From positions 168,959-232,958 of the forward strand of contig JANLIR010000002.1 of NCBI GenBank assembly GCA_024654025.1: a DNA stretch of 64,000 nucleotides, given 5' to 3'. A model generated the notes under the pieces. It saw only the letters and a program-made list of their open reading frames with translations, searched no databases and was not told the DNA's origin. This document shows, one piece after another, positions 1 through 64,000 of this stretch. Source of the DNA: Candidatus Wolfebacteria bacterium (GTDB taxonomy: Bacteria; Patescibacteriota; Minisyncoccia; UBA6257; UBA9933). The position numbers and the translations under genes were made by a program. Positions within the stretch are counted from its first letter, which is position 1. Each line of letters begins with the position of its first letter.

Positions 1-192
1 AAGCAGATTCAACCAAAGATAGTTATCCCTACTTTTTATAAGGTTCCCGGATTGAAAAGGAAAGCGGACGACATTAAAAAATTTTTGGAAGAAATAGACA
101 CCTCGAAAGTCGAAAAAACCGACAAGCTAGTCATAAAGAAAAAAGACATCGAGGAAATTAAGCCGACAAAAGTCGTTGTGCTGGCGATTTAA
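1..192 (+). CDS. 3' end of an unidentified CDS (partial, starts upstream of the window)
   Basis: Frame 1 is open from position 1 to TAA at 190-192 (…KVVVLAI*). No recognisable motif. Confidence 0.3.
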   Translation, partial: KQIQPKIVIPTFYKVPGLKRKADDIKKFLEEIDTSKVEKTDKLVIKKKDIEEIKPTKVVVLAI

Positions 193-218
193 CTAGTTAG
201 TATTATTTACGTAAGTAT

Positions 219-527
219 ATGCGTTGGTTAAGTAAAATAAGGCATTCGAATGAAGAAAAAAAGAAAAAAGTGATTATTTTCTTGAGCGCGGTTTCAATGG
301 TGGTTGTCATTTTTTTCTGGATTTGGTATATGAGTTCCTATATTAAAGAGGTGGGAACTTCTAAAACGGATGAAGCTCGCGAAACGCCGTTTTGGCCGGT
401 TTTTAAAAACGGCGCAACGGTTATCATTCAATCGATCAAATATAAATTTAGCGAATTAACTTCCGATTTGTATTCAAAAATACCAAAAATCGGCGGCGAA
501 AGAGTCATTAATATACAGAATCAATAG
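219..527 (+). CDS. Small hypothetical membrane protein
   Basis: 102-aa ORF with one hydrophobic helix ([21 protein letters not shown]), immediately upstream of gyrA. Confidence 0.3.
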
Positions 528-535
528 CGAAGCGT

Positions 536-3064
536 ATGAAAAAAAATAAATTACCGGAAAACAATCAAAGCAGCCCTCGCGTCGGCTCAGGAATCGAAAA
601 GCGAGAAATATCCGATGAACTTCAAGAGTCTTATCTTGATTACGCGATGTCGGTTATTGTTTCGCGCGCCTTGCCGGACGTCAGAGACGGCCTAAAGCCG
701 GTTCAGCGAAGAATTCTTTGGGCAATGTGGGAAAGCGGTCTTAGAGCGAGTGCCAAACATAGGAAATCCGCCTCAGTTATCGGAGACACATTAAAAAGCT
801 ATCATCCGCACGGCGATATTTCCGTGTACGACGCGTTGGTTAGGATGGCTCAGGATTTTTCTCTTCGCTACCCCTTAATTGACGGACAGGGTAATTTCGG
901 CAGCCAGGACGGAGATTCAGCAGCCGCTTATAGGTATACCGAGTGCCGTTTATCCAAAATAGCCGAAGAGCTTCTTGTTGATATAGAAAAGGATACGGTT
1001 AATTGGCTGGATAATTATGACGGCACAACCAAAGAGCCGGCGGTGCTTCCTTCCAAGCTCCCCCACCTTCTTTTGAACGGTTCTTCGGGTATCGCGGTGG
1101 GTATGGCGACCAGTATTCCTCCGCATAATCTTTCTGAAGTTATTGACGCCACTCTTCATTTAATTGATTCGCCCAAAGCCACAATCGAGGACTTGCTGAA
1201 ATTTATTCAAGGCCCTGATTTTCCGACTGGCGGTATTATTTACGATAAAAAATCCATAGCCGAAGCGTATTCTACGGGTCGAGGTTCTATACCGGTCAGG
1301 GCGGTGGCGGAAATCGAAGAAAGAAAAAAGGATAATTTCAATATAATAATCACCGAAATCCCCTATCAAGTTAACAAGTCCGAGCTTTTGATAAAAATGG
1401 CCGGCCTTGTTACCGATAAAAAAATTCAAGGCATAAAAGATCTGCGCGACGAAAGCGATCGCGACGGGTTAAGGATTGTCGTTGAGCTTAAAAACGACGT
1501 GCCCGCGCAAAAAATATTAAACCAGCTTTACAAGCACACCGACCTTCAAAAGAATTTTAATTTAAACACAATCGCGCTGGTCGGCGGGCTTCAGCCCCAG
1601 CTTCTTTCGCTGAAAGAATTTTTAGCCCAGTATATCGAACACAGAAAAGAAGTTGTTCGCCGAAGAGCTGAATTCGAGCTTCGCAAAGCCAAAGAGCGGG
1701 CGCATATTTTAGAGGGTCTTGCGAAAGCGCTTTCGGTTATCGATAAAGTCATCGAGACGATTAAAAAATCAAAAGACAAAGAAGAGGCGCGCAAAAATTT
1801 AGTTTCCCGTTTCAAGCTTACCGAAATTCAAGCCGAAGCGATTTTAGAAATGAAGCTCTCGACTTTGGCGGCGCTTGAAAGGCAGAAAATAGAAGACGAG
1901 CTCAAAGAAAAAAGAAAATTAATAAACGAACTGGAAATTCTTTTGAACAGCTCGCAGAAAATTTTAAAAGTCATAAAAGACGAACTTTCAGAAATCAAAA
2001 AAAATTACGGCGACGAAAGGCGCACTAAAATTGTCGCCGGCGGCCTCACGGAATTTAAAGAAGAAGATTTGATTACCGAAGAAGAAGTCGTTATCACTCT
2101 TTCTCAAAACGGATACATAAAAAGAGGAAGCCCCGATGTTTTTAGAAGCCAGCAAAGAGGAGGAAAGGGACTTATCGCTTCCGAAGTCGGCGAAGAAGAC
2201 GCATTGACGCATTTTATCGCGGCCAACAGCCACGACAATATTTTGTTTTTCACCGAACGCGGCCGGGTTTTCCAGACAAAAGTTTATGAAATCCCCTCAG
2301 CTTCCAGGCAAGCTAAAGGCAAAGTTATACAAAACTTTTTAGAAATTCCACCTGACGAAAAAGTCAGCGCCGTAGTCGCTTACGCGCCGACTAAAAATCA
2401 ACAACCGCCAACCCATAATTATTTAGTAATGGCCACTAAAAACGGAGTCATCAAAAAAACTCCGCTTCTGGAATTCGCCAATATCAGACGCACTGGAATT
2501 ATCGGCATCAATTTGCAAAAAGGAGATGTGCTTAATTGGGTTATGTCGTCTTCGGGTAAAGACGAAGTTTTAATAGTAACCGCCTTGGGACAGTCAATAA
2601 GATTTAAAGAAAGCCAATTGCGGTCTATGTCCCGAATTGCCACAGGCGTTAAGGCTATCAAGCTCAAAAAAGCCGCGCCCCGTAGCGAACAGGGTTCTGC
2701 TACTGGGGATGATTTTGTCGTTGGACTTGATATAATAAGCACAGAGTCGAAAGAAAAAATTTCTAAGCTAAAAGTTTTAATTGTTACGGAAAACGGTTTT
2801 TCTAAACAAACTTCGCTTGGCCAATACAAAGTTCAGAAGCGAAGCGGTAAGGGAATTAAAACCGCTAAGATTACTTCCAAAACCGGAAGAATTGTCAGCG
2901 CGCAAGTAATTTTCGAAGCGACAGAACTTTTGGCGATTTCTTCCAAAGGGCAGATTATTAAAACGCCTTTAAAAAAAATCAGAACCGCCGGTCGCGCCAC
3001 CTCCGGAGTAAAAATTATGACACTTAAAGGAGGCGACAAATTGGTAGGAGCGGTTACGCTGTAA
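536..3064 (+). CDS. gyrA: DNA gyrase subunit A
   Basis: 842 aa; N-terminal GyrA/topo IV A catalytic region ([34 protein letters not shown], active-site Tyr context [11 protein letters not shown]) plus a C-terminal beta-pinwheel repeat region. Confidence 0.9.
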
Positions 3065-3074
3065 AAATTAACTT

Positions 3075-4358
3075 ATGTATAATAATCGCCTAAAAATAGT
3101 TTTGTTCGGAGCCGGAGTTATTGCACTTATTTTAGTTGTTCTAAGTGTTTTTTGCGTAATTCCGATAACAAAAAATTGTTCAAAAACTTCCGTGTCCGGA
3201 AAATTAATTTTTTGGGGAGTTGACGATGTTTCCGCTTATCAAACCGTTATAGATAATTACAGCAAGTTTTATAATAGAAAAGTTCAAATTCAATACCAGC
3301 AAATCCCCGAAGCGGATTTTGAAAATACTTTTGTTCGGGCAGTGGCTAAAAATCAAGGGCCCGATATTTTAATGTTTCATAACTCCTGGCTTATAAAACA
3401 GGGCGATCTTTTAGCTCCGGCCACTGACGCGCAAATTTCTTTAGCAAATATTCGCCAGCTTTTCCCGCAGGTTGTTGAAAAAGATTTTACTTACCAAAGT
3501 AAGGTTTACGCGCTTCCTTTATATCTCGACACTCTCGCGCTTTTTTACAATAAAGATATTTTTAATGCTAACGCCGTTGTTTTTCCGCCGGCAAATTGGA
3601 GTGATTTTACGAATTTAGCAACGAGGCTTACGAAAAAACAAGCTAACGGCCAGATTTTACAATCCGGCGCGGCTATCGGCAGCTCTGATAAAAATATCGT
3701 AAACGCAACTGATGTTTTAAATACGTTAATGCTTCAATACGGTTCTTTAATAGTTGATCCATCTTTTATGCGAACTGATTTTAGCGGTAAAGCAACCAGC
3801 GCTTTTGATTTTTACACCGGCTTTGCCAAGCCAGCTAGCAGTAATTATGTTTGGAACCAAAATTTAGGAAACTCGTTTGATTTATTCAGCCAGGGGCAGG
3901 CGGCGATGATTTTCGGTTATGCTAACCAGATTTCATATCTCAAACAAAAAAATCCGCTTTTGAATTTCGAGGTGGCGTCTATGCCGCAGGCCGATCCTTC
4001 AAATCCTAAAAATTACGCCGCTTATTGGGGCTTGGCAGTTTCTTCTAAAAGCGCGAATTCCGAACTTGCCTGGAGTTTTATAAAATACCTGACAACTGAC
4101 CCGCAAAACTCTCTTACTTATCTTCAAGCGACAAAACGGCCGCCGGCTTTGAAAATTTTAATCAAACAATATCAGAATGATCCGGATTTAAATGTTTTTG
4201 CAAACCAAGCGCTTGCGGCAACTTCATGGTATCAGCCCGACTCTGACCAAACCAGCCAGATTTTTTCAAGCGCGGTCGAATCGGTTTTAAGCGGCCAGCT
4301 TACTTCTGGGCGCGCGCTGGAAAAAGCCGCTTCTCAAATAAATAATTTATTTAAATAA
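3075..4358 (+). CDS. Extracellular solute-binding protein (ABC-transporter family 1 SBP-like), orphan
   Basis: 427 aa with an N-terminal TM/signal anchor; sequence features resemble sugar-type substrate-binding proteins. No permease or ATPase genes adjacent. Confidence 0.5.
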   Translation: MYNNRLKIVLFGAGVIALILVVLSVFCVIPITKNCSKTSVSGKLIFWGVDDVSAYQTVIDNYSKFYNRKVQIQYQQIPEADFENTFVRAVAKNQGPDILMFHNSWLIKQGDLLAPATDAQISLANIRQLFPQVVEKDFTYQSKVYALPLYLDTLALFYNKDIFNANAVVFPPANWSDFTNLATRLTKKQANGQILQSGAAIGSSDKNIVNATDVLNTLMLQYGSLIVDPSFMRTDFSGKATSAFDFYTGFAKPASSNYVWNQNLGNSFDLFSQGQAAMIFGYANQISYLKQKNPLLNFEVASMPQADPSNPKNYAAYWGLAVSSKSANSELAWSFIKYLTTDPQNSLTYLQATKRPPALKILIKQYQNDPDLNVFANQALAATSWYQPDSDQTSQIFSSAVESVLSGQLTSGRALEKAASQINNLFK

Positions 4359-4363
4359 AATTT

Positions 4364-4702
4364 ATGAATATCGCATACGCTGCTCTAACTCCTTTAGTCC
4401 AATGCGGTCCCGGAACAGCCAAGCTCGAGTGCACTATTTGTGATCTATTTCAATTGGCTCAAAATATTTATAATTTTGTTATTGTTTTTGCGTTTGTTTT
4501 GGCTTTAGGAGCTTTGGTTTGGGCGGGGTTTAAAATAATGACTTCTGCCGGCGATCCGGGAAAATATAAAGACGCGGTTGGAAAAATCAGGACGATTTTA
4601 ATCGGCATAGCCATTCTGCTTTTAGCCGGGTTTGTGGTTGATTTAGTTTTGAAAGTCCTTGTCGGCGGCAGCTTGGGTCCGTGGAATAAATTGCCTTGCT
4701 AA
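4364..4702 (+). CDS. Type IV secretion pilin-like (TrbC/VirB2-like) small membrane protein, paralog 1
   Basis: 112 aa; two hydrophobic helices separated by a Gly/Asp/Lys-rich loop (…GFKIMTSAGDPGKYKDAVGKIRTILIGIAILLLAGF…), the pattern of CPR T4SS-pilin (PF18895-like) proteins. Confidence 0.4.
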   Translation: MNIAYAALTPLVQCGPGTAKLECTICDLFQLAQNIYNFVIVFAFVLALGALVWAGFKIMTSAGDPGKYKDAVGKIRTILIGIAILLLAGFVVDLVLKVLVGGSLGPWNKLPC

Positions 4703-4732
4703 AAAACCAAAAAAAATTTATTATAAATATTA

Positions 4733-5152
4733 ATGAAATCGCTTTTGTTTAAAATTTCTATAGTATCAGCGATAATTTTCGCGGTTTTTACCACGAGTAT
4801 TTTTGTAGAAAAAGTTTTGGCAGTGTCCGGTGGAGGGGTTAATACAGCGGCGCCGGGCGGCGGAGTTGATTCTGTTGGCGGCGGTAACGGACAGCTTTTT
4901 AATTATTTCGGATCCGGTTCGACTCTTGACAGTGTCCTTTCCAAAATAATCGATTATTTTATCGGTGTTTCGGTTTCAGTGGCTGTGATAATAGTTATCT
5001 ATGGAGCGTGGAAAATGATGACCGCGACAGGCGATCCTAAAAAATTCCAAGAAGGCCAAAAAACAGTTTTGTACGCCGCTATCGGGTTGTTGGTAATTTT
5101 ACTCGCAAGAGGGATTATCGGCGCGTTGTATGGGATAATACAAACGTTATAA
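4733..5152 (+). CDS. Type IV secretion pilin-like small membrane protein, paralog 2
   Basis: 139 aa; same architecture (…GAWKMMTATGDPKKFQEGQKTVLYAAIGLLVILLARG…) with a Gly-rich low-complexity insert (GGGVNTAAPGGGVDSVGGGNG). Confidence 0.4.
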   Translation: MKSLLFKISIVSAIIFAVFTTSIFVEKVLAVSGGGVNTAAPGGGVDSVGGGNGQLFNYFGSGSTLDSVLSKIIDYFIGVSVSVAVIIVIYGAWKMMTATGDPKKFQEGQKTVLYAAIGLLVILLARGIIGALYGIIQTL

Positions 5153-5192
5153 TAAATATAAAGAAAAAGGTCGAGAATGAGAAATCAAAAAA

Positions 5193-5558
5193 ATGAAAAA
5201 AGTTTTACAAAAAATTATTTATTCAGGAGCGATTTTATCGCTCGTATTGCCGGTATTTTCGTTTGCCGCGATATTTACTCCGCCAGGCCAGGGGCAACCT
5301 GGAAATATTCCTATAACCGGCCTCTCTAATGTGTATGACACGCTAGATACGGTAGCTAATTATTTGTTGGGATTATTAATTGCTTTGGCGGTTGTTTTCA
5401 TTGTTTGGGGAGCGTTTCAGTTTTTAACTTCCGGTGGAGATGAAGCAAAAACAAAAGCGGCAAGAAATCATATTCTCTGGGCTCTTGTAGCTGTCGCGGT
5501 TGGGTTACTTGCTAAAGGGCTAGTTGCCGCGATAAGAGGAATCGCCGGAAACTTATAA
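5193..5558 (+). CDS. Type IV secretion pilin-like small membrane protein, paralog 3
   Basis: 121 aa; signal peptide plus helix / loop (TSGGDEAKTKAARN) / helix. Followed by a hairpin terminator at 5582-5608. Confidence 0.4.
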   Translation: MKKVLQKIIYSGAILSLVLPVFSFAAIFTPPGQGQPGNIPITGLSNVYDTLDTVANYLLGLLIALAVVFIVWGAFQFLTSGGDEAKTKAARNHILWALVAVAVGLLAKGLVAAIRGIAGNL

Positions 5559-5581
5559 ATTTATTTTCAATGATTCAAAAA

Positions 5582-5608
5582 ATATCCCGAGTGTCGGGAT
5601 ATTTTTTT
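5582..5608 (+). terminator. Rho-independent terminator after the pilin-like triplet
   Basis: ATATCCCGA-GTG-TCGGGATAT hairpin followed by a T7 run. Confidence 0.6.
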
Positions 5609-5668
5609 ACTATTTTCATCCGTATTAATCCGTATGTATTTATAATTCGCACAAATCTGTTAGAAACA

Positions 5669-5716
5669 AAAAAATCCCCGCCTGCGGCCGAAGCCACAAG
5701 CGGGGTGTAAAAAACT
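5669..5716 (-). terminator. Rho-independent terminator (minus strand) after the GC-rich membrane-protein gene
   Basis: On the minus strand: CCCCGC…GCGGGG stem followed by ATTTTTTTG. Confidence 0.5.
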
Positions 5717-5728
5717 AGTTAGTTCACG

Positions 5729-6679
5729 TCAATAAATCTTCAGGAGACCCGGTTGTCCCATGGCCACTTTTATTGGGCCGAGCGGGTTTCCGTTAGTTTT
5801 CCATTTCCAAAAGCCAACCGGTCCCGCTTTCCGTGTTTCGCCGGAGCCCTCGCCAATTATGATCTGGTAAGAGTTTTGGGCGTCAATCGTTATGATTGTC
5901 CCAATGGGCGGGGTCCATGAAGTCACCGCAACGCTCCCGGCCGGAATAAAAACACCATTTCGTCCTTCTTCCGGCGTGACCACGATTTCTTTGAGAACCG
6001 GCGCACTGGGCGCAACCCCCGCTTCCGCGTTAGATGGTTTCATGGTGAGAGTCGTCACGATGCCATTGTCGATTCCCTTTGCTGAGTTCCTTGCGAGCTC
6101 GGCTGTGCGGGGAAGAAACAATGAAATGACGATTGTTATGAAAATCATCGATGCGACAAACGTTATTGCCCTTCCGTTGAAGATGGAAGTGCCTCCGAAA
6201 AGCCGAGTTCCGATAAAGATGATAAAGGCCAAGAGCAGCAGCAACGGGATCAGCTCGGGTCGTTTATCTATCGGAATGATGATAAGCATCAGGGCGAATG
6301 ATAACTCGGCGAATAATACGTGCAGCGTCAGTCGAACATACCGCTCTCCAAACCCCACTGCTGTTCTTCGCCAGATCGCGTCGATTATTAACGCAATCGG
6401 CGCGGCCAGTAAAGAAAGCAAGATCGTGAAGAACGCCCAAACAAGTCCCGCAACCGAAATCCACATCGAGAATCCGAAAATTCCCAGAAGCAGGATTGGT
6501 ATGGGCAGAAGCATCATTACGATTGCGAGCCGCGAAAGCCCGACCCGATATACTTCAAAATCGGTTCTGTTATCGCCCCCAACAAGGGCAATGACCTCGG
6601 CGGCGTCCGCCGCGCCGGTGATGATTGTGTCGAGAATGAGCCGCAGCGTTAAGAGTATTTCACGAAGTGTTTCACGCAT
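5729..6679 (-). CDS. Hypothetical multi-pass membrane protein with a C-terminal extracytoplasmic domain, in a GC-rich islet
   Basis: The tracked ORF is 5729..6784. The likely true start is the ATG at 6679 (MRETLREIL…), preceded by AAAGGAGG and overlapping the upstream stop (ATGCGTGA). About 5 TM helices, then a ~130-aa Gly/Pro/Thr-rich soluble tail. Local GC is roughly 55% against a ~38% background. Confidence 0.5.
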   Translation of the reverse strand: MRETLREILLTLRLILDTIITGAADAAEVIALVGGDNRTDFEVYRVGLSRLAIVMMLLPIPILLLGIFGFSMWISVAGLVWAFFTILLSLLAAPIALIIDAIWRRTAVGFGERYVRLTLHVLFAELSFALMLIIIPIDKRPELIPLLLLLAFIIFIGTRLFGGTSIFNGRAITFVASMIFITIVISLFLPRTAELARNSAKGIDNGIVTTLTMKPSNAEAGVAPSAPVLKEIVVTPEEGRNGVFIPAGSVAVTSWTPPIGTIITIDAQNSYQIIIGEGSGETRKAGPVGFWKWKTNGNPLGPIKVAMGQPGLLKIY

Positions 6680-7373
6680 GAGGAGCCTCCTTTCGATATT
6701 TGGCAGTCTTCCGGCCGCGTGCTGTGCGGCGGTTATTGAGCCATTCAGCCCAACGGTCGTTGAGGGGTTGAAGTTCTGAACCAATTACTCCAAATACTTC
6801 GTTGAGACGGATCCCAAACATTCTTAGCCACTGCATGACGATGTCGTGGTTGAGAAACTCGATTGCGCTGTCGAATTCTTGCGGAGGAAGTTCGCCGAGC
6901 CAGACGAAGAAGTTGATGGTATCTTCATCGGTCGTTTCCTTCCCTTCCTCGGATTCTTTAAGTATTAAAACCTTTCCGAGACAATCCACAAGAAGATTCT
7001 CTTCGCCAGGCCGGTAATTTCCTTCGTCAGAATAAAGCCGGGGCCGACAAAACTGCCGATCTTCCTGCCTCTTTCTGATGGTTTTTGCCGCGACTTTCTT
7101 CTTTTCATCTTCGGAAGATTCCATCTTCTGTAAAAAAACGAGAAGCTTGGCGCGGTAATGGTCACTCATCTTCGCCTGCACTTTTTTAGCCGTTTCTACG
7201 GCTGCCTTGCTCCCGACTTCGCGAATGACCTCGGCGGCAGCGGTTCTTGACCCCATCTTCATAAGCCCCCAGGCTTTTCTGAGGAGTTCAAAAACAGCAA
7301 TACCCCCTGCCGTTATCCCGAGTTCCTTTCCGACTTCGCCAGCGCTGAAATCAGCTTTCTTTTCCTCTGCCAT
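6672..7373 (-). CDS. Hypothetical protein (GC-rich islet), translationally coupled to the downstream membrane-protein gene
   Basis: 233 aa, Lys/Glu-rich, no recognisable motif. Shares the high GC of its neighbour. The antisense ORF 5892..6779 is a GC-driven shadow. Confidence 0.45.
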   Translation of the reverse strand: MAEEKKADFSAGEVGKELGITAGGIAVFELLRKAWGLMKMGSRTAAAEVIREVGSKAAVETAKKVQAKMSDHYRAKLLVFLQKMESSEDEKKKVAAKTIRKRQEDRQFCRPRLYSDEGNYRPGEENLLVDCLGKVLILKESEEGKETTDEDTINFFVWLGELPPQEFDSAIEFLNHDIVMQWLRMFGIRLNEVFGVIGSELQPLNDRWAEWLNNRRTARGRKTAKYRKEAPHA

Positions 7374-7564
7374 GGTCGGCGTCCTCCTTTCAGGATTTAG
7401 ATAGTTTCACTACGGGGTTGACGTAAACTATTTATAAGAGCAAATTTTGGAATAGTTGCCTACCCCAAAATACTTTGATATAATACAATAAAATTATTTA
7501 AAAGTCAACTAATGATTTTGTTAAAAAATAACAGCTAATAATGTATAATTTATTTGTTTAATAT

Positions 7565-7649
7565 GTCCTCGTGGCGGAAATGGAATACGCGCAGCGCTTA
7601 GGACGCTGTCCCGCAAGGGTTGTGGGTTCGACTCCCACCGAGGACACCA
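7565..7649 (+). tRNA. tRNA-Leu (anticodon TAG), class II with long variable arm; CCA encoded
   Basis: Acceptor GTCCTCG/CGAGGAC; anticodon arm CAGCG-CTTAGGA-CGCTG; variable stem CCC-GCAA-GGG; T-arm GTGGG-TTCGACT-CCCAC; ACCA at the 3' end. Preceded by a TATAAT -10 element at about 7543. Confidence 0.8.
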
Positions 7650-7650
7650 A

Positions 7651-7686
7651 ACTATAAATCCCTTCGAGACCGAAGGGATTTATAGT
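7651..7686 (+). terminator. Perfect 16-bp hairpin immediately 3' of tRNA-Leu
   Basis: ACTATAAATCCCTTCG-AGAC-CGAAGGGATTTATAGT. No clean U-tract, so it may be a processing or structure element. Confidence 0.45.
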
Positions 7687-7809
7687 TTATATATCACAAG
7701 GGAGGAGAAGGGTATTTAAAAAAGCAAACTGCTTTGCTTTTTTAAAACCCCGGCTCTGGAGGAGTAATTTTCCATGTTTATTTATGAACGAAAAATTACG
7801 GGGGAAGAG

Positions 7810-7827
7810 GACTCCCACCGAGGACAC
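7810..7827 (+). repeat. 18-bp direct repeat of the tRNA-Leu 3' end (candidate att-site remnant)
   Basis: GACTCCCACCGAGGACAC at 7810-7827 is identical to the last 18 nt of the tRNA body (7630-7647). It lies 4 bp from the stop of the tyrosine recombinase gene. Confidence 0.6.
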
Positions 7828-7831
7828 AAAA

Positions 7832-8827
7832 TTATCCCCTTCTTCTTCCGTGAAATGTTTTGTGTATTTCTTTGAGTTCTTTATTTGTTAAATGCGTGTA
7901 AATTTGGGTTGTGGAAATATTGCTATGGCCTAAAAGTTCTTGCACAGACCTTAAATCCGCTCCTCCGATTAATAAATCAGTGGCAAAGCTATGCCGGAGC
8001 AAATGCGGGTGGATTTTTTGCGGTATCCCCGCTTTTCGGCCGTAAAAATCTATCAAGCGCTGAATTGCGCGAGGAATAATTCTCCCGATAACTTTCGGAT
8101 TTGCTTGCCCTGAGCTCATCGAGTCTGAGACTCTCAGAGTCGAATGACTTGTCGAACGGGTTGCTTTAGTTAAGCTTACAAACAGCGCTTCTTCGGCATC
8201 GGTTCGTTTTCCTAAATAATTTTTTATAGCTTTCTTGGCGGATTCGGATAAAAACACCACTCTTATTTTCCCGCCCTTGCCCCGCACGGAAATTTCTCCC
8301 CTATTCAAATCAAAATACCGGCTCAAAGAACATAATTCTGAAACGCGAAGCCCGGTTGAAAACAAAACTTCCAAAATCGCTTTGTCGCGAAGTCCTTTTA
8401 AATCGTTTGTTTTGGGCGCTGCCATAAGCCGTTCCAAATCCGAGTATTCCATTATATTGATTTGCCGGTTTGGAATTCTAGGAAGCTCGATTTTTTCCGA
8501 AGCTAAAACCCTGTAGTCGTTTTTCGCCAAAAATTTCAAAAAGTTTCTAAGCGCTATTATGTAGTAGCTTTGGGTTGTGCGTTTAAAGTTTTCTCCATCT
8601 CTGGGATTATGAAGCCGCGCCAGATAGATCCGAAAATCTCTTACGTTGTCAGCGGTGATATCGCCCTCGGATTTTATTTTGGCGAAATCAAAAAACTTCG
8701 TTAAATAGTGCTCATAATTTTCCCGCGTGTCTTTAGTCCTGCCTTTTTCAATCTCAAGATAATCAAGATAGTTTTTGAGGAGTTTGTTTATGTCAGCCAT
8801 AGCTTCGCAACCTGTAACTTGTAACAA
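7832..8827 (-). CDS. Tyrosine site-specific recombinase (XerC/XerD / phage-integrase family)
   Basis: 331 aa. N-terminal SAM-like core-binding domain; catalytic motifs LFSTGLRVSEL, HPHLLRHSFATDLL, LGHSNISTTQIYTH (R…HxxR…Y). About 25-aa insertion relative to canonical XerD before the HxxR box. Confidence 0.85.
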   Translation of the reverse strand: MLQVTGCEAMADINKLLKNYLDYLEIEKGRTKDTRENYEHYLTKFFDFAKIKSEGDITADNVRDFRIYLARLHNPRDGENFKRTTQSYYIIALRNFLKFLAKNDYRVLASEKIELPRIPNRQINIMEYSDLERLMAAPKTNDLKGLRDKAILEVLFSTGLRVSELCSLSRYFDLNRGEISVRGKGGKIRVVFLSESAKKAIKNYLGKRTDAEEALFVSLTKATRSTSHSTLRVSDSMSSGQANPKVIGRIIPRAIQRLIDFYGRKAGIPQKIHPHLLRHSFATDLLIGGADLRSVQELLGHSNISTTQIYTHLTNKELKEIHKTFHGRRRG

Positions 8828-9006
8828 TTAACTTATAACAAATCAGTTTTAAATATTTCTCCCTCTAGTTACCAGTCACTGGTTACCAATCACTAGTTAG
8901 ATAATACCATTGTTCTGTCGTAAAATAAATGGTTTTATAACATGTCTTATTAAAGCAGAGCATTTTTATTGACAAATAAACATTAAAATGATACCCTTTA
9001 AAAATC

Positions 9007-9273
9007 ATGTTAACCAAAACTCAAAAGAAAAGTTTGATTAAAGAACATGCTATTAACGAAAAAGACAGCGGTTCTATGGAAGTCCAAGTTGCTTTTTTAA
9101 CTAAGCAAATAAGCGAGCTTACCGGCCATCTTAAAAAAAATCCCAAGGACCATTCTTCCAGAAGGGGGTTGCTTCAAATGGTTGGCAAGAGAAAAAGATT
9201 TCTTGATTATCTTTCAACCAAAAGAAAATCTTCTTACGACAAGATTGTTAAAAAACTCGGACTTAAAAAATAA
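9007..9273 (+). CDS. rpsO: 30S ribosomal protein S15
   Basis: 88 aa; EVQVAFLTKQISELTGHLKKNPKDHSSRRGLLQMVGKRKRFLDYL is the canonical S15 core. Confidence 0.9.
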   Translation: MLTKTQKKSLIKEHAINEKDSGSMEVQVAFLTKQISELTGHLKKNPKDHSSRRGLLQMVGKRKRFLDYLSTKRKSSYDKIVKKLGLKK

Positions 9274-9281
9274 AATTCGGC

Positions 9282-9797
9282 ATGAGAAATAAAAATCAAA
9301 GAGTAGGCATTTTTATAGATGTCCAAAATCTCTATCATTCCGCTAAGCATCTTTACGGCGGCAAGGTAAATTACAGGGAGCTTATAAAAACTCTTGTTGA
9401 CGGCCGTCAGCTAATCAGGGCTTTGGGCTATGTAGTTAAAAGCGAAACCTCCGATAAATCAGCGCCTACCGGCGAGGCGTCGTTTTTTGAGGCTTTGGAA
9501 AAAGCAGGCGTGGAACTAAGAATGAAAGATATCCAGGTTTTTCCGGGAGGCGTTAAAAAAGCCAACTGGGACGTGGGTATGGCTGTTGACGCTCTGAGAA
9601 TGTCCAGTTTTTTGGATGTCATAATTTTAGTTACTGGCGACGGCGATTTTGAACCGCTTGTTGAATATATCCAGTGGGGCATGGGCAGGATTGTTGAAGT
9701 TGCCGCTTTCAGTTATAATACTTCATCGAAATTAAAAGAAGCGGCCGATCTTTTTATTAATTTAGAAAAAAATCCCAGAATAATGATAAAAAAATAA
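9282..9797 (+). CDS. NYN-domain (LabA/PIN-like) predicted RNase, inserted between rpsO and pnp
   Basis: 171 aa; VGIFIDVQNLYHS…ILVTGDGDFEPLVEYIQ matches the NYN/LabA-like fold signature (Asp-rich catalytic positions). 1-nt spacing to pnp. Confidence 0.65.
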   Translation: MRNKNQRVGIFIDVQNLYHSAKHLYGGKVNYRELIKTLVDGRQLIRALGYVVKSETSDKSAPTGEASFFEALEKAGVELRMKDIQVFPGGVKKANWDVGMAVDALRMSSFLDVIILVTGDGDFEPLVEYIQWGMGRIVEVAAFSYNTSSKLKEAADLFINLEKNPRIMIKK

Positions 9798-9798
9798 A

Positions 9799-11910
9799 AT
9801 GCTTGAATCCAAAGAATTTTCAATTGATTTTCAAGGGAAACCCTTGAGCTTAAAAGTTTCCAAAATTGCCGAGCAAGCCAACTCGGCTGTTTTAGGCCAG
9901 TACGGCGATACCGTGGTTCTAGTAACCGCCACGATGGGCGAAAAAGACCGCGATACGGATTATTTTCCTTTGGTAGTTGATTACGAAGAAAAATTTTATG
10001 CCGCCGGAAAAATTATCGGCAGCCGGTTTATTCGGCGCGAAGGCCGGCCTTCGGAAGAAGCTATTCTTTCCGGAAGAATGATTGACCGGGCGCTTCGGCC
10101 CTTTTTTAATTCACGGATGAGAAGAGATGTTCAAATTGTAATCACTATCCTTTCTTACGACGAAGAAAACGATCCGGATTTTATTTCGCTTCTCTCCGCT
10201 TCAACCGCCTTGGCAATTTCCGATATTCCGTGGAATGGCCCTGTTGCCGGAGTAAGATTGGCAAAAATGAAAGGCGGAAATTTAATGATTAATCCGACCA
10301 AGACGGAAATTAGCGGCAGTGAATTTTTATTCGAATCTTTTGTCGCCGGAAATGAAAGTAAAATAAATATGATAGAACTGGCGGCAAACGAAGTTTCCGA
10401 AAAAGAAGTTATTAGTTCATTTGAAACAGCCCAGGAAGAAATAAAAAAATTGATAAAATTCCAAAAAGAAATTATTCCCAAAATCAGCAAACCAAAAGCC
10501 GAAGTGCTTCTTGTTGAGCCGGATCCGAATTTAAAGCATAAAGTTCAGGAATTTTTAAAAAATAAATTAGAAAACGCAGTTTATGTTTCCGATAAAGCCC
10601 AGCAGCGCCATATTTTGCGAAAGTTAAAAGAAGATTTGAAAGAGCATTTGGTTTCTGAGGGGCTAATTCCGGAAGGAATTGATGCTATTGTAGAGGAAGA
10701 AATCGACGCGCTTATCCATAAAAATATTTTGGAAAAAGATATGAGGCCGGACTCTCGAAAACTCGATGAGGTCAGAGCGCTTTTCGGCCAAGTCGGTTTA
10801 TTTAAACGGCTTCACGGTTCCGCCTTGTTTTTTAGGGGTAGTACTCAATCGTTGGCAGTTACAACTTTAGCCGCTCCCGGACAGGAGCAAATGATAGAAA
10901 CAATGGAAGTTTCAGGGAAACGCAGATTTATGCTCCATTACAATTTTCCGCCTTATTCGGTTGGAGAAATAGGCAGACTGGGCGGACCGGGACGCCGAGA
11001 AGTCGGCCACGGCGCTTTGGCGGAAAAAGCCATAAGGTCAATAATCCCCTCAAAAGAGGAATTCCCTTATACTATCCGTGTTGTTTCAGAGATTTTGTCT
11101 TCAAACGGGTCATCTTCTATGGCAACTGTCTGCTCGTCGGTATTATCGCTAATGGATGCAGGTGTTCCTATTAAAAAGCCGGTGGCAGGCATTGCTATGG
11201 GAATTATTATGGGACAAGCGACAAGCGACAAGCGACAAGATTACAAAGTGCTGACCGATATTCAAGGCCCGGAAGATCACTACGGCGATATGGATTGTAA
11301 AGTTGCAGGCACAACCGACGGAATTACCGCCATACAAATGGACGTGAAAATTGACGGCGTTACCACCGAAATTTTAAATGACGTGTTAGTTCAAGCCAAA
11401 AAAGCCCGCCTTGAGATTTTGGAAGTTATGAAATCCGTTATTGATAAGCCTAGGGAAAAACTTTCAGAGTTCGCGCCAATTATTTTGACAATCAACATTA
11501 GTCCGGAAAGAATCGGCGAAGTTATCGGCCCGGGCGGAAAAATGATTAATATGATAATTAAAGACACCGGCGTTACGACAATAGATATCGAACAAACCGG
11601 AAAAGTTTTTGTTTCCGCCACTACTCCCGAACAAGCCCAAGCGGCGATTGGGTTCATCCAATCCTTAACAAAAGAATTCGAGGTCGGCGAAATTATTGAA
11701 GGCAAGATTATCAAACTTTTGGAATTTGGAGCCATTGTCGATTTGGGAGGCGGCAATGACGGAATGATTCACATTTCAGAAGTAAAAAGCGGATTTGTAA
11801 AAGATATTAATGAAGTTCTTAAATTGGGCGATGTTGTGAGGGCAAAAATTATAAAAGTTGAAAACGGAAAAATCGGACTTTCGATAAAAGCCTTGGCGGA
11901 ACAAAAATAG
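9799..11910 (+). CDS. pnp: Polynucleotide phosphorylase
   Basis: 703 aa. Two RNase PH domains, a KH domain (GEVIGPGGKMINMI) and a C-terminal S1 domain (GEIIEGKIIKLLEFGAIVDL). Confidence 0.9.
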   Translation: MLESKEFSIDFQGKPLSLKVSKIAEQANSAVLGQYGDTVVLVTATMGEKDRDTDYFPLVVDYEEKFYAAGKIIGSRFIRREGRPSEEAILSGRMIDRALRPFFNSRMRRDVQIVITILSYDEENDPDFISLLSASTALAISDIPWNGPVAGVRLAKMKGGNLMINPTKTEISGSEFLFESFVAGNESKINMIELAANEVSEKEVISSFETAQEEIKKLIKFQKEIIPKISKPKAEVLLVEPDPNLKHKVQEFLKNKLENAVYVSDKAQQRHILRKLKEDLKEHLVSEGLIPEGIDAIVEEEIDALIHKNILEKDMRPDSRKLDEVRALFGQVGLFKRLHGSALFFRGSTQSLAVTTLAAPGQEQMIETMEVSGKRRFMLHYNFPPYSVGEIGRLGGPGRREVGHGALAEKAIRSIIPSKEEFPYTIRVVSEILSSNGSSSMATVCSSVLSLMDAGVPIKKPVAGIAMGIIMGQATSDKRQDYKVLTDIQGPEDHYGDMDCKVAGTTDGITAIQMDVKIDGVTTEILNDVLVQAKKARLEILEVMKSVIDKPREKLSEFAPIILTINISPERIGEVIGPGGKMINMIIKDTGVTTIDIEQTGKVFVSATTPEQAQAAIGFIQSLTKEFEVGEIIEGKIIKLLEFGAIVDLGGGNDGMIHISEVKSGFVKDINEVLKLGDVVRAKIIKVENGKIGLSIKALAEQK

Positions 11911-11915
11911 AAAAC

Positions 11916-11944
11916 AAAAAACTCGCCACTAGGCGAGTTTTTTA
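11916..11944. terminator. Bidirectional terminator between pnp and rpsT
   Basis: AAAAAACTCGCC-ACTA-GGCGAGTTTTTT. Confidence 0.6.
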
Positions 11945-12183
11945 GTTAAGCGAGACTTAAGCCGAGCCGCCTTATTTTTTGCTATTATCTTCACTTTCGC
12001 GGCCTTGTCTAATTTTTTATAAACGGTTTTTAGCTGCTCTCTTGCTTTTTCTTTGTCTTTGGCTTCAAGGAGATTTTTGTATTCCTTGAGAACTTTTCTT
12101 AAATCAATTTTTCTTTTCGCGTTTATTTTTCTTTTCCGCTCGCTTTGTCTTAAAGCTTTTTTTGCTGATTTTGTTCTTGGCAT
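11929..12183 (-). CDS. rpsT: 30S ribosomal protein S20
   Basis: 84 aa, very basic; AKKALRQSERKRKINAKRK… is typical of S20. Confidence 0.85.
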   Translation of the reverse strand: MPRTKSAKKALRQSERKRKINAKRKIDLRKVLKEYKNLLEAKDKEKAREQLKTVYKKLDKAAKVKIIAKNKAARLKSRLTKKLA

Positions 12184-12338
12184 ATGAATTAAAATTTGTT
12201 TACGTTCGTTATCTTATTATATAAGAGATTAATTGTCAACGCGTCTTTTACCAAAACTTGTGCGGGGTAAAAGAAGGATAAAAAATGGCCAGAGCAAGGC
12301 TCCGGCCAACGGGCGTATTTCTTCTCGGCGTTTTAGGT

Positions 12339-12905
12339 TTATTGTCCGAATTCATCGGATATATAAACCGACATTTCTTGAAATGCTTTATCATACAAGT
12401 TACTGTTCGGGGCGGTGTCGTTTAGGATTTGTACGCACTGATTAAATGTCAGGTGAATATCGCGGCAAATTTTATTCTCCACTTCCTTCTTGACGCATCT
12501 GACCTTTTCACGGAATTCATAACATACATTCAATAATTTAAACAGCGTGTATAGTTTATCAAAGTCATCCCCCGCCTTTTCTTTCATTTTGGAAATTATT
12601 TTATCGCGGCTTTTGCAGGCGGAAATGGTTGATTCATCTCGCGGAGTAAGGTCAAAAAGCGTTTTCCAGTGCCAAAAATCCGAAGCGCGTTTTTCCATTA
12701 AGTCCCAAATAAGCAGTTTACGACCGAAATAAATATTTGCTCGGTAAATTTTGACCAATTGATCAAACTCAAGCGCGGCGATAAAATCTTGGGAGATAAT
12801 TTTTGTGTTGTGGAGCAGTGAAACCGCCAGTCCGAAGTCAAGTCCTTTAAAAGCCAATATTTCGATCGTGTCTTTCAGTTCTTGCGCCCTTTGGTTCTGG
12901 TCCAT
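12339..12905 (-). CDS. Hypothetical protein
   Basis: 188 aa, soluble, no recognisable motif; lies between rpsT and ruvA. Confidence 0.4.
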   Translation of the reverse strand: MDQNQRAQELKDTIEILAFKGLDFGLAVSLLHNTKIISQDFIAALEFDQLVKIYRANIYFGRKLLIWDLMEKRASDFWHWKTLFDLTPRDESTISACKSRDKIISKMKEKAGDDFDKLYTLFKLLNVCYEFREKVRCVKKEVENKICRDIHLTFNQCVQILNDTAPNSNLYDKAFQEMSVYISDEFGQ

Positions 12906-13049
12906 GATTCACCCCCATAGGATTTCGCCATTTTTGGCGTGAAGAGTGTGCCGATTTAAATAAAAACTGATTACAAACTAAGTTAAAAACGCATTGCTGT
13001 CAATTTCCTTCCCTTTATACTTTTTGCTTTCTACTTTATACTATCCATA

Positions 13050-13628
13050 ATGATTTACTCTCTCTCTGGAAAGCTCACCGTAAAAACCAAACTTTTTATC
13101 ATTATTGAAACAAGTGGAATCGGCTTTAAAGTTTTTGTTTCGCGGCGGACAATTAATAAGCTTCCGAAAATAAATTCGAAAGCGAAAATTTTTTGCCATA
13201 CTTACGTCAAACAAGACGGAATCGAGCTTTACGGATTTTACGATAAAACCGAAATGGACGTTTTTGAAATGTTAACTTCAATTAGCGGCGTTGGTCCGAA
13301 AATGGCTTTAAAAATTTTATCGGTCATAAAACCGGAAGAATTAATGTCGGCCGTAAATAAAAACCGCGCCGATCTTCTTACAAAAATTTCCGGAGTCGGC
13401 AAAAAAACAGCCGAGCGGATAATTTTGGAATTAAAAGACAAAATAGCCGTTAAAGAAAGCGAAGAAATTATTTCTATGCTGGAAATCGATATTGACATTT
13501 CCGAAGCGCTCAAAAGAATGGGTTATAGGCAAAACGAAGTGAAGGAAGCCGTAAAAGCTATTTCTTCAAAAAGCGAAAAACCGGAAGAAAGAATAAGGGA
13601 AGCATTGAAATTTTTAAATAAAAGATAG
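13050..13628 (+). CDS. ruvA: Holliday junction DNA helicase RuvA
   Basis: 192 aa. N-terminal OB domain plus two HhH motifs (ISGVGPKMALKIL, ISGVGKKTAERIILELKDK) and a C-terminal domain III. Confidence 0.85.
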   Translation: MIYSLSGKLTVKTKLFIIIETSGIGFKVFVSRRTINKLPKINSKAKIFCHTYVKQDGIELYGFYDKTEMDVFEMLTSISGVGPKMALKILSVIKPEELMSAVNKNRADLLTKISGVGKKTAERIILELKDKIAVKESEEIISMLEIDIDISEALKRMGYRQNEVKEAVKAISSKSEKPEERIREALKFLNKR

Positions 13629-13790
13629 TTAAATTTATTCCCAATCAAATATATTCCCGCTACCGTTCAACCGCCCAGCGAGCGATTTCACTGGCGCCGC
13701 TTCTTCGCTCGGTCGCCACAGGCGACCACCGTGCCCGCTCAGTCGCGGAGCCGCGCTGTGAATATATTTGTTTGAGAATATCAAATAAAA

Positions 13791-15152
13791 ATGAATTTAG
13801 AAAAAATTTTAAATTTAGGAAGGAAAGTTATTCCAAAGCCTGTTTTTGAATTTTTTCAGCCAGCCTACCATTGGATGCTGGCTTTTTTAGGCGCTTTTCT
13901 TTACGGCTCTCCGTCAAAAAATATGATAATTATCGGAGTTACGGGCACAAAAGGCAAAACTACCACTTGCGATCTTATTGCTCAAATTTTAAATTCGTTC
14001 GGCTATAAAACCGCGCTTGTTACCACTGCCTTGGTGCGCATAGGAGACGAGGAGTGGAAAAACGAGCATAAACAAACAATGCTTGGCCGGTTTAAGCTCC
14101 AGAAATTTTTAAGCCAAGCCGACGAGTTAAAATGCCGGTACGCTGTTGTGGAGACATCTTCAGAAGGTATTTTGCAATACAGGCACCGGTTTATAGATTA
14201 TGATGTGGCGGTTTTTACCAATCTATTCCCTGAACACATAGAACGCCACGGCGGTTTTGAAAATTATAGAAACGCTAAAGTAAAATTATTCGAAAAACTG
14301 GCAAAAAAAGACAACGGAATAGGAATTTATAATTTAGATGATTCGGATGTTAATTATTTTTTGGAGCCCGGAATAAAAACAAAAATAGGATATACAATAA
14401 ATAACCAACGACCAACAACTATTAATCAAGAACTCATGGAATCTTTGCAGAAAATTATCGAAGTTAAAAATATTGAACAGGGACTAGACGGATCGAAATT
14501 TTCAATTAATGGCGAGAGATTCAAAACTCCCCTGATAGGAGAATTTAATGTGTACAATGCGGTAGCCGCTATTACTGTTGCGATATCCCAAGGTGTTCCG
14601 CTTAATAAAATAAAACCTATTATTAGCAGAGCAAAACAAACTCCCGGCAGATTGGAAAAAGTAGAAAACGAAAAAGGATTCACGGTCATTATTGATTACG
14701 CGCATGAACCGTTTAGTTTGGAATCGGTTTACAAAGCAGCCGCAAGTTACAAAGCGAAACCTAAAAGTTCTATGTTGTGCCTTTTGGGAGCCCAAGGCGG
14801 CGGACGAGACAGATGGAAGAGGCCGAAAATGGGAAGTATCGCCGCTCAATATTGCGATAAGATAATTTTAACAAATGAAGATCCTTACGACGAAAATCCA
14901 AATCAAATTTTAGACGATATCGAGGAAGGCGTTCGAGCTGGATTTCGCAACAATCCAAAAAAATTCGCAACCGTAAATAAAATTATAGATAGAAAAGAAG
15001 CAATCCAAAAAGCTGTTTCTCTTGCGAAAAAAGGCGATGTTGTGGTTTTAACCGGTAAAGGCGGAGAAACATTTATGTGTATTGAGAATAATAAAAAAAA
15101 TCTCTGGGATGAAAAAACGGTTGTTGAAGAGGTATTGAATAGTTTCTCATAA
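13791..15152 (+). CDS. Mur ligase family protein (MurE-like UDP-N-acetylmuramoyl-tripeptide synthetase)
   Basis: 453 aa. P-loop GVTGTKGKTTT, Mur-ligase middle-domain motifs (VVETSSEG, LFPEHIERHGGFENYRNAKVKLF) and C-terminal domain (LCLLGAQGGGRDRWKRPKMG). MurE vs MurF is not resolvable by eye. Confidence 0.7.
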   Translation: MNLEKILNLGRKVIPKPVFEFFQPAYHWMLAFLGAFLYGSPSKNMIIIGVTGTKGKTTTCDLIAQILNSFGYKTALVTTALVRIGDEEWKNEHKQTMLGRFKLQKFLSQADELKCRYAVVETSSEGILQYRHRFIDYDVAVFTNLFPEHIERHGGFENYRNAKVKLFEKLAKKDNGIGIYNLDDSDVNYFLEPGIKTKIGYTINNQRPTTINQELMESLQKIIEVKNIEQGLDGSKFSINGERFKTPLIGEFNVYNAVAAITVAISQGVPLNKIKPIISRAKQTPGRLEKVENEKGFTVIIDYAHEPFSLESVYKAAASYKAKPKSSMLCLLGAQGGGRDRWKRPKMGSIAAQYCDKIILTNEDPYDENPNQILDDIEEGVRAGFRNNPKKFATVNKIIDRKEAIQKAVSLAKKGDVVVLTGKGGETFMCIENNKKNLWDEKTVVEEVLNSFS

Positions 15153-15217
15153 TGGTGTAGCTTTTTAAAAGTTTATTTGTCAGAAAAAAATCATATTACA
15201 TAGAGGAGGGGGTAGCG

Positions 15218-15718
15218 ATGGATAAGCAGATCTACTATGGGTTGCTGTCTCTTATTCCTATTTCGGGCATTGTTCTAGTTACTGTCACTGCAATTTTATT
15301 GATTGTAAAGTTGAGGGCGGTTAAGGGGCAAACGATAATAGTGCTTTTTATAATTGGAGTTGCTCTATGCGAGCTTCGGCCGCAAGAATTAAAAAACGTC
15401 ACGATTTTTTCTGAGTTGCCAGACAATCGTTATCAAATTGCCGGTCAAGTGCCAACAGTTAATTATGCGATAATTAGCTACAAGGGAAGAAATGGAATCG
15501 ATGTGGTAATGGTTAAGGATGTTCCGGGCGATTTAAAATTAGGCACGATTTTTGTCATTAAAAATGGGCAGGTGGAAATAGAGTGGCAACCGGAAGACCA
15601 ACAAGAGGAACAACAAAAAAAAGAACAAAAAGAAGAGACAGAGGAATATAGATTCGGTCCGTATGATTTTCGTATCAGGGCGGCCTCCAAAGATAAGGAG
15701 GCTGCTTTTTTTGCGTAA
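15218..15718 (+). CDS. Hypothetical membrane protein with acidic C-terminal tail
   Basis: 166 aa; strong RBS (GAGGAGGGGG); two TM helices, then a Gln/Glu-rich tail. Hairpin terminator at 15722-15745 (GGTCCCT-TATGC-AGGGACC). Confidence 0.4.
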   Translation: MDKQIYYGLLSLIPISGIVLVTVTAILLIVKLRAVKGQTIIVLFIIGVALCELRPQELKNVTIFSELPDNRYQIAGQVPTVNYAIISYKGRNGIDVVMVKDVPGDLKLGTIFVIKNGQVEIEWQPEDQQEEQQKKEQKEETEEYRFGPYDFRIRAASKDKEAAFFA

Positions 15719-15729
15719 AAAAAGGTCCC

Positions 15730-16017
15730 TTATGCAGGGACCACCTCAACTCCTTTCTTTTCCGGGGGGTTTCTCCGAAAATATTCTTTGGCCTTGTCGC
15801 AGGCCGCGGCAAAAGCGGCCGGCGCGACAACGTAGTTGTGAGTGTCACGCGTGTGCGCGCCCGGCTTAAATCTCTCATTAAGACCGCCGGCTGTTACGAT
15901 ACGACGACCGAAGCGTGTCTTGTGACGGAAAGGTATAACAACCCCCTCTGTCCAGACCTGAACGATGTTTGGGTTGCCAAGCTTCTTTCCTGTTTCGAAA
16001 ACCCAGACATTCAGCAA
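15730..16017 (-). CDS. Small hypothetical protein in a GC-rich islet (TTG start)
   Basis: 95 aa; start TTG preceded by AGGAGG at a 6-nt spacing. Local GC is about 52%. No recognisable motif. Confidence 0.35.
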   Translation of the reverse strand: MLNVWVFETGKKLGNPNIVQVWTEGVVIPFRHKTRFGRRIVTAGGLNERFKPGAHTRDTHNYVVAPAAFAAACDKAKEYFRRNPPEKKGVEVVPA

Positions 16018-16031
16018 GTTGCGCCTCCTTC

Positions 16032-16214
16032 CTAATAGTGAAAGGTCAGGATCGACTTCATGAAAGCGGGATACCGAGAAGTCAGGATCACCATCATGAA
16101 GGCGAACACGGTCATGATCAGCATCCCTCTGAATATCGGCTGGAAAAACCTGCGAGTGAAGTGGTCATTCCGCTTCCTTTTGCTGTTGTGCTTCTGGTTC
16201 GTATAAATAAACAT
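16032..16214 (-). CDS. Possible small hydrophobic protein in the GC-rich islet (very tentative)
   Basis: Internal ATG (MFIYTNQ…) preceded by GGGGGGTG. The tracked ORF 16032..16229 uses a TTG start. It could also be non-coding. Confidence 0.2.
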   Translation of the reverse strand: MFIYTNQKHNSKRKRNDHFTRRFFQPIFRGMLIMTVFAFMMVILTSRYPAFMKSILTFHY

Positions 16215-16303
16215 TTTCACCCCCCACAAAGATTTTTTACGATCTGGCTAAATAGTAGCATATTTTTTAAAGTTTGTAAAGAGGGGTAAAATAGCCCGTC
16301 TAT

Positions 16304-16687
16304 TCAGAGATTTATATTCTTGTAATGAGAAATGATGGGGTTATTAGTGTTGTTTAGGGTTATAGCAATTAAATCAATTCGCCACCCCATTTCCTTATTT
16401 ATTAAGCCTTGATTAGCGCCTGAATATAAAGAGGCGGTTCTGGCTACTTTTTTAAGCTTAGAAGCAGTTAATTGATCCTCGGGTTTTAGGTTGAAATTGG
16501 TAGATTGTTGGAGGGTTTTGACTTCTATAAAAACAAGAGTTTTGTCGTGGTCTTTAGCTATGATATCTATCTCTCCCCACGGCTTCCTATAATTCCGCTC
16601 AATAATCCGGTATCTATTGTTGATTAAGCACTCGCAAGCCAAATCTTCGCCTAATTGCCCAGTTTTTTGTTTATCTGTTGAATCCAT
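16304..16687 (-). CDS. YraN-family (UPF0102) predicted endonuclease
   Basis: 127 aa; GEDLACECLINNRYRIIERNYRKPWGEIDIIAKD…LVFIEVKT matches the YraN/UPF0102 signature. Confidence 0.7.
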   Translation of the reverse strand: MDSTDKQKTGQLGEDLACECLINNRYRIIERNYRKPWGEIDIIAKDHDKTLVFIEVKTLQQSTNFNLKPEDQLTASKLKKVARTASLYSGANQGLINKEMGWRIDLIAITLNNTNNPIISHYKNINL

Positions 16688-16767
16688 CCAGTATTTTTGT
16701 TAGTATTTTATAAATGTTGCTCGGGTAAACATTATTTAAATTGTACCACGTGTAATACGATAAACAA

Positions 16768-17199
16768 ATGCAAACAAAAAAAATTACAGCAGAATATATT
16801 AGGGGCTTTATTGAGGGCGTGGGAACTTTTACTTTCACAACCTCGTCACGGGGTTTCAATAAAAAGGTTAAAATACCAACTTTTCAATTAAGAATGAATA
16901 TTCGAGATAAACGGTTAATTGAATTGATTAAAGGACATCTCGGACTTAAAAATAGGGTTTATATGTATCATTATCCGGGAACTGATGGCGCAAAACGAGG
17001 GCCACAAGCGATGTTAATAGTCCGAGAAATAGGTAATCTGAAAAATATAATCATCCCTTTCTTTTACGATAAGCTGGTTGGGTATAAAGCAGCCCAATTT
17101 AATAAGTGGCTTGAAAGAATAGGTAAAGACTCGGAAGTGCCAGAGGGATTTAAGATTCTATACCGTCTTCATAAATCCGGTTGGTTTTCAAAGAAATAG
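16768..17199 (+). CDS. LAGLIDADG-family homing endonuclease (single-motif, free-standing)
   Basis: 143 aa; YIRGFIEGVGTF is a LAGLIDADG-type motif (cf. LAGFIDGEGSF). The size fits homodimeric I-CreI-like enzymes. Confidence 0.6.
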   Translation: MQTKKITAEYIRGFIEGVGTFTFTTSSRGFNKKVKIPTFQLRMNIRDKRLIELIKGHLGLKNRVYMYHYPGTDGAKRGPQAMLIVREIGNLKNIIIPFFYDKLVGYKAAQFNKWLERIGKDSEVPEGFKILYRLHKSGWFSKK

Positions 17200-17483
17200 C
17201 ATTAAAATGGTTTAGTAGGTAAAAATACTAATTCGGCAATGGTCATTGCCGAATTAAAATAGGGGTTTTGCCGAATTAAAATGTTGGGAATGTTTTACAA
17301 CCAACACTTTGAATCAAATTTTAAGGGTCTAAAGTGTCAAAAATGTTTATCAAGTTTTGATAAACAATCTTTTACGACAGATTAGCTTAAAATTGGGCTA
17401 AAAAGTGTTTATCAAGTTTTGGCAAACATTTTCGGAAAGTTTAGTAAATAGTTCGGCAATCCGTTATTTGATGGATTGCCGAA

Positions 17484-18137
17484 CTAATAGGACGCGAAAA
17501 TACCCTTTGCCCACCCCCGGATTTTTAAAGATAGCCCAACATTACAGATGTAGATTTCAAAAGTTCCATAAGGAAGGCCCTCTTTTTTGGATTTTGTGGC
17601 TCTTTTTACTGAGAGTTTGAAAAACTGCTTTAAAGGGATGCCGGAAATTTCCGACCAGTATTTTTCTGTTCCCCGATGATCAAGGTGGGGATAGATATAA
17701 ATATGCCCCCGGAATTTCTGTTCCGGAACCTCACAAACATCCCTAAAAAAGGCCATCATTAACCTAACTATATTCGGGTCGCTGTTTGAGAACCGGACAA
17801 GGCCTTTTTGGGTTTTCCCACACCCTGCCCAATACAAAACCGAGCCAATTAGCCAAAGCTCACTTCTAGTTATTTTCTTTACCTGCTTTTGCGCTTGGTC
17901 GATAAGGTTTTCTCGTGTAGCTGTTTCCCGAGCCAGTCTGGTTGCGCGTCTTTTTTCCACTACCGAAAGCTTTACGGCGCGCTTTGATAGCGTTTTCTCC
18001 TGGTCTTTAGTTAGCGCGATGTTGCGGACCCATAAGCTCGCGCTACTTTTTGAAACGTTTAAGTTTTTCGCGATCTCGTTCAGAGAGTAACCATAAGCTC
18101 GGAGTTCTCGCGCTTTTTGTTTTTCAGCCTGCTTCAT
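17484..18137 (-). CDS. HTH plus LAGLIDADG-like domain protein (possible degenerate homing endonuclease / maturase-like)
   Basis: 217 aa. N-terminal sigma70-region-4-like HTH (LRAYGYSLNEIAKNLNVSKSSASLWVRNI). C-terminal segment SELWLIGSVLYWAGCGKTQ…VRLMMAFFRDV resembles a LAGLIDADG helix lacking the acidic residues. Confidence 0.35.
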   Translation of the reverse strand: MKQAEKQKARELRAYGYSLNEIAKNLNVSKSSASLWVRNIALTKDQEKTLSKRAVKLSVVEKRRATRLARETATRENLIDQAQKQVKKITRSELWLIGSVLYWAGCGKTQKGLVRFSNSDPNIVRLMMAFFRDVCEVPEQKFRGHIYIYPHLDHRGTEKYWSEISGIPLKQFFKLSVKRATKSKKEGLPYGTFEIYICNVGLSLKIRGWAKGIFASY

Positions 18138-18220
18138 AATCGAACTGATGAAGATATTTACTATGCTGAATATAGCATACAGGTTCGATTATTACAATAA
18201 AAAGAAGTTTGATTTCTGTG

Positions 18221-18290
18221 CGCGTTGAGGGGATTGAACCCCCGACCTGTCGCCTAAGGCGACCGTTCTAACCAACTGCTCCGACGCTTC
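18221..18290 (-). other. tRNA-like sequence, apparently degenerate (pseudo-tRNA)
   Basis: Minus strand: D-arm-like GAGCAGTTGGTTAGAAC, arm GTCGC-CTTAG-GCGAC with only a 5-nt loop, good T-arm GGGGG-TTCAATC-CCCTC. The 3' strand AACGCGC has no complementary 5' acceptor strand. Preceded by the hairpin CTCCGAC-CGAAGC-GTCGGAG. Confidence 0.3.
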
Positions 18291-18339
18291 GGTCGGAGCC
18301 CCGACTTCGTATTAGCGAACGTCGGAGAGCTAAAAATTG

Positions 18340-18568
18340 TGGACGCGCCCCGACTCGAACGGGGGACCTTCTCGGTGTCCCGCACAAAGTGGGTGCTATA
18401 GGATTCGAACCTATGACCTTCGCAGTGTAAATGCGACGCTCTAACCAACTGAGCTAAGCACCCACTTTAAGCGGGATTGCGATTTGTTTTTAAAAATTTT
18501 ATATCAAATTAAATTTTTAGACAAATCGGGAATAAACGAGACGCTCTAACCAACTGAGCTACGCGTCC
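18340..18568 (-). other. Interrupted tRNA-Val-like gene (outer halves) hosting a complete tRNA-Val in its anticodon-loop region
   Basis: 5' part (plus coords ~18535-18568): GGACGCG-TA-GCTC-AGTTGGTTAG-AGC-G-TCTCG-TTT… 3' part (18340-18384): …ACAC-CGAGA-AGGTC-CCCCG-TTCGAGT-CGGGG-CGCGTCC-A. Acceptor GGACGCG/CGCGTCC and anticodon stem TCTCG/CGAGA pair perfectly across a ~155-nt insert. Confidence 0.5.
18390..18463 (-). tRNA. tRNA-Val (anticodon TAC)
   Basis: GGGTGCT-TA-GCTC-AGTTGGTTAG-AGC-G-TCGCA-TTTACAC-TGCGA-AGGTC-ATAGG-TTCGAAT-CCTAT-AGCACCC-A. Flanked by imperfect inverted repeats CCCGCTTAAAGT / ACTTTGTGCGGG (18464-18475, 18379-18390). Confidence 0.8.
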
Positions 18569-18569
18569 A

Positions 18570-19184
18570 CTATTTGATTTTATCGTCTCCATTGCTATTC
18601 TCTTTGCTTAACGCATTAAAGACTTTTTTCAGAGCGTATTCAAAAAATATAACTCCTATTATTAAAAGCGTCAAAAACAGGGCGGCTCGTTTTAAATCGT
18701 GTTTAAGAATATCGGTTTGGTGCGCAAAAAGGTATCCAAGAGAAATTAATAAAGTTGTCCAGACAGCTGCGGCGGTTGCGCTGTATTTCAAAAGTTTTTT
18801 AAGCGAAATTTTTGAATAGCCGGCGCAGACTAAAACTACTCTGTTTAAATTCCACGCGAACTTGGAAATAAAAATCCAAAAACCGCTTCTTTTTTCCAGT
18901 TTCCGCAAAATCGGCGCGGTGTTTTCGGTTGTAAAAAATAAAAATTTTTTCCGTCCGCTTTCAACCAATCTTTTACCCAAGCTCCAATAAAAAAGATCGC
19001 ACAAGATAACCCCGATAAAAGCCGTTATTAGCGAAGGGAAAAAACCGACAGCTCCGCTTCTTACCAATACTCCGGTCAGTACCAGAATAATTTCTCCCTC
19101 TATGAACATTCCTATAAATATGGCCAAGTACGCGAGTATTCGGTGAACTTCGGAGAGATTTAAAAACAAGGATTCAATATGCAT
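18570..19184 (-). CDS. DedA-family (VTT/SNARE-associated domain) membrane protein
   Basis: 204 aa; multiple TM helices and conserved DedA segments (FIGMFIEGEIILVLTGVLV…GFWIFISKFAWNLNRVVLVCAGYSKISLKKLLKY). Its stop abuts the 5' end of the interrupted tRNA. Confidence 0.75.
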   Translation of the reverse strand: MHIESLFLNLSEVHRILAYLAIFIGMFIEGEIILVLTGVLVRSGAVGFFPSLITAFIGVILCDLFYWSLGKRLVESGRKKFLFFTTENTAPILRKLEKRSGFWIFISKFAWNLNRVVLVCAGYSKISLKKLLKYSATAAAVWTTLLISLGYLFAHQTDILKHDLKRAALFLTLLIIGVIFFEYALKKVFNALSKENSNGDDKIK

Positions 19185-19206
19185 CTCCTTATTATAGCAA
19201 AAAAAG

Positions 19207-19278
19207 TGCGAGTGGCAGGGATCGAACCTGCGACGGCCGTCTTATAAGGGCGGTGCTCTACCACTGAGCTACACTCGC
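19207..19278 (-). tRNA. tRNA with anticodon TAT (reads AUA; Ile-type)
   Basis: GCGAGTG-TA-GCTC-AGTGGTA-GAGC-A-CCGCC-CTTATAA-GACGG-CCGTC-GCAGG-TTCGATC-CCTGC-CACTCGC-A. One C·A mismatch in the anticodon stem. Anticodon UAU, not the usual bacterial CAU-lysidine. Confidence 0.55.
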
Positions 19279-19394
19279 AAATTATTTCATAACCAGCTGC
19301 CTGTCCGCCGCAGTCCGCCTATTGGCGGACGAAGGAGGAAGCTACACGCGCAAAGATAGCAATAAATATAGCAAAAACTTTTGTATAGTCAAAG

Positions 19395-20333
19395 CTACTT
19401 CAAAGTCGTAATCGGCCTGCTTTGGACAATATAAAATTTATTTTTTTCAAAAGCCCATTCAATGTCCTGCGGTTTTTTATAATGATTTTCTATATTTTGG
19501 CATATTTGTGCCAACTGTAAAATATATTTGTCGGCCAGTTTTTGTTTTTCTTGCTTGGCTTTCGGCACGATAGTTTCTTTAACTCCGCTTCCGTCTCGCA
19601 CAACCATCATTTCCTGCTTTGAAATGTTTGAGTCCAAAATATTTCTGTTTGTTTTGTGAATTACGTAAGTGTCAGGAGTGATTTTGCCCCCGACAATCGC
19701 TTCGCCCAATCCATACCCGGCCTCAATTACCATCTGGTCATAATCTTCGGTTACTGGGTGTACCGTAAAACAGATTCCGGAAATTTCCGATTGAATCATT
19801 TTCTGCACCACAACTGCCACTAAAACTTTTTGCTTATGAAGTTTTTTTTCAAACCGATAAAAAATCGCGCGTGGAGTAAATAGCGATGCCCAGCATTTTT
19901 TAACATTTTCCAAAAGATTTCCCTTTGAAGTATTTAAATAACTTTCCAATTCTCCGGCCCAGGAAGCGGTAGAAGAGTCCTCGGCTGTGGCTGAACTACG
20001 TACTGCCACATATTTTGTTTTCAGCTTGGCGAATTCAGTTAAAATTTCTTTGGCGATATCTTTGGGAAATTTAGCGTTTAAAATTAAGCTCCTGATTTCT
20101 TCAGAGACCTTTTCAATGGAGTTTATATCTTTGACTTTTACTTTGTGGAGCTGGGCTTCTATCTCAACGTCAATATCGGTTTCTTCCAAAAACCTATCAA
20201 AAGCCCCAGCCAAAACCACAAATCCGGGCGGCACCGGAATTCCGGATTTTATCATTTCGCCAAGCGAAGCTCCCTTGCCTCCGGCAATAGCAGCGTCTTT
20301 TTTTGAAAGTTTGTTAATTTTTTTAATAAACAT
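19395..20333 (-). CDS. PEP-utilising enzyme N-terminal ATP/nucleotide-binding domain protein (PPDK_N-like; PEP synthase / rifampin-phosphotransferase ATP-grasp module), stand-alone
   Basis: 312 aa. GGKGASLGEM and VAVRSSATAEDSSTASWAGELESYLN match the PEP synthase / PPDK N-terminal domain. No swivel or PEP-binding domain in the same ORF. Confidence 0.75.
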   Translation of the reverse strand: MFIKKINKLSKKDAAIAGGKGASLGEMIKSGIPVPPGFVVLAGAFDRFLEETDIDVEIEAQLHKVKVKDINSIEKVSEEIRSLILNAKFPKDIAKEILTEFAKLKTKYVAVRSSATAEDSSTASWAGELESYLNTSKGNLLENVKKCWASLFTPRAIFYRFEKKLHKQKVLVAVVVQKMIQSEISGICFTVHPVTEDYDQMVIEAGYGLGEAIVGGKITPDTYVIHKTNRNILDSNISKQEMMVVRDGSGVKETIVPKAKQEKQKLADKYILQLAQICQNIENHYKKPQDIEWAFEKNKFYIVQSRPITTLK

Positions 20334-20366
20334 AATCTACATTTTAACAGCCCAAACCGCTTATAT

Positions 20367-21965
20367 CTACCTTCCCAAATGCAAAACTTTTCTATGATGA
20401 GGATTTGATGTTTTTTGGGCTTGAACCGGAATTATCTTAAAATTATTTTTTGATTTTTTTATCACCGTCACCTTCCCGGAATTTGCGTCAACCTCAACCA
20501 GGTCGCCGTCTTTTAATGATTTTGTAGCTGTCTTTGCTCCGATAATGCATGGTGTTTTAAGTTCTCGAGCCACAATCGCCGCATGGCACAATAAACCTCC
20601 CTCATCGGTGACAACGGCGGAAGCTTTTTTTATTAAAGGCACAAAATCCGGCGTTGTCATAGAAGTAACTAAAACGTCTCCCTCTTCAAATTTTCCTTTT
20701 TCTGACCTTGGGTCAAAAATAATTTTAGCTTTTCCTTTGACCCTTCCTTTATATGCAGTAAACCCTTTTAGTATTTGATTTTTTGAGGTTTCTATCTTCT
20801 CGTGCCAGTCTTCTTTTTTGACGCCGGTCCATACTTTAATCGCGTTTCCGACTTGTTTTATGGTGGCTCCTTTTAATATTCTTTCTCTGACTATTTTTTT
20901 TGGATTATTTTTTCCCAAAAGACCCTCAATAATTTCTTTTTTGGAAAGAAGCCAAAAATCGTCCGCTTCTTCCAATTTCAATCTGTCTATAATTTCAAGG
21001 TAAAAATCCCAGCAGTGCACGAAGTAGTTATAATAATTTTCTTCATCGCAGTTGCGGTAGCCCATCATTTTTCTGAGCCAGAAAATATGTTTTGTTATTT
21101 TGGAATGTTTTTTTAGTTCGGATAAAATTTTCCCCACTATTTTTCGGCTCTTTTCTTCTTCATTATTTATTTTTCTTATTTCGGCTTCGGCATCGGTTTT
21201 TAAGTGTTTCAAAAACCGTTTGTCAATGTCCCCAAGCTTGTAATAATTGCCGTCGTGTTTAAAACTGCATCCGCCGAATTTATACCAATGGCCGAAAATA
21301 ATTTTTTTAATCTTTTTGTCCCGCCAGTTTTTTGAAGTCCTGTATATTTTTTGTATCTTAATTAATTTTTTCAAAAAATTCAGCCGCTCGGTCTTAACCA
21401 TTGAATTTATGCCCACAGATGAAAGAGTTTGCAGAATTTTTCCAACATCTTTTATTTTCAGCTCAGAAGAAAATTTGTCCAATTCTTTTTTGACTAGGCG
21501 GGGAAGAAGATTAACCAAGTCGTAGACGACGTAATAGCCGGCCAGCGCCCGGCGGTGATAATAACCGTGCTTTTCCAATATTTTTACCAGATCGCCGTTT
21601 GTCCTGCTTTTGTAAAAACCGGCACCTTTGGTAAATATTTGATCGGTTATTTTTTTAAAATCCGCGTAAGATTTGAAAAAATATTTTTCCAGCCTGCTGA
21701 AATAATTTTTATCTTTCAGTAAATCGCCGGCGACTCCTTCCAGAAATTCGTCTTCAATTTTACTGTCCCAATAAATAAAAAATTCCCTGGGATTGCCCGA
21801 TCTGGTAGAAACGTATTTAACCCAATTGCCGTAATTTCTTTTATAAGGATCTCCTTTCCAATTTAAAATAGTTACTTTTAAAGTTTCTTCTTCAGAAAGA
21901 ATATCCAGTACTCTGACCATTTTTTCAATGTTATCCGGATTGGAAAAGGGTTTATACCTGCTCAT
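20367..21965 (-). CDS. Uncharacterised ~420-aa domain fused to a C-terminal PEP-utilising-enzyme mobile (phospho-histidine swivel) domain
   Basis: 532 aa. The C-terminal ~100 aa (…VTDEGGLLCHAAIVARELKTPCIIGAKTATKSLKDGDLVEVDANSGKV) is a canonical PEP-utilisers swivel domain with the catalytic His. The N-terminal part is Lys/Tyr-rich with no recognisable motif. Start overlaps the upstream gene by 4 nt. Confidence 0.7.
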   Translation of the reverse strand: MSRYKPFSNPDNIEKMVRVLDILSEEETLKVTILNWKGDPYKRNYGNWVKYVSTRSGNPREFFIYWDSKIEDEFLEGVAGDLLKDKNYFSRLEKYFFKSYADFKKITDQIFTKGAGFYKSRTNGDLVKILEKHGYYHRRALAGYYVVYDLVNLLPRLVKKELDKFSSELKIKDVGKILQTLSSVGINSMVKTERLNFLKKLIKIQKIYRTSKNWRDKKIKKIIFGHWYKFGGCSFKHDGNYYKLGDIDKRFLKHLKTDAEAEIRKINNEEEKSRKIVGKILSELKKHSKITKHIFWLRKMMGYRNCDEENYYNYFVHCWDFYLEIIDRLKLEEADDFWLLSKKEIIEGLLGKNNPKKIVRERILKGATIKQVGNAIKVWTGVKKEDWHEKIETSKNQILKGFTAYKGRVKGKAKIIFDPRSEKGKFEEGDVLVTSMTTPDFVPLIKKASAVVTDEGGLLCHAAIVARELKTPCIIGAKTATKSLKDGDLVEVDANSGKVTVIKKSKNNFKIIPVQAQKTSNPHHRKVLHLGR

Positions 21966-22285
21966 TTCAAAATTTTTACGATTCCTTTGTTTAAGTCCAT
22001 TTCAACCCTGTCGCCGTCTTTTAAAATTTTCGTGGCGTTTTTCGTACCCACAATACAAGGAATGCCGAATTCCCGAGCTATAATTGCAGGATGAGAGGTG
22101 ATTCCTCCTCTATCTGTGATTATGGCAGCCGCTTTTATGATAATTGCCGCGAAAGAAGGATTGGTTAATTCCGCAACTAAAATTTCCCCTTCTTTAAAAT
22201 TTTTAAAATCCTTGGGATTTTTAATGATTTTTACTCTGCCCTTGGCTTTCCCTTTGTTTGCAACGATCCCTTTTATTTCTTTCAT
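21962..22285 (-). CDS. Stand-alone PEP-utilising-enzyme mobile (phospho-histidine swivel) domain protein
   Basis: 107 aa; …ITDRGGITSHPAIIAREFGIPCIVGTKNATKILKDGDRVEMDLNKGIV. Overlaps both neighbours by 4 nt (translational coupling). Confidence 0.75.
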   Translation of the reverse strand: MKEIKGIVANKGKAKGRVKIIKNPKDFKNFKEGEILVAELTNPSFAAIIIKAAAIITDRGGITSHPAIIAREFGIPCIVGTKNATKILKDGDRVEMDLNKGIVKILK

Positions 22286-23346
22286 AAATTGTAAATTTTT
22301 TTCAAGTATGCCACCCCTACGTATTTCTCATACTCCTTTTTATTTTTCGGATAGGACATTTTTATAAAACCTGTTTTTAAGCGCTTATCTTTTATTTTTT
22401 TAACCATTTCTTTATCCGGACGCCAATTTAAGCCAGCCAAATTAAATAATCCCCTTAATTCATAAGCTTGCTGTTCTAAAAATTTCAATTTTGTTTTTTC
22501 AAAATTATATCCCTTTGCCTCAAGATAAATTTCTCCGGTTTTCTCCGCTATTTGCCGGATTAATTTTTCAATTTTAAGGCCAGTCGCTGGTTTTCCGTTC
22601 AACAAAACCAAATATTTAAACAATTTTTTGGCATAGTCCTTATCCGCTAAAATATGAGTAGTTACAAAACGCATTTTGAGTCTTGTGTCTTTGTATAAAA
22701 CCAAAATCATTATTTTTTTAAATTTAAAATTTTTTAATTTAGGCCACAGCTCTTTAGGAAACAAATCAAGGTAATTCTTTATAAGCAGAGAATGATTTTT
22801 ATATTTGTAAGGACCTTCGTTAAAATAACCATATTCGGTTGAATAATCGTTGTAAAGCGCGTGGTTATACATCGCTAAAATACCGCTTAATTTAGATATA
22901 TTTGCCTTTTCTTTTTCGCCGGCAACTTTCAATTTTAGGATAATTCTGCTGATTTCTTCTTTTGTTCTTAAAACACAACTTTTTTCATTAAATAGATTTT
23001 TATCTTTGCTTATCCAAAGCATGTACTTTATGAAAAAGTCAAAAATAGTTTTTGCTTTTTCTTTGTCATAATTAAAATAAGCGCCCATATTCACAAGCGT
23101 ATAAAATATATATTTTATGGAGCCATAATTAGAAAGGTTCGCTAAAATTTTCTTTTGGGATATTTTTTTGCTTTCAATTATCTTAATGGCGGAATAAATT
23201 TTATCCATCCAAAGTTTGAAATATAAAGGATAAAATTTAAAGGCATTGAATGGCAGATGAGATGCCGGGTCGTGATCGCCGAAAGTAAAATCCTTTACGG
23301 CATCAGAATAATCCCGTATCCATTTATTTGGATTCCAATTATTCAT
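22282..23346 (-). CDS. Uncharacterised protein (possible substrate-binding partner of the adjacent swivel domain)
   Basis: 354 aa, Lys/Tyr/Asn-rich, no recognisable motif. Same operon position relative to a swivel domain as the N-terminal part of the 532-aa protein. Confidence 0.45.
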   Translation of the reverse strand: MNNWNPNKWIRDYSDAVKDFTFGDHDPASHLPFNAFKFYPLYFKLWMDKIYSAIKIIESKKISQKKILANLSNYGSIKYIFYTLVNMGAYFNYDKEKAKTIFDFFIKYMLWISKDKNLFNEKSCVLRTKEEISRIILKLKVAGEKEKANISKLSGILAMYNHALYNDYSTEYGYFNEGPYKYKNHSLLIKNYLDLFPKELWPKLKNFKFKKIMILVLYKDTRLKMRFVTTHILADKDYAKKLFKYLVLLNGKPATGLKIEKLIRQIAEKTGEIYLEAKGYNFEKTKLKFLEQQAYELRGLFNLAGLNWRPDKEMVKKIKDKRLKTGFIKMSYPKNKKEYEKYVGVAYLKKIYNL

Positions 23347-24196
23347 TTTGTTCTTCTATTTTTACCTCAAATTCTTTTCCGCGCCATACAATTTTTATTT
23401 GATCTCCGCCGATTGTTATGGTCGCGCCTTCCGTGGTGTCTGTAAGCTTTTCATCAGAAATTTCCTTAAAACTTTTAGGAGAAACTTCTCCCGTGATCAG
23501 TTTCAAAATAGCCGCGTCTAAATCCCAGCGGTGGGAAACAGCGCCAATGACCACAGGCCTTTCAGGGAAATATTTTTTTGCAAATTCATGAAGCCTGTCT
23601 AATCCAAATAAGTACTCTTCCGCTACGGTTTCCGGATTTGGACCCTCTGATCCTTCTATGTTTTCTCCTTTGGTATGAGACCATTCTTCAAAAGCTCCTT
23701 CTTCGTTATCGCCATATTTTTTGTCCAAATAATCGTAATATTCAAAATTGTCTTTTTTAGCGTCCCAACGGCGGTCAAATGAAAGTTCTTTAACAAAAAG
23801 AGGAAAATCAACCACTATTTTTTTGTTTTTATTTTCGTCGCTCTCAACTATTTCAATGATTTTTTTAATTGCGGATGAAATTGATCCGGTTTTTCCTGCT
23901 TGGTTTAAAATTTCCTCTTTGATTAAAACCAACACGGTTTCATCGTTTTCATACAACGTTTTCAATCCTTCGCCTGCCGCAATGGCCGTTGATTTGGTTC
24001 TTGCGAGCTCTGTGGCCCCTCCAATATAAATTAAAGCTCTATCAGGAGCGTTATCTATAATTTCTTTTATTTCCCTAGCTTTTTGTTCCTTGGCTTTTTC
24101 AACGCCTTTTTCGCTAAGCCCGGGATGAGTTTGCGATTCCGGGTTTTTCTCATCCGGCTTATCCGAATGTCTTAAAATAAAAAACTTCTTTTCCAT
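23339..24196 (-). CDS. Histidine-phosphatase-superfamily (PGAM/SixA-like) protein, tentative
   Basis: 285 aa. N-terminal FILRHSDKPDE… (RH[G/S] motif) and a later GAVSHRWDLDAAI (second catalytic His). Acidic inserts. 8-nt overlap with the downstream gene. Confidence 0.45.
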   Translation of the reverse strand: MEKKFFILRHSDKPDEKNPESQTHPGLSEKGVEKAKEQKAREIKEIIDNAPDRALIYIGGATELARTKSTAIAAGEGLKTLYENDETVLVLIKEEILNQAGKTGSISSAIKKIIEIVESDENKNKKIVVDFPLFVKELSFDRRWDAKKDNFEYYDYLDKKYGDNEEGAFEEWSHTKGENIEGSEGPNPETVAEEYLFGLDRLHEFAKKYFPERPVVIGAVSHRWDLDAAILKLITGEVSPKSFKEISDEKLTDTTEGATITIGGDQIKIVWRGKEFEVKIEEQNE

Positions 24197-24228
24197 TGAT
24201 AAAATTATACAGAAATCCGGCGGTTAAT

Positions 24229-24257
24229 AAAACAGGTCGCCTGAGGCGACCTGTTTG
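24229..24257 (-). terminator. Terminator downstream of ftsH
   Basis: AAACAGGTCGCC-TGAG-GCGACCTGTTT, a perfect 11-bp stem flanked by A/T runs. Confidence 0.6.
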
Positions 24258-24266
24258 GCTGGCAGA

Positions 24267-26153
24267 TTAAATCGTCAAAGGTTTTAATCTAAATCCTTTT
24301 ATTAGCTTATCAAATTCTTCTCTTTCTATGGTTTCTTCAGACATTAGTTTTTTGGCAATAGCTTCCAAAACGTTTTTTCGCGAAGTGATTATTTTTTTGG
24401 CAGCCGTATAAGCGTGTTCAATAAATTTTTTTACTTCTTCGTCTATTTGCGTGGCCACTTTTTCCGAATAATTTTTTTCAGTGGCAATTTCTCTGCCCAA
24501 GAAAATCAACTCCTGCGTTTTGCCAAAAGTAATAGGCCCCAATTTTTCGCTCATTCCGAATTTTGTGACCAAACGTCTGGCTAATTCTGAAGCCATCTGC
24601 AAATCATTAGAAGCTCCGGTGGAAACATCTTTAAACATTATTTCTTCAGCTGAAAATCCGCCCATCATCACTGCTAAGTCGCTGATAAATTGCGTTTTTG
24701 TTTTTAAATGGACGTCTTCAGTAGGAAGTTTTAAAGTATATCCGCCTGCGTGTCCCCGCGCGACAACGGAAACTTTGTGCACTGGATCAGTGTTTTTTAA
24801 ACTCGCGGCGATTAAAGCGTGGCCTGCTTCGTGATAAGCGGTTATCTCTTTTTCTTTTTGGCTTAATACCCGGCTCCGTCTTTCGGGACCGAGCAGAACT
24901 TTTTCAATTGATTCGTAAAGGGCGTTTTGGGTGATTTCCTTTTCGCCTTTTCGGGCTGTTAAAATTGCGGCTTCGTTCAACATATTTTCTAAATCAGCGC
25001 CGGAAAATCCGGGCGTTCTGACGGCTATTTGTCTTAACACAACGGTTGGCGAAAGCGGTTTGCTCCGGCTGTGAATTTTCAAAATCGCTTCTCTGTCGTT
25101 AATGTCGGGCAGATCAAGAATAACTCTTCTATCAAATCTGCCTGGCCTAAGAAGCGCGGAATCCAAAACATCGGGTCTATTTGTGGCTGCCAAAACAATA
25201 ACATTCGTTTCGTTGTCAAAGCCGTCCATTTCAACCAAAATTTGGTTTAGAGTCTGTTCTCTTTCATCGTGGCCGCCGCCTAGTCCAGCGCCTCTTTCGC
25301 GGCCCACCGCGTCTATCTCATCTATAAATAATATTGCCGGAGATGCTCTTTTGGCTGTGGCAAAGGCGTCCCGAGTTCTTGAGGCTCCCACGCCTACAAA
25401 CATTTCCACAAATTCCGAAGCGGAAATATGGAAAAATGGCACTTCGGCCTCGCCCGCAACCGCCCGCGCCAGCAAGGTTTTGCCTGTTCCGGGCGAGCCT
25501 AGAAGCAAAACGCCTTTTGGAATTTTTGCCCCTATTTCAAGGTATTTTTTTGGATTTTTAAGAAAATCAACAACTTCCATCAATTCTTGTTTGGCTTCTT
25601 TTAGGCCAGCTACGTCGGAAAAGGTAATTTTATTTTTAAAAGACGAAAAAAGTTTGATATTCGCGCGGCCGAAAGTAAAGGCTTGATTCATTCCAGTTTT
25701 GGCCTGCCGGAATGTCATCCAAAAAAATGCTCCTATTAATATAATAGGAAGAAGAATAGGAATTAAAATACCAAGCCAGTATTTCCAGCCTGATTGTTCT
25801 TGGATTTCTAAAGAAACTTTTTGAAGCGCTACTGGGTCAACTCCGTAATTTTTTAGGGTTTCGCTTAATCCGGATTCGGCTTCTTTTTTGGAAACCGCTT
25901 TTTGGTTGTTTTTGAGGTCAATATTCAGGTCATTCCCCAGCACGGCGATTTTGGAAACCTCGCCGCTGTTAATTTTGGTTGCCAATTGGTCCAGAGAAAG
26001 CGTCTGGGTTTTTTCCTGGCCGGTATAAAAAGCTGAAAATAAGAACGCCAGTGCCAAAAGCGAAAAAATTATTCCTAAGATGTTTTTTGTGAGAAGTTTC
26101 ATAAGTGTAAAATTAAAACAAAAGTAAAGTATATTAAGAATATTATCATACAC
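24267..26153 (-). CDS. ftsH: ATP-dependent zinc metalloprotease FtsH
   Basis: 628 aa. N-terminal TM anchor, AAA module (GVLLLGSPGTGKTLLARAVAGEA, Walker B IDEIDAV, SRH), HEAGHA zinc motif. Confidence 0.9.
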   Translation of the reverse strand: MYDNILNILYFCFNFTLMKLLTKNILGIIFSLLALAFLFSAFYTGQEKTQTLSLDQLATKINSGEVSKIAVLGNDLNIDLKNNQKAVSKKEAESGLSETLKNYGVDPVALQKVSLEIQEQSGWKYWLGILIPILLPIILIGAFFWMTFRQAKTGMNQAFTFGRANIKLFSSFKNKITFSDVAGLKEAKQELMEVVDFLKNPKKYLEIGAKIPKGVLLLGSPGTGKTLLARAVAGEAEVPFFHISASEFVEMFVGVGASRTRDAFATAKRASPAILFIDEIDAVGRERGAGLGGGHDEREQTLNQILVEMDGFDNETNVIVLAATNRPDVLDSALLRPGRFDRRVILDLPDINDREAILKIHSRSKPLSPTVVLRQIAVRTPGFSGADLENMLNEAAILTARKGEKEITQNALYESIEKVLLGPERRSRVLSQKEKEITAYHEAGHALIAASLKNTDPVHKVSVVARGHAGGYTLKLPTEDVHLKTKTQFISDLAVMMGGFSAEEIMFKDVSTGASNDLQMASELARRLVTKFGMSEKLGPITFGKTQELIFLGREIATEKNYSEKVATQIDEEVKKFIEHAYTAAKKIITSRKNVLEAIAKKLMSEETIEREEFDKLIKGFRLKPLTI

Positions 26154-26251
26154 TCCCCAAGATTAAAATCAAATTAAAGATATTTTTTATAAAAACAGGG
26201 GAGTCGCTTACGCGGCTCCCCGTCTCCGTTCGGCCGAAAGGAGATTCAGGT

Positions 26252-26506
26252 TCAGGTTACAGAAGGCTTTTTAAGGGGAGGCCTTACTTCGTCCACGACC
26301 TGGGCAAAGGCGGACGAGATCTGATGTTCCTCGGCGCCCACGCGAAAAATGAAGAAATCCCCCAAAGCATTTCTTTTTATCGCGTGAGCACCCACCTCTT
26401 TACCAGCGAACGCTCCCATGTAAATATTTTTCTTGACCCTGGGATTGTTGCTGATACGAATTCTGATTGTGCTCCCTCCCGTGAGTAATGCAATCGCTCT
26501 CTCCAT
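26252..26506 (-). CDS. Small hypothetical protein in a GC-rich islet
   Basis: The tracked ORF is 26252..26617. The internal ATG at 26506 (MERAIALL…) is preceded by GGGAGG. About 48% GC; hairpins at 26190-26245. No recognisable motif. Confidence 0.3.
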   Translation of the reverse strand: MERAIALLTGGSTIRIRISNNPRVKKNIYMGAFAGKEVGAHAIKRNALGDFFIFRVGAEEHQISSAFAQVVDEVRPPLKKPSVT

Positions 26507-26660
26507 GCCCAGATTCCTCCCTGATTTCCTGATTTGGGTTCGTTGCGAATTTCGCCGAAAATCTCTAGCTATTTTACCGCTGTCACCTCCTTTCGATAAG
26601 ATAAGTGCAGATTTCATTATGCCAGAAATTAAATAAAAAGCAACCCCCTAAGGAAAATGA

Positions 26661-27524
26661 TTACGGGATTTTAAAAATTTTTATATTTTCTCCGTTTGCC
26701 TCAATTTTTATCAACCCGTCTTTATCGGTTCTGAAAATTTTAGATTCAACAGAGGCAAGCCGGTTTAAAATTTCTTTTGTCGGATGGCCGTAAGAATTTT
26801 TCCCCACCTCTATTATTGAGATTTTTGGATCAACAGCTTTTAAAAATTCTTCACTGGTTGAAAATTTCGATCCGTGATGGCCGACTTTTAAAATATCAAC
26901 GCTAAGATCGTATTTTCCAAGTAAGTGATTTTCGGTTTTAAAACCGATATCGCCGGTAAAAAGAATTTTAACCATCCGGCTTTCTAAAATTGAAACCAGC
27001 GCCGTTTCGTTTAATGTTTTAGTTGTTTTGGGCAAATTATTTTTTTCCGGCCAGATGAAATTCATGCGGTTGTTCAAATATTTTATTTTGTCTCCGGCCG
27101 ACAAGACAATTATCGGAACATTATTATTTTTTAAAATTTTCAAAAGTTCTGGCCAAGTATTTCCTCTGCCGTTCAGGCCGTTGAAAATAAACGCGCCTAT
27201 CCGGTATCTTTTAGCGACGTCAATTAAGCCGGTGAAATGATCGGCTTCGGCATGGGACAAAATAATCAGATCAATATAGTGATCGGTTGATGGTAAAGAT
27301 TTTGAAAGTTCCGTTAATATTTTTGAGTTCGGTCCGCCGTCCATCAAAATTTTTACATTGCCCGGAAGCACAACCAATTCGCTGTCGCCCTGGCCGACAT
27401 TTAAAAAATACGCTTGAAGATTTTTATGTCCGCCGTCAAATATTATCGAGTTCCAGATAAAAAAGTCAAAAATTATTAAAGCAGAGATGAAAATTTTTAT
27501 CTTGAAGTTCATATTGAAGTTCAT
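26661..27524 (-). CDS. ComEC C-terminal metallo-beta-lactamase-fold domain, encoded as a separate ORF
   Basis: 287 aa. MBL motifs (…LNVGQGDSELV…, ILSHAEADHFTG, GDIGF, VGHHGS). The first 8 codons (MNFNMNFK) come from a 12-nt tandem duplication (27501-27524). 4-nt overlap with the membrane part. Confidence 0.7.
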   Translation of the reverse strand: MNFNMNFKIKIFISALIIFDFFIWNSIIFDGGHKNLQAYFLNVGQGDSELVVLPGNVKILMDGGPNSKILTELSKSLPSTDHYIDLIILSHAEADHFTGLIDVAKRYRIGAFIFNGLNGRGNTWPELLKILKNNNVPIIVLSAGDKIKYLNNRMNFIWPEKNNLPKTTKTLNETALVSILESRMVKILFTGDIGFKTENHLLGKYDLSVDILKVGHHGSKFSTSEEFLKAVDPKISIIEVGKNSYGHPTKEILNRLASVESKIFRTDKDGLIKIEANGENIKIFKIP

Positions 27525-28987
27525 ATTGCGAAATTATGCCGAGGTTGATTAAGCCGGCGCTGAACTTTTCTTTTAATATAGACGACGAATAAAATTAAAA
27601 GAGTGTAATAAATGATTATTCCTAGCGCGCCAAAAGAGATTTTTAAAGGCACTGCGATTTTCCCAAAAAAATTTATTATTGCCAGTTCGTAATACAAAAA
27701 TAAATGAAGGAACCAGCCTAAAATTTGCGACAGAGAATAAGAAAAAAACCCGATAAATCCGGTAAAAAATCCGACGCCCATCGTAAAAGGAATAAGCCAT
27801 AATATTAAAACATTCGCCAATATCGAAAGAAGAGAAAATTTTCCAAAAGAAGAAATAAGAATTGGCAAAACCGCCAGCTGGGCCGAAGCGGTTGATATTA
27901 AAATTTCTTTCCACTGGGCAATTTCTTTTCCCAGTTTCAAAAAATCTTTAATCGCCGGAGAAAGATAAGCAATTCCCATTAAAGCCAAAAAAGAAAGTTG
28001 GAACCCAATATCAAAAGCCAAAATTTTCGGGTTTTGTAAAATCATCAAAAAAGCGGAAACGCTCATCGCGTTTCGAAACGAATAAATCCGGCCGATTTGT
28101 TTTCCTAAAAGCGCAACCGAACCCATAATCGCGGCTCTCGCGACCGAAGCTTCGGCGCCGGTCATCAGCACAAACCCCAAAATAATTATCAGCGTCATTG
28201 CAAAAGCGATGTTTTTTCTAAAATAGAACGCGAATAAAAAAGCGGCCGTGGAAACTATAACGGTTATGTTGTATCCCGAAAGCGCCACAATGTGCGTTGT
28301 CCCGGAATTACTCATCGCATCTTTTAAATTTTTGGAAAATTCCGACCGTTCTCCTAATGTTAGTCCCGAAGCCAAAGCCGCTTCTTCTTGAGGTAAAATT
28401 TTTTGGAGCGCTAAAACAAATTTTTCTTTAAATGAAAACAAGACGGATTTTATTTTCGATCCTTGGTTCGTCTTTATTAAACTCGTTTTCGGATAAACGG
28501 AAACAGCCGATATTTCGTTTTTAGCCAAATAGTTCGCGTAAGAGCCCTCCGGTTTTTTAATTATTCCTTCGAAATTTAATTTATCGCCATAATTGAACTC
28601 AGGATAGGGTTTTAAAGTTATTAAAATTTTTCCTTTATAGGGCGCTTGCAGGGCAACCGCAATTTTTTGGCTCGCCCCTCTTTGCGGATAGTCGCTGACA
28701 ATGCCTAAAAAACTTATTTTCTTGTCAAAGGGAGCGAAAAAACCTTTTTGCATTTGGAAATTTACCCAAAAATAATACAAAGCTCCGGCAACGATAATCA
28801 AAGAAAGAAACGAAAGTTTTTTGAAATCAATTTTCGGTTTTAGATGAAAATAATGAAGCGTCAAAATTAAAGCCGCCAACAAAGCGGTTATAAGAATAAT
28901 TATTAAAAATTTTAAATTCAAACTGGCAAGTAAAACTCCAACGAGAAAAAAGAATATGGAATAAAAAGCGATGTCGTGGATTCTCAT
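27521..28987 (-). CDS. comEC: ComEC/Rec2 DNA-uptake channel, membrane (DUF4131 plus competence) portion
   Basis: 488 aa polytopic. Competence-domain signature …SNSGTTHIVALSGYNITVIV…. Confidence 0.8.
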   Translation of the reverse strand: MRIHDIAFYSIFFFLVGVLLASLNLKFLIIILITALLAALILTLHYFHLKPKIDFKKLSFLSLIIVAGALYYFWVNFQMQKGFFAPFDKKISFLGIVSDYPQRGASQKIAVALQAPYKGKILITLKPYPEFNYGDKLNFEGIIKKPEGSYANYLAKNEISAVSVYPKTSLIKTNQGSKIKSVLFSFKEKFVLALQKILPQEEAALASGLTLGERSEFSKNLKDAMSNSGTTHIVALSGYNITVIVSTAAFLFAFYFRKNIAFAMTLIIILGFVLMTGAEASVARAAIMGSVALLGKQIGRIYSFRNAMSVSAFLMILQNPKILAFDIGFQLSFLALMGIAYLSPAIKDFLKLGKEIAQWKEILISTASAQLAVLPILISSFGKFSLLSILANVLILWLIPFTMGVGFFTGFIGFFSYSLSQILGWFLHLFLYYELAIINFFGKIAVPLKISFGALGIIIYYTLLILFVVYIKRKVQRRLNQPRHNFAI

Positions 28988-29505
28988 TAAAATTCAATAC
29001 CGGCACGAGCTGATTTTTTGTTTTTTTGGAAAGGATGTTTTATTTCTTTCATTTCCGTTACAAGGTCCGCGATCCTGATTAAGGATTTAGGCGCGTTTCT
29101 GCCAGTCAGTATAAGATCTGTTTTTTCCGGAAGGAATTTAATAATTTTTAAAACAGCAGAAGCTTTAAGGAGTTTTAAATCAACCGCGTTATTTATCTCG
29201 TCCAAAATTATTAAATCGTATTTTTTTGAAGCGATTGATTTTTTCGCCAGTTGCAAGCCCTCCTGGGCCGATGCTCGGTGTTTTTTAAAAGGGAGCTTGT
29301 CGCCGAGGATTTTAACGAATCCTTTGCCGGTTTTAATTATCCGGAGATTTTTTATTTTTTTGGCGAATTTATCTTCGCCGGAAATCCAAGGCCCTTTTAT
29401 AAATTGTATTACTAAAACTTTTTTCCCCTGTCCCAATGCCCGAATTGCTTGGCCCAAAGCGGCGGTAGTTTTTCCTTTTCCGTTTCCCGTAAAGACAATA
29501 ATCAT
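28987..29505 (-). CDS. Cob(I)alamin/corrinoid adenosyltransferase (CobA/CobO/BtuR family)
   Basis: 172 aa. MIIVFTGNGKGKTTAALGQAIRALGQGKKVLVIQFIKG is the diagnostic P-loop region of this family. Confidence 0.7.
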   Translation of the reverse strand: MIIVFTGNGKGKTTAALGQAIRALGQGKKVLVIQFIKGPWISGEDKFAKKIKNLRIIKTGKGFVKILGDKLPFKKHRASAQEGLQLAKKSIASKKYDLIILDEINNAVDLKLLKASAVLKIIKFLPEKTDLILTGRNAPKSLIRIADLVTEMKEIKHPFQKNKKSARAGIEF

Positions 29506-29803
29506 ATATATTGTATTTAATCATAAAATTAAGGCTCTATCTACGCCTATTGCCCCGCACTAAAACAGAAATATTAACTCTTGTTTTGAGAAAAGCTAAG
29601 TATTAAGGATGAAATTTTATATAGAAAATTGGGTCTATTTTTTAAAACGTAGTACGAGTTATTTCATTTAATTTCTGTTTAGTGACGGGACTGCGCCCAC
29701 CCCACTTTTAAAGCACCCAAAAAGTAGGGATGGGCTTGCATTCTTTTGTTTTTTCATTTAGACTATTTTTCGTGCCTAAGTGCACTTTTTTATTAATAAT
29801 AAA

Positions 29804-30562
29804 ATGGATACTGAAGTAAAAAATTCAAAAACAGAAGAAATTGCCGAAGAAATAGCCGAAACTTCGCCGGAGGGCGTTGATTTTGAGGTGCTTAAAGAAA
29901 TGGCTGAAGCCGGAATTATGTACGGCCATAAAAAAACCCGAACCGTGCCGAAGTTCAAGCAGTATATATTTATGACTCGAAACGGCATTGAAATTATTGA
30001 TTTGGCCAAGACAGCTAAAGCCATAGAAAAAGCCGCCGAGTTTCTAAACGAGCAAATTAAAAACAAAAAAACCGTTCTTTTGGTAGCTACTCAACCAGCC
30101 GCGTGGGAAGCTGTCCAGTCGATGGCTAAAAAATTCAGTTTGCCGATGATAAAAAATAAGTGGATTGGCGGGCTAATCACCAATTTCAAAGTTATTTACT
30201 CGCGATTGGAATATTATAGGAAAATCGGCCAGGGCATGGAAAAAGGCGAATACGAAAAATATACCAAAAAAGAAAGAACGGTAATAAATAAGAACGCTGA
30301 AAGAATGGGTAGAATGTTTGAAGGTTTAGAACGATTGGAAAATACGCCAGATGCTTTGTTTATTATAGACACTTCTCTTAAAAACCATATGACGGCCGTA
30401 AAAGAGGCAAGAATAAAAGAACTTCCGATTGTTGCCATTATCGACAGCGACGATAACCCCGAGCTTATTGATTATCCCATCCCGGCCAACGATCATTCAA
30501 AAAACAGTATTGAATGGATTATAAATCGGATTATAATGAAAGTCAGCGAAGAAAATTCGTAA
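29804..30562 (+). CDS. rpsB: 30S ribosomal protein S2
   Basis: Conserved S2 core (GIMYGHKKTRTVPKFKQYIFMTRNGIEIIDLAKT…). Start chosen at MDTEVK (29804); the tracked ORF begins at 29780. Confidence 0.9.
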   Translation: MDTEVKNSKTEEIAEEIAETSPEGVDFEVLKEMAEAGIMYGHKKTRTVPKFKQYIFMTRNGIEIIDLAKTAKAIEKAAEFLNEQIKNKKTVLLVATQPAAWEAVQSMAKKFSLPMIKNKWIGGLITNFKVIYSRLEYYRKIGQGMEKGEYEKYTKKERTVINKNAERMGRMFEGLERLENTPDALFIIDTSLKNHMTAVKEARIKELPIVAIIDSDDNPELIDYPIPANDHSKNSIEWIINRIIMKVSEENS

Positions 30563-30563
30563 A

Positions 30564-31004
30564 ATGGTTAATTCAATCCAACAATTAAGAGACATCACCG
30601 GCGCGGGAGTGATGGAGTGCAAACGCGCTTTAGAAGAGGCCGACAACGATTTGGAAAAAGCCAAGGCCATAATTTTTGAAAAAGGATTGGTCAAGGCGGA
30701 CAAAAAAAGCGAGCGTTCAACCGGTTCCGGAATTTTGGAAACTTACGTTCACAACGGAAGAGTCGCGGTTCTTTTGAAGCTTTTGTGCGAAACCGACTTT
30801 GTTGCCAGAAATGATTTGTTTAAAGAATTAGCGCACCAAATTGCCATGCATATAGCCGCGATGAACCCTGAAAACATAGACGAGTTGCTTAAACAGAATT
30901 TTATAATGAACGAAGAAATTACCGTGGAAGATCTTATCAAACAAAGCATCGCCAAACTTGGCGAAAATATGAAACTTGAAAAATTCTGCCGCTACGAATT
31001 ATAG
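30564..31004 (+). CDS. tsf: Elongation factor Ts (short form)
   Basis: 146 aa. N-terminal UBA-like IQQLRDITGAGVMECKRALEEADNDLEKA plus core. 1 nt after the rpsB stop. Confidence 0.8.
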   Translation: MVNSIQQLRDITGAGVMECKRALEEADNDLEKAKAIIFEKGLVKADKKSERSTGSGILETYVHNGRVAVLLKLLCETDFVARNDLFKELAHQIAMHIAAMNPENIDELLKQNFIMNEEITVEDLIKQSIAKLGENMKLEKFCRYEL

Positions 31005-31028
31005 TTCTCATATTGTATAATTAAAATT

Positions 31029-31478
31029 GTGAATATGACTATTAGTTTTGTTTTCGAAATCATATTGATGGCGAGCTTGGGGGCCATGATTTATCTTGTG
31101 GCTCGGGCTGTGCCGCGCGTAAACGACACGGTTTTGGACGAAGGTTCGATAAATAAAGGACTTGGAGAAAGATTCGGTAAATTTATCGATTCTCTTCCTA
31201 TAGAAAAAGCGGACCTGACAATCAGCCGCATTTTGGAGAGGGCGTTAAGAAATTTGAAATTATTGGTAATGAGAGTTGATAACAAGTTAAGCCAGCATTT
31301 GACGAAATTTAAGGCCAAGATTATGAATGGCGAACAAAACGGCAAAAAGCCCACGCTGTTTTCAGTTTCAAACGAGGATAAAGAAAATGGAAATAATTCT
31401 GATATTTCTCCAGCCGAAGAATTATTGAAAGAAACTTCTGATCTTGAAAAAAATAAAAAAGAAGCGGAGGATATATAA
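31029..31478 (+). CDS. Hypothetical membrane-anchored protein
   Basis: 149 aa. N-terminal TM helix, charged C-terminal part; no motif. Confidence 0.35.
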   Translation: MNMTISFVFEIILMASLGAMIYLVARAVPRVNDTVLDEGSINKGLGERFGKFIDSLPIEKADLTISRILERALRNLKLLVMRVDNKLSQHLTKFKAKIMNGEQNGKKPTLFSVSNEDKENGNNSDISPAEELLKETSDLEKNKKEAEDI

Positions 31479-31483
31479 AACTT

Positions 31484-31567
31484 GCGCAGGTGGCGGAGTG
31501 GTCAATCGCAACAGACTGTAAATCTGTCGCCCTTGTGGCTACGGGGGTTCGAATCCCTCCCTGCGCA
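31484..31567 (+). tRNA. tRNA-Tyr (anticodon GTA), class II
   Basis: Acceptor GCGCAGG/CCTGCGC; anticodon arm ACAGA-CTGTAAA-TCTGT; long variable arm; T-loop TTCGAAT. Confidence 0.8.
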
Positions 31568-31579
31568 CACTTTTTTGTC

Positions 31580-31760
31580 GCCGAAGTAGCTCAGTGGCAG
31601 AGCAACTGTTTTGCGTCAGCCCCGTTAGATATGCCGGGATAGCTCAGTGGTAGAGCAACTGTTTTGTAAACAGTAGGTCGTCGGTTCGAATCCGACTCTC
31701 GGCTCTCTCGGTGTATCTAACGGGGTAAATAGGTCGCGAGTTCGAATCTCGCCTTCGGCT
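31580..31760 (+). other. Interrupted tRNA-Thr-like gene (outer halves) hosting a complete tRNA-Thr(TGT)
   Basis: 5' part GCCGAAG-TA-GCTC-AGTGGCA-GAGC-A-ACTGT-TTTG… (31580-31614), nearly identical to the 5' half of the inner tRNA. 3' part …TAAAT-AGGTC-GCGAG-TTCGAAT-CTCGC-CTTCGGC-T (31726-31760). Acceptor GCCGAAG/CTTCGGC pairs perfectly across the insert; the 3' anticodon-stem strand is missing (ACAGT absent). Confidence 0.45.
31633..31704 (+). tRNA. tRNA-Thr (anticodon TGT)
   Basis: GCCGGGA-TA-GCTC-AGTGGTA-GAGC-A-ACTGT-TTTGTAA-ACAGT-AGGTC-GTCGG-TTCGAAT-CCGAC-TCTCGGC-T. Flanked by a perfect 12-bp inverted repeat CCCCGTTAGATA (31620-31631) / TATCTAACGGGG (31714-31725). Confidence 0.8.
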
Positions 31761-31770
31761 CTAGACAAAA

Positions 31771-31842
31771 GCCAGAGTAGTTCAGTGGTAGAACGCTTTC
31801 TTGGTAAGAAAGAGGTCGGGAGTCCGATTCTCCCCTCTGGCT
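31771..31842 (+). tRNA. tRNA-Thr (anticodon GGT)
   Basis: GCCAGAG-TA-GTTC-AGTGGTA-GAAC-G-CTTTC-TTGGTAA-GAAAG-AGGTC-GGGAG-TCCGATT-CTCCC-CTCTGGC-T. Unusual T-loop (TCCGATT, C at position 55). Confidence 0.75.
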
Positions 31843-31960
31843 CAAAATTAACTTTTAACAAGCAATTCGTAACCAGTAACGGATATTTTTATAAAAACTT
31901 GAAAAGTTACGGATTCTGCGTTATAAGTTAATAGTTACAAGTTACTAGTTAATAATTATT

Positions 31961-32131
31961 ATGGCTAAAACAAAAGCAAAAACCCAGTTAATTCGGCTAC
32001 GCTGTCAAATCTGCAAGAGGATTAATTATTACAGCAAGAAAAACAAAGGGTCAGCTGAAAAAAAAATTGAGTTAAAAAAATATTGCAAGTGGTGCCAAAA
32101 ATCCATAGTTCATAAAGAAGCCAAAAAATAA
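31961..32131 (+). CDS. rpmG: 50S ribosomal protein L33
   Basis: 56-aa ORF below the track's size cutoff: MAKTKAKTQLIRLRCQICKRINYYSKKNKGSAEKKIELKKYCKWCQKSIVHKEAKK, with the L33 Cys4 zinc ribbon. Promoter TTGAAA-17-TATAAG upstream. Confidence 0.8.
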   Translation: MAKTKAKTQLIRLRCQICKRINYYSKKNKGSAEKKIELKKYCKWCQKSIVHKEAKK

Positions 32132-32141
32132 TTTTGGCTTT

Positions 32142-32212
32142 GGGAGCTTAGTTAAGTGGCATAATAGTTGTCTCCAAAACAACGGTCGGGGGTTCGATTC
32201 CCTCAGCTCCCG
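32142..32212 (+). tRNA. tRNA-Trp (anticodon CCA)
   Basis: Acceptor GGGAGCT/AGCTCCC; anticodon arm GTTGT-CTCCAAA-ACAAC; T-arm GGGGG-TTCGATT-CCCTC. Confidence 0.75.
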
Positions 32213-32570
32213 CGAAATATTCGATAAAAATCTCGTATTTTGTCAATTGATAGCCCACCCTTTTTTTGCTATACTTCCGACGGAGCTCTGGTAGTGATTC
32301 TCGGATCAAATTATTTGCGAGGGGAGGATAAAAGTGCTTTAACTTCATTGTTAGGGTTGAATCCGCCCACCTGGCACTAGCCGGGATAATCCAACACCAG
32401 GGCTCCTTTTGCGCTTACGCTAACACGATACTAATATACTAATTTTACTAATGATACGAATTGGATACGAATTCGTATTTATTAGTATCATTCGAATGCA
32501 TTCGTCCTTCGACTTACTCAGGACGACCCTGAGTCGGTCGAATGGGTCGTATATTGGTATCACAATCACA

Positions 32571-33815
32571 ATGAGGCGTTTCTATTTTGATTACGCTGCT
32601 ACTACTCCGATTGACCCAGAGGTTTTAAAAGAAATAAATTCTAATTTAAGGAATAATTTTGGCAATCCCGGATCGCTCAATTTTTTCGGGCAAGCCGCAA
32701 TGGCAATGGTTGATAAATCGCGCGAAAAAATCGCCAACGCAATCAACGCTGATTTTCGGGAAATAATTTTTACCGGATCCGCGACGGAGGCAAACAATCT
32801 CGCACTCAGAGGAATACTAAAAAACGCCCGCCTGCGCCAAGGCTTCGGCGGGCAGGTAAAAACTAAAAGCAAAAAACCGAGAATAATTGTTTCAGCTATT
32901 GAACACGAATCTATTTTAGAAACTGCTAGAGATTTATCCGCCAGAGGCGGATCCGCCTTTGGCGGAGAAAAAGAAGGCGTGGAAATTATTTATTTGCCGG
33001 TTGATAAAAACGGCGTTGTGGATTTAAAGAAGTTAGAGAACGCATTGAACGAAAGAACGATTTTGGTTTCAATAATGTACGCGAACAACGAAACCGGAGT
33101 CATACAACCAATAGCAGAAATCGCCGAAATTATAAAAAAATTCAAAGAAAAAAAATACCCTAAACCCTACACCCTAAACCCTACACCCTATTTTCACACC
33201 GACGCTGTCCAGGCGTTCCAATTTCTGGATTGCAATATTAAAAACTTAGGGGTAGATTTAATGACTTTATCGGCTCATAAAATTTACGGACCAAAAGGAA
33301 TTGGCGCGTTATACGTACGCAACTCACAACTCACAACCTACAACTTACAACCAATAATTACTGGAGGAAAACAAGAATTTGGATTAAGATCCGGCACTGA
33401 AAACGTTGCCATGATAGCTGGTTTCGCCAAAGCAATTGAATTGGCAAATGAGAAACGGGAAAAAGAGAAAAAAAGAATTTTTTTGCTGGCGCAATATTTT
33501 TTTAAAGAAATAAAAAAGATTGTTCCGAGCGCCCAACTAAACGCAGGGAAGGCCAAGCGGCTGCCTAATATTTTAAATATCGCTTTCTCGGGTTATGACG
33601 CGGAGAGTTTGCTGATAAAATTTGACCTTAACGGCACTGCTGTTTCCCGAGGCTCGGCGTGTATGGCGCGTTCGTCTCAGTCGTCTTATGTATTAAAAGA
33701 AATGGGACTAAGTGAAAGCGAGCAGCGCTCCAGTTTGCGGTTTAGCTTCGGCAGATTTACAACAAAAGAAGAAATGTCTAAAGCCTTGAAAATTATAAAA
33801 AAAACATTAAAATAG
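32571..33815 (+). CDS. Cysteine desulfurase (IscS/NifS family)
   Basis: Class V aminotransferase fold: SATEANNLALRG, HTDAVQAF, SAHKIYGPKGIGALYV, GLRSGTEN, AVSRGSAC (catalytic Cys). Start chosen at 32571 (MRRFYFDY); the tracked ORF starts at 32451. Contains two in-frame simple-repeat inserts. Confidence 0.85.
   Translation: MRRFYFDYAATTPIDPEVLKEINSNLRNNFGNPGSLNFFGQAAMAMVDKSREKIANAINADFREIIFTGSATEANNLALRGILKNARLRQGFGGQVKTKSKKPRIIVSAIEHESILETARDLSARGGSAFGGEKEGVEIIYLPVDKNGVVDLKKLENALNERTILVSIMYANNETGVIQPIAEIAEIIKKFKEKKYPKPYTLNPTPYFHTDAVQAFQFLDCNIKNLGVDLMTLSAHKIYGPKGIGALYVRNSQLTTYNLQPIITGGKQEFGLRSGTENVAMIAGFAKAIELANEKREKEKKRIFLLAQYFFKEIKKIVPSAQLNAGKAKRLPNILNIAFSGYDAESLLIKFDLNGTAVSRGSACMARSSQSSYVLKEMGLSESEQRSSLRFSFGRFTTKEEMSKALKIIKKTLK
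33157..33190 (+). repeat. In-frame 14-nt tandem repeat (ACCCTAAACCCTAC x 2.4) inside the cysteine desulfurase gene
   Basis: Encodes KPYTLNPTPY; contains the telomere-like heptamer CCCTAAA. Confidence 0.8.
33321..33352 (+). repeat. In-frame heptanucleotide repeat (AACTCAC/AACCTAC/AACTTAC x 4.5) inside the cysteine desulfurase gene
   Basis: Encodes NSQLTTYNLQP immediately before the conserved GG…GLRSGTEN box. Confidence 0.8.
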
Positions 33816-33978
33816 ACCAAAATAATTCACTATAAGTTTGAAGGTTTTACCAAATGGAAAAGAACTCTCTTTTGAGATAACATTAGAAGAGAGGCCAAAC
33901 AATTAATAAGTAAATTAAAAAACTGGAGAATTGAAAGCTTCAAGTATTTCAGTCTTTTAGTATTTTAGTTTTTATAAT

Positions 33979-36651
33979 ATGGATCAATTTCATAGATTTA
34001 CAATTAAAGCTCAGGAAGCGCTTCAGAGAGCGCAGGACTTGGCTGTCCGGGAAAACCACGGCGAACTTAAAGCAATCCACCTGCTCGCTTCGTTAATCGA
34101 AGACGAGCAATCTTTGGTAAAACCCGTAATTTTGAAATCAGGAATAAATCTCGAAGCTTTGACTAACGAAGTTAGCGAAGAAATAAAAAAACAGCCTAAA
34201 ATTTTATCGCGCGGCGGAGTGGGCCAGCTTTATTTATCCCAAGAATTAATGATTATTTTGGACAAGGCCGCTAAAATCGCCCAGCAGCAAAGAGACGAAT
34301 TTGTTTCTTGCGAGCACATGCTTTTGGGAATTTTAGATTTTGAAGGATCAAGCGCGGGAAAAATTTTATCCAAATTTGGCCTCCAGCGCGACACTGCTTT
34401 AAGAATTTTAGCGCAGCTTAGGGGGTCAATGAGAATAACCGACGAAACCCCAGAAACAAAATTCCAGGTTTTAGAAAAATATGCCATTAATCTTACCGAA
34501 TCTGCGCGCCAGGGAAAACTTGATCCGGTTATCGGCCGCGAGGAAGAACTAAAGAGGCTCATCCAGGTTCTTAGCCGGAGAACAAAAAATAATCCTGTTT
34601 TAATAGGAGAATCGGGCGTCGGAAAAACTGCCATTGTCGAAGGATTGGCGCAAAGAATCATTGCCGGAGACGTTCCCGAGCCTCTAAAAGGCAAGGAAAT
34701 TATAATGCTTGATCTCGGATCTCTTATAGCCGGCACGAAATTCAGAGGCGAGTTTGAAGACCGATTAAAAGCCTTTATTAAAGAAGTTCAAAACTCAGCA
34801 GGAAAAATTATTCTTTTTATTGATGAAATTCACATGATTGTGGGAGCCGGTTCAGCGGAAGGCGCGGTTGATGCTTCTAATTTATTAAAACCGGCTCTGT
34901 CTCGGGGAGAGCTTCACGCAATCGGCGCGACAACCACTACCGAATACCGACGCTATATTGAAAAAGACGCGGCGCTCGAAAGAAGATTCCAGCCCATCAT
35001 TGTTGAAGAGCCTTCAATTGACGACAGCATTTCCATATTAAGAGGGCTCAAAGAAAAATACGAAGTTCATCACGGCATTAGAATCAGCGACGAAGCAATT
35101 ATTGCCGCCGTTAATTTGTCGGCGCGTTATATTACCGACAGATTTTTACCCGATAAAGCGGTTGATTTAATAGACGAGGCTGGTTCGGCAAGGAGGCTCG
35201 AAACCGAAAGCTTGCCGGGAGAAATCGATAAAATCAGGCACGAAATTTTACGCTTGGAAATAGAAAAATCCGCCCTTCAAACAGAGAGCGCGAGCAAATC
35301 AAAAGACCGTTTGAAAGAAATAGAAAAAGAACTCAGCGCCTTAAAAGAAAAAAACGACGAATTGTCGGCAAAGTGGCACGCTGAAAAAATAACTTTCGAA
35401 GAATTCCATAATCTTAGAAAGCGCATAGAAACTTTAAAGCGCGAAGCGGAAATGGCCGAGCGGGAAGGCAATTTGGAAAAAGTCGCTAAAATTCTTTACG
35501 GCGAATTGCCTCAAGCGGAAAAAGAAGAGAAAATTTTTGAAAAGAAATTTATGGTCGCTGAAAGAAAAACAGACATTAAAAACAAAAAGGGCAAGGATAA
35601 ATTTATAAAAGAAGCGGTTGACGAAGAAGATATTGCCCGCGTTGTTTCCAACTGGACAGGAATTCCTGTTTCAAAAATGCTTGAAAGCGAAGCGCAAAAA
35701 TTAAGCCGCATTGAAGAAGTTTTATCCAAAAGAGTTGTCGGTCAGGAGCAGGCTATAAAAGCTGTGGCCAATGCTTTGAGGCGCGCCAGAACCGGATTAA
35801 CCGAAGAACAGCGGCCTTTGGGGAGCTTTATGTTTTTGGGTCCGACAGGAGTCGGAAAAACAGAATTAGTAAGGGCGCTTTCGGAATTTATGTTTAACGA
35901 CGAAAAATCGCTTGTAAGAGTGGACATGTCCGAATATATGGAAAGGCATTCTGTTTCTCGGTTGATTGGTTCTCCTCCGGGCTATGTCGGTTATGAAGAG
36001 GGTGGCCGTTTAACCGATTCTATCCGGCACAAGCCGTACAGCTTGATTTTATTTGATGAAATCGAGAAGGCTCATCCCGATGTTTTTAATATCCTTTTGC
36101 AAATTTTTGATGACGGCCGATTGACCGACGGCAAGGGGAAAACCGTTAATTTCAAAAATAGCATAATAATTTTGACTTCAAATGTCGGCAGCGAATATTT
36201 CCAGGAAATTTCCCGCCTCGGTTTTGAGGTTCCGGGCAAAAAAGTGCAATCGGAGGCTAGTGAAAAAGCCGAACTTTTCAAGGAAAAGGTATTGGAAAAA
36301 CTTAAAGAAAATTTCCGACCGGAATTTTTGAACCGCTTAGACGAAATCGTCGTTTTTAATTCTCTGGGCTCGCAAGAGATTGAAAAAATAGTGGAAATTC
36401 AGCTTGAACAGGTCAGAAAAAGGCTGGCGAAAAGAAATCTTAATATCGTAATAGATGAGTCGGTTAAAAAATACATAACCCAAGAAGGATTTGATCCGGA
36501 TTTCGGCGCAAGGCCGATAAAAAGAATGATTCAAAAAGCAATTTTGGATCAATTGGCGGACCAGCTTATAAAAGGAAAATTCGAGAATGTTAAAAAAATT
36601 AAAATCAGCTTCAAAAACTCTCATCTTTCCATTGTTCCCGCCCGCGGTTAA
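33979..36651 (+). CDS. clpB: Chaperone ClpB
   Basis: 890 aa. N domain, AAA-1 ([18 protein letters not shown]), long coiled-coil middle domain (ClpB-specific), AAA-2 ([17 protein letters not shown]), C-terminal D2-small domain. Confidence 0.9.
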
Positions 36652-37342
36652 AGCCGCGGTATTCGGAGCGCTGCTTTTTTGGATAAGCGCTCAAAGGAGT
36701 TTTTTAATCCTCCTTCTTTTTTTAGCAGCTGCTTTTTATTTTTATTTCCGCAAACTTTTGGAGTGGCGGAAGTTTTTTTATGCGTTTCTGGTTTTGATTT
36801 TCTATTCTTTAATCGTAATTAATTTTTTTAACAATCAGTTTTTTTCTGTCGTTTCTTCGATTTTTTTCGCCGCGCTTTTTTTTATGATTTTGGGAATAAA
36901 AAATTTCGTTTTTATAGACAGAGAAACAATTTTTAATTTTTTGTACTGGATTCTTTATTTTGTCGCTTCAATTGTTTTTTTTGCCAGCGACAAAACGGGC
37001 ACTCTCAATCTTTTGGGTTATTCTATTTTAACTTTTTTTGTTTTTTATATTTTATCCAAGGAGTCTCTTGATTTTCTTTATTCCGAAATATCTGTCAAAA
37101 AAAGGCGGCTGTTGGCCTTTGGCGTTTCTTTTATAACCATTCAAGCGGCCCACATAATCCGCTGGTTGCCTCTCGGATTTTTAAATTCCGCCGTAATGGC
37201 GGCTCTTCTTATTATTGTATTGGAGGATTTAATATCTTATCATTTAAAAGGAGCCCTCAACCGCCAGATAATCATAAAAAATGCTGTTGTTTTACTGGTT
37301 ATGGTGTTTTTAATTTTTTTGGCGGTTAGATTTCAAATCTAA
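36587..37342 (+). CDS. Hypothetical polytopic membrane protein (start uncertain)
   Basis: 251 aa, extremely Phe/Leu/Ile-rich, 6-7 TM segments. The tracked start overlaps the clpB 3' end by 65 nt, so the real start may be downstream. Confidence 0.35.
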
Positions 37343-37350
37343 CTTATTGC

Positions 37351-38127
37351 ATGGCTAAAGTTTTTGCCGTTTGTAATCAAAAAGGCGGGGTAGCTAAGAC
37401 AACTACTAGCGTCAATTTATCAGCTTATTTGTCGCTCATGGGGAAAAAGGTTTTGCTTATTGATTTTGATCCTCAAGCGAACGCCACCGCCAGCTTAGGC
37501 CACTTGGCCAAAGAAGACCAAGCCGGAATTTATCACGGCATTTTAGGTTACTCTTCGCCGGAAGAAATAATTCTTCCGACCGCGCTTTTTAACCATCATC
37601 TAATCCCTGCTAGCCAAGGATTAGCAGGCGCCCTTATTGAGCTGGTTGACCAGCCGGAAAGGGAATCATTTTTAAGAAAATTTATAAACAGAATCCGCCA
37701 TTTGTATGATTATATATTTGTCGATCTTCCACCGTCCTTGAGTTTGCTTACCTTAAACGGCCTGGTTGCTTCTGATGAGGTTTTAATCCCCATTCAGTGC
37801 GAGTACTTGAGTTTGGAAGGGCTTGGCCAGCTTTTGGAAACAGTCAATATGATAAACAGGAATTTAGGCAAAAATATAAAAATTGCCGGCGCTGTTTTAA
37901 CAATGTACGACAAAAATAGGGAATTGAATCGTGAGGTTGCGCAAAATATCAGAACTTATTTTCCCCACACTGTTTTCAAAAGCGAGATACCTCGCTGTGA
38001 TGCTTTGGCTGAGGCGCCGAGTTTCGGCAGGCCTGTTGTTTTATATGACCCTAAAGCCGCCGGCGCTCAAGCTTACGAAAAATTAGCAAGGGAAATTATT
38101 GAATTGGAGAAAGGAATAATCGAATAA
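37351..38127 (+). CDS. parA: Chromosome partitioning ATPase ParA/Soj
   Basis: 258 aa. Deviant Walker A (KGGVAKTTT), IDFDPQANAT, IDLPPS. Confidence 0.85.
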   Translation: MAKVFAVCNQKGGVAKTTTSVNLSAYLSLMGKKVLLIDFDPQANATASLGHLAKEDQAGIYHGILGYSSPEEIILPTALFNHHLIPASQGLAGALIELVDQPERESFLRKFINRIRHLYDYIFVDLPPSLSLLTLNGLVASDEVLIPIQCEYLSLEGLGQLLETVNMINRNLGKNIKIAGAVLTMYDKNRELNREVAQNIRTYFPHTVFKSEIPRCDALAEAPSFGRPVVLYDPKAAGAQAYEKLAREIIELEKGIIE

Positions 38128-38131
38128 ATAT

Positions 38132-39208
38132 ATGTTAGGCAAAGGTTTAGAATCTTTAATACCAAAAAAATCTCAAAACGACGATTCGTCGAGTGGTTCT
38201 TTTGATGATCAGAAAACAGATTCTCCGGTTGGCGGAGGTGTTGGGTTTAAAATAGAAAACAAAATAAAAGATATTTCCTTTAGCGAAAAAGAAGAAGAAA
38301 GAAAAGAACTTTTTCAAAAATCGCAAGAAAAAGATCAAGAACAAATTGTAAAACCAGGCAAACACCACCAGGAAGCGATTTTTCATATAGAAACCGAAAA
38401 AATAAAATCTAATCCGCACCAACCGCGAAAACATTTTGACGAGGAATCGTTAAAAGAATTAGCGGATTCAATCCGTGAATTCGGAATTATCCAGCCGCTT
38501 ATAGTTTCTAAAATTGAAAAAGAAACCGATTTTGGCACAGAGGTTGAGTATCAGCTCATTGCCGGAGAACGTCGTTTGATGGCTGCTAAACTTGTGGGCC
38601 TTGAAAGAGTGCCAGTTGTTATAAGAAGATTTTCTCAAAAAGCCGAAGGGCTTGAAGTGGCAATTGTGGAAAATCTTCAGCGAGCTGACCTTAATTCTAT
38701 TGAGGTGGCGCGCGCTTACGCTAAACTTCAAGACGAATTCGGTTTGACTCAAAGAGAAGTCGCCGCTCGAATGGGAAAGAGCCGTGAAACAATCGCCAAC
38801 ACATTACGACTTTTAAATTTGCCAAGCGAAATTCAAGACGCTTTGGCGGATAATAAAATAAACGAAAGCCAGGCGAGGATGCTTTTGGTGGTTGATGATC
38901 ATATAGCGCAGAAAAAACTTTTTGAGGAACTTTTGAACAAGGGTTTAACAGTTCGAGAACTTCGCTCTCGCATTAGGCGTGCCAAGCCGAATTCAGAAAG
39001 CCAAAAAGAAGAAGCCGGCGGTTTTCAAGACGAAGAAACTCACCAGCTTGAAGAAAGATTGGAACAAACGCTCGGCACGCGGGTGAAAATAGACAAGAAA
39101 AATACGTCAGCTGGCGGAGGCGGAAAAATTGTTATATCTTTTTATTCTCCGGAAGAGCTTTATGGTATCGTAAAAAAACTTAATCCGACAGATGAAAATT
39201 TCCAATGA
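38132..39208 (+). CDS. parB: Chromosome partitioning protein ParB/Spo0J
   Basis: 358 aa. ParB box GERRLMAAKLVGLERVPVVIRR, HTH region. About 90-aa low-complexity N-terminal extension. Confidence 0.85.
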   Translation: MLGKGLESLIPKKSQNDDSSSGSFDDQKTDSPVGGGVGFKIENKIKDISFSEKEEERKELFQKSQEKDQEQIVKPGKHHQEAIFHIETEKIKSNPHQPRKHFDEESLKELADSIREFGIIQPLIVSKIEKETDFGTEVEYQLIAGERRLMAAKLVGLERVPVVIRRFSQKAEGLEVAIVENLQRADLNSIEVARAYAKLQDEFGLTQREVAARMGKSRETIANTLRLLNLPSEIQDALADNKINESQARMLLVVDDHIAQKKLFEELLNKGLTVRELRSRIRRAKPNSESQKEEAGGFQDEETHQLEERLEQTLGTRVKIDKKNTSAGGGGKIVISFYSPEELYGIVKKLNPTDENFQ

Positions 39209-40925
39209 ACATATTTCTAAAATTCTTCGAGAGATAGCGGTGTATTTGGAAATGCAAAATGTTCCATTTAAGCCGCGCGCGTACGAAAAAACCGCCATCG
39301 CGGTTGCCGACCTTTCCGAAGATTTGCACGCCCTTTATGAGAAGGGCGGCATTAAAGCTATCGAAGAAATCGAGGGTGTAGGCGTTTCCATTGCCGAGAA
39401 AATTGAAGAAATAATAAAAACCGGATATTTAAAATATTACGACCAGCTGAAGAAAAAAACTCCGGTTGACGTGAGTTCTTTAATGTCAGTTGAGGGTCTT
39501 GGGCCCAAAAAAATCAAAAAACTTTACCAAGAGTTGAAAATTACAAATGTTGAGGAATTGGAAAGATCGGCAAGAGCCGGAAAAATCAGAAGTTTGGAGG
39601 GATTTGGCGAAAAAACCGAGGAAAATATTTTAAAAAGTTTGGAATTTTTACGGCAAGCAGGCGGCAGATTTATTCTGGGCTATATAATGCCCGATATCAG
39701 GAAAATCGAAAGCGATTTAAAAAAATTAAAAGAAGTTAAAAAAATCATTGTTGCCGGTTCAGTCCGCCGCAGAAAAGAAACAATAGGTGATGTTGATATT
39801 TTGATTGTTTCTAGCAAGCCCGCTCCGGTTATGGATTTCTTTGTGAATATGCCAAATGTCGCCAGAGTCGTGACTCACGGAAGCACTAAGTCGGCCGTAA
39901 AACTGAAAAACGGGCTTGATGTTGATGTCTGTGTTGTAGCGGAGAAATCCTACGGCGCGGCTTTAAATTATTTTACCGGCTCTAAATACCACAACATCGC
40001 TTTACGGGAAATCGCGATCAAGTATGGGTTTAATCTAAATGAATACGGGTTGTTTAAAGGTAAGAAAACAATTACTGGGAAAACCGAAGAAGAGATTTAT
40101 AAAAAATTAGGGCTTGATTATATTGAGCCGGAAATGCGTGAAAACGAAGGGGAAATTGAGCTCTCTAGCGAACATAAACTTCCTAAATTGATTGGCTATA
40201 ATGATTTGCAAGGGGATTTGCAGATTCAAACTAATTGGACTGACGGTTCAAACACAATAGAAGAATACGCAGAAGTTGCGATTAAAAAAGGATTGAAATA
40301 TATCGTTATAACTGATCATACAAAAAGGTTGGCAATGACTGGCGGACTTGACGAGAAAAAACTTTTAAAGCAAATCGCTGAAATAGGAAAAATTAATGAA
40401 AAGTTATCAGCTAAGGGCTACAAGTTTAAAATTCTTGCCGGCAGCGAGGTGGATATTTTGAAAGACGGAACTTTAGATTTAAAAGATGAGGCTTTAAAAA
40501 AACTTGATGTTTGCGGGACCGCAATCCATTCTTATTTTAATTTACCAAAAGAAGAACAGACAAAAAGAATAATTCGCGCCATGGAAAATCCGCACGTTGA
40601 TATAATTTTTCATCCCACCGGAAGAATTATTAATCGTCGACCAGCTTATGAGGTCGATATTGACGAGATAATTAAAGCCGCCAAAAGAACCAACACGGTT
40701 TTAGAAATTGACGCATTTCCGGACAGATTGGATTTGAAAGACGACTATATTAGAAAATGTGTGTTTGCCGGAGTGAAATTAGCCATTGATAGCGACGCGC
40801 ACTTGGTCAGCCATATGGATTTTCTGGAATTCGGCATAGCCCAAGCTCGCCGCGGCTGGGCCACTAAAGACGATATTATAAACACAAGGCCGGTAGAAGC
40901 AATGCTTAAATTATTAAAGAAATAA
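39192..40925 (+). CDS. Family X DNA polymerase with C-terminal PHP domain (PolX)
   Basis: 577 aa. HhH lyase domain, pol-beta palm (GSVRRRKETIGDVDILI) and C-terminal PHP domain (DHTKRLAMTGG…AIDSDAH). Confidence 0.8.
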   Translation: MKISNEHISKILREIAVYLEMQNVPFKPRAYEKTAIAVADLSEDLHALYEKGGIKAIEEIEGVGVSIAEKIEEIIKTGYLKYYDQLKKKTPVDVSSLMSVEGLGPKKIKKLYQELKITNVEELERSARAGKIRSLEGFGEKTEENILKSLEFLRQAGGRFILGYIMPDIRKIESDLKKLKEVKKIIVAGSVRRRKETIGDVDILIVSSKPAPVMDFFVNMPNVARVVTHGSTKSAVKLKNGLDVDVCVVAEKSYGAALNYFTGSKYHNIALREIAIKYGFNLNEYGLFKGKKTITGKTEEEIYKKLGLDYIEPEMRENEGEIELSSEHKLPKLIGYNDLQGDLQIQTNWTDGSNTIEEYAEVAIKKGLKYIVITDHTKRLAMTGGLDEKKLLKQIAEIGKINEKLSAKGYKFKILAGSEVDILKDGTLDLKDEALKKLDVCGTAIHSYFNLPKEEQTKRIIRAMENPHVDIIFHPTGRIINRRPAYEVDIDEIIKAAKRTNTVLEIDAFPDRLDLKDDYIRKCVFAGVKLAIDSDAHLVSHMDFLEFGIAQARRGWATKDDIINTRPVEAMLKLLKK

Positions 40926-41005
40926 ACGCGTGCTTGCCCCGCACCAAAACAAGTGTTGGTGCGGGGGCCATTGGAGAAAATGCTAAAAATGTTAAAATAA
41001 AAAAC

Positions 41006-41509
41006 ATGAGAGAAATTTCAGCCGGGATTATTATTTATAGAATAACGGCCCAAGGGCCGAAATTTTTGCTTCTTTACCACGGCAATAATTATTGGAATTT
41101 TCCCAAGGGGAAATTAGAAGTGGCGGAAAGAAGTTTCCAAGCGGCTTTAAGAGAAATAAAAGAAGAAACCGGATTAGTAAGGGGCGATCTCAATTTTAGT
41201 GATTATTTTAAAACCAAAGAGAACTTTTATTTTTACAGAAAAATTGGAGAAAAGAAAATGAAGGTTTTTAAAAATATCACTTTTTATCTTGCCGAGACCC
41301 AAAAAAAACAAATAAAAATTTCCGAAAAAAAAGAGGGCGAACCGCACGAAGGATTTGCGTGGGTTACCTTTCCGGAAGCGATGAAAGTTTTAACAAAAAA
41401 CAAAGACAGCCGGAGAATTTTAACGCAAGCGTATAATTTTTTAAGAAAAAGTAAATCTTCACACGCGCCATCTGATAGAATTGACACCGGTAAGCCCAAA
41501 ATGGTATAA
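41006..41509 (+). CDS. NUDIX hydrolase
   Basis: Nudix box GKLEVAERSFQAALREIKEETGL. Start set at the internal ATG 41006; the tracked 40934 start runs through a GC hairpin at 40933-40968. Confidence 0.7.
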   Translation: MREISAGIIIYRITAQGPKFLLLYHGNNYWNFPKGKLEVAERSFQAALREIKEETGLVRGDLNFSDYFKTKENFYFYRKIGEKKMKVFKNITFYLAETQKKQIKISEKKEGEPHEGFAWVTFPEAMKVLTKNKDSRRILTQAYNFLRKSKSSHAPSDRIDTGKPKMV

Positions 41510-41601
41510 AAGTTTTAGAACTTAAACTTTTTTATATATACGAATAAGATAAAGGCAGTATGCCGCGAACCTTTAATTAACCGATCTTAAGGAGGTGACC
41601 G

Positions 41602-41784
41602 ATGAAAGCAGAACAGATTTCTCGTGTAAACGGAATGCTTCGCCGGCATCGAAAAGTCGTGTGCGTGCTTTGCGGGCAAACTCCGAGAGGCGAAGTCGTA
41701 AAGCGTAAGAAGAAGGACGAGGGAACGTGTTTCCCGGCGCAATGCGGGAAGGTTTTATACTCTCCGGTGCTTCCGCTCCAGTAA
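41602..41784 (+). CDS. Small zinc-ribbon protein (GC-rich islet)
   Basis: 60 aa with C-x2-C…C-x4-C (CVLCGQ…CFPAQCG). Strong SD AAGGAGGTG at 6-nt spacing. GC about 55%. Followed by a strong bidirectional terminator. Confidence 0.4.
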   Translation: MKAEQISRVNGMLRRHRKVVCVLCGQTPRGEVVKRKKKDEGTCFPAQCGKVLYSPVLPLQ

Positions 41785-41813
41785 CTTTAGAACGGACAAG
41801 CGAAACGCTATTT

Positions 41814-41868
41814 AAAAAGGCCACCCCCGAAAGAGGGTGGCCACAGTTTATTTTATTTTTTTCACAAT
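41814..41868. terminator. Bidirectional rho-independent terminator (small zinc-ribbon gene / rplT)
   Basis: AAAAAGGCCACCC-CCGAAAGA-GGGTGGCC followed by TTTATTTTATTTTT. Confidence 0.65.
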
Positions 41869-42192
41869 CTTTTCAAAAACTTTTGGTTCGTTTTGCGCTA
41901 AGTCAGCCAAGATTTTTCTGTCTATCAATATATTAGCTTTTTTGAGTCCGGCAATAAGCTTGCTGTAAGTTAAGCCGTGGGTTCTTGAGGCGGCGTTTAT
42001 CTGGGTTAGCCACAGGGACCGGTAGTCTCTTTTCTTTTCTTTTCTTCCTCGAAAAGCGTGCGTCCAAGCATGAAGCAAGGCTTCTTTGGCTGCCCGCTCT
42101 TTTGATTTTCTGCCCCATTTAAAACCCTTGGTGTATTTGAGCAGTTTTTCTCTTTTCTTATGCGCTGTTTTCCCTCGTTTTACTCGGGTCAT
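41848..42192 (-). CDS. rplT: 50S ribosomal protein L20
   Basis: 114 aa; RVKRGKTAHKKREKLLKYTKGF…YRSLWLTQINAASR is canonical L20. Confidence 0.9.
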   Translation of the reverse strand: MTRVKRGKTAHKKREKLLKYTKGFKWGRKSKERAAKEALLHAWTHAFRGRKEKKRDYRSLWLTQINAASRTHGLTYSKLIAGLKKANILIDRKILADLAQNEPKVFEKIVKKIK

Positions 42193-42206
42193 ATTTTATT
42201 TGGTTT

Positions 42207-42371
42207 TTATCTGGCTTGCATTATTTTTTCACCGTAAACCGACCGCATGCCCTTTCTTCTTTTTCTCTGGGTAGTGCTCTTCTTAGCTCGAAAATGCCCT
42301 TGGCCCATGGCTCTGCGCAGTATTTTTCCCGTTCCGGTTATTTTTATTCTGCTTGTAAAACTTTTTTTCAT
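42207..42371 (-). CDS. rpmI: 50S ribosomal protein L35
   Basis: 54-aa ORF not in the track (MKKSFTSRIKITGTGKILRRAMGQGHFRAKKSTTQRKRRKGMRSVYGEKIMQAR). ATGA overlap with the infC stop. Confidence 0.75.
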   Translation of the reverse strand: MKKSFTSRIKITGTGKILRRAMGQGHFRAKKSTTQRKRRKGMRSVYGEKIMQAR

Positions 42372-42874
42372 TTTTTTGTGATTTGTACGGATAATCCTCG
42401 TCCTCCGATTTTCGGGTCAGAAGTTTTTTTGTGTTCAATCGTTATTAATTTCAAAAAAACATCTAATTTTTTATACGCCAAATCTTTAAACATTTTTTCC
42501 CTGCCCCTCATAACAACCGTCACGTCAACCTTATTGTCTTTTTCTAAAAAGTCGTTTGCTCGTCTCGCCTTGACGTTCATATCGTTTATCGCTTCTTTCA
42601 TGCTGATTTTAACTTGTTTTAATTCTCCGATTTTCTGGGCAGCGTATTGTTTTTTCAACTCTTTTTCTTTCTGGTAGCGGAATTTGTCATAGCTCATTAT
42701 TCTGGCAACCGGCGGCTTGGCGGTTGGCGCGATTTCTATCAAATCAAAACCTCTTTCTAGAGACAATTTTAATGCCACGCTTGTCGGCATTAGTCCCAAG
42801 TTTTCGCCTTTTTCATCAATGACTCTTAATTCAGGCGCTGTTATTTGATTGTTTATTCTTGTCTGTATATTAAT
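42368..42874 (-). CDS. infC: Translation initiation factor IF-3
   Basis: IF3 N- and C-domains (…ITAPELRVIDEKGENLGLM…). The tracked ORF extends to 42922 and would overlap the tmRNA 3' end. The true start is probably a non-AUG (AUU/AUA) codon near 42874, so the 5' end is approximate. Confidence 0.75.
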   Translation of the reverse strand: MNIQTRINNQITAPELRVIDEKGENLGLMPTSVALKLSLERGFDLIEIAPTAKPPVARIMSYDKFRYQKEKELKKQYAAQKIGELKQVKISMKEAINDMNVKARRANDFLEKDNKVDVTVVMRGREKMFKDLAYKKLDVFLKLITIEHKKTSDPKIGGRGLSVQITKK

Positions 42875-42890
42875 TTTTTGTTTTTTATAG

Positions 42891-43204
42891 TGGAAGCGGA
42901 GGGATTGAACCCTCGTCCGCAAATTTTTTTAAAAAAAATCTACAAGCTTAGTTCGTGAGAACAATTTTGCTCCTTATTCTCGTTTCGGATATCGGAGCGT
43001 TTCTCCGAAACAATCCCAATTTATTACACCAGCTAATCCCTTATTGGGAGTCAGAGGCTGATGGCTTAAGCTTTAACCGATTGGTTTAGGCGAAAGCGAA
43101 TGCCGGTTTATTGGCAATTATTTGTTGGTTCGTTGATTAGCGAGGTGACGCGCCATCCTCGGCCTGCATTTTTTTAAGAACAATCTGCGTCGAAACTTAC
43201 ACTC
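42891..43204 (-). ncRNA. ssrA: tmRNA (SsrA)
   Basis: 5' end GGGAGTGTAAGTTTCGACGCAG…; tag reading frame GCC AAT AAA CCG GCA TTC GCT TTC GCC TAA = ANKPAFAFA*; 3' tRNA-like end GCGGACGAGGGTTCAATCCCTCCGCTTCC-A. Acceptor 5' GGGAGTG pairs with 3' CGCTTCC (two G·U). Adjacent to smpB. Confidence 0.8.
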
Positions 43205-43649
43205 CCTTGAATTTAGCCGTTCTCATTTCTTTTTCTACGTCTCTTTTCTTGATCACTTCTCTTTTGTCAGATTTCTTCCGGATTCGCCCAAGACCGAATT
43301 CTATTTTAATCCGGCCCGAAGCGTTTTTAGTATAAACTTTTAAAGGCACCAAAGTCAAGCCTTTTTCATGAGTTTTGCCTATCAGAGTATTGATTTCCGC
43401 GCGTTTCAAAAGCAGCCGTCGAGTTCGTTTAGAATCATAATTTTCCGGCATGTTTTTGGGCTGGTAAGGAGGAACATCGGCGTTAATCAGCCAAGCTTGG
43501 TTTTCTTTTGTTACGACGTATGACCCGGACAAATTAATTCTGCCGCTTTTTATTGATTTTACTTCAAATCCGAGCAGTTCAATGCCGGCCTCGTATTTAT
43601 CGAGGATATCATAATCGAAATATGCGCGTTTATTTTCGGCTAAAGCCAT
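43197..43649 (-). CDS. smpB: SsrA-binding protein SmpB
   Basis: 150 aa; NKRAYFDYDILDKYEAGIELLGFEVKS…RTRRLLLKRAE is canonical SmpB. Confidence 0.9.
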   Translation of the reverse strand: MALAENKRAYFDYDILDKYEAGIELLGFEVKSIKSGRINLSGSYVVTKENQAWLINADVPPYQPKNMPENYDSKRTRRLLLKRAEINTLIGKTHEKGLTLVPLKVYTKNASGRIKIEFGLGRIRKKSDKREVIKKRDVEKEMRTAKFKGV

Positions 43650-43738
43650 GAGTTTAGTATAAAGTATTAGGCGGTAAGTATAAAGAAAATAAAAAAACAG
43701 GGAGCATTTCTGCTCCCCTTTGGAGAAACCGGCTTACT

Positions 43739-43978
43739 TTAATAAGGTGGTTTGGCTGAAGCTTTCCTTCCGTTTGTAACCACGTCTTCCCATTTGGCAT
43801 CAGTTTCCATGATCGCTTCGACCAGTTTGTTGCGACTCATCTCGGTCGGGAACGGCCACGGTTTGCGGTAGTGTTTGCGCCACCTTTTTTTGGCCTTGTC
43901 CTTTTCCGGCCCTTCCGACATAAGAAGTTCAATCGTCATTGCCTCGTCATATTGCTTGGGAGTCAGTTTCGGTCGCAT
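43739..43978 (-). CDS. Small hypothetical protein (moderately GC-enriched, strong SD)
   Basis: 79 aa, basic, no motif. RBS AAAGGAGG. GC about 50%. Confidence 0.35.
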   Translation of the reverse strand: MRPKLTPKQYDEAMTIELLMSEGPEKDKAKKRWRKHYRKPWPFPTEMSRNKLVEAIMETDAKWEDVVTNGRKASAKPPY

Positions 43979-44099
43979 TTGAGCGCCTCCTTTCGGAAAC
44001 TTTTGGAAATTGTAATATGTAGCTGTTATAACTATTTAAGACAATGCGGGTTGTGTCAAGGCTTTAAATTCGTCTCATTTTGCTTTAAACTGATTTTTA

Positions 44100-45722
44100 A
44101 TGATAAAAGAAAGAATCAAGAAAATTATCAAAGACGCTGTTGGAGAGGAAGCCGAGATTTTTGTACCGGAAAATGAAAAATTCGGACATTACTCGACTAA
44201 TGTTGCTTTGAGATTGGCAAAAGAAAAAAGCAAAAAACCGATGGCGATTGCGGAGGACATAAAAGATAAAATATTATCCTTCGATAAACTCAGGACCTTC
44301 GGTAAAATCGAAATTGCTTCGCCAGGATTTATCAATTTTTGGATTTCAGAAAAAACTTTACAAAACGAATTAAAAGAAATTTTAAAAAAGAAAAATTCTT
44401 ATGGTAAAGCGTCAAGTGTCAAGCGTAAAATGGGAAGCATTCAAGTAGAGTTTATTTCCGCCAATCCGACCGGACCTTTAACAATCGGAAACGGAAGAGG
44501 CGGGTTTTTTGGAGATGTTTTGGCGAATATTTTGAAATTTTCCGGAAATAAAATTATCAAAGAGTATTATGTTAACGACGCTAAAAACAGCACGCAAATA
44601 AGGGAATTGGGTAAAACCGGGCTTGGTCTGGGGGAAACTTATTTAACTCCCGGATTAAAAAAAATAATCAAAAAATTAAAGTCGAAGATTAGTAATGTAA
44701 TCCTTCGTTGCGCTCAGGATGCTCCGCAAAGCGTCGCAGGCGAAGTCGGCTATTTGTTGGCAGGCGAAATAAATAAACAAAACAAGAAATTTGTTGAGAA
44801 AGTTTTAAAAATCAAATTCGACAAATGGTTTTCCGAAGAATCTTTGTATAAAAGCGGAGCGGTAAAAAAACTTTTAAGCGATTTGAAGAAGAAAAATTTA
44901 GTTTATGAAAAAGAAGGCGCCTCGTGGTTTAAAGCAAAACAATTTGGCGACACCGAGGACCGCGTGCTTATAAGAAGTTCGGGCGAGCCGACTTATATTG
45001 TGCCTGACCTTGCTTATCACGCGGATAAATTTAAAAAAAGAAAATTTTCTAAAGCCATTGATGTTTGGGGAGCGGATCATCATGGCTATATTCCTCGGCT
45101 CAAAGCCGGATTAAAATCGCTTGGAATTTCCGAAGACCGGTTGAAGATTGTTATTGCTCAGATGGTTCGGCTTGTTAAAAATGGCCAGGAATACAAAATG
45201 TCCAAAAGAAAAGGAGATTACGTGACAATGGAGGATTTAATAAAAGAAGTTGGGCTCGACGCGGCAAGATTTTTCTTTTTAATGAGCGCGCCGGACACTC
45301 ATATGAATTTTGACCTTGATCTGGCAAAAGAGCGTTCAATGAAAAATCCAGTTTATTACGCGCAGTACGCGGCAGTTAGGGCGAACAGTATTCTGCAAAA
45401 AAATAAAAAACTTAAAAACTTAAAAACTAAAAGCAACCCAAATTTAAATTTATTAAGTACGAAAGAGGATGTAAATTTAATGAAAATACTGGCGAGATTT
45501 CCGGAAATTGTCGAAGAAGCGGCCCAAAATTACAACCCGCAAATTTTAGTCAGATATTCAATTGACCTGGCAAGGCAATTTCACAATTTTTACGAGAAAG
45601 AACATGTCATAGGCGAGCGGGCGGATTTGATGTCGGCGCGATTAGAACTTATAAAAGCCACCAAAATAATTTTTGAAATTTTGTTCAAGCTTTTGGGGAT
45701 TAGCTATTCAAGAAAGATGTAA
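44100..45722 (+). CDS. argS: Arginine--tRNA ligase
   Basis: 540 aa. Class I core (SANPTGPLTIGNGRGG), KMSKRKG (KMSK) motif, C-terminal DALR anticodon-binding domain. Confidence 0.85.
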   Translation: MIKERIKKIIKDAVGEEAEIFVPENEKFGHYSTNVALRLAKEKSKKPMAIAEDIKDKILSFDKLRTFGKIEIASPGFINFWISEKTLQNELKEILKKKNSYGKASSVKRKMGSIQVEFISANPTGPLTIGNGRGGFFGDVLANILKFSGNKIIKEYYVNDAKNSTQIRELGKTGLGLGETYLTPGLKKIIKKLKSKISNVILRCAQDAPQSVAGEVGYLLAGEINKQNKKFVEKVLKIKFDKWFSEESLYKSGAVKKLLSDLKKKNLVYEKEGASWFKAKQFGDTEDRVLIRSSGEPTYIVPDLAYHADKFKKRKFSKAIDVWGADHHGYIPRLKAGLKSLGISEDRLKIVIAQMVRLVKNGQEYKMSKRKGDYVTMEDLIKEVGLDAARFFFLMSAPDTHMNFDLDLAKERSMKNPVYYAQYAAVRANSILQKNKKLKNLKTKSNPNLNLLSTKEDVNLMKILARFPEIVEEAAQNYNPQILVRYSIDLARQFHNFYEKEHVIGERADLMSARLELIKATKIIFEILFKLLGISYSRKM

Positions 45723-45814
45723 TATTAACATTTTAAGTTTCTCCCTAGTCTTCGGACACTATGTCTTGTTTTTATTGTTTGAGATTTTTTAAGTTTTAGT
45801 TTATATAATTATGT

Positions 45815-46654
45815 ATGCAAGCTATCAACGGGAAAGAAATTGCCCAAAAAATAATAGAAAATTTAAAAAATAAGCCAAAACCGGAAAAAATTTTGGCGGT
45901 AATTAAAGTTGGCGAAAACCCGGCATCAGAAAGTTTTATAAAGCAAAAAGAAAAAGTCGCCAAAGAATTGAAGGTGGATTTTCGGCTTTACGATCTTAAT
46001 GAGAATATCTCGCAAGATGATTTGAGAAAAGAAGTTGTTAAACTCGCTAATTTAAAAAAAGTAGGCGGAATAATTATTCAACTTCCTTTGCCAAAGCACA
46101 TAAATAATCAATACGTTTTAAACGTGATTCCGCGCGAAAAAGACATTGATGTTTTGGGCGAGCGATCTTTGGGCGCATTTTACGCCGGCCGTAATCCGGT
46201 TTTGCCGCCTTCAGTTGCCACAGTTGAAGAATTGTTGCGAGCTACAAGCTACAAGTTGCAAGTTGTAAAAGTTGCCGTTGTCGGTCTTGGCCAATTAGTG
46301 GGCAAACCAATTGCGGTGTGGCTGATAAAAAAATGTAAAGAACTTTATTTATTGGACCAAGGAAGCGACTTGGGAATATTAAAACAGGCGGATTTAGTGA
46401 TTTTAGGGGTTGGTAAAGCGGAAATTATAAGGCCGGATATGTTAAAGGAAAGCGCTTCAGTTATAGATTTCGGTTATGAAAGAAGCGAAGGACAAACAGG
46501 CGCTATTTCGGGAGATTTTGACGCCTCAGCGTTATTGGCTAGTGGCTATTCATTAATGACTGGGTTTTATACCCGTACTCCCGGCGGTACCGGTCCTGTG
46601 CTGGTGGCGAAAATTTTCGAAAACTTTTATACTTTGAACAATGAAAATGAATAG
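45815..46654 (+). CDS. folD: Bifunctional methylenetetrahydrofolate dehydrogenase/cyclohydrolase
   Basis: 279 aa; GIIIQLPLPKHIN, VVGLGQLVGKPIAVWL, PGGTGPVLVAKIFEN. Confidence 0.85.
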   Translation: MQAINGKEIAQKIIENLKNKPKPEKILAVIKVGENPASESFIKQKEKVAKELKVDFRLYDLNENISQDDLRKEVVKLANLKKVGGIIIQLPLPKHINNQYVLNVIPREKDIDVLGERSLGAFYAGRNPVLPPSVATVEELLRATSYKLQVVKVAVVGLGQLVGKPIAVWLIKKCKELYLLDQGSDLGILKQADLVILGVGKAEIIRPDMLKESASVIDFGYERSEGQTGAISGDFDASALLASGYSLMTGFYTRTPGGTGPVLVAKIFENFYTLNNENE

Positions 46655-47558
46655 GAAGGTGGTGGTTATTTTTATATTGCTAGTGGTAGTAATAGTCGCG
46701 GTTTTTTCGTTGAGGTTCCAGCGAACATTTTTTGTTTTCTCCAGCGGCAACGGAAATAAGGACGCTAGCGAGGGCATTAATTTTTTAGTTCTCGGAAAAA
46801 CCGGCAAAGTAATCGGCTGGAACTTCGCGCCCGATTTGGCTGATTCGATTTTTTTGGTCAATTATGTCCCAAAAATCGGGGTGGTCAATTTGATATCATT
46901 GCCGCGAGATCTTTACGTCAATATTGGCAATGAGCAATTCAAATTGAATGAAATTATCAAGAGAAACAAGATAAATGAATTCTTAAAAGGCAATTTAGTT
47001 GAAATGACAGGAATAAAAACTGACCGCTATGTCGTAATCGACGTTGATTTTGTAAAACAGGTTGTCGATGATTTGGGCGGTATTGAAGTGAATTTGCCGT
47101 CGCCCGCGATTGATTGGGCGAGCGGATATACAATGCCGACCGGCAACCGCCATTTGACCGGAGAAGACGTTGTTTGGCTGGTCAGAAACCGGTATTCTTC
47201 CGAGGGTGATTTTTTCAGGGAGAAAAACCAGCACGCTGTCATAAAATCAATTTTCGAAAAATATAAAAATTTAGGATATTTTGAAAAAGCCAAATTCGTT
47301 TTTAAAGCATTGCCCTTGCTCGCTCAGCTTGAGGGCAATATAAACGTGCAGGAATTTTTAACACCGGCATTTAATGTGAGCAATTTAAGATTCAACGATA
47401 TTGTTTTTGATTTTTCCACGGAGATTCTTCAAAGTTCCGGAGTGGTCGTGCCTGTCGGGACATCAAGCACTTCAACCGCGTATATATTGGTTCCTCGAGC
47501 CGGGCAAAACAATTACAGCGAATTAAAAGATTTCATCCAAAGCAAAATAGAGCGCTAA
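46641..47558 (+). CDS. LytR/CpsA/Psr (LCP) family cell-envelope protein
   Basis: 305 aa. N-terminal TM anchor and LCP core (DSIFLVNYVP…LISLPRDLYV…). Confidence 0.7.
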   Translation: MKMNRKVVVIFILLVVVIVAVFSLRFQRTFFVFSSGNGNKDASEGINFLVLGKTGKVIGWNFAPDLADSIFLVNYVPKIGVVNLISLPRDLYVNIGNEQFKLNEIIKRNKINEFLKGNLVEMTGIKTDRYVVIDVDFVKQVVDDLGGIEVNLPSPAIDWASGYTMPTGNRHLTGEDVVWLVRNRYSSEGDFFREKNQHAVIKSIFEKYKNLGYFEKAKFVFKALPLLAQLEGNINVQEFLTPAFNVSNLRFNDIVFDFSTEILQSSGVVVPVGTSSTSTAYILVPRAGQNNYSELKDFIQSKIER

Positions 47559-47587
47559 AACAGGGTTTAGGGTATAGCCACTAGGGT

Positions 47588-48130
47588 TTAGTGGAAAATT
47601 TCTCGGGAAGCTTTTTCAAAAACAGAACTTATTTTTTTCAGGTCTTCGTTGGAAATTTTTCTAAGTACGAGGTCTCCGGCTTTTTTCCTGCCTCTTAATT
47701 TAACAAGTAATCCTGTTTTTGTACCGTTTATTCCTATTCTTAACCGCCAGAATTTTTGAGTCTTTAACGCATGAATAATAGATTCTACTCCTTTGTGTCC
47801 CGCGCTTGACCGATTAAATTGTAATTTGTATTTTCCCAGTTCAATATCTGCGTCATCGTGGATTATTAAAATTTGTTCCGGTCTAATAGCGCTTTTTTGG
47901 GAAAAATATTTAATCGCCTCCGAAACCGCTTTGCCGGACTCGTTCATAAAAACCGATGATTTAATAATAACAACTTCGCCTTCTTTGAAGTATTCGAAAT
48001 TTTTACTTCTTTTCCATTGGACTCCCGTTTTATTGTTTAGAAAATCGGCAAATAAAAAACCAACATTGTGAAAAGTTTTTTCGTATTCTTTGTCGGGATT
48101 TCCCAATCCGATTGTTAATTTGACATTCAT
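47588..48130 (-). CDS. pth: Peptidyl-tRNA hydrolase
   Basis: 180 aa; LTIGLGNPDKEYEKTFHNVGF…LIIHDDADIELGKYKLQFNRSSAGHKG. Confidence 0.85.
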   Translation of the reverse strand: MNVKLTIGLGNPDKEYEKTFHNVGFLFADFLNNKTGVQWKRSKNFEYFKEGEVVIIKSSVFMNESGKAVSEAIKYFSQKSAIRPEQILIIHDDADIELGKYKLQFNRSSAGHKGVESIIHALKTQKFWRLRIGINGTKTGLLVKLRGRKKAGDLVLRKISNEDLKKISSVFEKASREIFH

Positions 48131-48189
48131 ATCTCCTAATATTAGAATGTAAGCGACATTTTTTCAATTTACCCCTATTTTTAAAAAAC

Positions 48190-48738
48190 ATGAAATCATT
48201 CCTCCTCGCCTTAAAAGAAATATTGGAAATTGTTTTAATCGCTGTTTTGGCGGTCGGTGGAGTTCGGTATTTCCTTATCCAGCCATTTTTAGTCAATGGC
48301 TCCAGCATGGAACCTAATTTTGAAAGCGGAGATTATATTCTCATAAATGAAATATCATACCGTTTTCGCGAGCCTCAAAGAGGCGAAGTTATTGTTTTTC
48401 ATTATCCTAATAACGAAAAGACATATTTCATAAAAAGAGTAATAGGTCTTCCCCAGGAGCGCGTAGTTATTAAAAACGGTGAAGTAAAGATATTTAACAG
48501 CTCTAACGCCAAAGGGTTTGTTATTAAAGAAAGTTACCTGCCATCGATAGAAAAAACTAGCGGTGATATAGACAAGACTCTAGGAAGTGATGAGTATTTT
48601 GTTATGGGAGATAACAGAGGCTTTAGTTTTGATTCCCGACAATGGGGCACTCTTAAAAAAGGCGAAATAGTCGGTATTGCGTGGTTAAGATTATGGCCGC
48701 TTGATAAGGCCAAAGCTTTTGAAAGTCCGGCTTATTAA
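48190..48738 (+). CDS. lepB: Signal peptidase I
   Basis: 182 aa. Catalytic Ser box VNGSSMEPNF and Lys box (GDNRGFSFDSRQWG). Confidence 0.8.
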   Translation: MKSFLLALKEILEIVLIAVLAVGGVRYFLIQPFLVNGSSMEPNFESGDYILINEISYRFREPQRGEVIVFHYPNNEKTYFIKRVIGLPQERVVIKNGEVKIFNSSNAKGFVIKESYLPSIEKTSGDIDKTLGSDEYFVMGDNRGFSFDSRQWGTLKKGEIVGIAWLRLWPLDKAKAFESPAY

Positions 48739-48742
48739 ATAA

Positions 48743-50074
48743 ATGTCAAAAACTTCCAAAAAAGAAAACAAAAAAGAAAAAAGGGTGAAAAAGGTCAGAC
48801 AACTTCCCCAATCTCCAAAAGGAATGCACGATATATTGCCTGAGGACCAGCCTCTTTGGGAAAGAATCAGAAACAAAGCAAGAAGCATTGCCGGTCTTTA
48901 TAGTTTTTCTCGAATCGACACCCACATCGTGGAGAAAGCCGAAATTTTTGAGCGCGGCGTTGGCCAAGAATCGGAGATTGTCCAAAAGCAAATGTTTTAT
49001 ATAAAAACCCCTGCCCGCTCGGCAGGCGGGAAAGACGACGATAAGCTGGCTTTGCAGCCCGAAGGCACCGCTTCGGTAATGAGATCATATTTTGAAAACG
49101 GTTTAAGTCGCATGGGTCAGCCTGTCAAGCTTTATTACGAAGCGCCAATGTTCCGTTACGAACAGCCGCAGCAAGCGAGGTTTAGGCAGTTTTACCAATT
49201 TGGGATAGAAATTTTAGGCGGCGAGAGCGAACCGGCTTATGACGCTCAAGCCATGCTTATTCCTTATAAAATATTGGAAAGTTTAAAAGTAAAAAATATC
49301 ACCATTAAAATAAATAGCATCGGTTGCCATAATTGCCGCGGCAATTTTTTGAAAAAACTCCAGCAGTATTATAAAAGACATCAAAAAGATACTTGCAAAG
49401 ATTGCGAAAAAAGAATCAGCTCTAATCCGATGCGCCTCTTGGATTGTAAAAACGAAAAATGCCAGCCCATTAAAGCCGGAGCGCCGGTAATTTTGGATTT
49501 TTTATGCAGCCAGTGCAAAGCGCATTTTAAAAAAGTTATGGAATTCGCCGATGAATTAAAATTGCCTTATGTAATCGACCATCTTTTGGTTCGAGGCCTT
49601 GATTATTACAACCGCACGGTGTTCGAAATTTTCAGTGAAAAAGCTCCGTTCGCTTTGGTAGCCGGAGGAAGATACGATTATTTGTCGGAAATGCTCGGGC
49701 AAGGGAGAATCGCCGCTGTGGGAAGCAGTATTGGTTTAAACAGGGTTGCGGGAGTTTTAAAAGAGGAGGTGAAAGGGGTTTTAAGGAGCCAGCCGAAAGT
49801 TTTTTTGATTCATCTTGGCGATGCGGCAAAAAAGAAAGGCCTTAGTTTAATCCAAAAACTAGTAGAAGAAGGGATAAGTATCGGAGAGTCTTTCGGCAGG
49901 GAATCATTAAAGTCCCAGCTTCGGATGGCTGACAAGGAAAAAGCGCTTTTAGCGTTAATTATCGGGCAAAAAGAAGTTTTTGAAGAAAGCGTGATTGTCC
50001 GCGATATGACTAGCGGCGTTCAGGAAACGATTCCTTTAACCAAAATTATCGAGGACATTAAAAAGAGAACATAA
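48743..50074 (+). CDS. hisS: Histidine--tRNA ligase
   Basis: 443 aa. Class II motifs (KGMHDILP, FRYEQPQQARFRQFYQFGIE, GGRYD) and C-terminal anticodon-binding domain. Basic low-complexity N-terminus. Confidence 0.85.
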   Translation: MSKTSKKENKKEKRVKKVRQLPQSPKGMHDILPEDQPLWERIRNKARSIAGLYSFSRIDTHIVEKAEIFERGVGQESEIVQKQMFYIKTPARSAGGKDDDKLALQPEGTASVMRSYFENGLSRMGQPVKLYYEAPMFRYEQPQQARFRQFYQFGIEILGGESEPAYDAQAMLIPYKILESLKVKNITIKINSIGCHNCRGNFLKKLQQYYKRHQKDTCKDCEKRISSNPMRLLDCKNEKCQPIKAGAPVILDFLCSQCKAHFKKVMEFADELKLPYVIDHLLVRGLDYYNRTVFEIFSEKAPFALVAGGRYDYLSEMLGQGRIAAVGSSIGLNRVAGVLKEEVKGVLRSQPKVFLIHLGDAAKKKGLSLIQKLVEEGISIGESFGRESLKSQLRMADKEKALLALIIGQKEVFEESVIVRDMTSGVQETIPLTKIIEDIKKRT

Positions 50075-50078
50075 GTTT

Positions 50079-50489
50079 ATGGAGTGCGTTTTTTGCAAAA
50101 TAATCAATAAGGAGATAGGGTCGGAGATTGTTTATGAGGATGAAAATGCAGTTGGTGTTTTGGATATTCATCCTCGTTCGCCCGGCCACGTTATGGCGCT
50201 TCCAAAATTTCACTCCGAAAATATTTTGGATTTGCCCGATGGGGAAATAGCGGGAGTTTTTTTGGCTGTTAAAAAAATAACGGGTATTTTGAAAAAAACT
50301 TTTAACCCTGACGGATTTACCATAGGCATTAATCACGGCAAAGCCAGCGGACAGGCAGTTGATCATCTTCATATTCATATAATGCCTAGATGGCATGGCG
50401 ACGGAGGTGGTTCTATTCATAACGTAGTTAATAATCCTACGGAAAATTCTTTAGGAGAAATCGCCAGTAAAATACGAAAAAATAGTTGA
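50079..50489 (+). CDS. HIT-family (histidine triad) hydrolase
   Basis: 136 aa; CVFCKIINKE…HLHIHIMPR histidine triad. Confidence 0.8.
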   Translation: MECVFCKIINKEIGSEIVYEDENAVGVLDIHPRSPGHVMALPKFHSENILDLPDGEIAGVFLAVKKITGILKKTFNPDGFTIGINHGKASGQAVDHLHIHIMPRWHGDGGGSIHNVVNNPTENSLGEIASKIRKNS

Positions 50490-50573
50490 TTGATTTTTTG
50501 TTTGACATAATTTTTTTTATCTGCTAATTTTATCATCATTAACTAATTAATTATAAGCTATCGGCTATCCACT

Positions 50574-50789
50574 ATGGCTATTTCAGTAAAAAGAAGAGAA
50601 GGGGAATCGGCAAGCTCGTTTTTGTACCGGTTCACCAAAAAAATGCAGCAAAGCGGAGTTTTGCGCGAAGCCAAAAAAAGAAGGTTTACGCATAGAAATA
50701 TAAATAAAAACAAAAGGAAGGCCTCGGCTTTGTATAAGTCCCAAAAAATGAAGGAAGTTTTGGCCGCGAAAAAACTGGGGAAGTTTTAG
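50574..50789 (+). CDS. rpsU: 30S ribosomal protein S21
   Basis: 71 aa, very basic; …RFTKKMQQSGVLREAKKRRFTHRNI… is S21-like. Confidence 0.75.
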   Translation: MAISVKRREGESASSFLYRFTKKMQQSGVLREAKKRRFTHRNINKNKRKASALYKSQKMKEVLAAKKLGKF

Positions 50790-50919
50790 TAGTATCGCGA
50801 AGCCCTTGGGCGAAGCTTATATCGCGCCGAAGGCGCATTTATCAATAAATATCGACAAGGATACTTATAGATATATGTGGATATTTGCTCGCTAACACTC
50901 GCGATATTAATTTTGAATT

Positions 50920-51378
50920 ATGCTTCTCAACAAATTAAACGAGGATTTAAAAATAGCGCTCAAAGGAAGGGATAGTTTCAAAACCGGTGTAATTCGGATG
51001 GTTTTGGCTTCGGTTAAAAACAAGGAAATAGAAAAAAGAGGTAAGGGTCAGGAGCCAGTCTTGGCCGAAGAAGAACTGGTCGATTTGTTGATGAAAGAAG
51101 CGAAAAAAAGAAAAGAATCCGCCGATATTTATAAACAAGGAAATAGAAATGATCTGGCGCAAAAAGAAGAAGAAGAATTTGAATTTATTAAAAATTATTT
51201 GCCCGAGCAGCTAGGCGAGGAAGAAATAGAAAAAATTGTTAAAGTTGCTATAGAAAAAACCAACGCCAAAGAAATTAAAGACATAGGGCGCGTTATGGCC
51301 GAAGCCATGAAAGAATTAAAAGGCAAAGCCCAGCCGGGCGCAGTTAGCGAAATAATTAAAAAACTGCTAACCAATTAA
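50920..51378 (+). CDS. GatB/YqeY-domain protein
   Basis: 152 aa; LNEDLKIALKGRDSFKTGVIRMVLASVKNKEIE…NYLPEQL pattern of the YqeY family. Confidence 0.7.
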   Translation: MLLNKLNEDLKIALKGRDSFKTGVIRMVLASVKNKEIEKRGKGQEPVLAEEELVDLLMKEAKKRKESADIYKQGNRNDLAQKEEEEFEFIKNYLPEQLGEEEIEKIVKVAIEKTNAKEIKDIGRVMAEAMKELKGKAQPGAVSEIIKKLLTN

Positions 51379-51392
51379 TTTTTAAAACCTTA

Positions 51393-51851
51393 TTGGCTAG
51401 TGGCTATTCACAAATGACTATTTTTATAGGCGCGGATCATCGGGGGTTTAAAATAAAGGAGGCGTTGAAGCCGTATTTGAAAGAATTGGGGCTTGAAGTT
51501 GTTGATTTAGGAAACGACCATTTTGATGAAAATGATGATTATCCGGATTTTGCTAACGCGGTGGCGGGAAAAGTTTCTAAAAATCCCGAAACCGACAAAG
51601 GAATTTTAATTTGCGGTTCGGGAATCGGAATGAGCATCGCGGCAAATAAATTCGAAAACGTTCGCGCCGCCCAAGCAGATAAAATTGAAGAAGCGATATT
51701 GTCAAGAAAAGATAATGACGCTAATGTTTTGTCTCTTTCGGGGAACTCTCTTTCGGAGCAAGAGATAAAAGAAATAGTGAGGGCTTGGCTTGAAACCCCG
51801 TTTTCTAAAGAAGAAAGGCATGAAAGAAGAATAAAAAAAATAATCCCTTAA
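51393..51851 (+). CDS. rpiB: Ribose-5-phosphate isomerase B
   Basis: 152 aa; IFIGADHRGFKIKE…GILICGSGIGMSIAANK. Confidence 0.8.
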   Translation: MASGYSQMTIFIGADHRGFKIKEALKPYLKELGLEVVDLGNDHFDENDDYPDFANAVAGKVSKNPETDKGILICGSGIGMSIAANKFENVRAAQADKIEEAILSRKDNDANVLSLSGNSLSEQEIKEIVRAWLETPFSKEERHERRIKKIIP

Positions 51852-51858
51852 ACTGGGA

Positions 51859-52869
51859 TTATTTTTTTAGTCCGGTTGCTTTTTTTACCTCCTCTAGTTT
51901 TTTGTTCGCAATCGCCTCCGCTTTTTTATTTCCAACTGCCATTAATTTTTCTATTTTCCTGATATTTTTGGAAAGCAGATTTTTCTTTTTCTGAAATACC
52001 ATAAAATAATCGATTATCACGTTTGATAAATCTTTTTTAAATTGGCCGTAAGATTTATTTTCGTATTTTTTTTCAATTTTCTTCATCGGCAAACCGCTCA
52101 AGTTTTTGTAAATTCTGAGCAGATTGGAAATCGCCGGTTTTGATTCGGGCAGGTATTTTATTTCTTTTCCGGAATCGGTCACAGCCCGTTTTATTTTCTC
52201 CGTCATAATCTGCGGCGAGTCGTCTAAAAATAAACATCCTTCGGGCATTGATTTGGACATTTTTTTATTTGGGTTGTCCAAGCTCATTATTTTCGGTGTC
52301 TCGGTTAAAAGCGGTTTTGGTTCAATAAAGACCTTGCCGCCTGCCCGCCCGTCTGGCGGGAATTTTTTATTGAATTTTCGCGCCAATGTTCTCGTTAATT
52401 CCAAGTGCTGGAGTTGGTCTTCGCCAACAGGAACAAATTCGGCGTCGTAAAGCAAAATATCAGAGGCCATTAAAACCGGATAATCAAATAACCCGACATT
52501 TATATTTTCTCGCTGGTGTTCGGATTTATCTTTGAACTGCGTCATTCTTTTTAATTCTCCAAACGGCGTAACGGTGTTTAAAATCCAGGCGGTTTCGCTG
52601 TGAGCCGGTATTTTCGACTGGATAAAGATTGTCGATTTTTCGGCGTTTAGTCCCGCTGAAAGATAATCAAGAACCAAATTCAAAACTTGCCCCGGTTTTT
52701 CTTTCGGGTCGTAACTTTCGGTTATAGAATGAAGGTCGGCAACAAAAAAGTAGCATTTGTATCGGCCTGAATTTTGCAGGTCAACAAAATTTTTTAAAGC
52801 CCCTAAATAATTTCCTATGTGAAGTTTCCCTGTCGGCTGGATTCCTGAAATTAAAATCGGTTTGGACAT
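51859..52869 (-). CDS. trpS: Tryptophan--tRNA ligase
   Basis: 336 aa. Class I HIGH-like (GIQPTGKLHIGNYLGA) and KMSKS motifs. Confidence 0.85.
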   Translation of the reverse strand: MSKPILISGIQPTGKLHIGNYLGALKNFVDLQNSGRYKCYFFVADLHSITESYDPKEKPGQVLNLVLDYLSAGLNAEKSTIFIQSKIPAHSETAWILNTVTPFGELKRMTQFKDKSEHQRENINVGLFDYPVLMASDILLYDAEFVPVGEDQLQHLELTRTLARKFNKKFPPDGRAGGKVFIEPKPLLTETPKIMSLDNPNKKMSKSMPEGCLFLDDSPQIMTEKIKRAVTDSGKEIKYLPESKPAISNLLRIYKNLSGLPMKKIEKKYENKSYGQFKKDLSNVIIDYFMVFQKKKNLLSKNIRKIEKLMAVGNKKAEAIANKKLEEVKKATGLKK

Positions 52870-52873
52870 AAGT

Positions 52874-54706
52874 TTAAACCTCTATTACTACAGGCAGCAC
52901 CATCGGCCGCCTTTTTGTTTTATTATACAAAAATTGGCCGATTTGATCACGTATCAATGATTTTAAATAATCCGACTCAATTGCTTGGCGTTTTGGCATT
53001 CTGGTAACGATGCCTTTTATTTTATTTCTAAGTTCTTCTATCAGTTCTTTATTTTCATTGAGATAAATAAATCCTCGCGATATAATGTCCGGATTTTTCA
53101 AAAACCTCCCGCTTTTTCGGTCCAATGTGGCGATAATCACAACCATGCCTTCTTGGGCCAGAAGCCGCCGGTCGCGCATAACTATTTCTCCGACATCGCC
53201 GACACCTAATCCGTCAACCATTATGTAAAATGCCGGCACGGCTTCCTCTGTTGCTTTTGCGTGGTTTTTTGTAAATTTCACGATTTGGCCGTTGTCCACG
53301 AGCAGAGTGTTTTCTTTTGGCAAGCCGACTTCCTGCGCCAACTCAGCATTGATGGATCGCATAAAATAATTGCCATGGATCGGCAAATAATAATTCGGTT
53401 TTACCAGTTTGATGATTTGTTTTAATTCATCGCCGGTTGCGTGTCCCGAAGCATGGAGGTCTACAATTTTCGAATGGTAAACTTTGGCGCCTTGCCTGGT
53501 TAAATTATCTTTAAGCGATTGGACTTGTCGCTCGTTTCCCGGAATAACCGAAGAAGAAAAAATAACCGTGTCTCCAGGCTTAATTTGCAATTGACGGTGC
53601 TCTCCCGTAACAACTTTCATTAAGCTGGCGCTTGGTTCTCCTTGGGCGCCGGTGGATAATACCAAAATTTTATCGTCTTTATATTTATGCAATTCATCCA
53701 AGGAGAGAAGAGTCCCTTTTTTAATTTTTATATATCCAAGATTTTGGGATATCTGAATATTTGTTTTCATTGATAGGCCGGAAATAAAAACTTTACGGTC
53801 GTATTTCTCGGCTATTTTTATTATTTCAGCTAAGCGGGTGAGCATTGACGCGAATGTCCCGATAATTAACCGTCCTTTTGTTTTTTTAAAAATATCTTCT
53901 ATATTTTTTTCCACCAATTTTTCAGACGCTGATAATCCCGGCACTTCGGCGTTGGTGCTTTCTAAAAATAAAGTGTGGATTCCTTTTTGGGAAACCCATT
54001 TAAACTCATCAAGTCCAAGGGTATTTCCTTTTTCGTCGTAATCAAATTTAACGTCCGTGCAGTAAACAAAATTTCCAACAGGGGTTTTTATTAAGGCGCT
54101 TACGATGTCGGGAATGCTATGGATAATCCCGAAAAATTCTATTTCAATATTGTCGGATATTTTAATTATGTCGTGGTTTTTAATTACTTCAAAATAAAGC
54201 TTCGGCGAATTAGAAAAATCTTCCTGGCGTTTTAAAATTATCGCTTTTGTCAGAGCGGTCGTGTAAATAACGGGGTTGCCTAATTTTTCCATTATGTAAG
54301 GGATAGCGCCGATATGGTCATAGTGGGCATGAGTGATTATGAGAGCTTTAATTTTACGTTTATTGATTTCCAGATATTCCACGTTTGGGATTATATAATC
54401 AATGCCAGGCGTGTCTTCTTCCGGAAACTGCAGTCCCGCGTCAATAATAACAATCTCATTTTTATATTCAAAAAAGCTCATATTGCGGCCGATTTCTTCA
54501 AGACCGCCGAGCGCGGCAAATCGCACCGTATTTTCCTTTTCCGCCTCATCCTCTTTTTTATTGGGCATCTCGATAAAGTCTTCCGGGTCGTCAACAATTT
54601 TACGTTTCATGGGTTGAAACCTTTGTTTTATTGTTCCGCGGCTGTTTTCCTGCCTGTTTAGCGGAGTTCTTATATCGGATGGTTTGTTTGTTCTTTTTCT
54701 GATCAT
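52874..54706 (-). CDS. rnj: Ribonuclease J (beta-CASP metallo-beta-lactamase RNase)
   Basis: 610 aa; ITHAHYDHIGAIPY (HxHxDH), beta-CASP and C-terminal domain. Basic N-terminal extension. Confidence 0.85.
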   Translation of the reverse strand: MIRKRTNKPSDIRTPLNRQENSRGTIKQRFQPMKRKIVDDPEDFIEMPNKKEDEAEKENTVRFAALGGLEEIGRNMSFFEYKNEIVIIDAGLQFPEEDTPGIDYIIPNVEYLEINKRKIKALIITHAHYDHIGAIPYIMEKLGNPVIYTTALTKAIILKRQEDFSNSPKLYFEVIKNHDIIKISDNIEIEFFGIIHSIPDIVSALIKTPVGNFVYCTDVKFDYDEKGNTLGLDEFKWVSQKGIHTLFLESTNAEVPGLSASEKLVEKNIEDIFKKTKGRLIIGTFASMLTRLAEIIKIAEKYDRKVFISGLSMKTNIQISQNLGYIKIKKGTLLSLDELHKYKDDKILVLSTGAQGEPSASLMKVVTGEHRQLQIKPGDTVIFSSSVIPGNERQVQSLKDNLTRQGAKVYHSKIVDLHASGHATGDELKQIIKLVKPNYYLPIHGNYFMRSINAELAQEVGLPKENTLLVDNGQIVKFTKNHAKATEEAVPAFYIMVDGLGVGDVGEIVMRDRRLLAQEGMVVIIATLDRKSGRFLKNPDIISRGFIYLNENKELIEELRNKIKGIVTRMPKRQAIESDYLKSLIRDQIGQFLYNKTKRRPMVLPVVIEV

Positions 54707-54787
54707 TTTGTTATTACAACTTCGATTATTTTTTGGGTTAATTCTCGAAATTGATGATTAATTAATATTTTTTTACTTTCATTTATG

Positions 54788-54871
54788 TGGGCGAGAGAGG
54801 ATTTGAACCTCCACAACCTTACGGTTACATGGCCCTGAACCATGCGCGTCTGCCGATTCCGCCACTCGCCC
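54788..54871 (-). tRNA. tRNA-Leu (anticodon CAG), class II
   Basis: Acceptor GGGCGAG/CTCGCCC; anticodon arm CATGG-TTCAGGG-CCATG; long variable arm; T-loop TTCAAAT. Confidence 0.8.
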
Positions 54872-54949
54872 AAATTTACAAAAGGTGCGGGGTGAACCGT
54901 ATGCGGTTGCCAGTTTCACTACCTGCCTTTTTGTTGTTTGCTGGTGGCG

Positions 54950-55876
54950 CTATCTAAATAAGTTTTTTGGGTTAAAAAACTGAATATGTTTCTCCGGATA
55001 TCTTAAAAATTCAAATTTTTTTGGGTTTTTTATAAAAGCTTGATACAACGGCGTTTTGAAAATCTTTTTTGGCTTAACGATTTTAAAGTTAATCTGGTTT
55101 TTATAATTAGGATTTTTTTCTAATAGGAACGATGCTGATTTATGCGGATTTAACTGATTTATACGGATATTTTTCTTAATTTTTTTGTTATTGGTTATAA
55201 GTTGTCGGTTATTAGTTATATAGTAGGCGGCTCCGCGGTGTTTTTTAAAAAAACTATAATCCGATTTAAAATTTGTCGCCTGGATATTGGATAATACCAG
55301 CGGCTCGCTCCCAATATTTATGCTGACATGGCCGAATCCCGGAGGCACAATAACCTTTTCTCCTGTCCCGGCTTTTATTAAATAAATTCTAGCGTTTTTT
55401 CCAAAATGACCTACAGAATGATTTATTTGAGGACTTATTTCTTGAAAAAGAAAAAGCGCTTTTCCTTTTATAACTTCGTATATTTCCGGGTAGGTTGTTT
55501 TTGTTTGCGGTTTATTCGGGTGAGCGTGGCCGATTGTTTTTACGAATTCTTCGCCTAAAAATCCAGGATTGATAACGGTTATGTCGTAGGTCGCGTTGTT
55601 CTTTTTAAAAACCAAACCATCCTTTTTTAATTTGACGCTTCGATACATCAAATAAAGGTTTTTTATTTTGGTTTTGCTAGCGGGATCTTTTAAAAACCTT
55701 TTTGCTTCGCCCAAAGTCCTTTTTTGGACGGGCAATGAGGAGGCGTCTTTTGACAATAACAACTTACCATCTTTTATTGATATTGGCAAGCCCCGTAACT
55801 TAAAAACACCGGTCTTTTTATGACGCGCATTTGAGAGCTTAATATTATTTTTGAAATTGAGTTTACTTTTTGCCAT
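54950..55876 (-). CDS. Cupin-type (archaeal-like) glucose-6-phosphate isomerase, tentative
   Basis: 308 aa. Motifs TIGHAHP … EIYEVIKG … PPGFGHVSIN match the cupin PGI signature (TxGHxH / PPGxxHrxxN). Confidence 0.55.
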   Translation of the reverse strand: MAKSKLNFKNNIKLSNARHKKTGVFKLRGLPISIKDGKLLLSKDASSLPVQKRTLGEAKRFLKDPASKTKIKNLYLMYRSVKLKKDGLVFKKNNATYDITVINPGFLGEEFVKTIGHAHPNKPQTKTTYPEIYEVIKGKALFLFQEISPQINHSVGHFGKNARIYLIKAGTGEKVIVPPGFGHVSINIGSEPLVLSNIQATNFKSDYSFFKKHRGAAYYITNNRQLITNNKKIKKNIRINQLNPHKSASFLLEKNPNYKNQINFKIVKPKKIFKTPLYQAFIKNPKKFEFLRYPEKHIQFFNPKNLFR

Positions 55877-56002
55877 ATATAGTAATATTTAAAAAGCAGC
55901 TATGCGCGTTTTGTGTTTTTAAGTTACGGGGCAAGCCGCTCGCCGCGGATAAATTTTCAATTTTTAATTTTACAACTTTCATTGAATTTTTAATTGGGAA
56001 AT

Positions 56003-57661
56003 TTATTTAAACACTCTTTCTGTTTTGACATACCAGTCTTTGATATTTTCTAATCGGCTGCTTGGTAAGGGGAGTATTTTTTCTTCAAATCCGTTTAAGG
56101 ATTTGCTTTGGATATAAATGTAAGGAGGTGAGAAAAGGAAAATAACCGGCTGGTCATTTTTTATCAGCGACTGCGCTTGCAGCATTTTTTCTCTCCGAGC
56201 GTCGGCGTTAAAGTCGGCTCTTATGGAATTAATCAGAAAATCGACGTCTTTATTTTCATAAAGCGACAAATTAAGGCCGGGATGGAATTTTTGGCTTGAA
56301 TGCCAAAAAGAAAATAAATCAGGATTTTTGCCGTAGATGTTTCCGAATAAAATCATTTCGTAGTCTCTTGGCTTTATAATATCGGGGAAAATTTCGTCAC
56401 TCGGCTTTATATCAAGATTTATTTTCACCCCAATTTTTTGCCAATCCTCCTGAATTATTTTCGCGGAGTCGGTTAAAAAGGGGATTTCTGGGGTAGTCAG
56501 CGAAAATTCAAGACGGGCGTTTTTCTCGCTGTTTTGCCTTATGCCGTCGGATGAAACTTGCCATCCACTTGCCTCCAATAAGTTTTTTGCTCTATCGGGC
56601 GAAAACTCGTTTTGTTGTTTGAAAAAATTTTCGCTGTAACCGCTAATTCCCGGCACGAGCGGTCCGATTAAAGGAATAGCCATTCCTTTAAAAACATCTT
56701 TTATGATTCTCTCCCGGTCAGTCGCTAAATCGAGGGCTTTGCGCACGTTTATGTCGCTCAAAATAGGATTAACGCTTTGGTTGAAAAAAATTCCGTAATA
56801 ACGGGGCATGTTTATAGCCTCAATTTTATGGGGAATAGTTATCTTGTCCAAATTGTTGTAGGAAACGGCTCCGAGGCCGCTGATTAAACCGCCGTTAAAA
56901 GCGTTAAGCGCGTCTTTTTCGCTGGTATAAAATTTAAAAGTGAATTTATTTAAATACGGTTTTTGGTTGAAATAAGTTTCATTTCTCACGAGTTCATAAT
57001 CAGTGATAAATCCATCCCGCCGTTTTTTTAAATCGGAAAATTTAAAAGGGCCGCTGCCCACAGGAGCGATTAAATTGTAATCGGAGAGGCGGATATTGGA
57101 AAACGGGATGTCGCCAAAAATGTGTTTGGGTATTGGCCGGAGATTTATTAATGTGTTTTCAAAAAAGACATAAGGCGCGCTTAAAATTAATTTTATTTCT
57201 CTGGAACTGACCCTTTCTGTTTTTACTCCCTGCCAGTCGGGAAATAATGAGGAATTGGCGTCCTGGTCCTGAATGGCTTTGATTGTAAAAATAATGTCGT
57301 CGGAGGTTATGGGACTGCCATCTTGCCAATTAATATCGCCTTTTATTCTTAATTTCCAAACCTTGCCGTTGTTCTCAATGCCTATATCGCCATCTTTTAA
57401 ATCGTTGATACTCGCGAAGGTTAGCTCAATAATATCCGAATCAACCTCGTTTGCGGCAATAACCGGATTTATAAAAACCGGCTGGCCGACCTTGCCTTCG
57501 GTGTATCCGCCGCCCGCCACCGGTCGAAGAACCGTGGCGGCTCTTACGAAATTAGCGCTTAAATAAATTCCCGCGATTACAAAAAGCGCCAATGAGCTAA
57601 AAAAGGCCATGCGTTCTTTTTTTGAAAAAGCGTTTAAGATTTGGCGGATTTTAAAATTCAA
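56003..57661 (-). CDS. ABC transporter substrate-binding protein, family 5 (peptide/nickel type)
   Basis: 552 aa. Signal anchor plus SBP_bac_5-like length and composition. No adjacent permease genes. Confidence 0.65.
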   Translation of the reverse strand: MNFKIRQILNAFSKKERMAFFSSLALFVIAGIYLSANFVRAATVLRPVAGGGYTEGKVGQPVFINPVIAANEVDSDIIELTFASINDLKDGDIGIENNGKVWKLRIKGDINWQDGSPITSDDIIFTIKAIQDQDANSSLFPDWQGVKTERVSSREIKLILSAPYVFFENTLINLRPIPKHIFGDIPFSNIRLSDYNLIAPVGSGPFKFSDLKKRRDGFITDYELVRNETYFNQKPYLNKFTFKFYTSEKDALNAFNGGLISGLGAVSYNNLDKITIPHKIEAINMPRYYGIFFNQSVNPILSDINVRKALDLATDRERIIKDVFKGMAIPLIGPLVPGISGYSENFFKQQNEFSPDRAKNLLEASGWQVSSDGIRQNSEKNARLEFSLTTPEIPFLTDSAKIIQEDWQKIGVKINLDIKPSDEIFPDIIKPRDYEMILFGNIYGKNPDLFSFWHSSQKFHPGLNLSLYENKDVDFLINSIRADFNADARREKMLQAQSLIKNDQPVIFLFSPPYIYIQSKSLNGFEEKILPLPSSRLENIKDWYVKTERVFK

Positions 57662-57664
57662 GGT

Positions 57665-57874
57665 TTAAAATAAGTTGATTAAAGACAAGGCGGCGAAAAT
57701 AACCGTTAAAACTACGGTGGCTATAAAAATTATTTTTTCGAATCCCCGTCGGGTTTGGTAATAAGAGCTTTCGCTTCCCCCAAAAACTCCCGAAAGGCCA
57801 GAAGATCTTTCCTGAAGTAAAATCAAAATAATCAATATTATCGAAATTATTATTTGAGCAATGGAAAACAACAT
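57665..57874 (-). CDS. secG: Preprotein translocase subunit SecG
   Basis: 69 aa. Two TM helices with Gly-rich linker (LLQERSSGLSGVFGGSESSYY). Confidence 0.6.
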   Translation of the reverse strand: MLFSIAQIIISIILIILILLQERSSGLSGVFGGSESSYYQTRRGFEKIIFIATVVLTVIFAALSLINLF

Positions 57875-58014
57875 GATTTAATTACAAATCCTAAATTCTA
57901 AGCACTAAACTCTAAACAAATTCAAATCACCAAAATCCAAAATTCAAAACGTTTAGAATTTAAAACATTTGAATTTTGATATTGTTTAGGATTTAGATAT
58001 TAGGATTTAGAGTT

Positions 58015-58380
58015 TTATTCCTTGTAAAGCCGTTTTGCGGAAAAATGAACTAAAAGATTGATAACGCTTATTAGTATCGTAGCATAAAGAAGCGGCGTTA
58101 GTCCAGATATTGTAATGTCAGTTGAAAAATAGTCAAGGATGTAGAGAGTAAGCGTGTTAACAATAATAATCCCCAATCCAAGAGTTATAAAGATTATCGG
58201 CGTAAAAATCAATTTTAAAATCGGTCTGATAAACATATTTATCAAAGTGAATATCAGTGTCGCGCTGGCAAGTCCATAAAGGCTGGCGCTGATACTGAAT
58301 CCGGAAATAAAATATTTAGCCGCCAAAAGCGCCAACACATTGGAAAAAAAGGAAAATATAAATTTTGAGATAATCCGCAT
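58015..58380 (-). CDS. Small 4-TM membrane protein (phage-holin-4 / YqaE-like, tentative)
   Basis: 121 aa with four TM segments; the architecture resembles the PF04020 family. Confidence 0.35.
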   Translation of the reverse strand: MRIISKFIFSFFSNVLALLAAKYFISGFSISASLYGLASATLIFTLINMFIRPILKLIFTPIIFITLGLGIIIVNTLTLYILDYFSTDITISGLTPLLYATILISVINLLVHFSAKRLYKE

Positions 58381-58508
58381 TTTATTATTTTATCACATTA
58401 TCCCGGGTGTGGAAAAACCATATTTTGAATGGCGGGGGTTTATGCTATAATTATTTAAAGTGAAAAAGGTCGAAATTCTTAGTTAAAATGAATAACGATT
58501 AAATTTTT

Positions 58509-59192
58509 ATGTGGATTCAGAGTTTGACCGAAGCGACTGTGAGCTCGCTCAGAACTTCTTGGGGTCAGGTTTATAATTTTGTGCCGGCTTTAATAGGCGC
58601 GCTTGTGATATTGGTAATTGGCTTAATCGTCGCGGCTGTTTTGGGTTCTCTAGTCGAAAGGCTTTTCAGGTCCATTAAACTCGACGAATTGCTTAGAAAG
58701 CTTGGCCTAGCAACTTATGTAGAAAGAGCCGGCCTTCGAATGGATTCCGGAAAGTTCTTCGGCGAGATTGTTTATTGGTTCTTTGTAATTGTTGTTGTTT
58801 TGGCGATTTCCAATATTTTGGGGCTCCAAGTATTTTCAGCTTTCTTAACTCAGGTCCTTTTGTATTTGCCTAACATCGTTGTCGCTGCTTTGATTATGTT
58901 GGCCACTTTAGCTGTAGCCAAGTTTTTAAAGGCAGCTGTAAAGGCGTCGGCTCTTAGCGCCAGATTTCATGCGGCGAAATTCTTGGGAACCTTTGTTTGG
59001 TGGGTTGTCGCGATTTTCGGTTTTGTCACCGCTTTGTCCCAATTGGGAATAAACATCTTTATTTTCCAGGTTTTGATTTATGGTTTTGTCGCCATGTTTG
59101 CAATTGCCGGCGGCGTTGCTTTTGGCTTGGGAGGCAAAGATTACGCTTCGCACCTTGTCGATAGATTTAAGCAAGAAACAGAAGGAAGATAA
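58509..59192 (+). CDS. Membrane protein with conserved TM-helix repeats (MscS-N-terminal-like)
   Basis: 227 aa with repeated amphipathic TM helices. Hairpin terminator at 59237-59262. Confidence 0.35.
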   Translation: MWIQSLTEATVSSLRTSWGQVYNFVPALIGALVILVIGLIVAAVLGSLVERLFRSIKLDELLRKLGLATYVERAGLRMDSGKFFGEIVYWFFVIVVVLAISNILGLQVFSAFLTQVLLYLPNIVVAALIMLATLAVAKFLKAAVKASALSARFHAAKFLGTFVWWVVAIFGFVTALSQLGINIFIFQVLIYGFVAMFAIAGGVAFGLGGKDYASHLVDRFKQETEGR

Positions 59193-59312
59193 ATATTGGC
59201 GATTAGTGATTAGCCACTAGTAGGGATAAAATAACAAAAGGCGCCTGTTCGGCGCCTTTTTAGTTTGAGGTGAATAATTGAATTTAGTTTCAGTAGTGTT
59301 AAAATAACGAGG

Positions 59313-61427
59313 ATGGCTAATAAAAAAAATAAGAAGAATAAAAAAAACGCAAAATCTTTATCAAACGAGGAGTCGGAAAACGGAGAAAAACAATTTAGGC
59401 TTCACCCGGATACTAAAAAAAGCGTGTTTGCCATAGGTTTTTTGGCATTAGCGCTTATTTTAATTTTAGCGAGATTCGGAAACGCCGGCCCGGTCGGCGA
59501 TTACGCGTATAATTTTTTTAACTGGCTTTTTGGCGTGGGTTATTTTCTTCTGCCGCTCATTTTTATAATAATGGCAGTTGTTTTTTTGACTTCAGAAAGG
59601 AGAAGAATTTTCGGAGTTACTTTTGTTGGCGCTATTGTTTTTGTTTTGTCGAGTTTGGGGCTGATAGATATTTTTTATTCCGATAAAGCCGGAATTTTTG
59701 GCTGGGTAGTCGGCTCTATTGAGTCGTTGTTTGGCCGGGTTGCTTCGATAATTGTTGTTATCGCGATGATAGTCGCGTCATTTTTAATAACTTTGAATTT
59801 GCCTATAAAGATAAGAAGAAAGCCCAAAGAGTCTATTTTAGAATCAGAAGTTAGCTGGCAAGAGGAAAACGGGGAAACTAAACGGCCAGATGAAAAAAGA
59901 GAAGAAGATATTCAAGGGGAAGAAACAGAAGAAATAGAACCGAAAGTGGAAGTAAAAGAAAGGTTTACTTTGCCTTTTTCTAGGCCTGCCAAAATCCAAA
60001 CCAGCCGGGCGCCCGCTAATTACGTTTTCCCGCCCCTGGATTTATTAAAGTCTTCTGTTGAAAAACCAACCCCCGGCGATCTTCGCGCTAACGCAAATAT
60101 TATTAAAAGAACTTTGGACAGCTTTGGCATTCCGGTGGAAATGGGGGAAATAAATGTCGGCCCCAAGGTAACGCGTTACACGTTAAAGCCTGCCGAAGGC
60201 GTGAAGCTTGCCCGGATAACCGCTTTGTCTTCCGATTTGTCTATGGCTTTAGCCGCGCATCCTATAAGAATAGAAGCGCCGATCCCTGGAAAATCATTGG
60301 TTGGCATTGAGGTTCCCAATAAAGCCGCTTCAATTGTCCGATTGGGGAGTTTGATGGCGTATCCGGAGTTTTCCGCAGCCGGGTCTCTGGGTTTCGCGCT
60401 CGGCCGAGACGTCACTGGCGAGCCGATTTTTGCCAGCCTAGAAAAAATGCCTCATATGCTTGTTGCCGGTTCAACCGGAAGCGGCAAAAGCGTTTCCATT
60501 CACTCGCTTTTAATATCCCTTTTATACAAAAATTCTCCTGATAATCTAAAAATGATTTTAATCGACCCCAAACGTGTTGAACTCACGGCTTATTCGGGAA
60601 TTCCGCATTTGATAGCTCCCGTGGTGACCGAATCTAAAAAATCTTTAGGTGTTTTCAAATGGGCGCTCAGAGAAATGGATGGCCGCTATGAAATACTGGA
60701 AAGCGCCGGTTCGCGCGATATTAAAAGTTATAATAAAAAAAATCCAGATAGCCCTCTGCCTTTCATTATTATAGTAATTGACGAGTTAGCCGATTTAATG
60801 AGCACATACGGACGGGAAGTTGAAGGCTCTGTTGTCCGGTTGGCGCAAATGGCGAGAGCCACGGGTATTCATTTAATTCTAGCTACCCAGAGGCCGTCAG
60901 TAGAAGTTATTACCGGACTCATAAAAGCTAATATTACGACTCGAGTCGCTTTGCAAGTTGCCAGCCAAATAGATTCCAGGACGATTTTGGACAGTTCCGG
61001 CGCTGAAAAGCTTTTAGGCGGCGGCGACATGCTTTATATTACCAGCGATCTTTCCAAGCCAAGAAGAATTCAAGGCGCCTATGTTTCCGAGGAAGAAATA
61101 AATAAAGTTACTCAGTTTATAAGAGAAAACAACGGCGATTATGTTTATGAAAACGCGCCTACTTTTGAGAATGGTTTGCCGTCAGGCGCGATGACGGCTG
61201 ATAGTTTATTTGATGGATTTGAAAACGACAACGACGATGAATTGCTTGAGGAAGCGATAGCCGTTGTAACGGAGGCTCAAAAAGCGTCAGCGTCCTTACT
61301 TCAAAGACGTTTGAAAGTAGGTTATGCTAGAGCTGCCCGGCTTTTGGATATAATGGAAGCTAAAGGCATTATCGGCCCGGGCGATGGAGCAAAACCTCGG
61401 GAAGTTTATGTAAAAAGAGAAATTTAA
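59313..61427 (+). CDS. ftsK: DNA translocase FtsK/SpoIIIE
   Basis: 704 aa. N-terminal TM domain, linker, motor domain with Walker A (GSTGSGKS) and a C-terminal gamma wHTH domain. Confidence 0.85.
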   Translation: MANKKNKKNKKNAKSLSNEESENGEKQFRLHPDTKKSVFAIGFLALALILILARFGNAGPVGDYAYNFFNWLFGVGYFLLPLIFIIMAVVFLTSERRRIFGVTFVGAIVFVLSSLGLIDIFYSDKAGIFGWVVGSIESLFGRVASIIVVIAMIVASFLITLNLPIKIRRKPKESILESEVSWQEENGETKRPDEKREEDIQGEETEEIEPKVEVKERFTLPFSRPAKIQTSRAPANYVFPPLDLLKSSVEKPTPGDLRANANIIKRTLDSFGIPVEMGEINVGPKVTRYTLKPAEGVKLARITALSSDLSMALAAHPIRIEAPIPGKSLVGIEVPNKAASIVRLGSLMAYPEFSAAGSLGFALGRDVTGEPIFASLEKMPHMLVAGSTGSGKSVSIHSLLISLLYKNSPDNLKMILIDPKRVELTAYSGIPHLIAPVVTESKKSLGVFKWALREMDGRYEILESAGSRDIKSYNKKNPDSPLPFIIIVIDELADLMSTYGREVEGSVVRLAQMARATGIHLILATQRPSVEVITGLIKANITTRVALQVASQIDSRTILDSSGAEKLLGGGDMLYITSDLSKPRRIQGAYVSEEEINKVTQFIRENNGDYVYENAPTFENGLPSGAMTADSLFDGFENDNDDELLEEAIAVVTEAQKASASLLQRRLKVGYARAARLLDIMEAKGIIGPGDGAKPREVYVKREI

Positions 61428-61438
61428 TTACGTTTGAA

Positions 61439-62092
61439 ATGGAACAAAGCGTTTTTCCTAAAAGTTTTAAAGAGGAAGTTGAGGAAGCCATGGCGTTGAA
61501 AGGTATGAATGTGCTGAAATTGTCAGAAGCCACAAATATTCCAGAACACTATCTTACGGCGCTTGTCAGCCACCAGTCAAAGAATCTTCCGCCGCCGCCT
61601 TATACAAGAGGATATATTTTAAAGATGGCGGAGGTTTTGAATTTGGACGGCGGTTCTTTGTGGCAGTCATATAGCAAAACTTTAATTTCTAAAACCTCCG
61701 GCAGCGAAGATATTTTACCGTTTAATAGATTTGCCTTAAAGCCGGTAAGCAAAGCGAAAATAGCAGTTGGAATAGTGGTGCTATTTGCTATAATTTATTT
61801 TGGGTGGCGAGCGGGCGGATTTTTTGGAACGCCGGCGATAGAAATAACTAATCCGGCAACTGATAATTTTATTATAAAAGATCCGATTATAAATTTAACC
61901 GGGAAAATAAATCCGCAGGACAAGCTGACAATAAACGGCGAAGAAGTAACTACTGACGGAAAGGGATATTTTGAAAAATATTGGGATTTTCATTTTGGTC
62001 CGGATAACATAACCGCGAAATTGGAATTTAAAGTTAAAAGATTATTAGGCAAAGAAGTCGTAGTTGATAGGCAAATAATTTTTCGGCCGTAA
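61439..62092 (+). CDS. RodZ-like HTH-domain membrane protein
   Basis: 217 aa. N-terminal HTH_25-like region (PPPPYTRGYILKMAEVL), single TM helix, C-terminal beta domain. Confidence 0.5.
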   Translation: MEQSVFPKSFKEEVEEAMALKGMNVLKLSEATNIPEHYLTALVSHQSKNLPPPPYTRGYILKMAEVLNLDGGSLWQSYSKTLISKTSGSEDILPFNRFALKPVSKAKIAVGIVVLFAIIYFGWRAGGFFGTPAIEITNPATDNFIIKDPIINLTGKINPQDKLTINGEEVTTDGKGYFEKYWDFHFGPDNITAKLEFKVKRLLGKEVVVDRQIIFRP

Positions 62093-62234
62093 ACCCCGCA
62101 CCTTTTATGGATATATTTTTTTCGAAGCGGCAAAATGGGGTAAAATTTAATCACTTAAAAATAAATATTTGGAAATTTGAATGCTATAATGCTAAGTAAG
62201 CTTCGCAATCCATAAAAGGTGCGGGGTAAATAAT

Positions 62235-63257
62235 ATGACAAAAAAAGAAGACAAAAAAACTGCCGTCAGTTCGAAAGACATAGACGAACTTTTGGAATCT
62301 CTTCAGGGTAAATTTGGCGAAGGGGCGATAATGAAACTCGGAGACGCCAAAAAAGTAAATGTTTCGGTTGTGCCGACAGGCTCGTTTTCGCTGGACTTGG
62401 CTTTGGGCGTAGGCGGTTTTCCCAGAGGAAGAATCGTGGAGATTTTCGGGCCGGAATCATCGGGCAAAACCACGTTGGCTTTGCATGCCGTAGCTGAAGC
62501 GCAGAAAAAAGGAGGCAGAGCGGCTTTTATTGACGCCGAACACGCAATGGATCCTGACTACGCCAAACGTTTGGGAGTAAAAATAAACGACCTTTTAATA
62601 TCACAGCCAGACAGCGGAGAAGAAGCGCTTAATATTTTGGAAAATTTGGTGCGTTCGGGGATTATAGATATTGTCGTTATTGATTCGGTTGCGGCGCTTA
62701 CGCCTAAAGCGGAGATAGAAGGGGAAATGGAACAGCAGTCAATCGGCCTTCAAGCGCGGCTGATGTCCAAAGCGCTTCGAAAAGTCACGGCTTTGGCGCA
62801 CAATACCAACACTTTGATAATTTTTATAAACCAGCTTCGGGAAAAAATCGGAATTATGTTTGGCAATCCCGAAACAACCCCCGGCGGACGGGCTCTAAAA
62901 TTTTACGCTTCGGTTAGAATTGATATCAGGCGTATCGCCCAGATAAAAAAAGGCGATGAAGCTGTGGGAAACCGCGTTACCGCTAAAGTGGTAAAAAATA
63001 AAGTTGCCGCGCCGTTTAAAAAGGCGGAATTTGATATTTTATTCGGCCAAGGGATTTCTTACGAGGGCGATGTTTTGACCGCCGCAATCAAATACAGTGC
63101 GATTACAAAATCCGGAAATACTTATATATTTGACGGAGAAAAATTAGGTGTTGGGTTTGACGCCTCCCGTGAAAAACTCAAAGAAGACAAAAAACTTGTG
63201 GAAGAAATTAAAAAGAAAATTTTAGCATTAATTTCTTCTCAAAACGCCGCCAAATAA
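62235..63257 (+). CDS. recA: Recombinase RecA
   Basis: 340 aa. Walker [11 protein letters not shown]1/L2 loops, [33 protein letters not shown]. Confidence 0.95.
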
Positions 63258-63290
63258 TTTTTAACAACTGTAATTGCGGTTTTGAAATTT

Positions 63291-64000
63291 ATGCGTTTCA
63301 TCGCGGATTTTCATATTCACTCCAAATACTCCCGAGCGACCAGTAAGGATATGATTTTGGAAGAGCTTGACCGCTGGGCTGATGACAAAGGGATTTTGGT
63401 TATGGGAACCGGAGATTTTACGCACCCGGTGTGGATTAATGAAATTAAAACCAAGCTTGAATCTGCGGAGCACGGGCTTTATAAACTTAAAAAAGAACTA
63501 AAACTTCCCACTATAAAAGGAACCTTCAGCGACACGCGTTTTATTTTAACCGCGGAAATTTCCGGAATTTACAGCCGCGGAGGGAAAACAAGAAGGATTC
63601 ATAACATACTTTTTTCTCCAAGCATTGAAGTCGTAGAGAACATCAACAGCGCTCTCTCGGCAATCGGAAATTTAAAATCCGATGGCAGGCCAATTTTGGG
63701 CTTAGACAGTGAAAAGCTGGCGGAAATTGTTTTTGGCATAGATGAAAACGTTGTTATTATTCCGGCGCATGCCTGGACCCCGTGGTTTTCAATATTTGGG
63801 TCAATGTCCGGGTTTGATTCTATAGAAGAATGTTTTGGCAAATACGCGGATAAAATTTTCGCAATTGAAACCGGGCTCTCAAGCGACCCGGCAATGAATT
63901 GGCGGTTGTCCAAGCTCGATAAAATTGCTTTGATTTCCAATTCAGACTCGCATTCTTTGCAAAAAATTGGCAGGGAAGCGAATGTATTAGATACGGAATT
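63291..64000 (+). CDS. PHP-domain metal-dependent phosphoesterase-like protein (5' part; continues beyond the window)
   Basis: Frame is open from ATG 63291 to the window end. MRFIADFHIHSKYSRATS… (DxHxHS PHP signature) …IIPAHAWTPWFSIFG. Confidence 0.55.
   Translation, partial: MRFIADFHIHSKYSRATSKDMILEELDRWADDKGILVMGTGDFTHPVWINEIKTKLESAEHGLYKLKKELKLPTIKGTFSDTRFILTAEISGIYSRGGKTRRIHNILFSPSIEVVENINSALSAIGNLKSDGRPILGLDSEKLAEIVFGIDENVVIIPAHAWTPWFSIFGSMSGFDSIEECFGKYADKIFAIETGLSSDPAMNWRLSKLDKIALISNSDSHSLQKIGREANVLDTE

What the first reader, a model, noticed from the sequence alone, without database searches (positions are those of the whole stretch)
16768..18340. Homing-endonuclease-like genes and dense palindromes beside the interrupted tRNA cluster
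A free-standing single-motif LAGLIDADG ORF (16768-17199) and an HTH plus LAGLIDADG-like ORF (17484-18137) sit beside a YraN nuclease gene and the minus-strand tRNA cluster. Between them are strong palindromes: the perfect 26-bp AATTCGGCAATG·CATTGCCGAATT (17228-17253), TGTTTATCAA-gtt-TTGATAAACA (17345-17367) with a degenerate copy at 17404-17428, and TTCGGCAATCC-N10-GGATTGCCGAA (17445-17481). Downstream lies a degenerate tRNA-like sequence (18221-18290) preceded by the hairpin CTCCGAC-CGAAGC-GTCGGAG. No rRNA or obvious group I intron hosts them. The nuclease genes and palindromic sites could belong to the machinery that creates the tRNA insertions, or to a decayed mobile intron.
Basis: partly seen in the sequence, partly recalled or inferred. 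Interest (0 to 1): 0.55.

Follow-up and report, generated by a model that had tools for sequence, protein, structure and literature searches.

The report
LAGLIDADG cassette, tRNA-linked HTH gene, repeats
Two unrelated small genes abut here in a Candidatus Wolfebacteria genome: a real but probably non-cutting LAGLIDADG gene that sits beside yraN and carries its own array of palindromes, and a helix-turn-helix gene (not LAGLIDADG) from a large unstudied family that is nearly always found next to a tRNA gene. Nothing shows that either gene made the tRNA insertions.

Summary
ORF1 (16768-17199) is a genuine single-domain LAGLIDADG_1 protein by Pfam, PDB profile and predicted fold. Its catalytic Glu is replaced by Val, yet it evolves under purifying selection (dN/dS 0.12).

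Its family sits divergently next to yraN in about 50 of 63 CPR loci. It is bracketed by TGTT..AACA palindromes, including perfect parS in one lineage, and followed by TCGGCAA repeat arrays. The window's "dense palindromes" are this lineage's version of that array.

The ORF1 cassette (16688-17228) was swapped horizontally: 90-98% identity to one relative, 26-70% to others. The boundaries are the yraN start and the 17229-17256 palindrome.

Relatives with the same genes and palindromes have one intact tRNA-Val. The palindromes share nothing with the tRNAs, and there is no intron ribozyme. A mobile-intron origin is rejected. A role for ORF2 in tRNA-Val turnover remains open.

The parts
16304..16687 (-). 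yraN (UPF0102, PD-(D/E)XK nuclease), the conserved divergent neighbour of the ORF1 family
   Evidence: Pfam UPF0102 E=1.2e-22. It is adjacent and divergent in 46-50 of 63 ORF1-family loci and in L095-L097.
16688..16767 (.). yraN-ORF1 intergenic region, part of the exchanged cassette. It holds a degenerate palindrome TGTTGCTCGGGTAAACA (16715-16731, 53 nt before the ATG) and TGTACCACGTGTAATA (16742-16757, 4 mismatches to parS).
   Evidence: 94% identical to L004 but 44-49% to L001 and L091. The family has TGTT..AACA palindromes 46-74 nt upstream at 2.61/kb, against 0.03/kb elsewhere. The two sequences were read.
16768..17199 (+). ORF1: single-domain LAGLIDADG_1 protein of 143 aa. The motif is GFIEGVGTF, with the catalytic Glu replaced by Val.
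   Evidence: dN/dS against L004 is 0.12.
17229..17256 (.). Box A palindrome TAATTCGGCAATG-gt-CATTGCCGAATTA. It marks the boundary between the conserved spacer and the swapped ORF1 cassette. On the minus strand it is terminator-like.
   Evidence: The centre reads TGGTCA here and TGACCA in L125.
17268..17275 (.). Extra TTGCCGAA half-site, a direct repeat of the right arm of Box A 22 bp away
   Evidence: (family D1)
17344..17366 (.). Box B1 palindrome TGTTTATCAA-gtt-TTGATAAACA, with a half-site of type TGTTTRYC
   Evidence: It is invariant across four lineages.
17406..17428 (.). Box B2, a hybrid copy TGTTTATCAA-gtt-TTGGCAAACA
17449..17486 (-). Hairpin directly after the ORF2 stop codon, with a 14-bp stem and a 10-nt loop
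   Evidence: The stem is 100% complementary (I14). L091 has TAGTTCGGCCTCCC/GGGAGGCCGAACTA, in which three pairs are changed on both sides.
17484..18137 (-). ORF2: an N-terminal HTH, a long helix and an alpha/beta domain without a solved relative. It is not LAGLIDADG. The motif is LYWAGCGK where the family has LYWAEGxK.
18138..18218 (-). ORF2 promoter region: TTGTAA-17-TG-TATATT (18197-18169), flanked by the inverted repeat AATCGAACC (18190-18182) / GTTCGATT (18145-18138)
   Evidence: the motif is at 9.6/kb upstream of family genes against 1.3/kb elsewhere
18219..18331 (-). Decayed tRNA-Val(UAC) carrying two inserted hairpins. It is the positional orthologue of the intact tRNA-Val in L125.
18340..18568 (-). 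tRNA-Val(UAC) number 1, split at position 35/36 (or 34/35) by a 155-nt insert (18378-18532). The insert carries a promoter and the intact tRNA-Val number 2 (18390-18463).
   Evidence: (the joined halves give a canonical tRNA-Val)

Best explanation
The stretch holds two independent, conserved gene-plus-site modules that happen to lie tail to tail in this Candidatus Wolfebacteria lineage.

**Module 1: yraN, ORF1 and the repeat array**
- ORF1 is a free-standing, homodimer-type LAGLIDADG gene.
- Its family across the Candidate Phyla Radiation (CPR) occupies one fixed place. It lies divergent from yraN, with a TGTT..AACA palindrome in its promoter region.
- Downstream come parS-like 16-23 bp palindromes and arrays of the 7-mer TCGGCAA.
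- Boxes A and B in the window are this lineage's version of that array.
- The 541-bp ORF1 cassette (16688-17228) has been replaced horizontally between lineages. The likely route is recombination in the conserved flanks, the way free-standing homing-endonuclease cassettes spread.
- This allele has Val in place of the metal-binding Glu and is under purifying selection.
- I infer that it no longer cuts DNA and is kept as a palindrome-binding protein. It may regulate its own or yraN's promoter, or occupy the array.

**Module 2: tRNA-Val and ORF2**
- ORF2 is an HTH protein with a C-terminal alpha/beta domain that has no solved relative. It is not LAGLIDADG.
- It belongs to a very large uncharacterised family whose genes sit directly beside a tRNA gene.
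- It has its own promoter, flanked by an inverted repeat that resembles the tRNA T-arm box.
- The hairpin right after its stop codon is a structure kept by compensatory changes.

**What is shown and what is inferred**
- Shown: domain and fold assignments, synteny, cassette mosaicism, motif enrichments and selection.
- Inferred: that ORF1 binds the palindromes, what the array does, and what ORF2 does.
- The tRNA-Val insertions are a separate, lineage-specific event. Neither ORF1, YraN nor the palindromes is implicated in it.
For: **ORF1 identity**
- Pfam LAGLIDADG_1 E=8.3e-9; profile against PDB E=8e-19; Foldseek TM 0.60-0.68 to I-OnuI, I-SmaMI and bI3.
- The catalytic position is Glu in 61 of 72 and 64 of 66 relatives, and Val here.
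- dN/dS is 0.12 against L004.

**Fixed context of the ORF1 family**
- yraN is divergent and adjacent in 46-50 of 63 loci and in L095-L097.
- TCGGCAA occurs at 3.86/kb in the 400 bp downstream, against 0.58/kb elsewhere. Arrays with an 11-bp period occur in L101 and L098.
- No such cluster occurs in 84 control loci, apart from L020, which is the same locus as L001 and L003.
- TGTT..AACA palindromes occur at 2.61/kb upstream, 1.15/kb downstream, 0.03/kb elsewhere and none inside the gene.
- L149 has two perfect parS sites 49 and 83 bp after the gene.

**Cassette swap**
- Window 16664-17228 is 90-98% identical to L004 but 26-70% to L001 and L091. The flanks are 80-95% identical to all three.
- dS is 0.32 for ORF1 against 0.69 for yraN in the same genome pair.
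- L001 and L091 carry a different allele that keeps GEG.

**ORF2**
- The only recognised domain is the HTH.
- 76 of 80 family loci have a tRNA gene within about 140 bp.
- The family has 4962 cluster representatives at E<=1e-10.
- dN/dS is 0.24.

**Spacer and tRNA**
- The spacer is conserved in every relative with this synteny.
- The hairpin shows compensatory changes.
- Relatives have an intact tRNA-Val.
Against: - No binding or cleavage data exist, so the link between ORF1 and the palindromes rests on co-location alone.
- Box B is 23 bp, not the 16 bp of parS. The window has no parS match within 3 mismatches.
- The spacing of TTCGGCAA pairs varies (0, 6 or 16 nt between the 8-mers). That fits hairpins better than a rigid dimer site.
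- Box A on the minus strand looks like an ordinary terminator.
- The Val allele is the one that moved most recently, which is odd for a dead endonuclease.
- No 'empty' yraN-array site without the LAGLIDADG gene could be retrieved, so insertion into the array is not proven.
- The tRNA linkage of the ORF2 family could still mean that ORF2 acts on tRNA genes.
Confidence: 0.6

Rival explanations
1. ORF2, rather than ORF1, is a tRNA-gene-directed nuclease or recombination factor. Together with an adjacent 'immune' tRNA allele it forms a selfish unit. Its activity drives replacement of tRNA-Val genes and produced the decayed, split and nested tRNA-Val copies in the window.
For: - 76 of 80 family loci abut a tRNA gene, and the tRNA identity is specific to each subfamily: Val-UAC, Gln-UUG, Asn-GUU, Pro-CGG, Phe or Gly.
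- At least four different tRNA-Val alleles occupy this site in close relatives.
- Two lineages, the window and L093, have a decayed adjacent tRNA-Val.
- The insert sits exactly in the anticodon and brings a promoter plus a replacement tRNA-Val.
- Conserved polar residues (E, K, N-S-D, K-x-R-x-H) suggest an active site.
- The ORF2 promoter repeat resembles the T-arm box.
Against: - No nuclease fold was detected.
- In Streptomyces the gene is a conserved core 'hypothetical protein' at one locus, which does not look selfish.
- Most relatives have an intact adjacent tRNA.
- The whole window clade has lost the near-invariant Glu of YWAEGxK.
- tRNA integrity does not track the state of that Glu.
Confidence: 0.15
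2. The palindromes are only ordinary transcription signals. They are bidirectional terminators between two convergent genes plus an operator or two, with no link to ORF1.
For: - The genes are convergent.
- The hairpin after the ORF2 stop keeps its stem through compensatory changes.
- Box A on the minus strand meets the terminator scan, with a 13-bp stem and a TATTTTTACC tail.
- In L001 the arm AGTTCGGCAA can pair with TTGCCGAACT, which is followed by TTTTTT.
Against: - The same 7-mer recurs in arrays of 5-7 copies, in direct and inverted orientation and with an 11-bp period, downstream of ORF1 relatives in distant lineages. It is absent from control loci.
- Box B is AT-rich, present in two copies and sequence-invariant, with no covariation.
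- The core of the spacer is at least as conserved as the flanking coding DNA.
- Multiple tandem 16-bp palindromes without loops, as in L133 and L149, cannot be terminators.
Confidence: 0.15
3. The locus is a decayed mobile intron or intein-like element whose ribozyme and host gene have eroded, leaving orphan endonuclease genes.
For: - CPR genomes are known for LAGLIDADG-bearing rRNA introns and for group I introns at tRNA position 35/36 (PMC13011429).
- ORF1 lacks its catalytic Glu.
- The split tRNA-Val is interrupted at 35/36.
Against: - There is no group I or II hit at E<=5 across 15500-20000.
- Both ORFs are intact and under purifying selection.
- They lie between complete genes in conserved synteny in all relatives.
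- The 155-nt tRNA insert is a promoter plus a tRNA gene, not a ribozyme.
Confidence: 0.03

Closest known systems
Free-standing homing endonuclease genes, such as phage T4 seg and mob genes. SegB lies in the T4 tRNA gene cluster. This comparison rests on my own knowledge.
   Same: ORF1 is a small endonuclease-family gene lying between host genes rather than in an intron. It occupies one fixed site, exists as divergent alleles at that site, and its phylogeny disagrees with its flanks.
   Different: - ORF1 belongs to the LAGLIDADG family, not GIY-YIG or HNH.
- The host is a CPR bacterium, not a phage.
- This allele lacks the catalytic acidic residue yet is under purifying selection.
- The gene comes with a conserved array of short repeats and is tied to yraN.
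- No cleavage site is known.
Homodimeric single-motif LAGLIDADG enzymes (I-CreI type) and non-cleaving LAGLIDADG derivatives (bI3 maturase, WhiA)
   Same: ORF1 has one LAGLIDADG domain of about 145 aa, which implies a homodimer that reads palindromic DNA. Its fold matches I-OnuI-type domains and the bI3 maturase. Loss of the catalytic residue with retained selection parallels maturases and WhiA.
   Different: There is no intron for it to mature and no added HTH as in WhiA. The palindromes near it are 16-28 bp with variable centres and occur in multiple copies, unlike a single 22-bp homing site.
parS/ParB chromosome partition sites
   Same: The half-site TGTTT..C / G..AAACA recurs. Two perfect TGTTTCACGTGAAACA sites flank an ORF1 relative in L149. 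Clustered variants occur in many loci. ParB is encoded in the window.
   Different: The window's Box B is 23 bp with 7 extra central bases, and nothing in the window is within 3 mismatches of parS. ParB binding is untested, and the TCGGCAA repeats have no counterpart in par systems.
Group I introns at position 35/36 of Patescibacteria tRNA genes (PMC13011429)
   Same: The phylum and the insertion position in the anticodon loop are the same as for the split tRNA-Val beside the finding.
   Different: The 155-nt insert has no ribozyme signature. It consists of a promoter-like site, a hairpin and a complete second tRNA-Val. tRNA-Val is not among the hosts named in the passages I read (tRNA-Asn, Asp, Thr, Arg, fMet, Leu, Ile2).

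Membership tests
LAGLIDADG homing endonuclease (ORF1) | Sequence match to a LAGLIDADG profile above the curated threshold | tested here: met
   PF00961 scores 36.7 bits against a cut-off of 23.1, E=8.3e-9. The family profile hits solved LAGLIDADG enzymes at E=8e-19.
LAGLIDADG homing endonuclease (ORF1) | alpha-beta-beta-alpha-beta-beta-alpha core fold | tested here: met
   The AF2 model has pLDDT 90.4 and pTM 0.84 with the expected element order. The Foldseek top 50 are all LAGLIDADG proteins, E 9e-8, TM 0.57-0.68.
LAGLIDADG homing endonuclease (ORF1) | Acidic metal-binding residue at the C-terminal end of the motif helix | tested here: not met
   The window has E-G-V-G where the family has E-G-E-G. 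Glu is present in 61/72 and 64/66 relatives, and it aligns with the GEG/AEG of solved enzymes.
LAGLIDADG homing endonuclease (ORF1) | Evidence of horizontal mobility at a fixed site | tested here: met
   The cassette 16664-17228 is 90-98% identical to L004 but 26-70% to L001 and L091, with flanks at 80-95%. dS is 0.32 against 0.69 for yraN.
LAGLIDADG homing endonuclease (ORF1) | Site-specific double-strand cleavage of a long target | not testable with these tools
   This needs purified protein and candidate sites (Box A, Box B, the upstream palindrome and an empty site).
LAGLIDADG-like protein (ORF2) | Profile or fold similarity to LAGLIDADG domains | tested here: not met
   - No LAGLIDADG family appears among the 25 most-matched Pfam families for the 33 members at E<=0.5.
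- The PDB profile search returns only HTH hits.
- hhalign against the ORF1 family gives probability 0.1%.
- Foldseek finds no hit at E<0.001.
- The predicted topology alternates strand and helix and lacks beta-hairpins.
Helix-turn-helix DNA-binding protein (ORF2) | N-terminal HTH domain | tested here: met
   HTH_23 matches 29 of 33 members, best E=2e-9. The window protein itself is below the cut-off (HTH_38 E=1e-3). The Sleeping Beauty PAI subdomain matches at E=0.0085.
Group I or group II intron | Ribozyme core recognisable by a covariance model, interrupting a host gene | tested here: not met
   No Rfam intron match at E<=5 in 15500-20000. Both ORFs lie between complete genes in all relatives.
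parS partition site (Box B) | 16-bp palindrome close to TGTTNCACGTGAAACA | tested here: not met
   The window has no match within 3 mismatches, and Box B is 10+3+10 bp. Canonical or near-canonical sites do flank ORF1 relatives elsewhere.
Intrinsic terminator (hairpins 17449-17486 and 17229-17256) | Stable stem kept by covariation, followed by a U-run | tested here: inconclusive
   The stem at 17449-17486 is kept by three double changes relative to L091, but it has no run of five or more T. Box A meets the scan on the minus strand only, and that T-run is absent in L001 and L091.
YraN / UPF0102 | UPF0102 domain | tested here: met
   E=1.2e-22, 80.5 bits

The most novel reading that the evidence does not exclude
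Two readings that the evidence does not exclude.

- **ORF1 family.** It may be a lineage of homodimeric LAGLIDADG genes that has colonised a chromosomal cis-acting repeat region of CPR bacteria: parS-like palindromes plus TCGGCAA iterons beside yraN. It would use those conserved palindromes as homing or binding sites. Some alleles, this one included, would have been domesticated into non-cutting site-binding proteins.
- **ORF2 family.** It may be a previously unrecognised class of tRNA-gene-associated DNA-binding enzymes or regulators, found from CPR bacteria to Streptomyces. Its activity would underlie the cassette-like replacement of tRNA-Val genes seen here, including a tRNA gene nested in the anticodon of another.
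Probability: 0.2. Interest if true: 0.8.

Novelty: new variant of a known kind. Interest (0 to 1): 0.6.

Why it matters
- A homing-endonuclease family tied to a chromosome partition-like repeat region and to the natural-transformation nuclease YraN would be a new niche for selfish DNA. It could be a case of domestication in the smallest bacterial genomes.
- The ORF2 family has thousands of members, is conserved in Streptomyces, has no annotation and is nearly always beside a tRNA gene. It is a concrete target, testable in a genetically tractable organism, for an unknown tRNA-gene-linked function.
- The conserved repeat arrays may mark a cis-acting chromosomal site in CPR bacteria. Origins and centromeres have not been mapped experimentally in these bacteria.
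- For annotation: ORF2-like proteins should not be called LAGLIDADG. Alleles like ORF1 here should not be assumed to be active nucleases.

Tried and rejected
- **Intron models.** Rfam in E-value mode over 15500-20000 found nothing. ARAGORN with the intron option does not call the split gene.
- **Curated family for ORF2.** NCBIfam and PHROGs give only HTH or transposase-HTH noise. Streptomyces homologues are all named 'hypothetical protein'.
- **Palindromes as copies of a tRNA target site.** No shared k-mer of 9 or more bases was found, and shared 8-mers are below chance.
- **Canonical parS in the window.** None.
- **Replication origin or terminus.**
  - No DnaA was found among the 24 window ORFs scanned against Pfam.
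  - GC skew simply follows gene strand.
  - DnaA-box-like TGTGGAWA motifs occur in some related arrays (L095, L102, L104, L137) but not here.
  - The question is unresolved.
- **Small RNA gene in the spacer.** There is no Rfam hit and no convincing promoter. Too few substitutions exist to test covariation outside the ORF2-proximal hairpin.
- **The spacer element outside the Wolfebacteria clade.** nhmmer finds it only in L001-L006, L020 and L091-L094.
- **Locus search with the full ORF2 alignment.** It failed because the alignment was too diverse. It was repeated with a tighter alignment.
- **Literature.** No papers were found on parS in Patescibacteria or on free-standing LAGLIDADG genes in CPR.
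Full report
**Origin and layout**

An exact copy of ORF2 is recorded from a Candidatus Wolfebacteria MAG, a member of the Candidate Phyla Radiation (CPR, also called Patescibacteria). The gene order in the window is:
- yraN, 16304-16687, minus strand
- ORF1, 16768-17199, plus strand
- a 284-bp spacer
- ORF2, 17484-18137, minus strand
- a cluster of tRNA-Val sequences on the minus strand, 18219-18568
- a VTT-domain membrane protein gene, 18570-19184

ORF1 and ORF2 are convergent. The palindromes therefore lie between two 3' ends, not in a promoter.

**ORF1 is a real LAGLIDADG protein, but probably not a nuclease**

- It passes Pfam LAGLIDADG_1 at 36.7 bits against a cut-off of 23.1.
- A profile of 28 relatives hits solved LAGLIDADG enzymes at E=8e-19.
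- The AlphaFold model (pLDDT 90) has the expected helix and beta-hairpin order.
- All of its top 50 Foldseek hits are LAGLIDADG proteins: I-OnuI, I-SmaMI, I-LtrWI and the bI3 maturase, with TM 0.57-0.68.
- It has a single domain, so it would act as a homodimer. That step is an inference from established knowledge of I-CreI-type enzymes.
- The family motif is YIRGLxEGEGxFTF, and the window reads EGVG. That position aligns with the catalytic Glu of solved enzymes.
- The position is Glu in 61 of 72 database relatives and in 64 of 66 metagenome loci.
- The Val allele is nevertheless under purifying selection. Against L004 there are 24 synonymous and 13 non-synonymous differences, giving dN/dS 0.12.

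**ORF1 is a swapped cassette**

Five related lineages share the order VTT, tRNA-Val, ORF2, spacer, ORF1, yraN: L001/L003, L004/L006, L091, L093 and L125.

A sliding comparison gave the following:
- Window 16664-17228 is 90-98% identical to L004 but only 26-70% to L001 and L091.
- The VTT gene and yraN are 81-89% identical to all three.
- ORF2 is 84-87% identical to L001 and L091, and 72% to L004.

L001 and L091 carry a different LAGLIDADG allele of 152-161 aa with an intact GEG motif. For the window-L004 pair, dS is 0.32 in ORF1 and 0.69 in yraN. The breakpoints are the yraN start codon and the Box A palindrome (17229-17256). This is the pattern expected of a free-standing homing-endonuclease cassette.

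**The palindromes belong to the ORF1 family's context, not to the tRNAs**

I fetched 80 metagenome loci that encode ORF1 relatives of 41-61% identity.

- *yraN.* It lies directly upstream and divergent in 46 of the 63 loci with enough flank. The count is 50 if four loci are included whose open frame overlaps the gene start. The same arrangement holds in L095-L097.
- *TCGGCAA.* The 7-mer occurs at 3.86/kb in the 400 bp downstream of these genes, against 0.58/kb elsewhere.
  - 25 of 76 loci have two or more copies.
  - Some have arrays of 5-7 copies with an 11-bp period, as in L101 and L098.
  - No such cluster occurs in 84 control loci, apart from L020, which is the same locus as L001 and L003.
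- *TGTT..AACA palindromes.* They occur at 2.61/kb in the 150 bp upstream, 1.15/kb in the 300 bp downstream, 0.03/kb elsewhere, and never inside the gene.
  - The upstream class is typically TGTTATAC-T-GTATAACA, 46 to 74 nt before the start codon.
  - The downstream class is TGTTTnnCGnnAAACA. It includes two perfect parS sites in L149.

The window's Box A (TTCGGCAA type) and Box B (half-sites TGTTTATCAA or TGTTTGCCAA) are this lineage's version of these two motif classes. Within the Wolfebacteria clade the core of the spacer is almost invariant. The spacer folds far better than shuffled sequence, z=-9.8.

What the array does is not established.
- The window encodes ParB but has no canonical parS.
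- Box B is 7 bp longer than parS.
- Some related arrays hold DnaA-box-like TGTGGAWA motifs. The window's array does not.

**Part of the spacer is an ordinary RNA or DNA hairpin**

The 14-bp stem that overlaps the ORF2 stop codon (17449-17486) is perfect in the window. It is also perfect, but changed at three pairs on both sides, in L091 (AATCC/GGATT against CTCCC/GGGAG). Its loop length varies between lineages. Box A meets the terminator scan on the minus strand. The refuting condition 'ordinary terminators' is therefore met for part of the region, but not for the repeat arrays.

**ORF2 is not LAGLIDADG**

- Only the N-terminal HTH is recognised.
- The model is confident (pLDDT 89). It shows an HTH, a 40-residue helix and a domain of alternating strands and helices.
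- Foldseek finds nothing at E<0.001.
- hhalign against the ORF1 family gives probability 0.1%.
- Its Glu is near-invariant (94 of 99 members) but is Gly in the whole window clade.
- ORF2 is under purifying selection, dN/dS 0.24.

**The ORF2 family is tied to tRNA genes**

In 80 species genomes, 76 homologues have a tRNA gene within about 140 bp.
- The closest subfamily has tRNA-Val(UAC) 55-110 bp upstream, in either orientation.
- Streptomyces has tRNA-Gln(UUG) about 40 bp downstream.
- Acidimicrobiia have tRNA-Asn(GUU).
- Omnitrophota and Planctomycetes bins have tRNA-Pro(CGG).
- Other lineages have Phe/Gly or Pro/Arg pairs.

The family has 4962 cluster representatives at E<=1e-10. The Streptomyces members are all annotated 'hypothetical protein'. 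Family promoters carry the inverted repeat AATYGAACC..GGTTCRATT-ATG, whose core motif is enriched 7-fold upstream of family genes. The repeat resembles the tRNA T-arm box.

**The tRNA cluster**

- Relatives have one intact tRNA-Val between the VTT gene and ORF2.
- In the window that orthologue has decayed (18219-18331). Its 3' third is identical to that of L125, its 5' two-thirds are scrambled, and it carries two inserted hairpins.
- Upstream lies a second tRNA-Val whose halves (18533-18568 and 18340-18377) join into a canonical tRNA-Val(UAC).
- That gene is split at position 35/36 by 155 nt. The insert holds a promoter-like site, a hairpin and a third, intact tRNA-Val on a 13-bp extension stem.
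- Position 35/36 is where Patescibacteria group I introns insert (PMC13011429). This insert has no ribozyme signature.

**Does the locus make the tRNA insertions?**

- The same ORFs and palindromes coexist with intact tRNA-Val genes in relatives.
- The palindromes share nothing with the tRNA sequences.
- ORF1 is probably inactive as a nuclease.
- YraN is reported as the ComM-partner D-loop nuclease of natural transformation.
- ORF2 remains a candidate only because of its family-wide link to tRNA genes.

**Verdict**

The LAGLIDADG call holds for ORF1 and fails for ORF2. The intron hypothesis is rejected, and the 'insertion machinery' hypothesis has no support.

Three associations emerged for which I found no description:
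- the ORF1 family's link to yraN
- its flanking palindrome and iteron array
- the ORF2 family's link to tRNA genes

Noticed in passing
window 18340-18568 (minus strand): A tRNA gene nested inside another. tRNA-Val(UAC) number 1 is split at position 35/36 by a 155-nt cassette. The cassette holds a promoter-like TTGTCT-17-TAAAAT, a hairpin and the intact tRNA-Val(UAC) number 2 on a 13-bp extension stem. The predicted RNA fold is a cloverleaf within a cloverleaf (-87 kcal/mol, z=-6.3). No group I signature was found.
   Followed up: partly
window 18219-18331; L125 1235-1307; L093 2820-2900: The tRNA-Val next to ORF2 has decayed in the window and in L093. It is intact in L125, L001, L004 and L091. 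At least four different tRNA-Val(UAC) alleles, with different acceptor and T stems, occupy this site in close relatives.
   Followed up: partly
L011-L090 (ORF2-family loci): 76 of 80 ORF2 homologues lie within about 140 bp of a tRNA gene, and the tRNA identity is specific to each subfamily. In Streptomyces the homologue lies just upstream of tRNA-Gln(UUG), glmU and prs, and is annotated only as a hypothetical protein.
   Followed up: partly
window 18138-18190; upstream regions of L011, L013, L015, L020, L029, L030, L033, L036: The inverted repeat AATYGAACC ... GGTTCRATT directly before the ATG of ORF2-family genes resembles the tRNA T-arm box GGTTCGAAT. It could be an operator, or a hint that the protein reads tRNA gene DNA.
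   Followed up: partly
window 17241-17246 compared with L125 (same orientation): The asymmetric centre of Box A reads TGGTCA in the window and its reverse complement TGACCA in L125, while the flanks are identical. This could be a small inversion across the palindrome or two adjacent substitutions.
   Followed up: no
L147, 26 nt before the start and 23 nt after the stop; also L133, L152, L099, L131, L149: In several lineages the LAGLIDADG ORF is tightly bracketed by parS-like 16-mers. In L147 the two are exact reverse complements of each other (TGTTTGTCGCCAAACA and TGTTTGGCGACAAACA), like terminal inverted repeats.
   Followed up: no
L095 4500-4660; L102, L104 and L137 downstream regions: In some lineages the arrays downstream of ORF1 relatives contain several DnaA-box-like motifs (TGTGGAAAC, TGTGGATTA, TGTGGATAG) interleaved with TTGCCGAA. 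This raises the possibility that the region is origin-related.
   Followed up: no
L096 1655-3190; L097 5271-6806: A ComM-like gene (ChlI, Mg_chelatase and Mg_chelatase_C domains) lies within 2 kb of the yraN-LAGLIDADG pair. This fits the reported ComM-YraN partnership in natural transformation.
   Followed up: no
window 18569-18572; L125 about 1300-1320: The stop codon of the VTT-domain gene is one base from the first base of the split tRNA-Val in the window. In L125 it lies inside the tRNA-Val gene. The last roughly 40 nt of the VTT gene differ between lineages, so the replaced segment reaches into that gene.
   Followed up: no
window 7565-8827: A tyrosine recombinase gene (Phage_integrase plus a SAM-like N-terminal domain; 7832-8827, minus strand) lies beside tRNA-Leu(UAG) (7565-7649). 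It could be XerC/D-like or the integrase of an integrated element.
   Followed up: no
P0316, P0322, P0324-P0326, P0339, P0349, P0360: Some ORF2-family proteins are 396-576 aa long and contain two or three tandem copies of the whole HTH plus alpha/beta unit.
   Followed up: no

What the first reader, a model, noticed from the sequence alone, without database searches (positions are those of the whole stretch)
18340..18568. Complete tRNA-Val nested inside the anticodon-loop region of a second tRNA-Val-like gene (minus strand)
On the minus strand a 5' tRNA portion (GGACGCG-TA-GCTC-AGTTGGTTAG-AGC-G-TCTCG-TTT…) and a 3' portion (…ACAC-CGAGA-AGGTC-CCCCG-TTCGAGT-CGGGG-CGCGTCC-A) are separated by about 155 nt. 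Acceptor (7/7) and anticodon stems (5/5) pair perfectly across the gap, and the D-arm, variable loop and loop nucleotides match the inner tRNA-Val(TAC), so the reconstituted loop would be TTTACAC. The insert contains a full tRNA-Val(TAC) (18390-18463) whose acceptor stem is extended by flanking inverted repeats CCCGCTTAAAGT / ACTTTGTGCGGG. This looks like an intron-like, tRNA-carrying hairpin insertion; I am not aware of such an arrangement being described in bacteria.
Basis: seen in the sequence. Interest (0 to 1): 0.8.

Follow-up and report, generated by a model that had tools for sequence, protein, structure and literature searches.

The report
Replacement tRNA nested in broken tRNA
A 155-base DNA cassette carrying a complete valine tRNA gene sits exactly inside the anticodon loop of the resident valine tRNA gene of a tiny CPR bacterium, most likely breaking the old copy while supplying a new one; this nested ("Russian-doll") replacement recurs across related genomes and I found no published description of it.

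Summary
On the minus strand, 18568-18340 is a tRNA-Val(TAC) split after U34/A35 by a 155-nt insert. The insert has an AT-rich hairpin module, a complete tRNA-Val(TAC) (18463-18390) and an 11-nt trailer. Removing it in silico restores a perfect tRNA, 73/74 identical to an uninterrupted gene at the same locus in a relative (the empty site). The same cassette (153/155 identical) sits at the same anticodon position of a different tRNA-Val allele in another relative. Related cassettes occur in distant Paceibacteria/Wolfebacteria MAGs, one nested three deep.

Outer copies decay with age. They collect extra hairpin inserts at D-stem position 12/13 and in the T-loop, plus deletions. Every locus keeps exactly one uninterrupted tRNA-Val(TAC). 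There is no group I core and no bulge-helix-bulge motif.

My best reading is a DNA-level, self-complementing mobile cassette. The inner tRNA is the working gene and the outer one a recently killed pseudogene, not a spliced intron. The same window holds a second nest (tRNA-Thr, 31580-31760) and a tRNA-Ile relic. A family of HTH+LAGLIDADG homing-endonuclease-like genes sits next to tRNA genes in these genomes. It may drive the turnover, but this is circumstantial. The way the cassette moves is unresolved.

The parts
18534..18568 (-). Outer tRNA-Val(TAC) 'Val-1', 5' part: acceptor 5' strand, D arm, anticodon-stem 5' strand and loop nt 32-34. A35 at 18533 could belong to either side.
   Evidence: Sequence. 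The nhmmer tRNA-Val profile matches positions 1-36 with E=4e-9. Identical to L004:898-932, which is part of an intact gene.
18464..18533 (-). Cassette 5' module (70 nt): ATTCCCG, then the conserved stem CGATTTGT/ACAAATCG (18480-18530) enclosing a variable AT-rich loop, then CAATCCCGCTTAAAGT. The last 12 nt pair with the trailer.
   Evidence: The same module lies at the same host position in L006, L020 and L021, with a conserved stem and a variable loop. A sigma-70-like match TTGTCT-17-TAAAAT scores 9/12 here, but it is not conserved in L020/L021.
18390..18463 (-). Inner (cargo) tRNA-Val(TAC) 'Val-2'. It is complete and is presumed to be the functional gene.
   Evidence: ARAGORN. Rfam RF00005 at 77.5 bits against a gathering score of 29. 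The same tRNA is present in L006 and, with one variable-loop substitution, in L007.
18379..18389 (-). Cassette 3' module CTTTGTGCGGG, which pairs with the end of the 5' module.
   Evidence: The junction GCACCCACTTTGTGCGGGACAC is also present in L004/L009, L006 and L007/L010. L021 has CCATGCGCGGG, with two compensatory pair changes.
18340..18378 (-). Outer tRNA-Val 'Val-1', 3' part: loop nt 35/36-38, anticodon-stem 3' strand, variable loop, T arm, acceptor 3' strand and discriminator A.
   Evidence: nhmmer matches profile positions 36-75. There is one difference (variable loop T vs C) from the intact L004 gene.
18219..18332 (-). Older tRNA-Val relic ('Val-3'). It consists of TA-GCT, a 49-nt double-hairpin insert at D-stem position 12/13 (18279-18327), then CAGTTGGTTAGAAC, a damaged anticodon arm with a 5-nt loop, an intact T arm and AACGCGC-A. 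The 5' acceptor strand is missing.
   Evidence: Rfam gives a weak tRNA hit of 22.2 bits at 18219-18281. Its T arm and 3' acceptor end are identical to those of the Val-3 host in L006 and of the relic in L007. The insert family is also found in L006's tRNA-Ile relic.
17484..18137 (-). 217-aa protein with an N-terminal HTH and a single LAGLIDADG-fold domain, immediately 3' of the tRNA-Val locus. The catalytic Glu of the family motif LYWAEGxKT is Gly in this copy, so it is probably inactive.
16768..17199 (+). Free-standing 143-aa LAGLIDADG_1 endonuclease gene between the HTH-LAGLIDADG gene and the UPF0102/YraN gene.
   Evidence: Pfam PF00961, E=8e-9. It is conserved next to YraN in L001, L003, L004, L007, L011, L017, L019 and L031. 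Two of these loci (L017, L019) have no tRNA-Val nearby, so a link to the nest is doubtful.
19206..19351 (-). tRNA-Ile(TAT) locus with a relic. It reads GCGCGTG-TA-GCT (19351-19340), a 40-nt hairpin insert at D-stem 12/13 (19339-19300), CAGCTGGTTA (19299-19290), TGAAATAATTT, then an intact and different tRNA-Ile(TAT) at 19278-19206.
   Evidence: An intact version of the relic (GCGCGTG...CACGCGCA) is in L001. The same relic with the other insert family is in L006.
31580..31760 (+). Second nest. The outer tRNA-Thr(TGT) has a 5' part at 31580-31613 and a 3' part at 31726-31760, with a 3-nt deletion at the anticodon-stem/variable-loop junction. It is split at TTTG|TAA by CGTCAG-CCCCGTTAGAT-AT, a complete tRNA-Thr(TGT) (31633-31704) and CTCTCGGTGT-ATCTAACGGGG.
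   Evidence: nhmmer finds the fragments. Fold z = -6.75. The spliced form is an aberrant 69-nt molecule. The same relic with a different cassette interior occurs in L046.

Best explanation
The locus is a gene replacement recorded in DNA, not an intron.

What is shown:
- A 155-nt cassette was inserted without target duplication into the anticodon (between nt 34/35 or 35/36) of the resident, previously intact tRNA-Val(TAC) gene. The cassette consists of a conserved 5' hairpin module, a complete tRNA-Val(TAC) whose acceptor stem is extended by a 12-position inverted repeat, and an 11-nt trailer.
- An empty-site allele exists.
- The same cassette sits in a different host allele in another relative.

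What is inferred:
- The insertion destroys the host gene but is harmless because the cassette brings a cognate replacement. Only cognate-in-cognate events therefore survive.
- The inner tRNA is the working gene. It is probably transcribed from the old upstream promoter through the outer 5' half, then released by RNase P and 3' processing, with CCA added afterwards because it is not encoded.
- The outer halves are a young pseudogene that will decay. This is seen in older nests, which pick up D-stem 12/13 and T-loop hairpin inserts, deletions and stem-breaking substitutions, and which can be invaded again to give up to three nested levels.

Spread (inferred, lower confidence): the cassette moves between tRNA-Val alleles, within and between strains, by recombination through the near-invariant tRNA segments that flank it (about 24 nt on the 5' side and 12 nt on the 3' side). 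This resembles the homing of an intron. The genome has ComEC and RecA. A double-strand break made by a tRNA-gene-associated HTH-LAGLIDADG endonuclease may stimulate the process. How the first insertion arose is unknown.
For: - Empty versus filled site: L004 and L009 (two independent assemblies) carry the outer tRNA uninterrupted right after the same VTT/DedA gene, 73/74 identical.
- Mobility: the cassette in L006 is 153/155 identical to the window's, while the adjacent VTT gene is only 89.6% identical in DNA. In L006 the cassette sits at the same anticodon position of a different host allele (GCGCGTT...AACGCGC).
- Same module and same host position in distant MAGs (VTT 38-40% identical), with different cargo tRNA-Val alleles: L020 and L021.
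- L021 has three nested levels, and decay increases outward.
- Outer copies are dispensable or decaying:
  - L007 lacks the outer 5' half and the 5' module but keeps the inner tRNA.
  - The L006 host has a 40-nt D-stem insert and a 27:43 mismatch.
  - The window's outer tRNA-Thr has a 3-nt deletion shared with L046, which has added a roughly 90-nt T-loop insert.
  - Relics in L004 carry stem-breaking changes.
- Every locus with a tRNA-Val has exactly one uninterrupted tRNA-Val(TAC). In L004 the intact copy is the 'outer' type and the 'inner' type is broken.
- Cargo-less hairpin inserts occur only in relic copies.
- Leader-trailer pairing contiguous with the acceptor stem is specific to cargo tRNAs: 12-15 paired positions versus <=9 (mostly <=5) elsewhere.
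- No ribozyme or group I match and no BHB motif.
- ComEC, RecA and RuvA are encoded in the window.
- The HTH-LAGLIDADG family lies beside tRNA genes in every context sampled. In L046 a member has arrived together with a different tRNA-Tyr allele.
Against: - There is no expression data, so 'inner functional, outer dead' is inference.
- The window's outer halves are still perfect. This is consistent with a very recent insertion, but equally with selection on them.
- The outer tRNA-Thr relic differs at only 2 of 69 positions between the window and L046, although nearby spacers are unalignable. That hints at constraint, gene conversion or recent exchange of the locus.
- The 5' module is conserved at about 95% across genomes whose proteins are about 40% identical, even where its cargo is dead (L021). 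It therefore has a function I cannot name.
- Both the Val and Thr inserts can be delimited so that the upstream exon ends in U34 and the insert ends in G, as in group I introns.
- No enzyme for the primary insertion has been identified.
- Nest-bearing loci L015, L020, L021, L022 and L025 have no HTH-LAGLIDADG gene within 2.5 kb. The window's copy lacks the catalytic Glu.
Confidence: 0.6

Rival explanations
1. Same identity (outer pseudogene, inner functional), but the cassette is a non-autonomous foldback/hairpin transposon. It would be moved by a dedicated site- or structure-specific transposase that targets tRNA loops, not by homologous recombination. Cognate-in-cognate nests would simply be the only survivors of many lethal insertions.
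For: - These genomes hold several families of small palindromic elements that hit tRNA genes at fixed sites.
- Two unrelated insert families occupy exactly D-stem 12/13. They are exchanged between the Ile and Val relics of the window and L006.
- A MITE with 11-14-bp terminal inverted repeats (CCCYGTTAGA...) makes a 4-bp duplication of the tRNA 3' end, with an empty site in L001 and the window.
- The same repeat motif flanks the cargo tRNA-Thr in the window and a cargo tRNA-Val in L021.
- Solo hairpins with the same repeats exist (L025, L006).
- Cargo differs between cassettes that share the same end modules.
Against: - The type A cassette has no target duplication and only a 4-bp CCCG/CGGG terminal repeat.
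- No transposase gene is present in the 64-kb window. The only recombinase is a tyrosine recombinase next to tRNA-Leu at 7832-8827.
- All four type A cassettes lie at one and the same position of tRNA-Val, which descent plus recombination also explains.
Confidence: 0.3
2. One reading: the insert is a genuine intron. The primary transcript would yield the inner tRNA, and the outer halves would be ligated into a second functional tRNA-Val, either by self-splicing or by an unknown protein pathway. D-stem and T-loop hairpins would then be further introns.
For: - The outer halves are perfect.
- The insert lies in the anticodon at 34/35 or 35/36, the sites used by group I introns in bacterial tRNAs. 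Position 35/36 is typical of Patescibacteria (PMC13011429).
- The boundaries can be drawn as U|...G|.
- The insert ends pair into a helix stacked on the anticodon stem.
- The 5' module is conserved.
- The Thr relic halves diverge slowly.
Against: - No Intron_gpI or ribozyme match even at E<=10, and only 81 nt of non-tRNA sequence is available for a catalytic core.
- No bulge-helix-bulge motif.
- No RtcB or EndA among the 38 window ORFs scanned. The rest of the genome was not seen.
- Outer copies elsewhere are truncated, deleted or mismatched.
- D-stem inserts are perfect palindromes with no bulged splice sites.
- There is always exactly one uninterrupted copy.
Confidence: 0.07
3. The arrangement is the scar of classical integrase-mediated integration. 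A larger element would have integrated into the tRNA-Val anticodon loop, carrying its own tRNA, and was later reduced by deletion to 155 nt.
For: - tRNA anticodon loops are classic att sites (established knowledge).
- The region 3' of the tRNA-Val is variable between relatives: an HTH-LAGLIDADG gene in some, an unrelated island in others.
- An archaeal precedent exists of a tRNA-Thr fragment plus a mobile element with a recombinase (PMC3293823).
Against: - No direct repeat of a tRNA segment flanks the insert, and the shared core is at most 1 nt.
- The same 155-nt unit is found in two hosts, so it is itself the mobile unit.
- No integrase lies within 9 kb.
- No hits for the modules in viral contigs.
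Confidence: 0.05
4. The arrangement is an assembly or binning artefact, for example a chimeric join at the 22-nt D-arm sequence shared by the two tRNAs.
For: The inner and outer tRNAs share TAGCTCAGTTGGTTAGAGCGTC.
Against: - A join at a shared k-mer gives chimeras, not a precise nest with both halves preserved.
- The same cassette and junctions occur in independent assemblies from other samples and pipelines: L006, L007/L010, L004/L009, L020, L021.
Confidence: 0.01

Closest known systems
Group I introns in bacterial tRNA anticodon loops, including the Patescibacteria introns at position 35/36 (Nakagawa et al. 2026, PMC13011429)
   Same: It occurs in the same phylum and occupies the same place in the gene (anticodon loop, 34/35 or 35/36). 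It is a precise insertion without duplication. The upstream flank can end in U and the insert in G. The predicted spread through flanking exon homology is homing-like.
   Different: There is no ribozyme core (Rfam silent at E<=10). Only 81 nt is not tRNA. It carries a complete cognate tRNA. Phenotypic neutrality would come from bringing a spare gene rather than from splicing. Outer copies decay.
Integrative elements that target tRNA genes and carry a replacement segment of the tRNA (phage, ICE and pNOB8-type elements), and the tRNA-Thr fragment/mobile-element model in Caldiarchaeum (Sugahara et al. 2012, PMC3293823)
   Same: A mobile DNA disrupts a tRNA gene and repairs the damage with its own copy, leaving tRNA fragments next to an intact gene. 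The same locus is hit repeatedly.
   Different: Here the whole tRNA is supplied, not just the 3' part. The unit is 155 nt with no integrase. There is no att-type direct repeat. The new gene lies inside the old one, so the two old halves bracket it.
Small palindromic mobile elements that insert inside genes: Rickettsia palindromic elements, mitochondrial GC clusters and double-hairpin elements, and bacterial MITEs (named from my own knowledge, not tested here)
   Same: These are short hairpin-forming repeats found inside RNA genes and, in frame, inside protein genes. In the window, 32938-32965 lies in frame in an ORF that I identified as a cysteine desulfurase by reading its translation, not by a Pfam search. 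There are several families per genome, and empty and filled sites exist among relatives.
   Different: None of those is known to carry a tRNA gene as cargo or to sit in the anticodon of the cognate tRNA. Here some families have strict tRNA target sites (D-stem 12/13, the tRNA 3' end).
Multi-intron, split and permuted tRNA genes of Archaea and Cyanidioschyzon (bulge-helix-bulge introns in D-, anticodon- and T-arms; PMC4090602, PMC3728597)
   Same: Inserts occur in the D arm, anticodon loop and T loop of a single tRNA gene. Mobile-element involvement in gene disruption has been proposed there too.
   Different: This is a bacterium. No BHB motif is present and no splicing endonuclease was seen. 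The interrupted copies here look dead and an intact copy is always present.
Free-standing homing endonucleases inside tRNA gene clusters, for example phage T4 SegB (from my own knowledge, not tested here)
   Same: An endonuclease gene lies beside tRNA genes and could bias inheritance of the adjacent tRNA alleles. In L046 an HTH-LAGLIDADG gene and a new tRNA-Tyr allele appear together.
   Different: The enzyme family differs (HTH + single LAGLIDADG domain versus GIY-YIG). No cleavage site is known. The window's copy has lost the catalytic Glu. There is no strict co-occurrence with nests.

Membership tests
tRNA (inner gene, 18390-18463) | Cloverleaf with conserved D/T-loop nucleotides; score above the Rfam gathering threshold | tested here: met
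   RF00005 at 77.5 bits (gathering score 29), full model 1-71. ARAGORN calls tRNA-Val(tac).
tRNA (outer gene) as an intact functional gene | Uninterrupted coding sequence, or an insert of a type known to be removed | tested here: not met
   It is interrupted by 155 nt and is not called by ARAGORN even in intron mode. The insert matches no known intron class. After in-silico removal it is a perfect tRNA-Val.
Group I intron | Conserved catalytic core (P3-P9, G-binding site) detectable by covariance model | tested here: not met
   No RF00028 match in 17800-19500 at E<=10 or in the whole window at E<=1. The non-tRNA part is 81 nt.
Group I intron | U at the last exon position and G at the last intron position | tested here: inconclusive
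   This is met under the boundary TTT|A...GGG|A for Val and TTT|G...GGG|G for Thr. The boundary is ambiguous by one base in both, so the alternative 35/36 reading does not meet it.
Group I intron | Self-splicing of the transcript | not testable with these tools
Archaeal/eukaryal-type protein-spliced tRNA intron | Bulge-helix-bulge motif: two 3-nt bulges separated by a 4-bp helix at the splice sites | tested here: not met
   The MFE and centroid folds show the anticodon stem, then an 8-nt/3-nt internal loop, then hairpins. The D-stem inserts are flush palindromes without bulges.
Archaeal/eukaryal-type protein-spliced tRNA intron | Splicing endonuclease and RNA ligase (EndA, RtcB) encoded in the genome | tested here: inconclusive
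   None was found among the 38 ORFs scanned in the 64-kb window. The rest of the genome was not available. UPF0102/YraN (16304-16687) is a nuclease-fold protein widespread in bacteria and is not EndA.
MITE / foldback transposon | Terminal inverted repeats | tested here: inconclusive
   The type A cassette has only CCCG...CGGG at its very ends, plus an internal 12-position repeat around the tRNA. The Thr cassette and the cargo-less relatives have clear 11-14-bp repeats, CCCYGTTAGA.../...TCTAACRGGG.
MITE / foldback transposon | Target-site duplication | tested here: not met
   There is none at the Val or Thr anticodon insertions. A 4-bp duplication is present for cargo-less copies at tRNA 3' ends: L006 CGCA and L020 TCCA.
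MITE / foldback transposon | Copies at different sites and an empty site in a relative | tested here: met
   The same cassette lies in two different host alleles at 153/155 identity. The empty site is in L004/L009.
Integrated element at a tRNA att site | Direct repeat of the tRNA segment at both ends, and an integrase gene | tested here: not met
   There is no repeat beyond 1 nt. No integrase lies nearby; the nearest tyrosine recombinase is about 9.5 kb away beside tRNA-Leu.
LAGLIDADG homing endonuclease (217-aa protein, 17484-18137) | LAGLIDADG alpha/beta fold | tested here: met
LAGLIDADG homing endonuclease (217-aa protein, 17484-18137) | Acidic catalytic residue at the end of the LAGLIDADG helix | tested here: not met
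   40 of 45 aligned family members have LYWAEG/LYWGEG-type motifs with the Glu. The window copy and its 4 closest homologues have Gly instead (AGCGK/AGGGK).
LAGLIDADG homing endonuclease (217-aa protein, 17484-18137) | Site-specific DNA cleavage and homing | not testable with these tools
   Needs a biochemical assay with a Glu-containing homologue (e.g. P0023) on tRNA-Val alleles.

The most novel reading that the evidence does not exclude
The hairpin inserts of these CPR tRNA genes would all be removed at the RNA level by a bacterial pathway not yet known. This would cover the anticodon cassette, the D-stem 12/13 inserts and the T-loop inserts. Possible routes are cleavage at the flush helix ends followed by ligation, or a minimal ribozyme built around the conserved 5' module. 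The outer tRNAs would then be functional, and this locus would be a new class of bacterial tRNA intron that itself encodes a tRNA, giving two tRNA-Val from one transcript.
Probability: 0.06. Interest if true: 0.95.

Novelty: new variant of a known kind. Interest (0 to 1): 0.7.

Why it matters
If this reading is right, it shows a third way for selfish DNA to sit harmlessly inside an essential RNA gene. The known ways are splicing itself out (introns) and carrying a replacement fragment (integrating elements). Here the element carries a whole spare gene.

It would explain why close CPR relatives have strikingly different tRNA alleles at the same locus. It would also explain why tRNA fragments and odd "introns" turn up in Patescibacteria annotations.

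It defines several tRNA-targeting mini-elements with exact target sites. It also defines a widespread HTH-LAGLIDADG family parked beside tRNA genes. These are candidates for new sequence-specific nucleases and for a gene-drive-like turnover of tRNA genes in ultra-small genomes.

In practice, tRNA surveys of CPR genomes should separate nested relics from true introns.

Tried and rejected
- **Group I intron or other ribozyme.** Rfam at E<=10 over the locus and at E<=1 over the whole window gave nothing.
- **BHB intron.** The fold shows no such motif.
- **ARAGORN intron mode.** It does not call the outer gene.
- **Promoter in the 5' module.** There is a 9/12 consensus match in the window, but it is not conserved in L020/L021, so I did not rely on it.
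- **Phage or plasmid origin.** Four viral-contig scans found 0 hits. They used the type A module, the type B repeat plus cargo, the inner tRNA body and the D-stem insert.
- **GTDB scan for the 3' junction.** 0 hits. The metagenome scan gave only the two contigs already known or equivalent.
- **General leader-trailer pairing of tRNAs in these genomes.** Rejected, because the pairing is specific to cargo tRNAs.
- **Copies of the insert families elsewhere in the window.** None were found outside tRNA relics. The exception is the 29-nt palindrome inside an ORF.
- **HEG and nest co-occurrence.** This is not strict, so the endonuclease link stays circumstantial.
- **Co-conversion of host flanks with the cassette.** The markers are too few and contradictory to use.
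- **Integrase scar and assembly artefact.** Both rejected, as set out under the rival explanations.
Full report
**1.

On the minus strand, 18568-18534 reads GGACGCG-TA-GCTC-AGTTGGTTAG-AGC-G-TCTCG-TTT. 18378-18340 reads ACAC-CGAGA-AGGTC-CCCCG-TTCGAGT-CGGGG-CGCGTCC-A. The two parts are separated by 155 nt (18533-18379).

The insert has three pieces:
- a 70-nt 5' module, made of ATTCCCG, a conserved stem CGATTTGT/ACAAATCG around an AT-rich loop, and then CAATCCCGCTTAAAGT;
- a complete tRNA-Val(TAC) at 18463-18390, found by ARAGORN and by Rfam at 77.5 bits;
- the trailer CTTTGTGCGGG.

The last 12 nt of the 5' module pair with the discriminator plus trailer. The boundary is ambiguous by one A, so the insertion lies at position 34/35 or 35/36.

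The whole stretch folds as two nested cloverleaves (-88.8 kcal/mol, z = -6.9). Removing the insert in silico gives a canonical tRNA-Val(TAC). The tmRNA, parAB, gyrA, recA and ftsK genes show that this is a bacterial chromosome. A neighbouring protein is 100% identical to one from a Candidatus Wolfebacteria MAG.

**2. Empty site and mobility**

The upstream gene encodes a VTT/DedA membrane protein, and its stop codon lies 1 nt from the outer tRNA. I used its homologues to fetch the same locus from relatives.

- In L004 (VTT 74% identical), the outer tRNA is uninterrupted in the same place and 73/74 identical. An independent JGI assembly, L009, shows the same arrangement.
- In L006 (VTT 96%), a cassette 153/155 identical to the window's sits at the same anticodon position of a different tRNA-Val (GCGCGTT...AACGCGC). 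The adjacent VTT gene there is only 89.6% identical in DNA.
- In L007, the outer 5' half and the 5' module are gone. The inner tRNA, the trailer and the outer 3' half remain.
- In L004, the 'inner' tRNA type is itself broken, with a lost acceptor strand and two D-arm inserts. It still abuts the same trailer/host junction.

The cassette is therefore a discrete unit that has recently occupied two different host alleles. Either partner of a nest can be the dead one.

**3. The phenomenon is lineage-wide and serial**

The VTT / tRNA-Val(TAC) synteny extends across Paceibacteria and Wolfebacteria MAGs in GTDB. A tRNA-Val profile finds half-tRNAs next to the intact gene in several of these loci.

- L020 and L021 (VTT 38-40% identical) carry the same 5' module at the same host position. 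The stem and single-stranded parts are conserved and the loop is variable. The cargo tRNA-Val alleles differ.
- In L021, the pairing around the cargo is kept by two compensatory pair changes.
- L021 is nested three deep. The outermost tRNA has D-loop and T-loop inserts and non-complementary stems. The middle one has a badly decayed 3' half. The innermost is intact and is flanked by a different inverted repeat, CCCCGTTAGATTT/AAATCTAACGGGG.
- L015 has a tRNA-Val flanked by a 15-bp repeat inside the D-loop of another tRNA-Val.
- L022 and L008 have 5' relics with D-arm inserts upstream of an intact gene.
- L025 has a relic containing solo hairpins.

Every locus has exactly one uninterrupted tRNA-Val(TAC).

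**4. The same window contains two more cases**

- At 31580-31760 (+), an outer tRNA-Thr(TGT) is split at TTTG|TAA. The insert is CGTCAG-CCCCGTTAGAT-AT, a complete tRNA-Thr(TGT), and CTCTCGGTGT-ATCTAACGGGG (fold z = -6.75).
- That outer copy has lost 3 nt at the anticodon-stem/variable-loop junction. It would give an aberrant 69-nt molecule.
- Relative L046 has the same relic with the same deletion. It has a different cassette interior (repeat CCCCGCACCTTTCC/GGAAAGGTGCGGGG and another tRNA-Thr allele) and an extra roughly 90-nt T-loop insert. Cargo therefore turns over inside an existing nest.
- At 19351-19279 (-), there is the 5' part of an older tRNA-Ile(TAT), which is intact in L001. It carries a 40-nt D-stem insert and is followed by a different, intact tRNA-Ile(TAT).

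**5. Other small elements at these tRNA loci**

- Two unrelated hairpin families sit exactly between D-stem nucleotides 12 and 13 (GCT|CAG). They are swapped between the Ile and Val relics of the window and L006, so they are mobile and site-specific. I saw them only in relic copies.
- A MITE-like family has the terminal repeat CCCYGTTAGA. It duplicates the last 4 nt of a tRNA on insertion: L006 CGCA, with empty sites in L001 and the window, and two tandem copies in L020 with TCCA. Its repeat is the one that flanks the cargo tRNA-Thr here and a cargo tRNA-Val in L021.
- Pairing contiguous with the acceptor stem is a property of cargo tRNAs only.

**6. Why not an intron**

- Rfam finds no group I intron or ribozyme at E<=10.
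- Only 81 nt of the insert is not tRNA.
- The junction is an asymmetric internal loop, not a bulge-helix-bulge.
- The D-stem inserts are flush palindromes.
- None of the 38 ORFs scanned in the window is RtcB or EndA, though I could not see the rest of the genome.
- Outer copies lose halves, gain inserts and break stems (sections 2-4).
- The published bacterial tRNA introns in this phylum are bona fide group I ribozymes in tRNA-Asn, Asp and others. That study does not mention nested tRNAs (PMC13011429).

Points that keep the intron reading alive at a low level:
- The outer halves in the window are perfect.
- Both the Val and Thr inserts can be drawn with U at exon -1 and G at the intron end.
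- The 5' module is conserved at about 95% between genomes whose proteins are about 40% identical, even where its cargo is dead.
- The Thr relic has only 2 differences in 69 nt between the window and L046, while nearby spacers are unalignable.

**7. How it most likely works**

Shown:
- precise insertion into a live cognate gene;
- transfer of the same cassette between alleles;
- serial nesting;
- progressive decay of the outer copies.

Inferred:
- The insertion is tolerated because the cassette supplies the same isoacceptor. Survivorship therefore explains the cognate-in-cognate pattern.
- The inner tRNA is read from the old upstream promoter and released by RNase P and 3' processing. A TTGACG-17-TATATT match lies inside the end of the VTT gene. 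5' relics are retained more often than 3' relics.
- Spread between alleles probably uses the near-invariant tRNA segments on both sides as homology arms. ComEC, RecA and RuvA are present.

**8. A candidate driver (circumstantial)**

Its relatives lie next to:
- tRNA-Val(TAC) in four different contexts and both orientations;
- tRNA-Phe (L044);
- tRNA-Ile (L023);
- a novel tRNA-Tyr allele (L046).

Three points weaken the link:
- The window's copy and its closest homologues have lost the catalytic Glu.
- Several nest-bearing loci lack the gene within 2.5 kb.
- No cleavage site is known.

A dedicated transposase acting on hairpin targets is the main alternative for mobility. None is present in the window.

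**9. Comparison and novelty**

The nearest known things are:
- group I tRNA introns, which share the site and homing-like logic but have a ribozyme;
- integrating elements that rebuild the tRNA they split, which share the compensating logic but differ in anatomy and have a recombinase;
- palindromic mini-elements such as RPEs, which have the same kind of DNA but carry no cargo;
- archaeal multi-intron and split tRNAs, which share the insert positions but have BHB motifs.

Full-text searches for nested or interrupted tRNA-in-tRNA found nothing comparable. I rate it a new variant of known kinds. It is a self-complementing, tRNA-carrying insertion in the cognate tRNA gene, recurring as a nested ("Russian-doll") series of replacements.

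**10. Verdict**

- The 'intron' interpretation is only partly supported: the anatomy is right, but splicing is unlikely.
- My confidence in the pseudogene-plus-mobile-cassette core is about 0.6.
- The route of mobility is open.
- Interest: 0.7.

Noticed in passing
window 31580-31760 (+): A second nested tRNA. A complete tRNA-Thr(TGT) (31633-31704) is flanked by the 11-bp inverted repeat CCCCGTTAGAT/ATCTAACGGGG. It sits inside the anticodon loop of an older tRNA-Thr(TGT) that has a 3-nt deletion. L046 has the same relic with a different cassette interior and an extra T-loop insert.
   Followed up: yes
window 19279-19351 (-), next to tRNA-Ile(TAT) 19206-19278: This is the 5' relic of an older tRNA-Ile(TAT), which is intact in L001. 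It carries a 40-nt GC-rich hairpin inserted at D-stem position 12/13. L006 has the same relic with the other insert family, and L022 shows a similar Ile relic.
   Followed up: partly
window 32938-32965 (+), inside ORF 32451-33815: The 28-29-nt palindrome CCGCCAGAGGCGGATCCGCCTTTGGCGG lies in frame (SARGGSAFGG) inside an ORF that I identified as a cysteine-desulfurase-like gene by reading its translation (this ORF was not run against Pfam). The same element is in the T-loop of a tRNA relic (L021:3436-3464) and at L021:159-180. This behaviour resembles Rickettsia palindromic elements.
   Followed up: partly
L006:434-539; L020:3338-3555; L003:2826-2914: A MITE-like element with 11-14-bp terminal inverted repeats (CCCYGTTAGA...TCTAACRGGG) inserts at the 3' end of tRNA genes. 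It duplicates the last 4 nt (CGCA, TCCA). Empty sites are seen in L001 and in the window.
   Followed up: partly
window 18138-18190 (-), 5' UTR of the 217-aa gene: A conserved hairpin AATCGAAC...GTTCGATT ends directly at the ATG, with an inner palindrome TATGCT..AGCATA. The 3' arm looks like a tRNA T-arm. Equivalent pairing is seen upstream of homologues in L001, L031, L034 and L044. It may act as a translational control, as in other homing-endonuclease genes.
   Followed up: no
L046:2019-2636 and tRNA-Tyr at L046:2631-2715: A 205-aa member of the HTH-LAGLIDADG family, with its catalytic Glu present, is inserted between the conserved 151-aa gene and the tRNA cluster. It overlaps by a few bases a tRNA-Tyr allele completely different from the window's tRNA-Tyr (31484-31568).
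   Followed up: partly
L023:1441-2037 (-) and 3288-3941 (+): Two paralogues of the HTH-LAGLIDADG family occur in one locus, one beside tRNA-Ile(TAT) and one beside tRNA-Val(TAC).
   Followed up: no
L044:2263-2421: Two tandem tRNA-Phe(GAA) genes lie directly upstream of a distant (30% identical) HTH-LAGLIDADG homologue. The first has an unusual sequence and an encoded CCA.
   Followed up: no
window 7565-7649 (+) and 7832-8827 (-): A tyrosine recombinase (Phage_integrase plus SAM-like domain) is encoded next to tRNA-Leu(TAG). It could be XerC/D or the integrase of an island. A weak ar14-like Rfam hit lies at 7652-7785.
   Followed up: no
window 31706-31824 (+): A sub-threshold Rfam match to YrlA (Y RNA-like; 33.9 bits against a gathering score of 69) spans the Thr cassette trailer, the outer Thr 3' half and part of tRNA-Thr(GGT). 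It is most likely caused by the tRNA-like pieces.
   Followed up: no
window and loci L001-L046, tRNA 3' ends: Most tRNA genes here do not encode CCA; the discriminator is usually followed by C. Alleles at the same locus differ strongly in their stems among close relatives. At least four tRNA-Val(TAC) alleles occur among genomes whose VTT proteins are 74-96% identical to the window's.
   Followed up: partly

Follow-up and report, generated by a model that had tools for sequence, protein, structure and literature searches.

A five-gene operon of Candidatus Wolfebacteria, a small uncultured bacterium of the CPR, probably encodes a multi-component dikinase of the type of PEP synthase and of rifampin phosphotransferase (RPH), an antibiotic-inactivating enzyme. 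Two acceptor modules and an accompanying phosphohydrolase would belong to it. The mechanism is of a known kind; the three-way split layout of the core and the domain encoded by g2 are new. The genes, g1 to g5, occupy the minus strand at 19395-24196 of the window, the 64-kb stretch of DNA analyzed here (Table 1). The five co-directional ORFs of the first-pass annotation are matched exactly in their limits, and the proposed overlaps of 4-8 nt are found at three of the four junctions: 8 nt at g1/g2 and 4 nt each at g2/g3 and g3/g4, with a 33-nt gap at g4/g5. The cassette is placed between ftsH and a tRNA-Ile gene, with dedA and further tRNA genes as its other neighbors, and these flanking genes are uninformative on function or substrate. 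At the upstream boundary, direct reading of the sequence gives the hairpin ACAGGTCGCC-TCA-GGCGACCTGT-TTTT and then TGTATAAT. A TATAAT box, likewise read by eye, ends 7 nt ahead of the g1 ATG; a scan for consensus promoters does not list this box (24204-24209) among its sites. Searches of the 64-kb window with our own swivel and PPDK_N HMMs return no copies beyond those of the operon. An identity as an anti-phage defense system was also considered and rejected, as PADLOC returns no match beyond a sub-threshold JukA hit for g4. No papers on swivel-domain proteins of Patescibacteria came up in the literature.

Table 1. Coding regions, domains, and boundaries of the operon, in window coordinates.
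Feature	Coordinates	Strand	Length	Description
g1	23339..24196	-	285 aa	ORF; opens the operon; probable divergent histidine-phosphatase-superfamily hydrolase
g2	22282..23346	-	354 aa	ORF; stand-alone X domain; presumed substrate-binding/phosphoryl-acceptor domain
g3	21962..22285	-	107 aa	ORF; stand-alone phospho-His swivel domain, H65 in GGITSH
g4, whole	20367..21965	-	532 aa	ORF; RPH-like domain plus swivel
g4, residues 1-395	20781..21965	-		Substrate domain, RIF-binding-related at least in its C-terminal third
g4, residues 396-532	20367..20780	-		Second swivel, H461 in GGLLCH, plus short C-terminal tail
g5	19395..20333	-	312 aa	ORF; stand-alone ATP-grasp (PPDK_N) nucleotide-binding component
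Upstream boundary	24204..24254	-		Terminator-like hairpin 24229-24254 after ftsH; TATAAT box 24204-24209
tRNA-Ile, anticodon TAT	19206..19278	-		Downstream boundary; ARAGORN and Rfam

The domain logic of PEP synthase and RPH, split into parts, had been proposed for this locus and is supported by Pfam and NCBIfam. [quoted passage not shown] The g3 product is a PEP-utilizers swivel (PF00391, 1.2e-27), and residues 426-497 of g4 form a second swivel (PF00391, 5.9e-26) that is 51% identical to g3. Both swivels keep the catalytic His, H65 in g3 and H461 in g4, the latter invariant in 30 homologues. A single ATP-grasp component for two swivel modules, as first suggested, fits this gene content. The canonical PEP/pyruvate TIM barrel is indeed absent, Pfam finding no PEP-utilizers_C domain (PF02896) in any of the five proteins. 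PEP-utilizers_C barrels are also rejected as the identity of the two domains that had been left unassigned in g2 and g4.

The g4 product carries a recognizable relative of RPH ahead of its swivel. Residues 264-501 align to residues 627-865 of Listeria RPH (5fbs/5hv1) at 1.4e-18, and at 9.4e-27 when the family profile is used. Within the N-terminal domain of g4, the match spans about residues 264-395 and corresponds to the final stretch of the RIF-binding domain; the first ~260 residues show no detected similarity to RPH. In NCBIfam, the "RPH-like" model PRK06241 aligns from residue 250 and RIF_Ptrans_rph from residue 285, and the PRK08296 models match the swivel only. A homologue 45% identical to g4 (P0030) is a single chain with the order PPDK_N-middle-swivel. 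On these domain matches, g4 and g5 are classed as a two-component relative of RPH, like HpeHI, PpsAB (phenylphosphate synthase), and AcvAB, and the pair falls within the published definition of a two-component dikinase (PMC12167813). This kinship indicates that the "unknown" domain of g4 is at least partly RPH-like. Of the two large, uncharacterized, and unrelated domains initially described, that of g2 stands, with no match in Pfam, NCBIfam, or the PDB, and that of g4 stands only in part, given its RPH-like stretch at ~264-395. The split layout of g4 and g5 likewise loses its claim to novelty, because split dikinases of the RPH type, namely PpsAB, HpeHI, CreHI, AcvAB, and PasAB, have already been characterized (PMC12167813; PMC7500099).

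As judged from sequence and model, g2 represents a new domain, termed X, that founds a new family. Its sequence has no match in Pfam, NCBIfam, or the PDB, and a fold search with its confident model (pLDDT 88) returns no neighbor among solved structures. The domain is unrelated to g4 by hhalign and, in comparison with the substrate domain of RPH-type enzymes, unrelated to the RIF-binding-like domain. An exhaustive profile search places 411 clusters at 50% identity in the family. Among the best 149 relatives, 15 are swivel-X fusions and one (P0187) is an X-PPDK_N fusion. The X-swivel order is seen in P0010, P0011, and one further protein, and X-X fusions are also present. In P0010 and P0011, the joint falls exactly at the g2/g3 boundary, and the swivel of P0011 is 57% identical to g3. 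Because X is fused to the swivel in either order and once to PPDK_N, the domain is firmly tied to dikinase chemistry. In the wider family, conservation reaches 80% or more only at Y165, D167, G178-P179-Y180, P197, W201, Y218, W308, and P310, and no catalytic motif is recognizable among these positions. The GC content of g2 is 0.298, versus 0.398 for the window.

Comparison of related loci shows that the conserved core consists of g1-g2-g3 and a single PPDK_N gene. Eight loci (the window, L006, L014, L015, L016, L017, L018, and L019) keep g1, g2, and g3 in this order, and g3 lies directly 3′ of g2 wherever the latter is split. The PPDK_N gene immediately follows g3 or immediately precedes g1 in most of the eight; L018 has none within 7 kb. 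Relatives with g2 proteins 90% and 76% identical to that of the window lack g4, a recent, strain-specific insertion that adds a second module to this core. The idea that the five genes form one conserved block is accordingly abandoned on the basis of the neighborhood survey. The split layout is kept in relatives with g2 down to ~45% identity, and fused versions of differing part pairs exist in other genomes. Module content varies among syntenic relatives at this site, the same tRNA-Ile lying 3′ of the cassette in the syntenic loci L006 and L011, and related genomes carry several X-swivel paralogues each. TrmB-type regulators adjoin the cassettes in L003 and L013, and genes of GH1 and GH10/42-like type adjoin that in L010.

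A catalytic scheme can be outlined by homology with RPH, HpeHI, and PpsAB, from which the direction and chemistry of phosphotransfer are taken. The ATP-grasp protein g5 would bind ATP and transfer its β-phosphoryl group to H65 of g3 and, separately, to H461 of g4, with release of AMP and Pi, and would thus be common to both modules. The phosphorylated g3 swivel would then deliver to the free-standing X domain of g2 and the phosphorylated g4 swivel to the RPH-like N-terminal domain of its own chain. Small molecules are the most likely substrates, and each acceptor domain would bind and phosphorylate a different one. The g1 product may take the phosphate off again, most likely from the product or a later intermediate. 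The elements computed here are the domain identities, the conservation of both catalytic His residues, the gene order, the fusions of X to swivel and PPDK_N, and the recurrent phosphatases. Characterized split RPH homologues combine an ATP-grasp component with a component that contains RIF-like and swivel domains, and they produce AMP; mutation of the His kills activity, and HpeH alone moves phosphate between substrates (PMC12167813; PMC7500099). In the AcvAB operon, the phosphatase AcvF acts on the phosphorylated dikinase product. A kinase and a phosphatase that act on the same compound constitute a futile cycle unless another step intervenes, and the operon contains no enzyme for such a step.

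The g1 product is probably a divergent member of the histidine phosphatase superfamily. Residues R9-H10, R66, T70, and H222 are invariant across the family alignments (R9, H10, R66, and H222 in both A3 and A4), and they supply an R-H…R…H motif in its RH(S) form, an N-terminal RHG-type element with a second Arg and a second His. The first-pass label of His-phosphatase-like protein is favored by this motif and by weak fold and profile matches; Pfam gives no match, PF00300 included. The best PDB match of the family profile is the putative phosphoglycerate mutase 3eoz, a weak hit (E=0.02) in the RH..R region. The predicted model, in which the catalytic loops are of low confidence, also gives weak fold matches and contains a helical insertion of ~120 residues as well as an extension of three strands at its C terminus. 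The family is tiny, with 10 clusters in a word-index search. Genes positionally equivalent to g1 in related cassettes do pass PF00300, and neither hhalign nor HMM comparison detects a significant link between these partner phosphatases and the g1 profile. Matches of the g1 HMM to L003, L004:11190, and L004:13119 were left out as evidence; they are circular because those sequences sat in alignment A3. A phosphatase partner, whether of the g1 family, PF00300, or Metallophos, is present in 10 of 12 independent cassettes, with PF00300 above threshold in L003, L004, L008, L009, and L010, Metallophos in L013, and three divergent paralogues in L004.

The target of g1 bears on the first of the alternative explanations. 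One-to-one tracking of phosphatase subfamily with X family, a pattern that would have favored a product phosphatase, is rejected: genes of the g1 family adjoin Xa only (L015, L006), Xb and Xc (L011), or Xd (L004). The syntenic locus L011 keeps a g1 orthologue beside other X modules and lacks g2, which argues against specificity of g1 for the g2 product and leaves room for a phospho-His reset. With the dikinase logic unchanged, g1 would in that case be a SixA-like phosphatase that resets the phospho-His of g3 or g4, giving a regulated phosphorelay, an arrangement we consider rather unlikely. The superfamily does include the phospho-His phosphatase SixA, and the fact that g1 orthologues lead cassettes whose X sets differ fits a common target, such as the conserved swivel. 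Several divergent phosphatase paralogues, however, like the three in L004, would be superfluous for one conserved swivel target, and the partner may be a non-homologous Metallophos enzyme, as in L013. Product phosphatases, moreover, serve the characterized dikinase operons. The large insertion in g1 also points away from a reset, since helical caps are typical of small-substrate histidine phosphatases and not of the minimal SixA. By analogy, then, a phosphorylated product or later intermediate is the most likely target of g1, and phospho-His a less likely one.

A role in detoxification or resistance is less probable still. The X and RPH-like domains would here bind host- or neighbor-derived antibiotics or toxins and inactivate them by phosphorylation, with module turnover reflecting an arms race. 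The homology of g4 to the RIF-binding domain of RPH is consistent with this proposal, as are the differences in module content among syntenic relatives beside the tRNA, the low GC content, and the presence of several X-swivel paralogues per genome. The RPH family is also known as a widespread group of small-molecule dikinases, some of which act on antibiotics (PMC12167813). A partner phosphatase, on the other hand, would reverse the inactivation, and the operon includes no efflux or regulator gene. The RPH homology, moreover, is confined to the last part of the binding domain and is silent on the ligand.

Reversible phosphorylation of sugars or glycans, in which X binds carbohydrate and the phosphatase strips the phosphate after processing, as in plant glucan water dikinase (GWD) and SEX4/LSF2, appears improbable. 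The genes for X, swivel, and PPDK_N follow one another as the corresponding domains do in GWD, the most conserved X residues are mainly aromatic (Y165, Y180, W201, Y218, W308), and the TrmB-type regulators and GH genes near the cassettes of L003, L013, and L010 could be read as carbohydrate context. These context hints are few, however, and none lies inside the window; conserved aromatics are not specific to carbohydrate binding, and no X domain has a CBM or carbohydrate-related Pfam match. Finally, although g5 and both swivels obtain their top scores against PEP synthase models, and a PPS-like protein of Haloferax is reported to act as a regulator (PMC10948481), a decaying, fragmented ppsA/PPDK gene or a non-enzymatic regulatory set of PPS-like proteins can be set aside as extremely improbable, because Pfam finds no PEP-utilizers_C remnant, there are two swivels and not one, every ORF is intact with short overlaps at three of four junctions, the catalytic residues are conserved, and the split layout persists in many genomes, down to ~45% g2 identity, while the fused pairs vary.

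The preferred assignment, a two-module dikinase accompanied by a phosphohydrolase, has consequences for annotation. Genes of this type are routinely labeled "PEP synthase/PPDK" by the source annotation, and the label may wrongly add a gluconeogenic step to metabolic reconstructions of CPR bacteria; assignment as an RPH-type small-molecule dikinase without a pyruvate/PEP domain corrects it. The X family of g2, with its 411 clusters and no Pfam entry, is a well-defined subject for structural work and for the search for substrates. If the substrates are antibiotics, sugars, or salvaged metabolites, the operon would provide a new means, powered by ATP, of capturing or inactivating such compounds. 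Module turnover among close relatives, together with the phosphatase pairing, points to a possible adaptive trait associated with the way CPR bacteria live, as scavengers or epibionts. More speculatively, the cassettes might together constitute a modular phosphotransfer platform undescribed in the CPR, in which a single ATP-grasp "charger" would phosphorylate swivel-His carriers, whether free or fused, for fast-changing acceptor domains of at least five sequence-unrelated X families, the g2-family fold having no solved relative. Each cassette would carry its own phosphohydrolase, host-derived metabolites, glycans, or toxins would be phosphorylated reversibly, and modules would be swapped at a tRNA-flanked hotspot.

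The operon shares parts with several known systems. With PEP synthase and PPDK it has in common the PF01326 ATP-grasp domain of g5, the PF00391 swivels with catalytic His in g3 and g4, and the GGxTSH motif in g3, and the swivel-X order of 15 of the best 149 X-family relatives mirrors their swivel-barrel order. The PEP/pyruvate TIM barrel is missing here, however, and the acceptor domains are unrelated. Glucan water dikinase is ordered as a substrate-binding part, a His domain, and a C-terminal nucleotide-binding domain, and it is functionally paired with the phosphoglucan phosphatases SEX4/LSF2. The X/swivel/PPDK_N order and the pairing of dikinase with phosphatase resemble that system, which differs in its CBM, its single chain, the superfamily of its phosphatase, and its setting outside the bacterial CPR. 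The RH(S)…R…H pattern of g1 recalls branch 1 of the histidine phosphatases (PhoE, CobC, dPGM, SixA); unlike these, g1 lacks a PF00300 match, bears the large helical insertion and C-terminal extension, and belongs to a tiny family.

RPH (5fbs/5hv1), PigC/RedH, and zearalenone phosphotransferase likewise combine an ATP-grasp domain, a substrate domain, and a C-terminal swivel, and the homologue P0030 has the fused architecture of RPH. The succession of a central RIF-binding-like domain and a swivel recurs in g4, with homology in the C-terminal third only, and not in g2. In contrast to RPH, the parts are here encoded by separate genes, g5 lies downstream where the ATP-grasp of RPH is N-terminal, and no RPH counterpart is detected for g4 before about residue 260. 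Two-component dikinases of the HpeHI/PpsAB type convert ATP to AMP and Pi and pass the β-phosphate by way of the His to a phenolic substrate. Relative to these systems (HpeHI, CreHI, PpsAB, PasAB, AcvAB), the core is divided among three proteins, one each for X, swivel, and ATP-grasp; X shows no relationship to their RIF-binding-like domain; one ATP-grasp apparently serves two modules; and the partner phosphatase is His_Phos-like where theirs is HAD. Their carboxylase or aromatic-catabolism context is also absent, both from the window, where the neighbors are ftsH, tRNA-Ile, and dedA, and, as regards a carboxylase, from the related loci. Like those systems, g4 and g5 pair a substrate domain that carries a C-terminal swivel with a separate ATP-grasp component, and the operon includes a probable phosphatase gene, as do those of the Acv and phenylphosphate systems.

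Features of the cassette, its surroundings and the related loci
Feature	Sequence	Positions	Strand	Length	Remarks
g1, probable His-phosphatase-like	window	24196..23339	minus	285 aa	
g2, X domain	window	23346..22282	minus	354 aa	
g3, swivel	window	22285..21962	minus	107 aa	
g4, N-terminal domain and swivel	window	21965..20367	minus	532 aa	
g5, PPDK_N	window	20333..19395	minus	312 aa	
tRNA-Ile(TAT)	window	19206-19278	minus		
LAGLIDADG-type ORF	window	16768-17199	plus	143 aa	between UPF0102 and tRNA-Val; L011 counterpart matches Pfam LAGLIDADG_1
ORF	window	17484-18137	minus	217 aa	between UPF0102 and tRNA-Val; 217-aa ORF also at the corresponding position in L006
tmRNA gene	window	42888-43206	minus		tag peptide ANKPAFAFA
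Break in g2 orthologue	L006	1730-1745			1-nt indel in A8 run; remainder intact in other frame
RPH-type PPDK_N-X-swivel gene	L008	14880-18324	minus	232 aa + 574 aa	split by the next ORF
Interrupting ORF	L008	16607-17599		330 aa	Fic/Doc-like motif HPFTDGNKR
GHKL-swivel fusion	L003	4047-5315			
GHKL-swivel fusion	L008	13310-14590			
Metallophos partner	L013	6618-7505			beside g2-family cassette
NUDIX partner	L012	4302-5835			beside g2-family cassette

All five minus-strand ORFs of the cassette, g1 to g5 in transcription order, are recovered at coordinates identical to those of the first-pass annotation. Genes g1 and g2 overlap by 8 nt, g2/g3 and g3/g4 by 4 nt each, and a 33-nt gap separates g4 from g5. 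The g1 protein shows 100% identity to one assigned by NCBI to a Candidatus Wolfebacteria MAG, so the window belongs to a CPR genome. Upstream, past the end of ftsH (24267), there is a GC-rich hairpin plus T-run and then, 7 nt 5′ of the g1 ATG, a candidate TATAAT box, both read by eye; together with tRNA-Ile(TAT) directly downstream, these signals suggest that g1–g5 are transcribed separately from their neighbours.

Pfam identifies g3 as a PEP-utilizers swivel (1.2e-27), residues 426-497 of g4 as a second swivel (5.9e-26) and g5 as an almost complete PPDK_N ATP-grasp domain (1.8e-105). It gives no match above threshold for g1 or g2 and no PEP-utilizers_C barrel in any of the five proteins, so the domain description made at first pass was correct. 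Absence of the barrel excludes identity as PEP synthase or PPDK. The catalytic His is kept in both swivels, as H65 of g3 (GGITSH) and H461 of g4 (GGLLCH), the latter invariant among 30 homologues. Purpose-built swivel and PPDK_N HMMs find no further copy of either domain in the 64-kb window. [quoted passage not shown]

The N-terminal domain of g4 had been called unknown. NCBIfam models for RPH-like PEP synthase (PRK06241 family, RIF_Ptrans_rph) cover g4 from residue ~250-285 to its end. Over residues 264-501 the protein aligns with 627-865 of Listeria RPH (5fbs/5hv1; 1.4e-18 with the single sequence, 9.4e-27 with the family profile), and at least the last third of the domain is therefore, by alignment, homologous to the RIF-binding domain. 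The homologue P0030 (820 aa), 45% identical over 93% of g4, carries PPDK_N, middle and swivel in that order on one chain.

Neither the single sequence nor the family profile of g2 matches Pfam, NCBIfam or PDB sequences. A confident AlphaFold model built with 12 homologues (pLDDT 87.9, pTM 0.89) predicts helices in the N-terminal half and at the C-terminus, with a beta region spanning residues 175-254 in between. A word-index search finds 11 relatives, and exhaustive profile search yields 411 clusters at E<=1e-3, 265 of them at E<=1e-10. Among the best 149 relatives, the X domain stands alone in 129, is swivel-X in 15, an X-X tandem in three, X-swivel in one and X-PPDK_N in one (P0187, Pfam-confirmed). 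The X-swivel order recurs in P0010 and P0011, where the end of g2 is joined directly to a swivel 57% identical to g3. Because relatives fuse it to both swivel and PPDK_N, g2 is presumed to be the acceptor part of a dikinase divided over three proteins. Comparison of the g2 and g4 families by hhalign gives a sole match, the swivel of fused members. Residues Y165, D167, G178-P179-Y180, P197, W201, Y218, W308 and P310 are at least 80% conserved across the wider g2 family, and H231 and K286 ~75%. The GC content of g2 (0.298, versus 0.385 in g1, 0.373 in g3, 0.362 in g4 and 0.398 in the window) suggests either a separate history or a strong bias in composition.

Homology with RPH, HpeHI and PpsAB suggests that g5 binds ATP and that a swivel His, in g3 or in g4, attacks its β-phosphate with release of AMP and Pi. 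The phospho-His domain would then move to an acceptor domain and phosphorylate the bound substrate, the acceptor being g2 for g3 and its own N-terminal domain for g4. Both modules would share g5, since it is the sole PPDK_N gene in the operon and the window.

Least secure in this scheme is the part played by g1. The small g1 family (10 clusters) keeps R9-H10, R66, T70 and H222 invariant, matching the active-site signature of branch 1 histidine phosphatases, and membership of that superfamily is probable. The earlier His-phosphatase label stands on the RH..R..H pattern but not on PF00300, against which g1 scores below the Pfam threshold. The best PDB match of the family profile is a weak one (E=0.02), covering the RH…R region, to a putative phosphoglycerate mutase, and the profile does not match the clear His_Phos partners of other cassettes significantly; matches of the g1 HMM to its own seed sequences are circular and were left out of the evidence. 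A phosphohydrolase gene is present in 10 of 12 independent cassettes. Genes of the g1 family occur in the window and related loci L001, L004, L006, L011 and L014-L019, PF00300 is above threshold in L003, L004 (11190), L008, L009 and L010, and L013 has a Metallophos protein. This Metallophos gene and the NUDIX gene beside the L012 cassette suggest non-orthologous replacement of the phosphatase partner. Dephosphorylation of the product is a plausible, if tentative, role for g1: a phosphatase of this kind, AcvF, is encoded with AcvAB, multiple diverged phosphatase paralogues are present in some cassettes, and non-homologous phosphatases can fill the same place. Resetting of the phospho-His, as first proposed, is rather unlikely; in its favor, orthologous g1 heads cassettes whose X sets differ, among them the g2-less L011. 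Other roles, such as mutase or relay, take up the remaining probability. As to substrates, TrmB regulators, nearby glycoside hydrolases and aromatic conservation in g2 hint weakly at carbohydrates, and RPH homology and module turnover, equally weakly, at antibiotics.

Annotation of related loci with HMMs made from the window families shows the order g1, g2, g3 in eight: the window, L014, L015, L006 (g2 identity to the window 99%, 90% and 76%, respectively), L016, L017, L018 and L019, the last nearly identical to L001 but located on a different contig. The PPDK_N gene directly follows g3 in L015, L006, L007 and L020 and directly precedes g1 in L016, L017 and L019/L001. Conservation of the block extends to g1-g2-g3 plus PPDK_N but not to g4, which is missing from L015 and L006, where g3 adjoins the PPDK_N gene; judged from gene order, the former is the conserved core and g4 an insertion. 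The indel in the L006 g2 orthologue reflects misassembly or else inactivation of the gene in the very recent past.

In the window, L006 and L011, ftsH, cassette, tRNA-Ile(TAT), dedA and tRNA-Val are syntenic, as is the entire UPF0102 to tRNA-Val neighborhood between window and L011. Cassette content differs: g1-g2-g3-g4-g5 in the window, g1-g2-g3-g5 in L006, whereas L011 has, besides g1, a 621-aa gene resembling g4, a 678-aa PPDK_N::X::swivel fusion and a 342-aa X-swivel gene. Given these differences and a cassette GC below that of the window (g2 and g4), the tRNA-adjacent slot is a putative hotspot of dikinase module exchange. The TAT anticodon is an uncommon bacterial route to AUA decoding, and this tRNA gene may be the slot's recombination anchor. 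In related CPR loci a single PPDK_N is accompanied by one to four X-swivel genes (four in L009 and L012, at least four in L004). Their X parts fall into at least five unrelated families by all-against-all BLAST with swivel and PPDK_N masked, none with a Pfam match.

Two further arrangements are seen in L003 and L008. The Fic/Doc-like motif of the interrupting ORF in L008 makes it appear a mobile or toxin-type gene inserted in the ATP-grasp domain. Both loci encode a GHKL ATPase (HATPase_c_3) fused to a Morc S5-like region and a C-terminal swivel, adjoining a short His_Phos gene and a g2::swivel fusion, with a TrmB regulator also alongside in L003; this protein may provide alternative, non-ATP-grasp charging of the swivel His.

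PADLOC returned nothing useful for the cassette, and a literature search on swivel-domain proteins in Patescibacteria yielded no published account of these CPR cassettes. HpeHI, CreHI, PpsAB, PasAB and AcvAB are described as "two-component small-molecule dikinases", in which one subunit resembles the RPH ATP-grasp and the other its RIF-binding domain plus swivel; they yield AMP, His mutation abolishes activity, and the swivel-bearing subunit by itself shuttles phosphate between substrates (PMC12167813; PMC7500099). On sequence grounds g4 and g5 belong with these RPH-type enzymes, an already described split, and by analogy we infer that the system works as they do. New relative to them are a core split three ways, an unrelated acceptor X without a solved structural relative, one ATP-grasp apparently common to several modules, a systematic phosphatase partner and cassette-like variation at a fixed locus.
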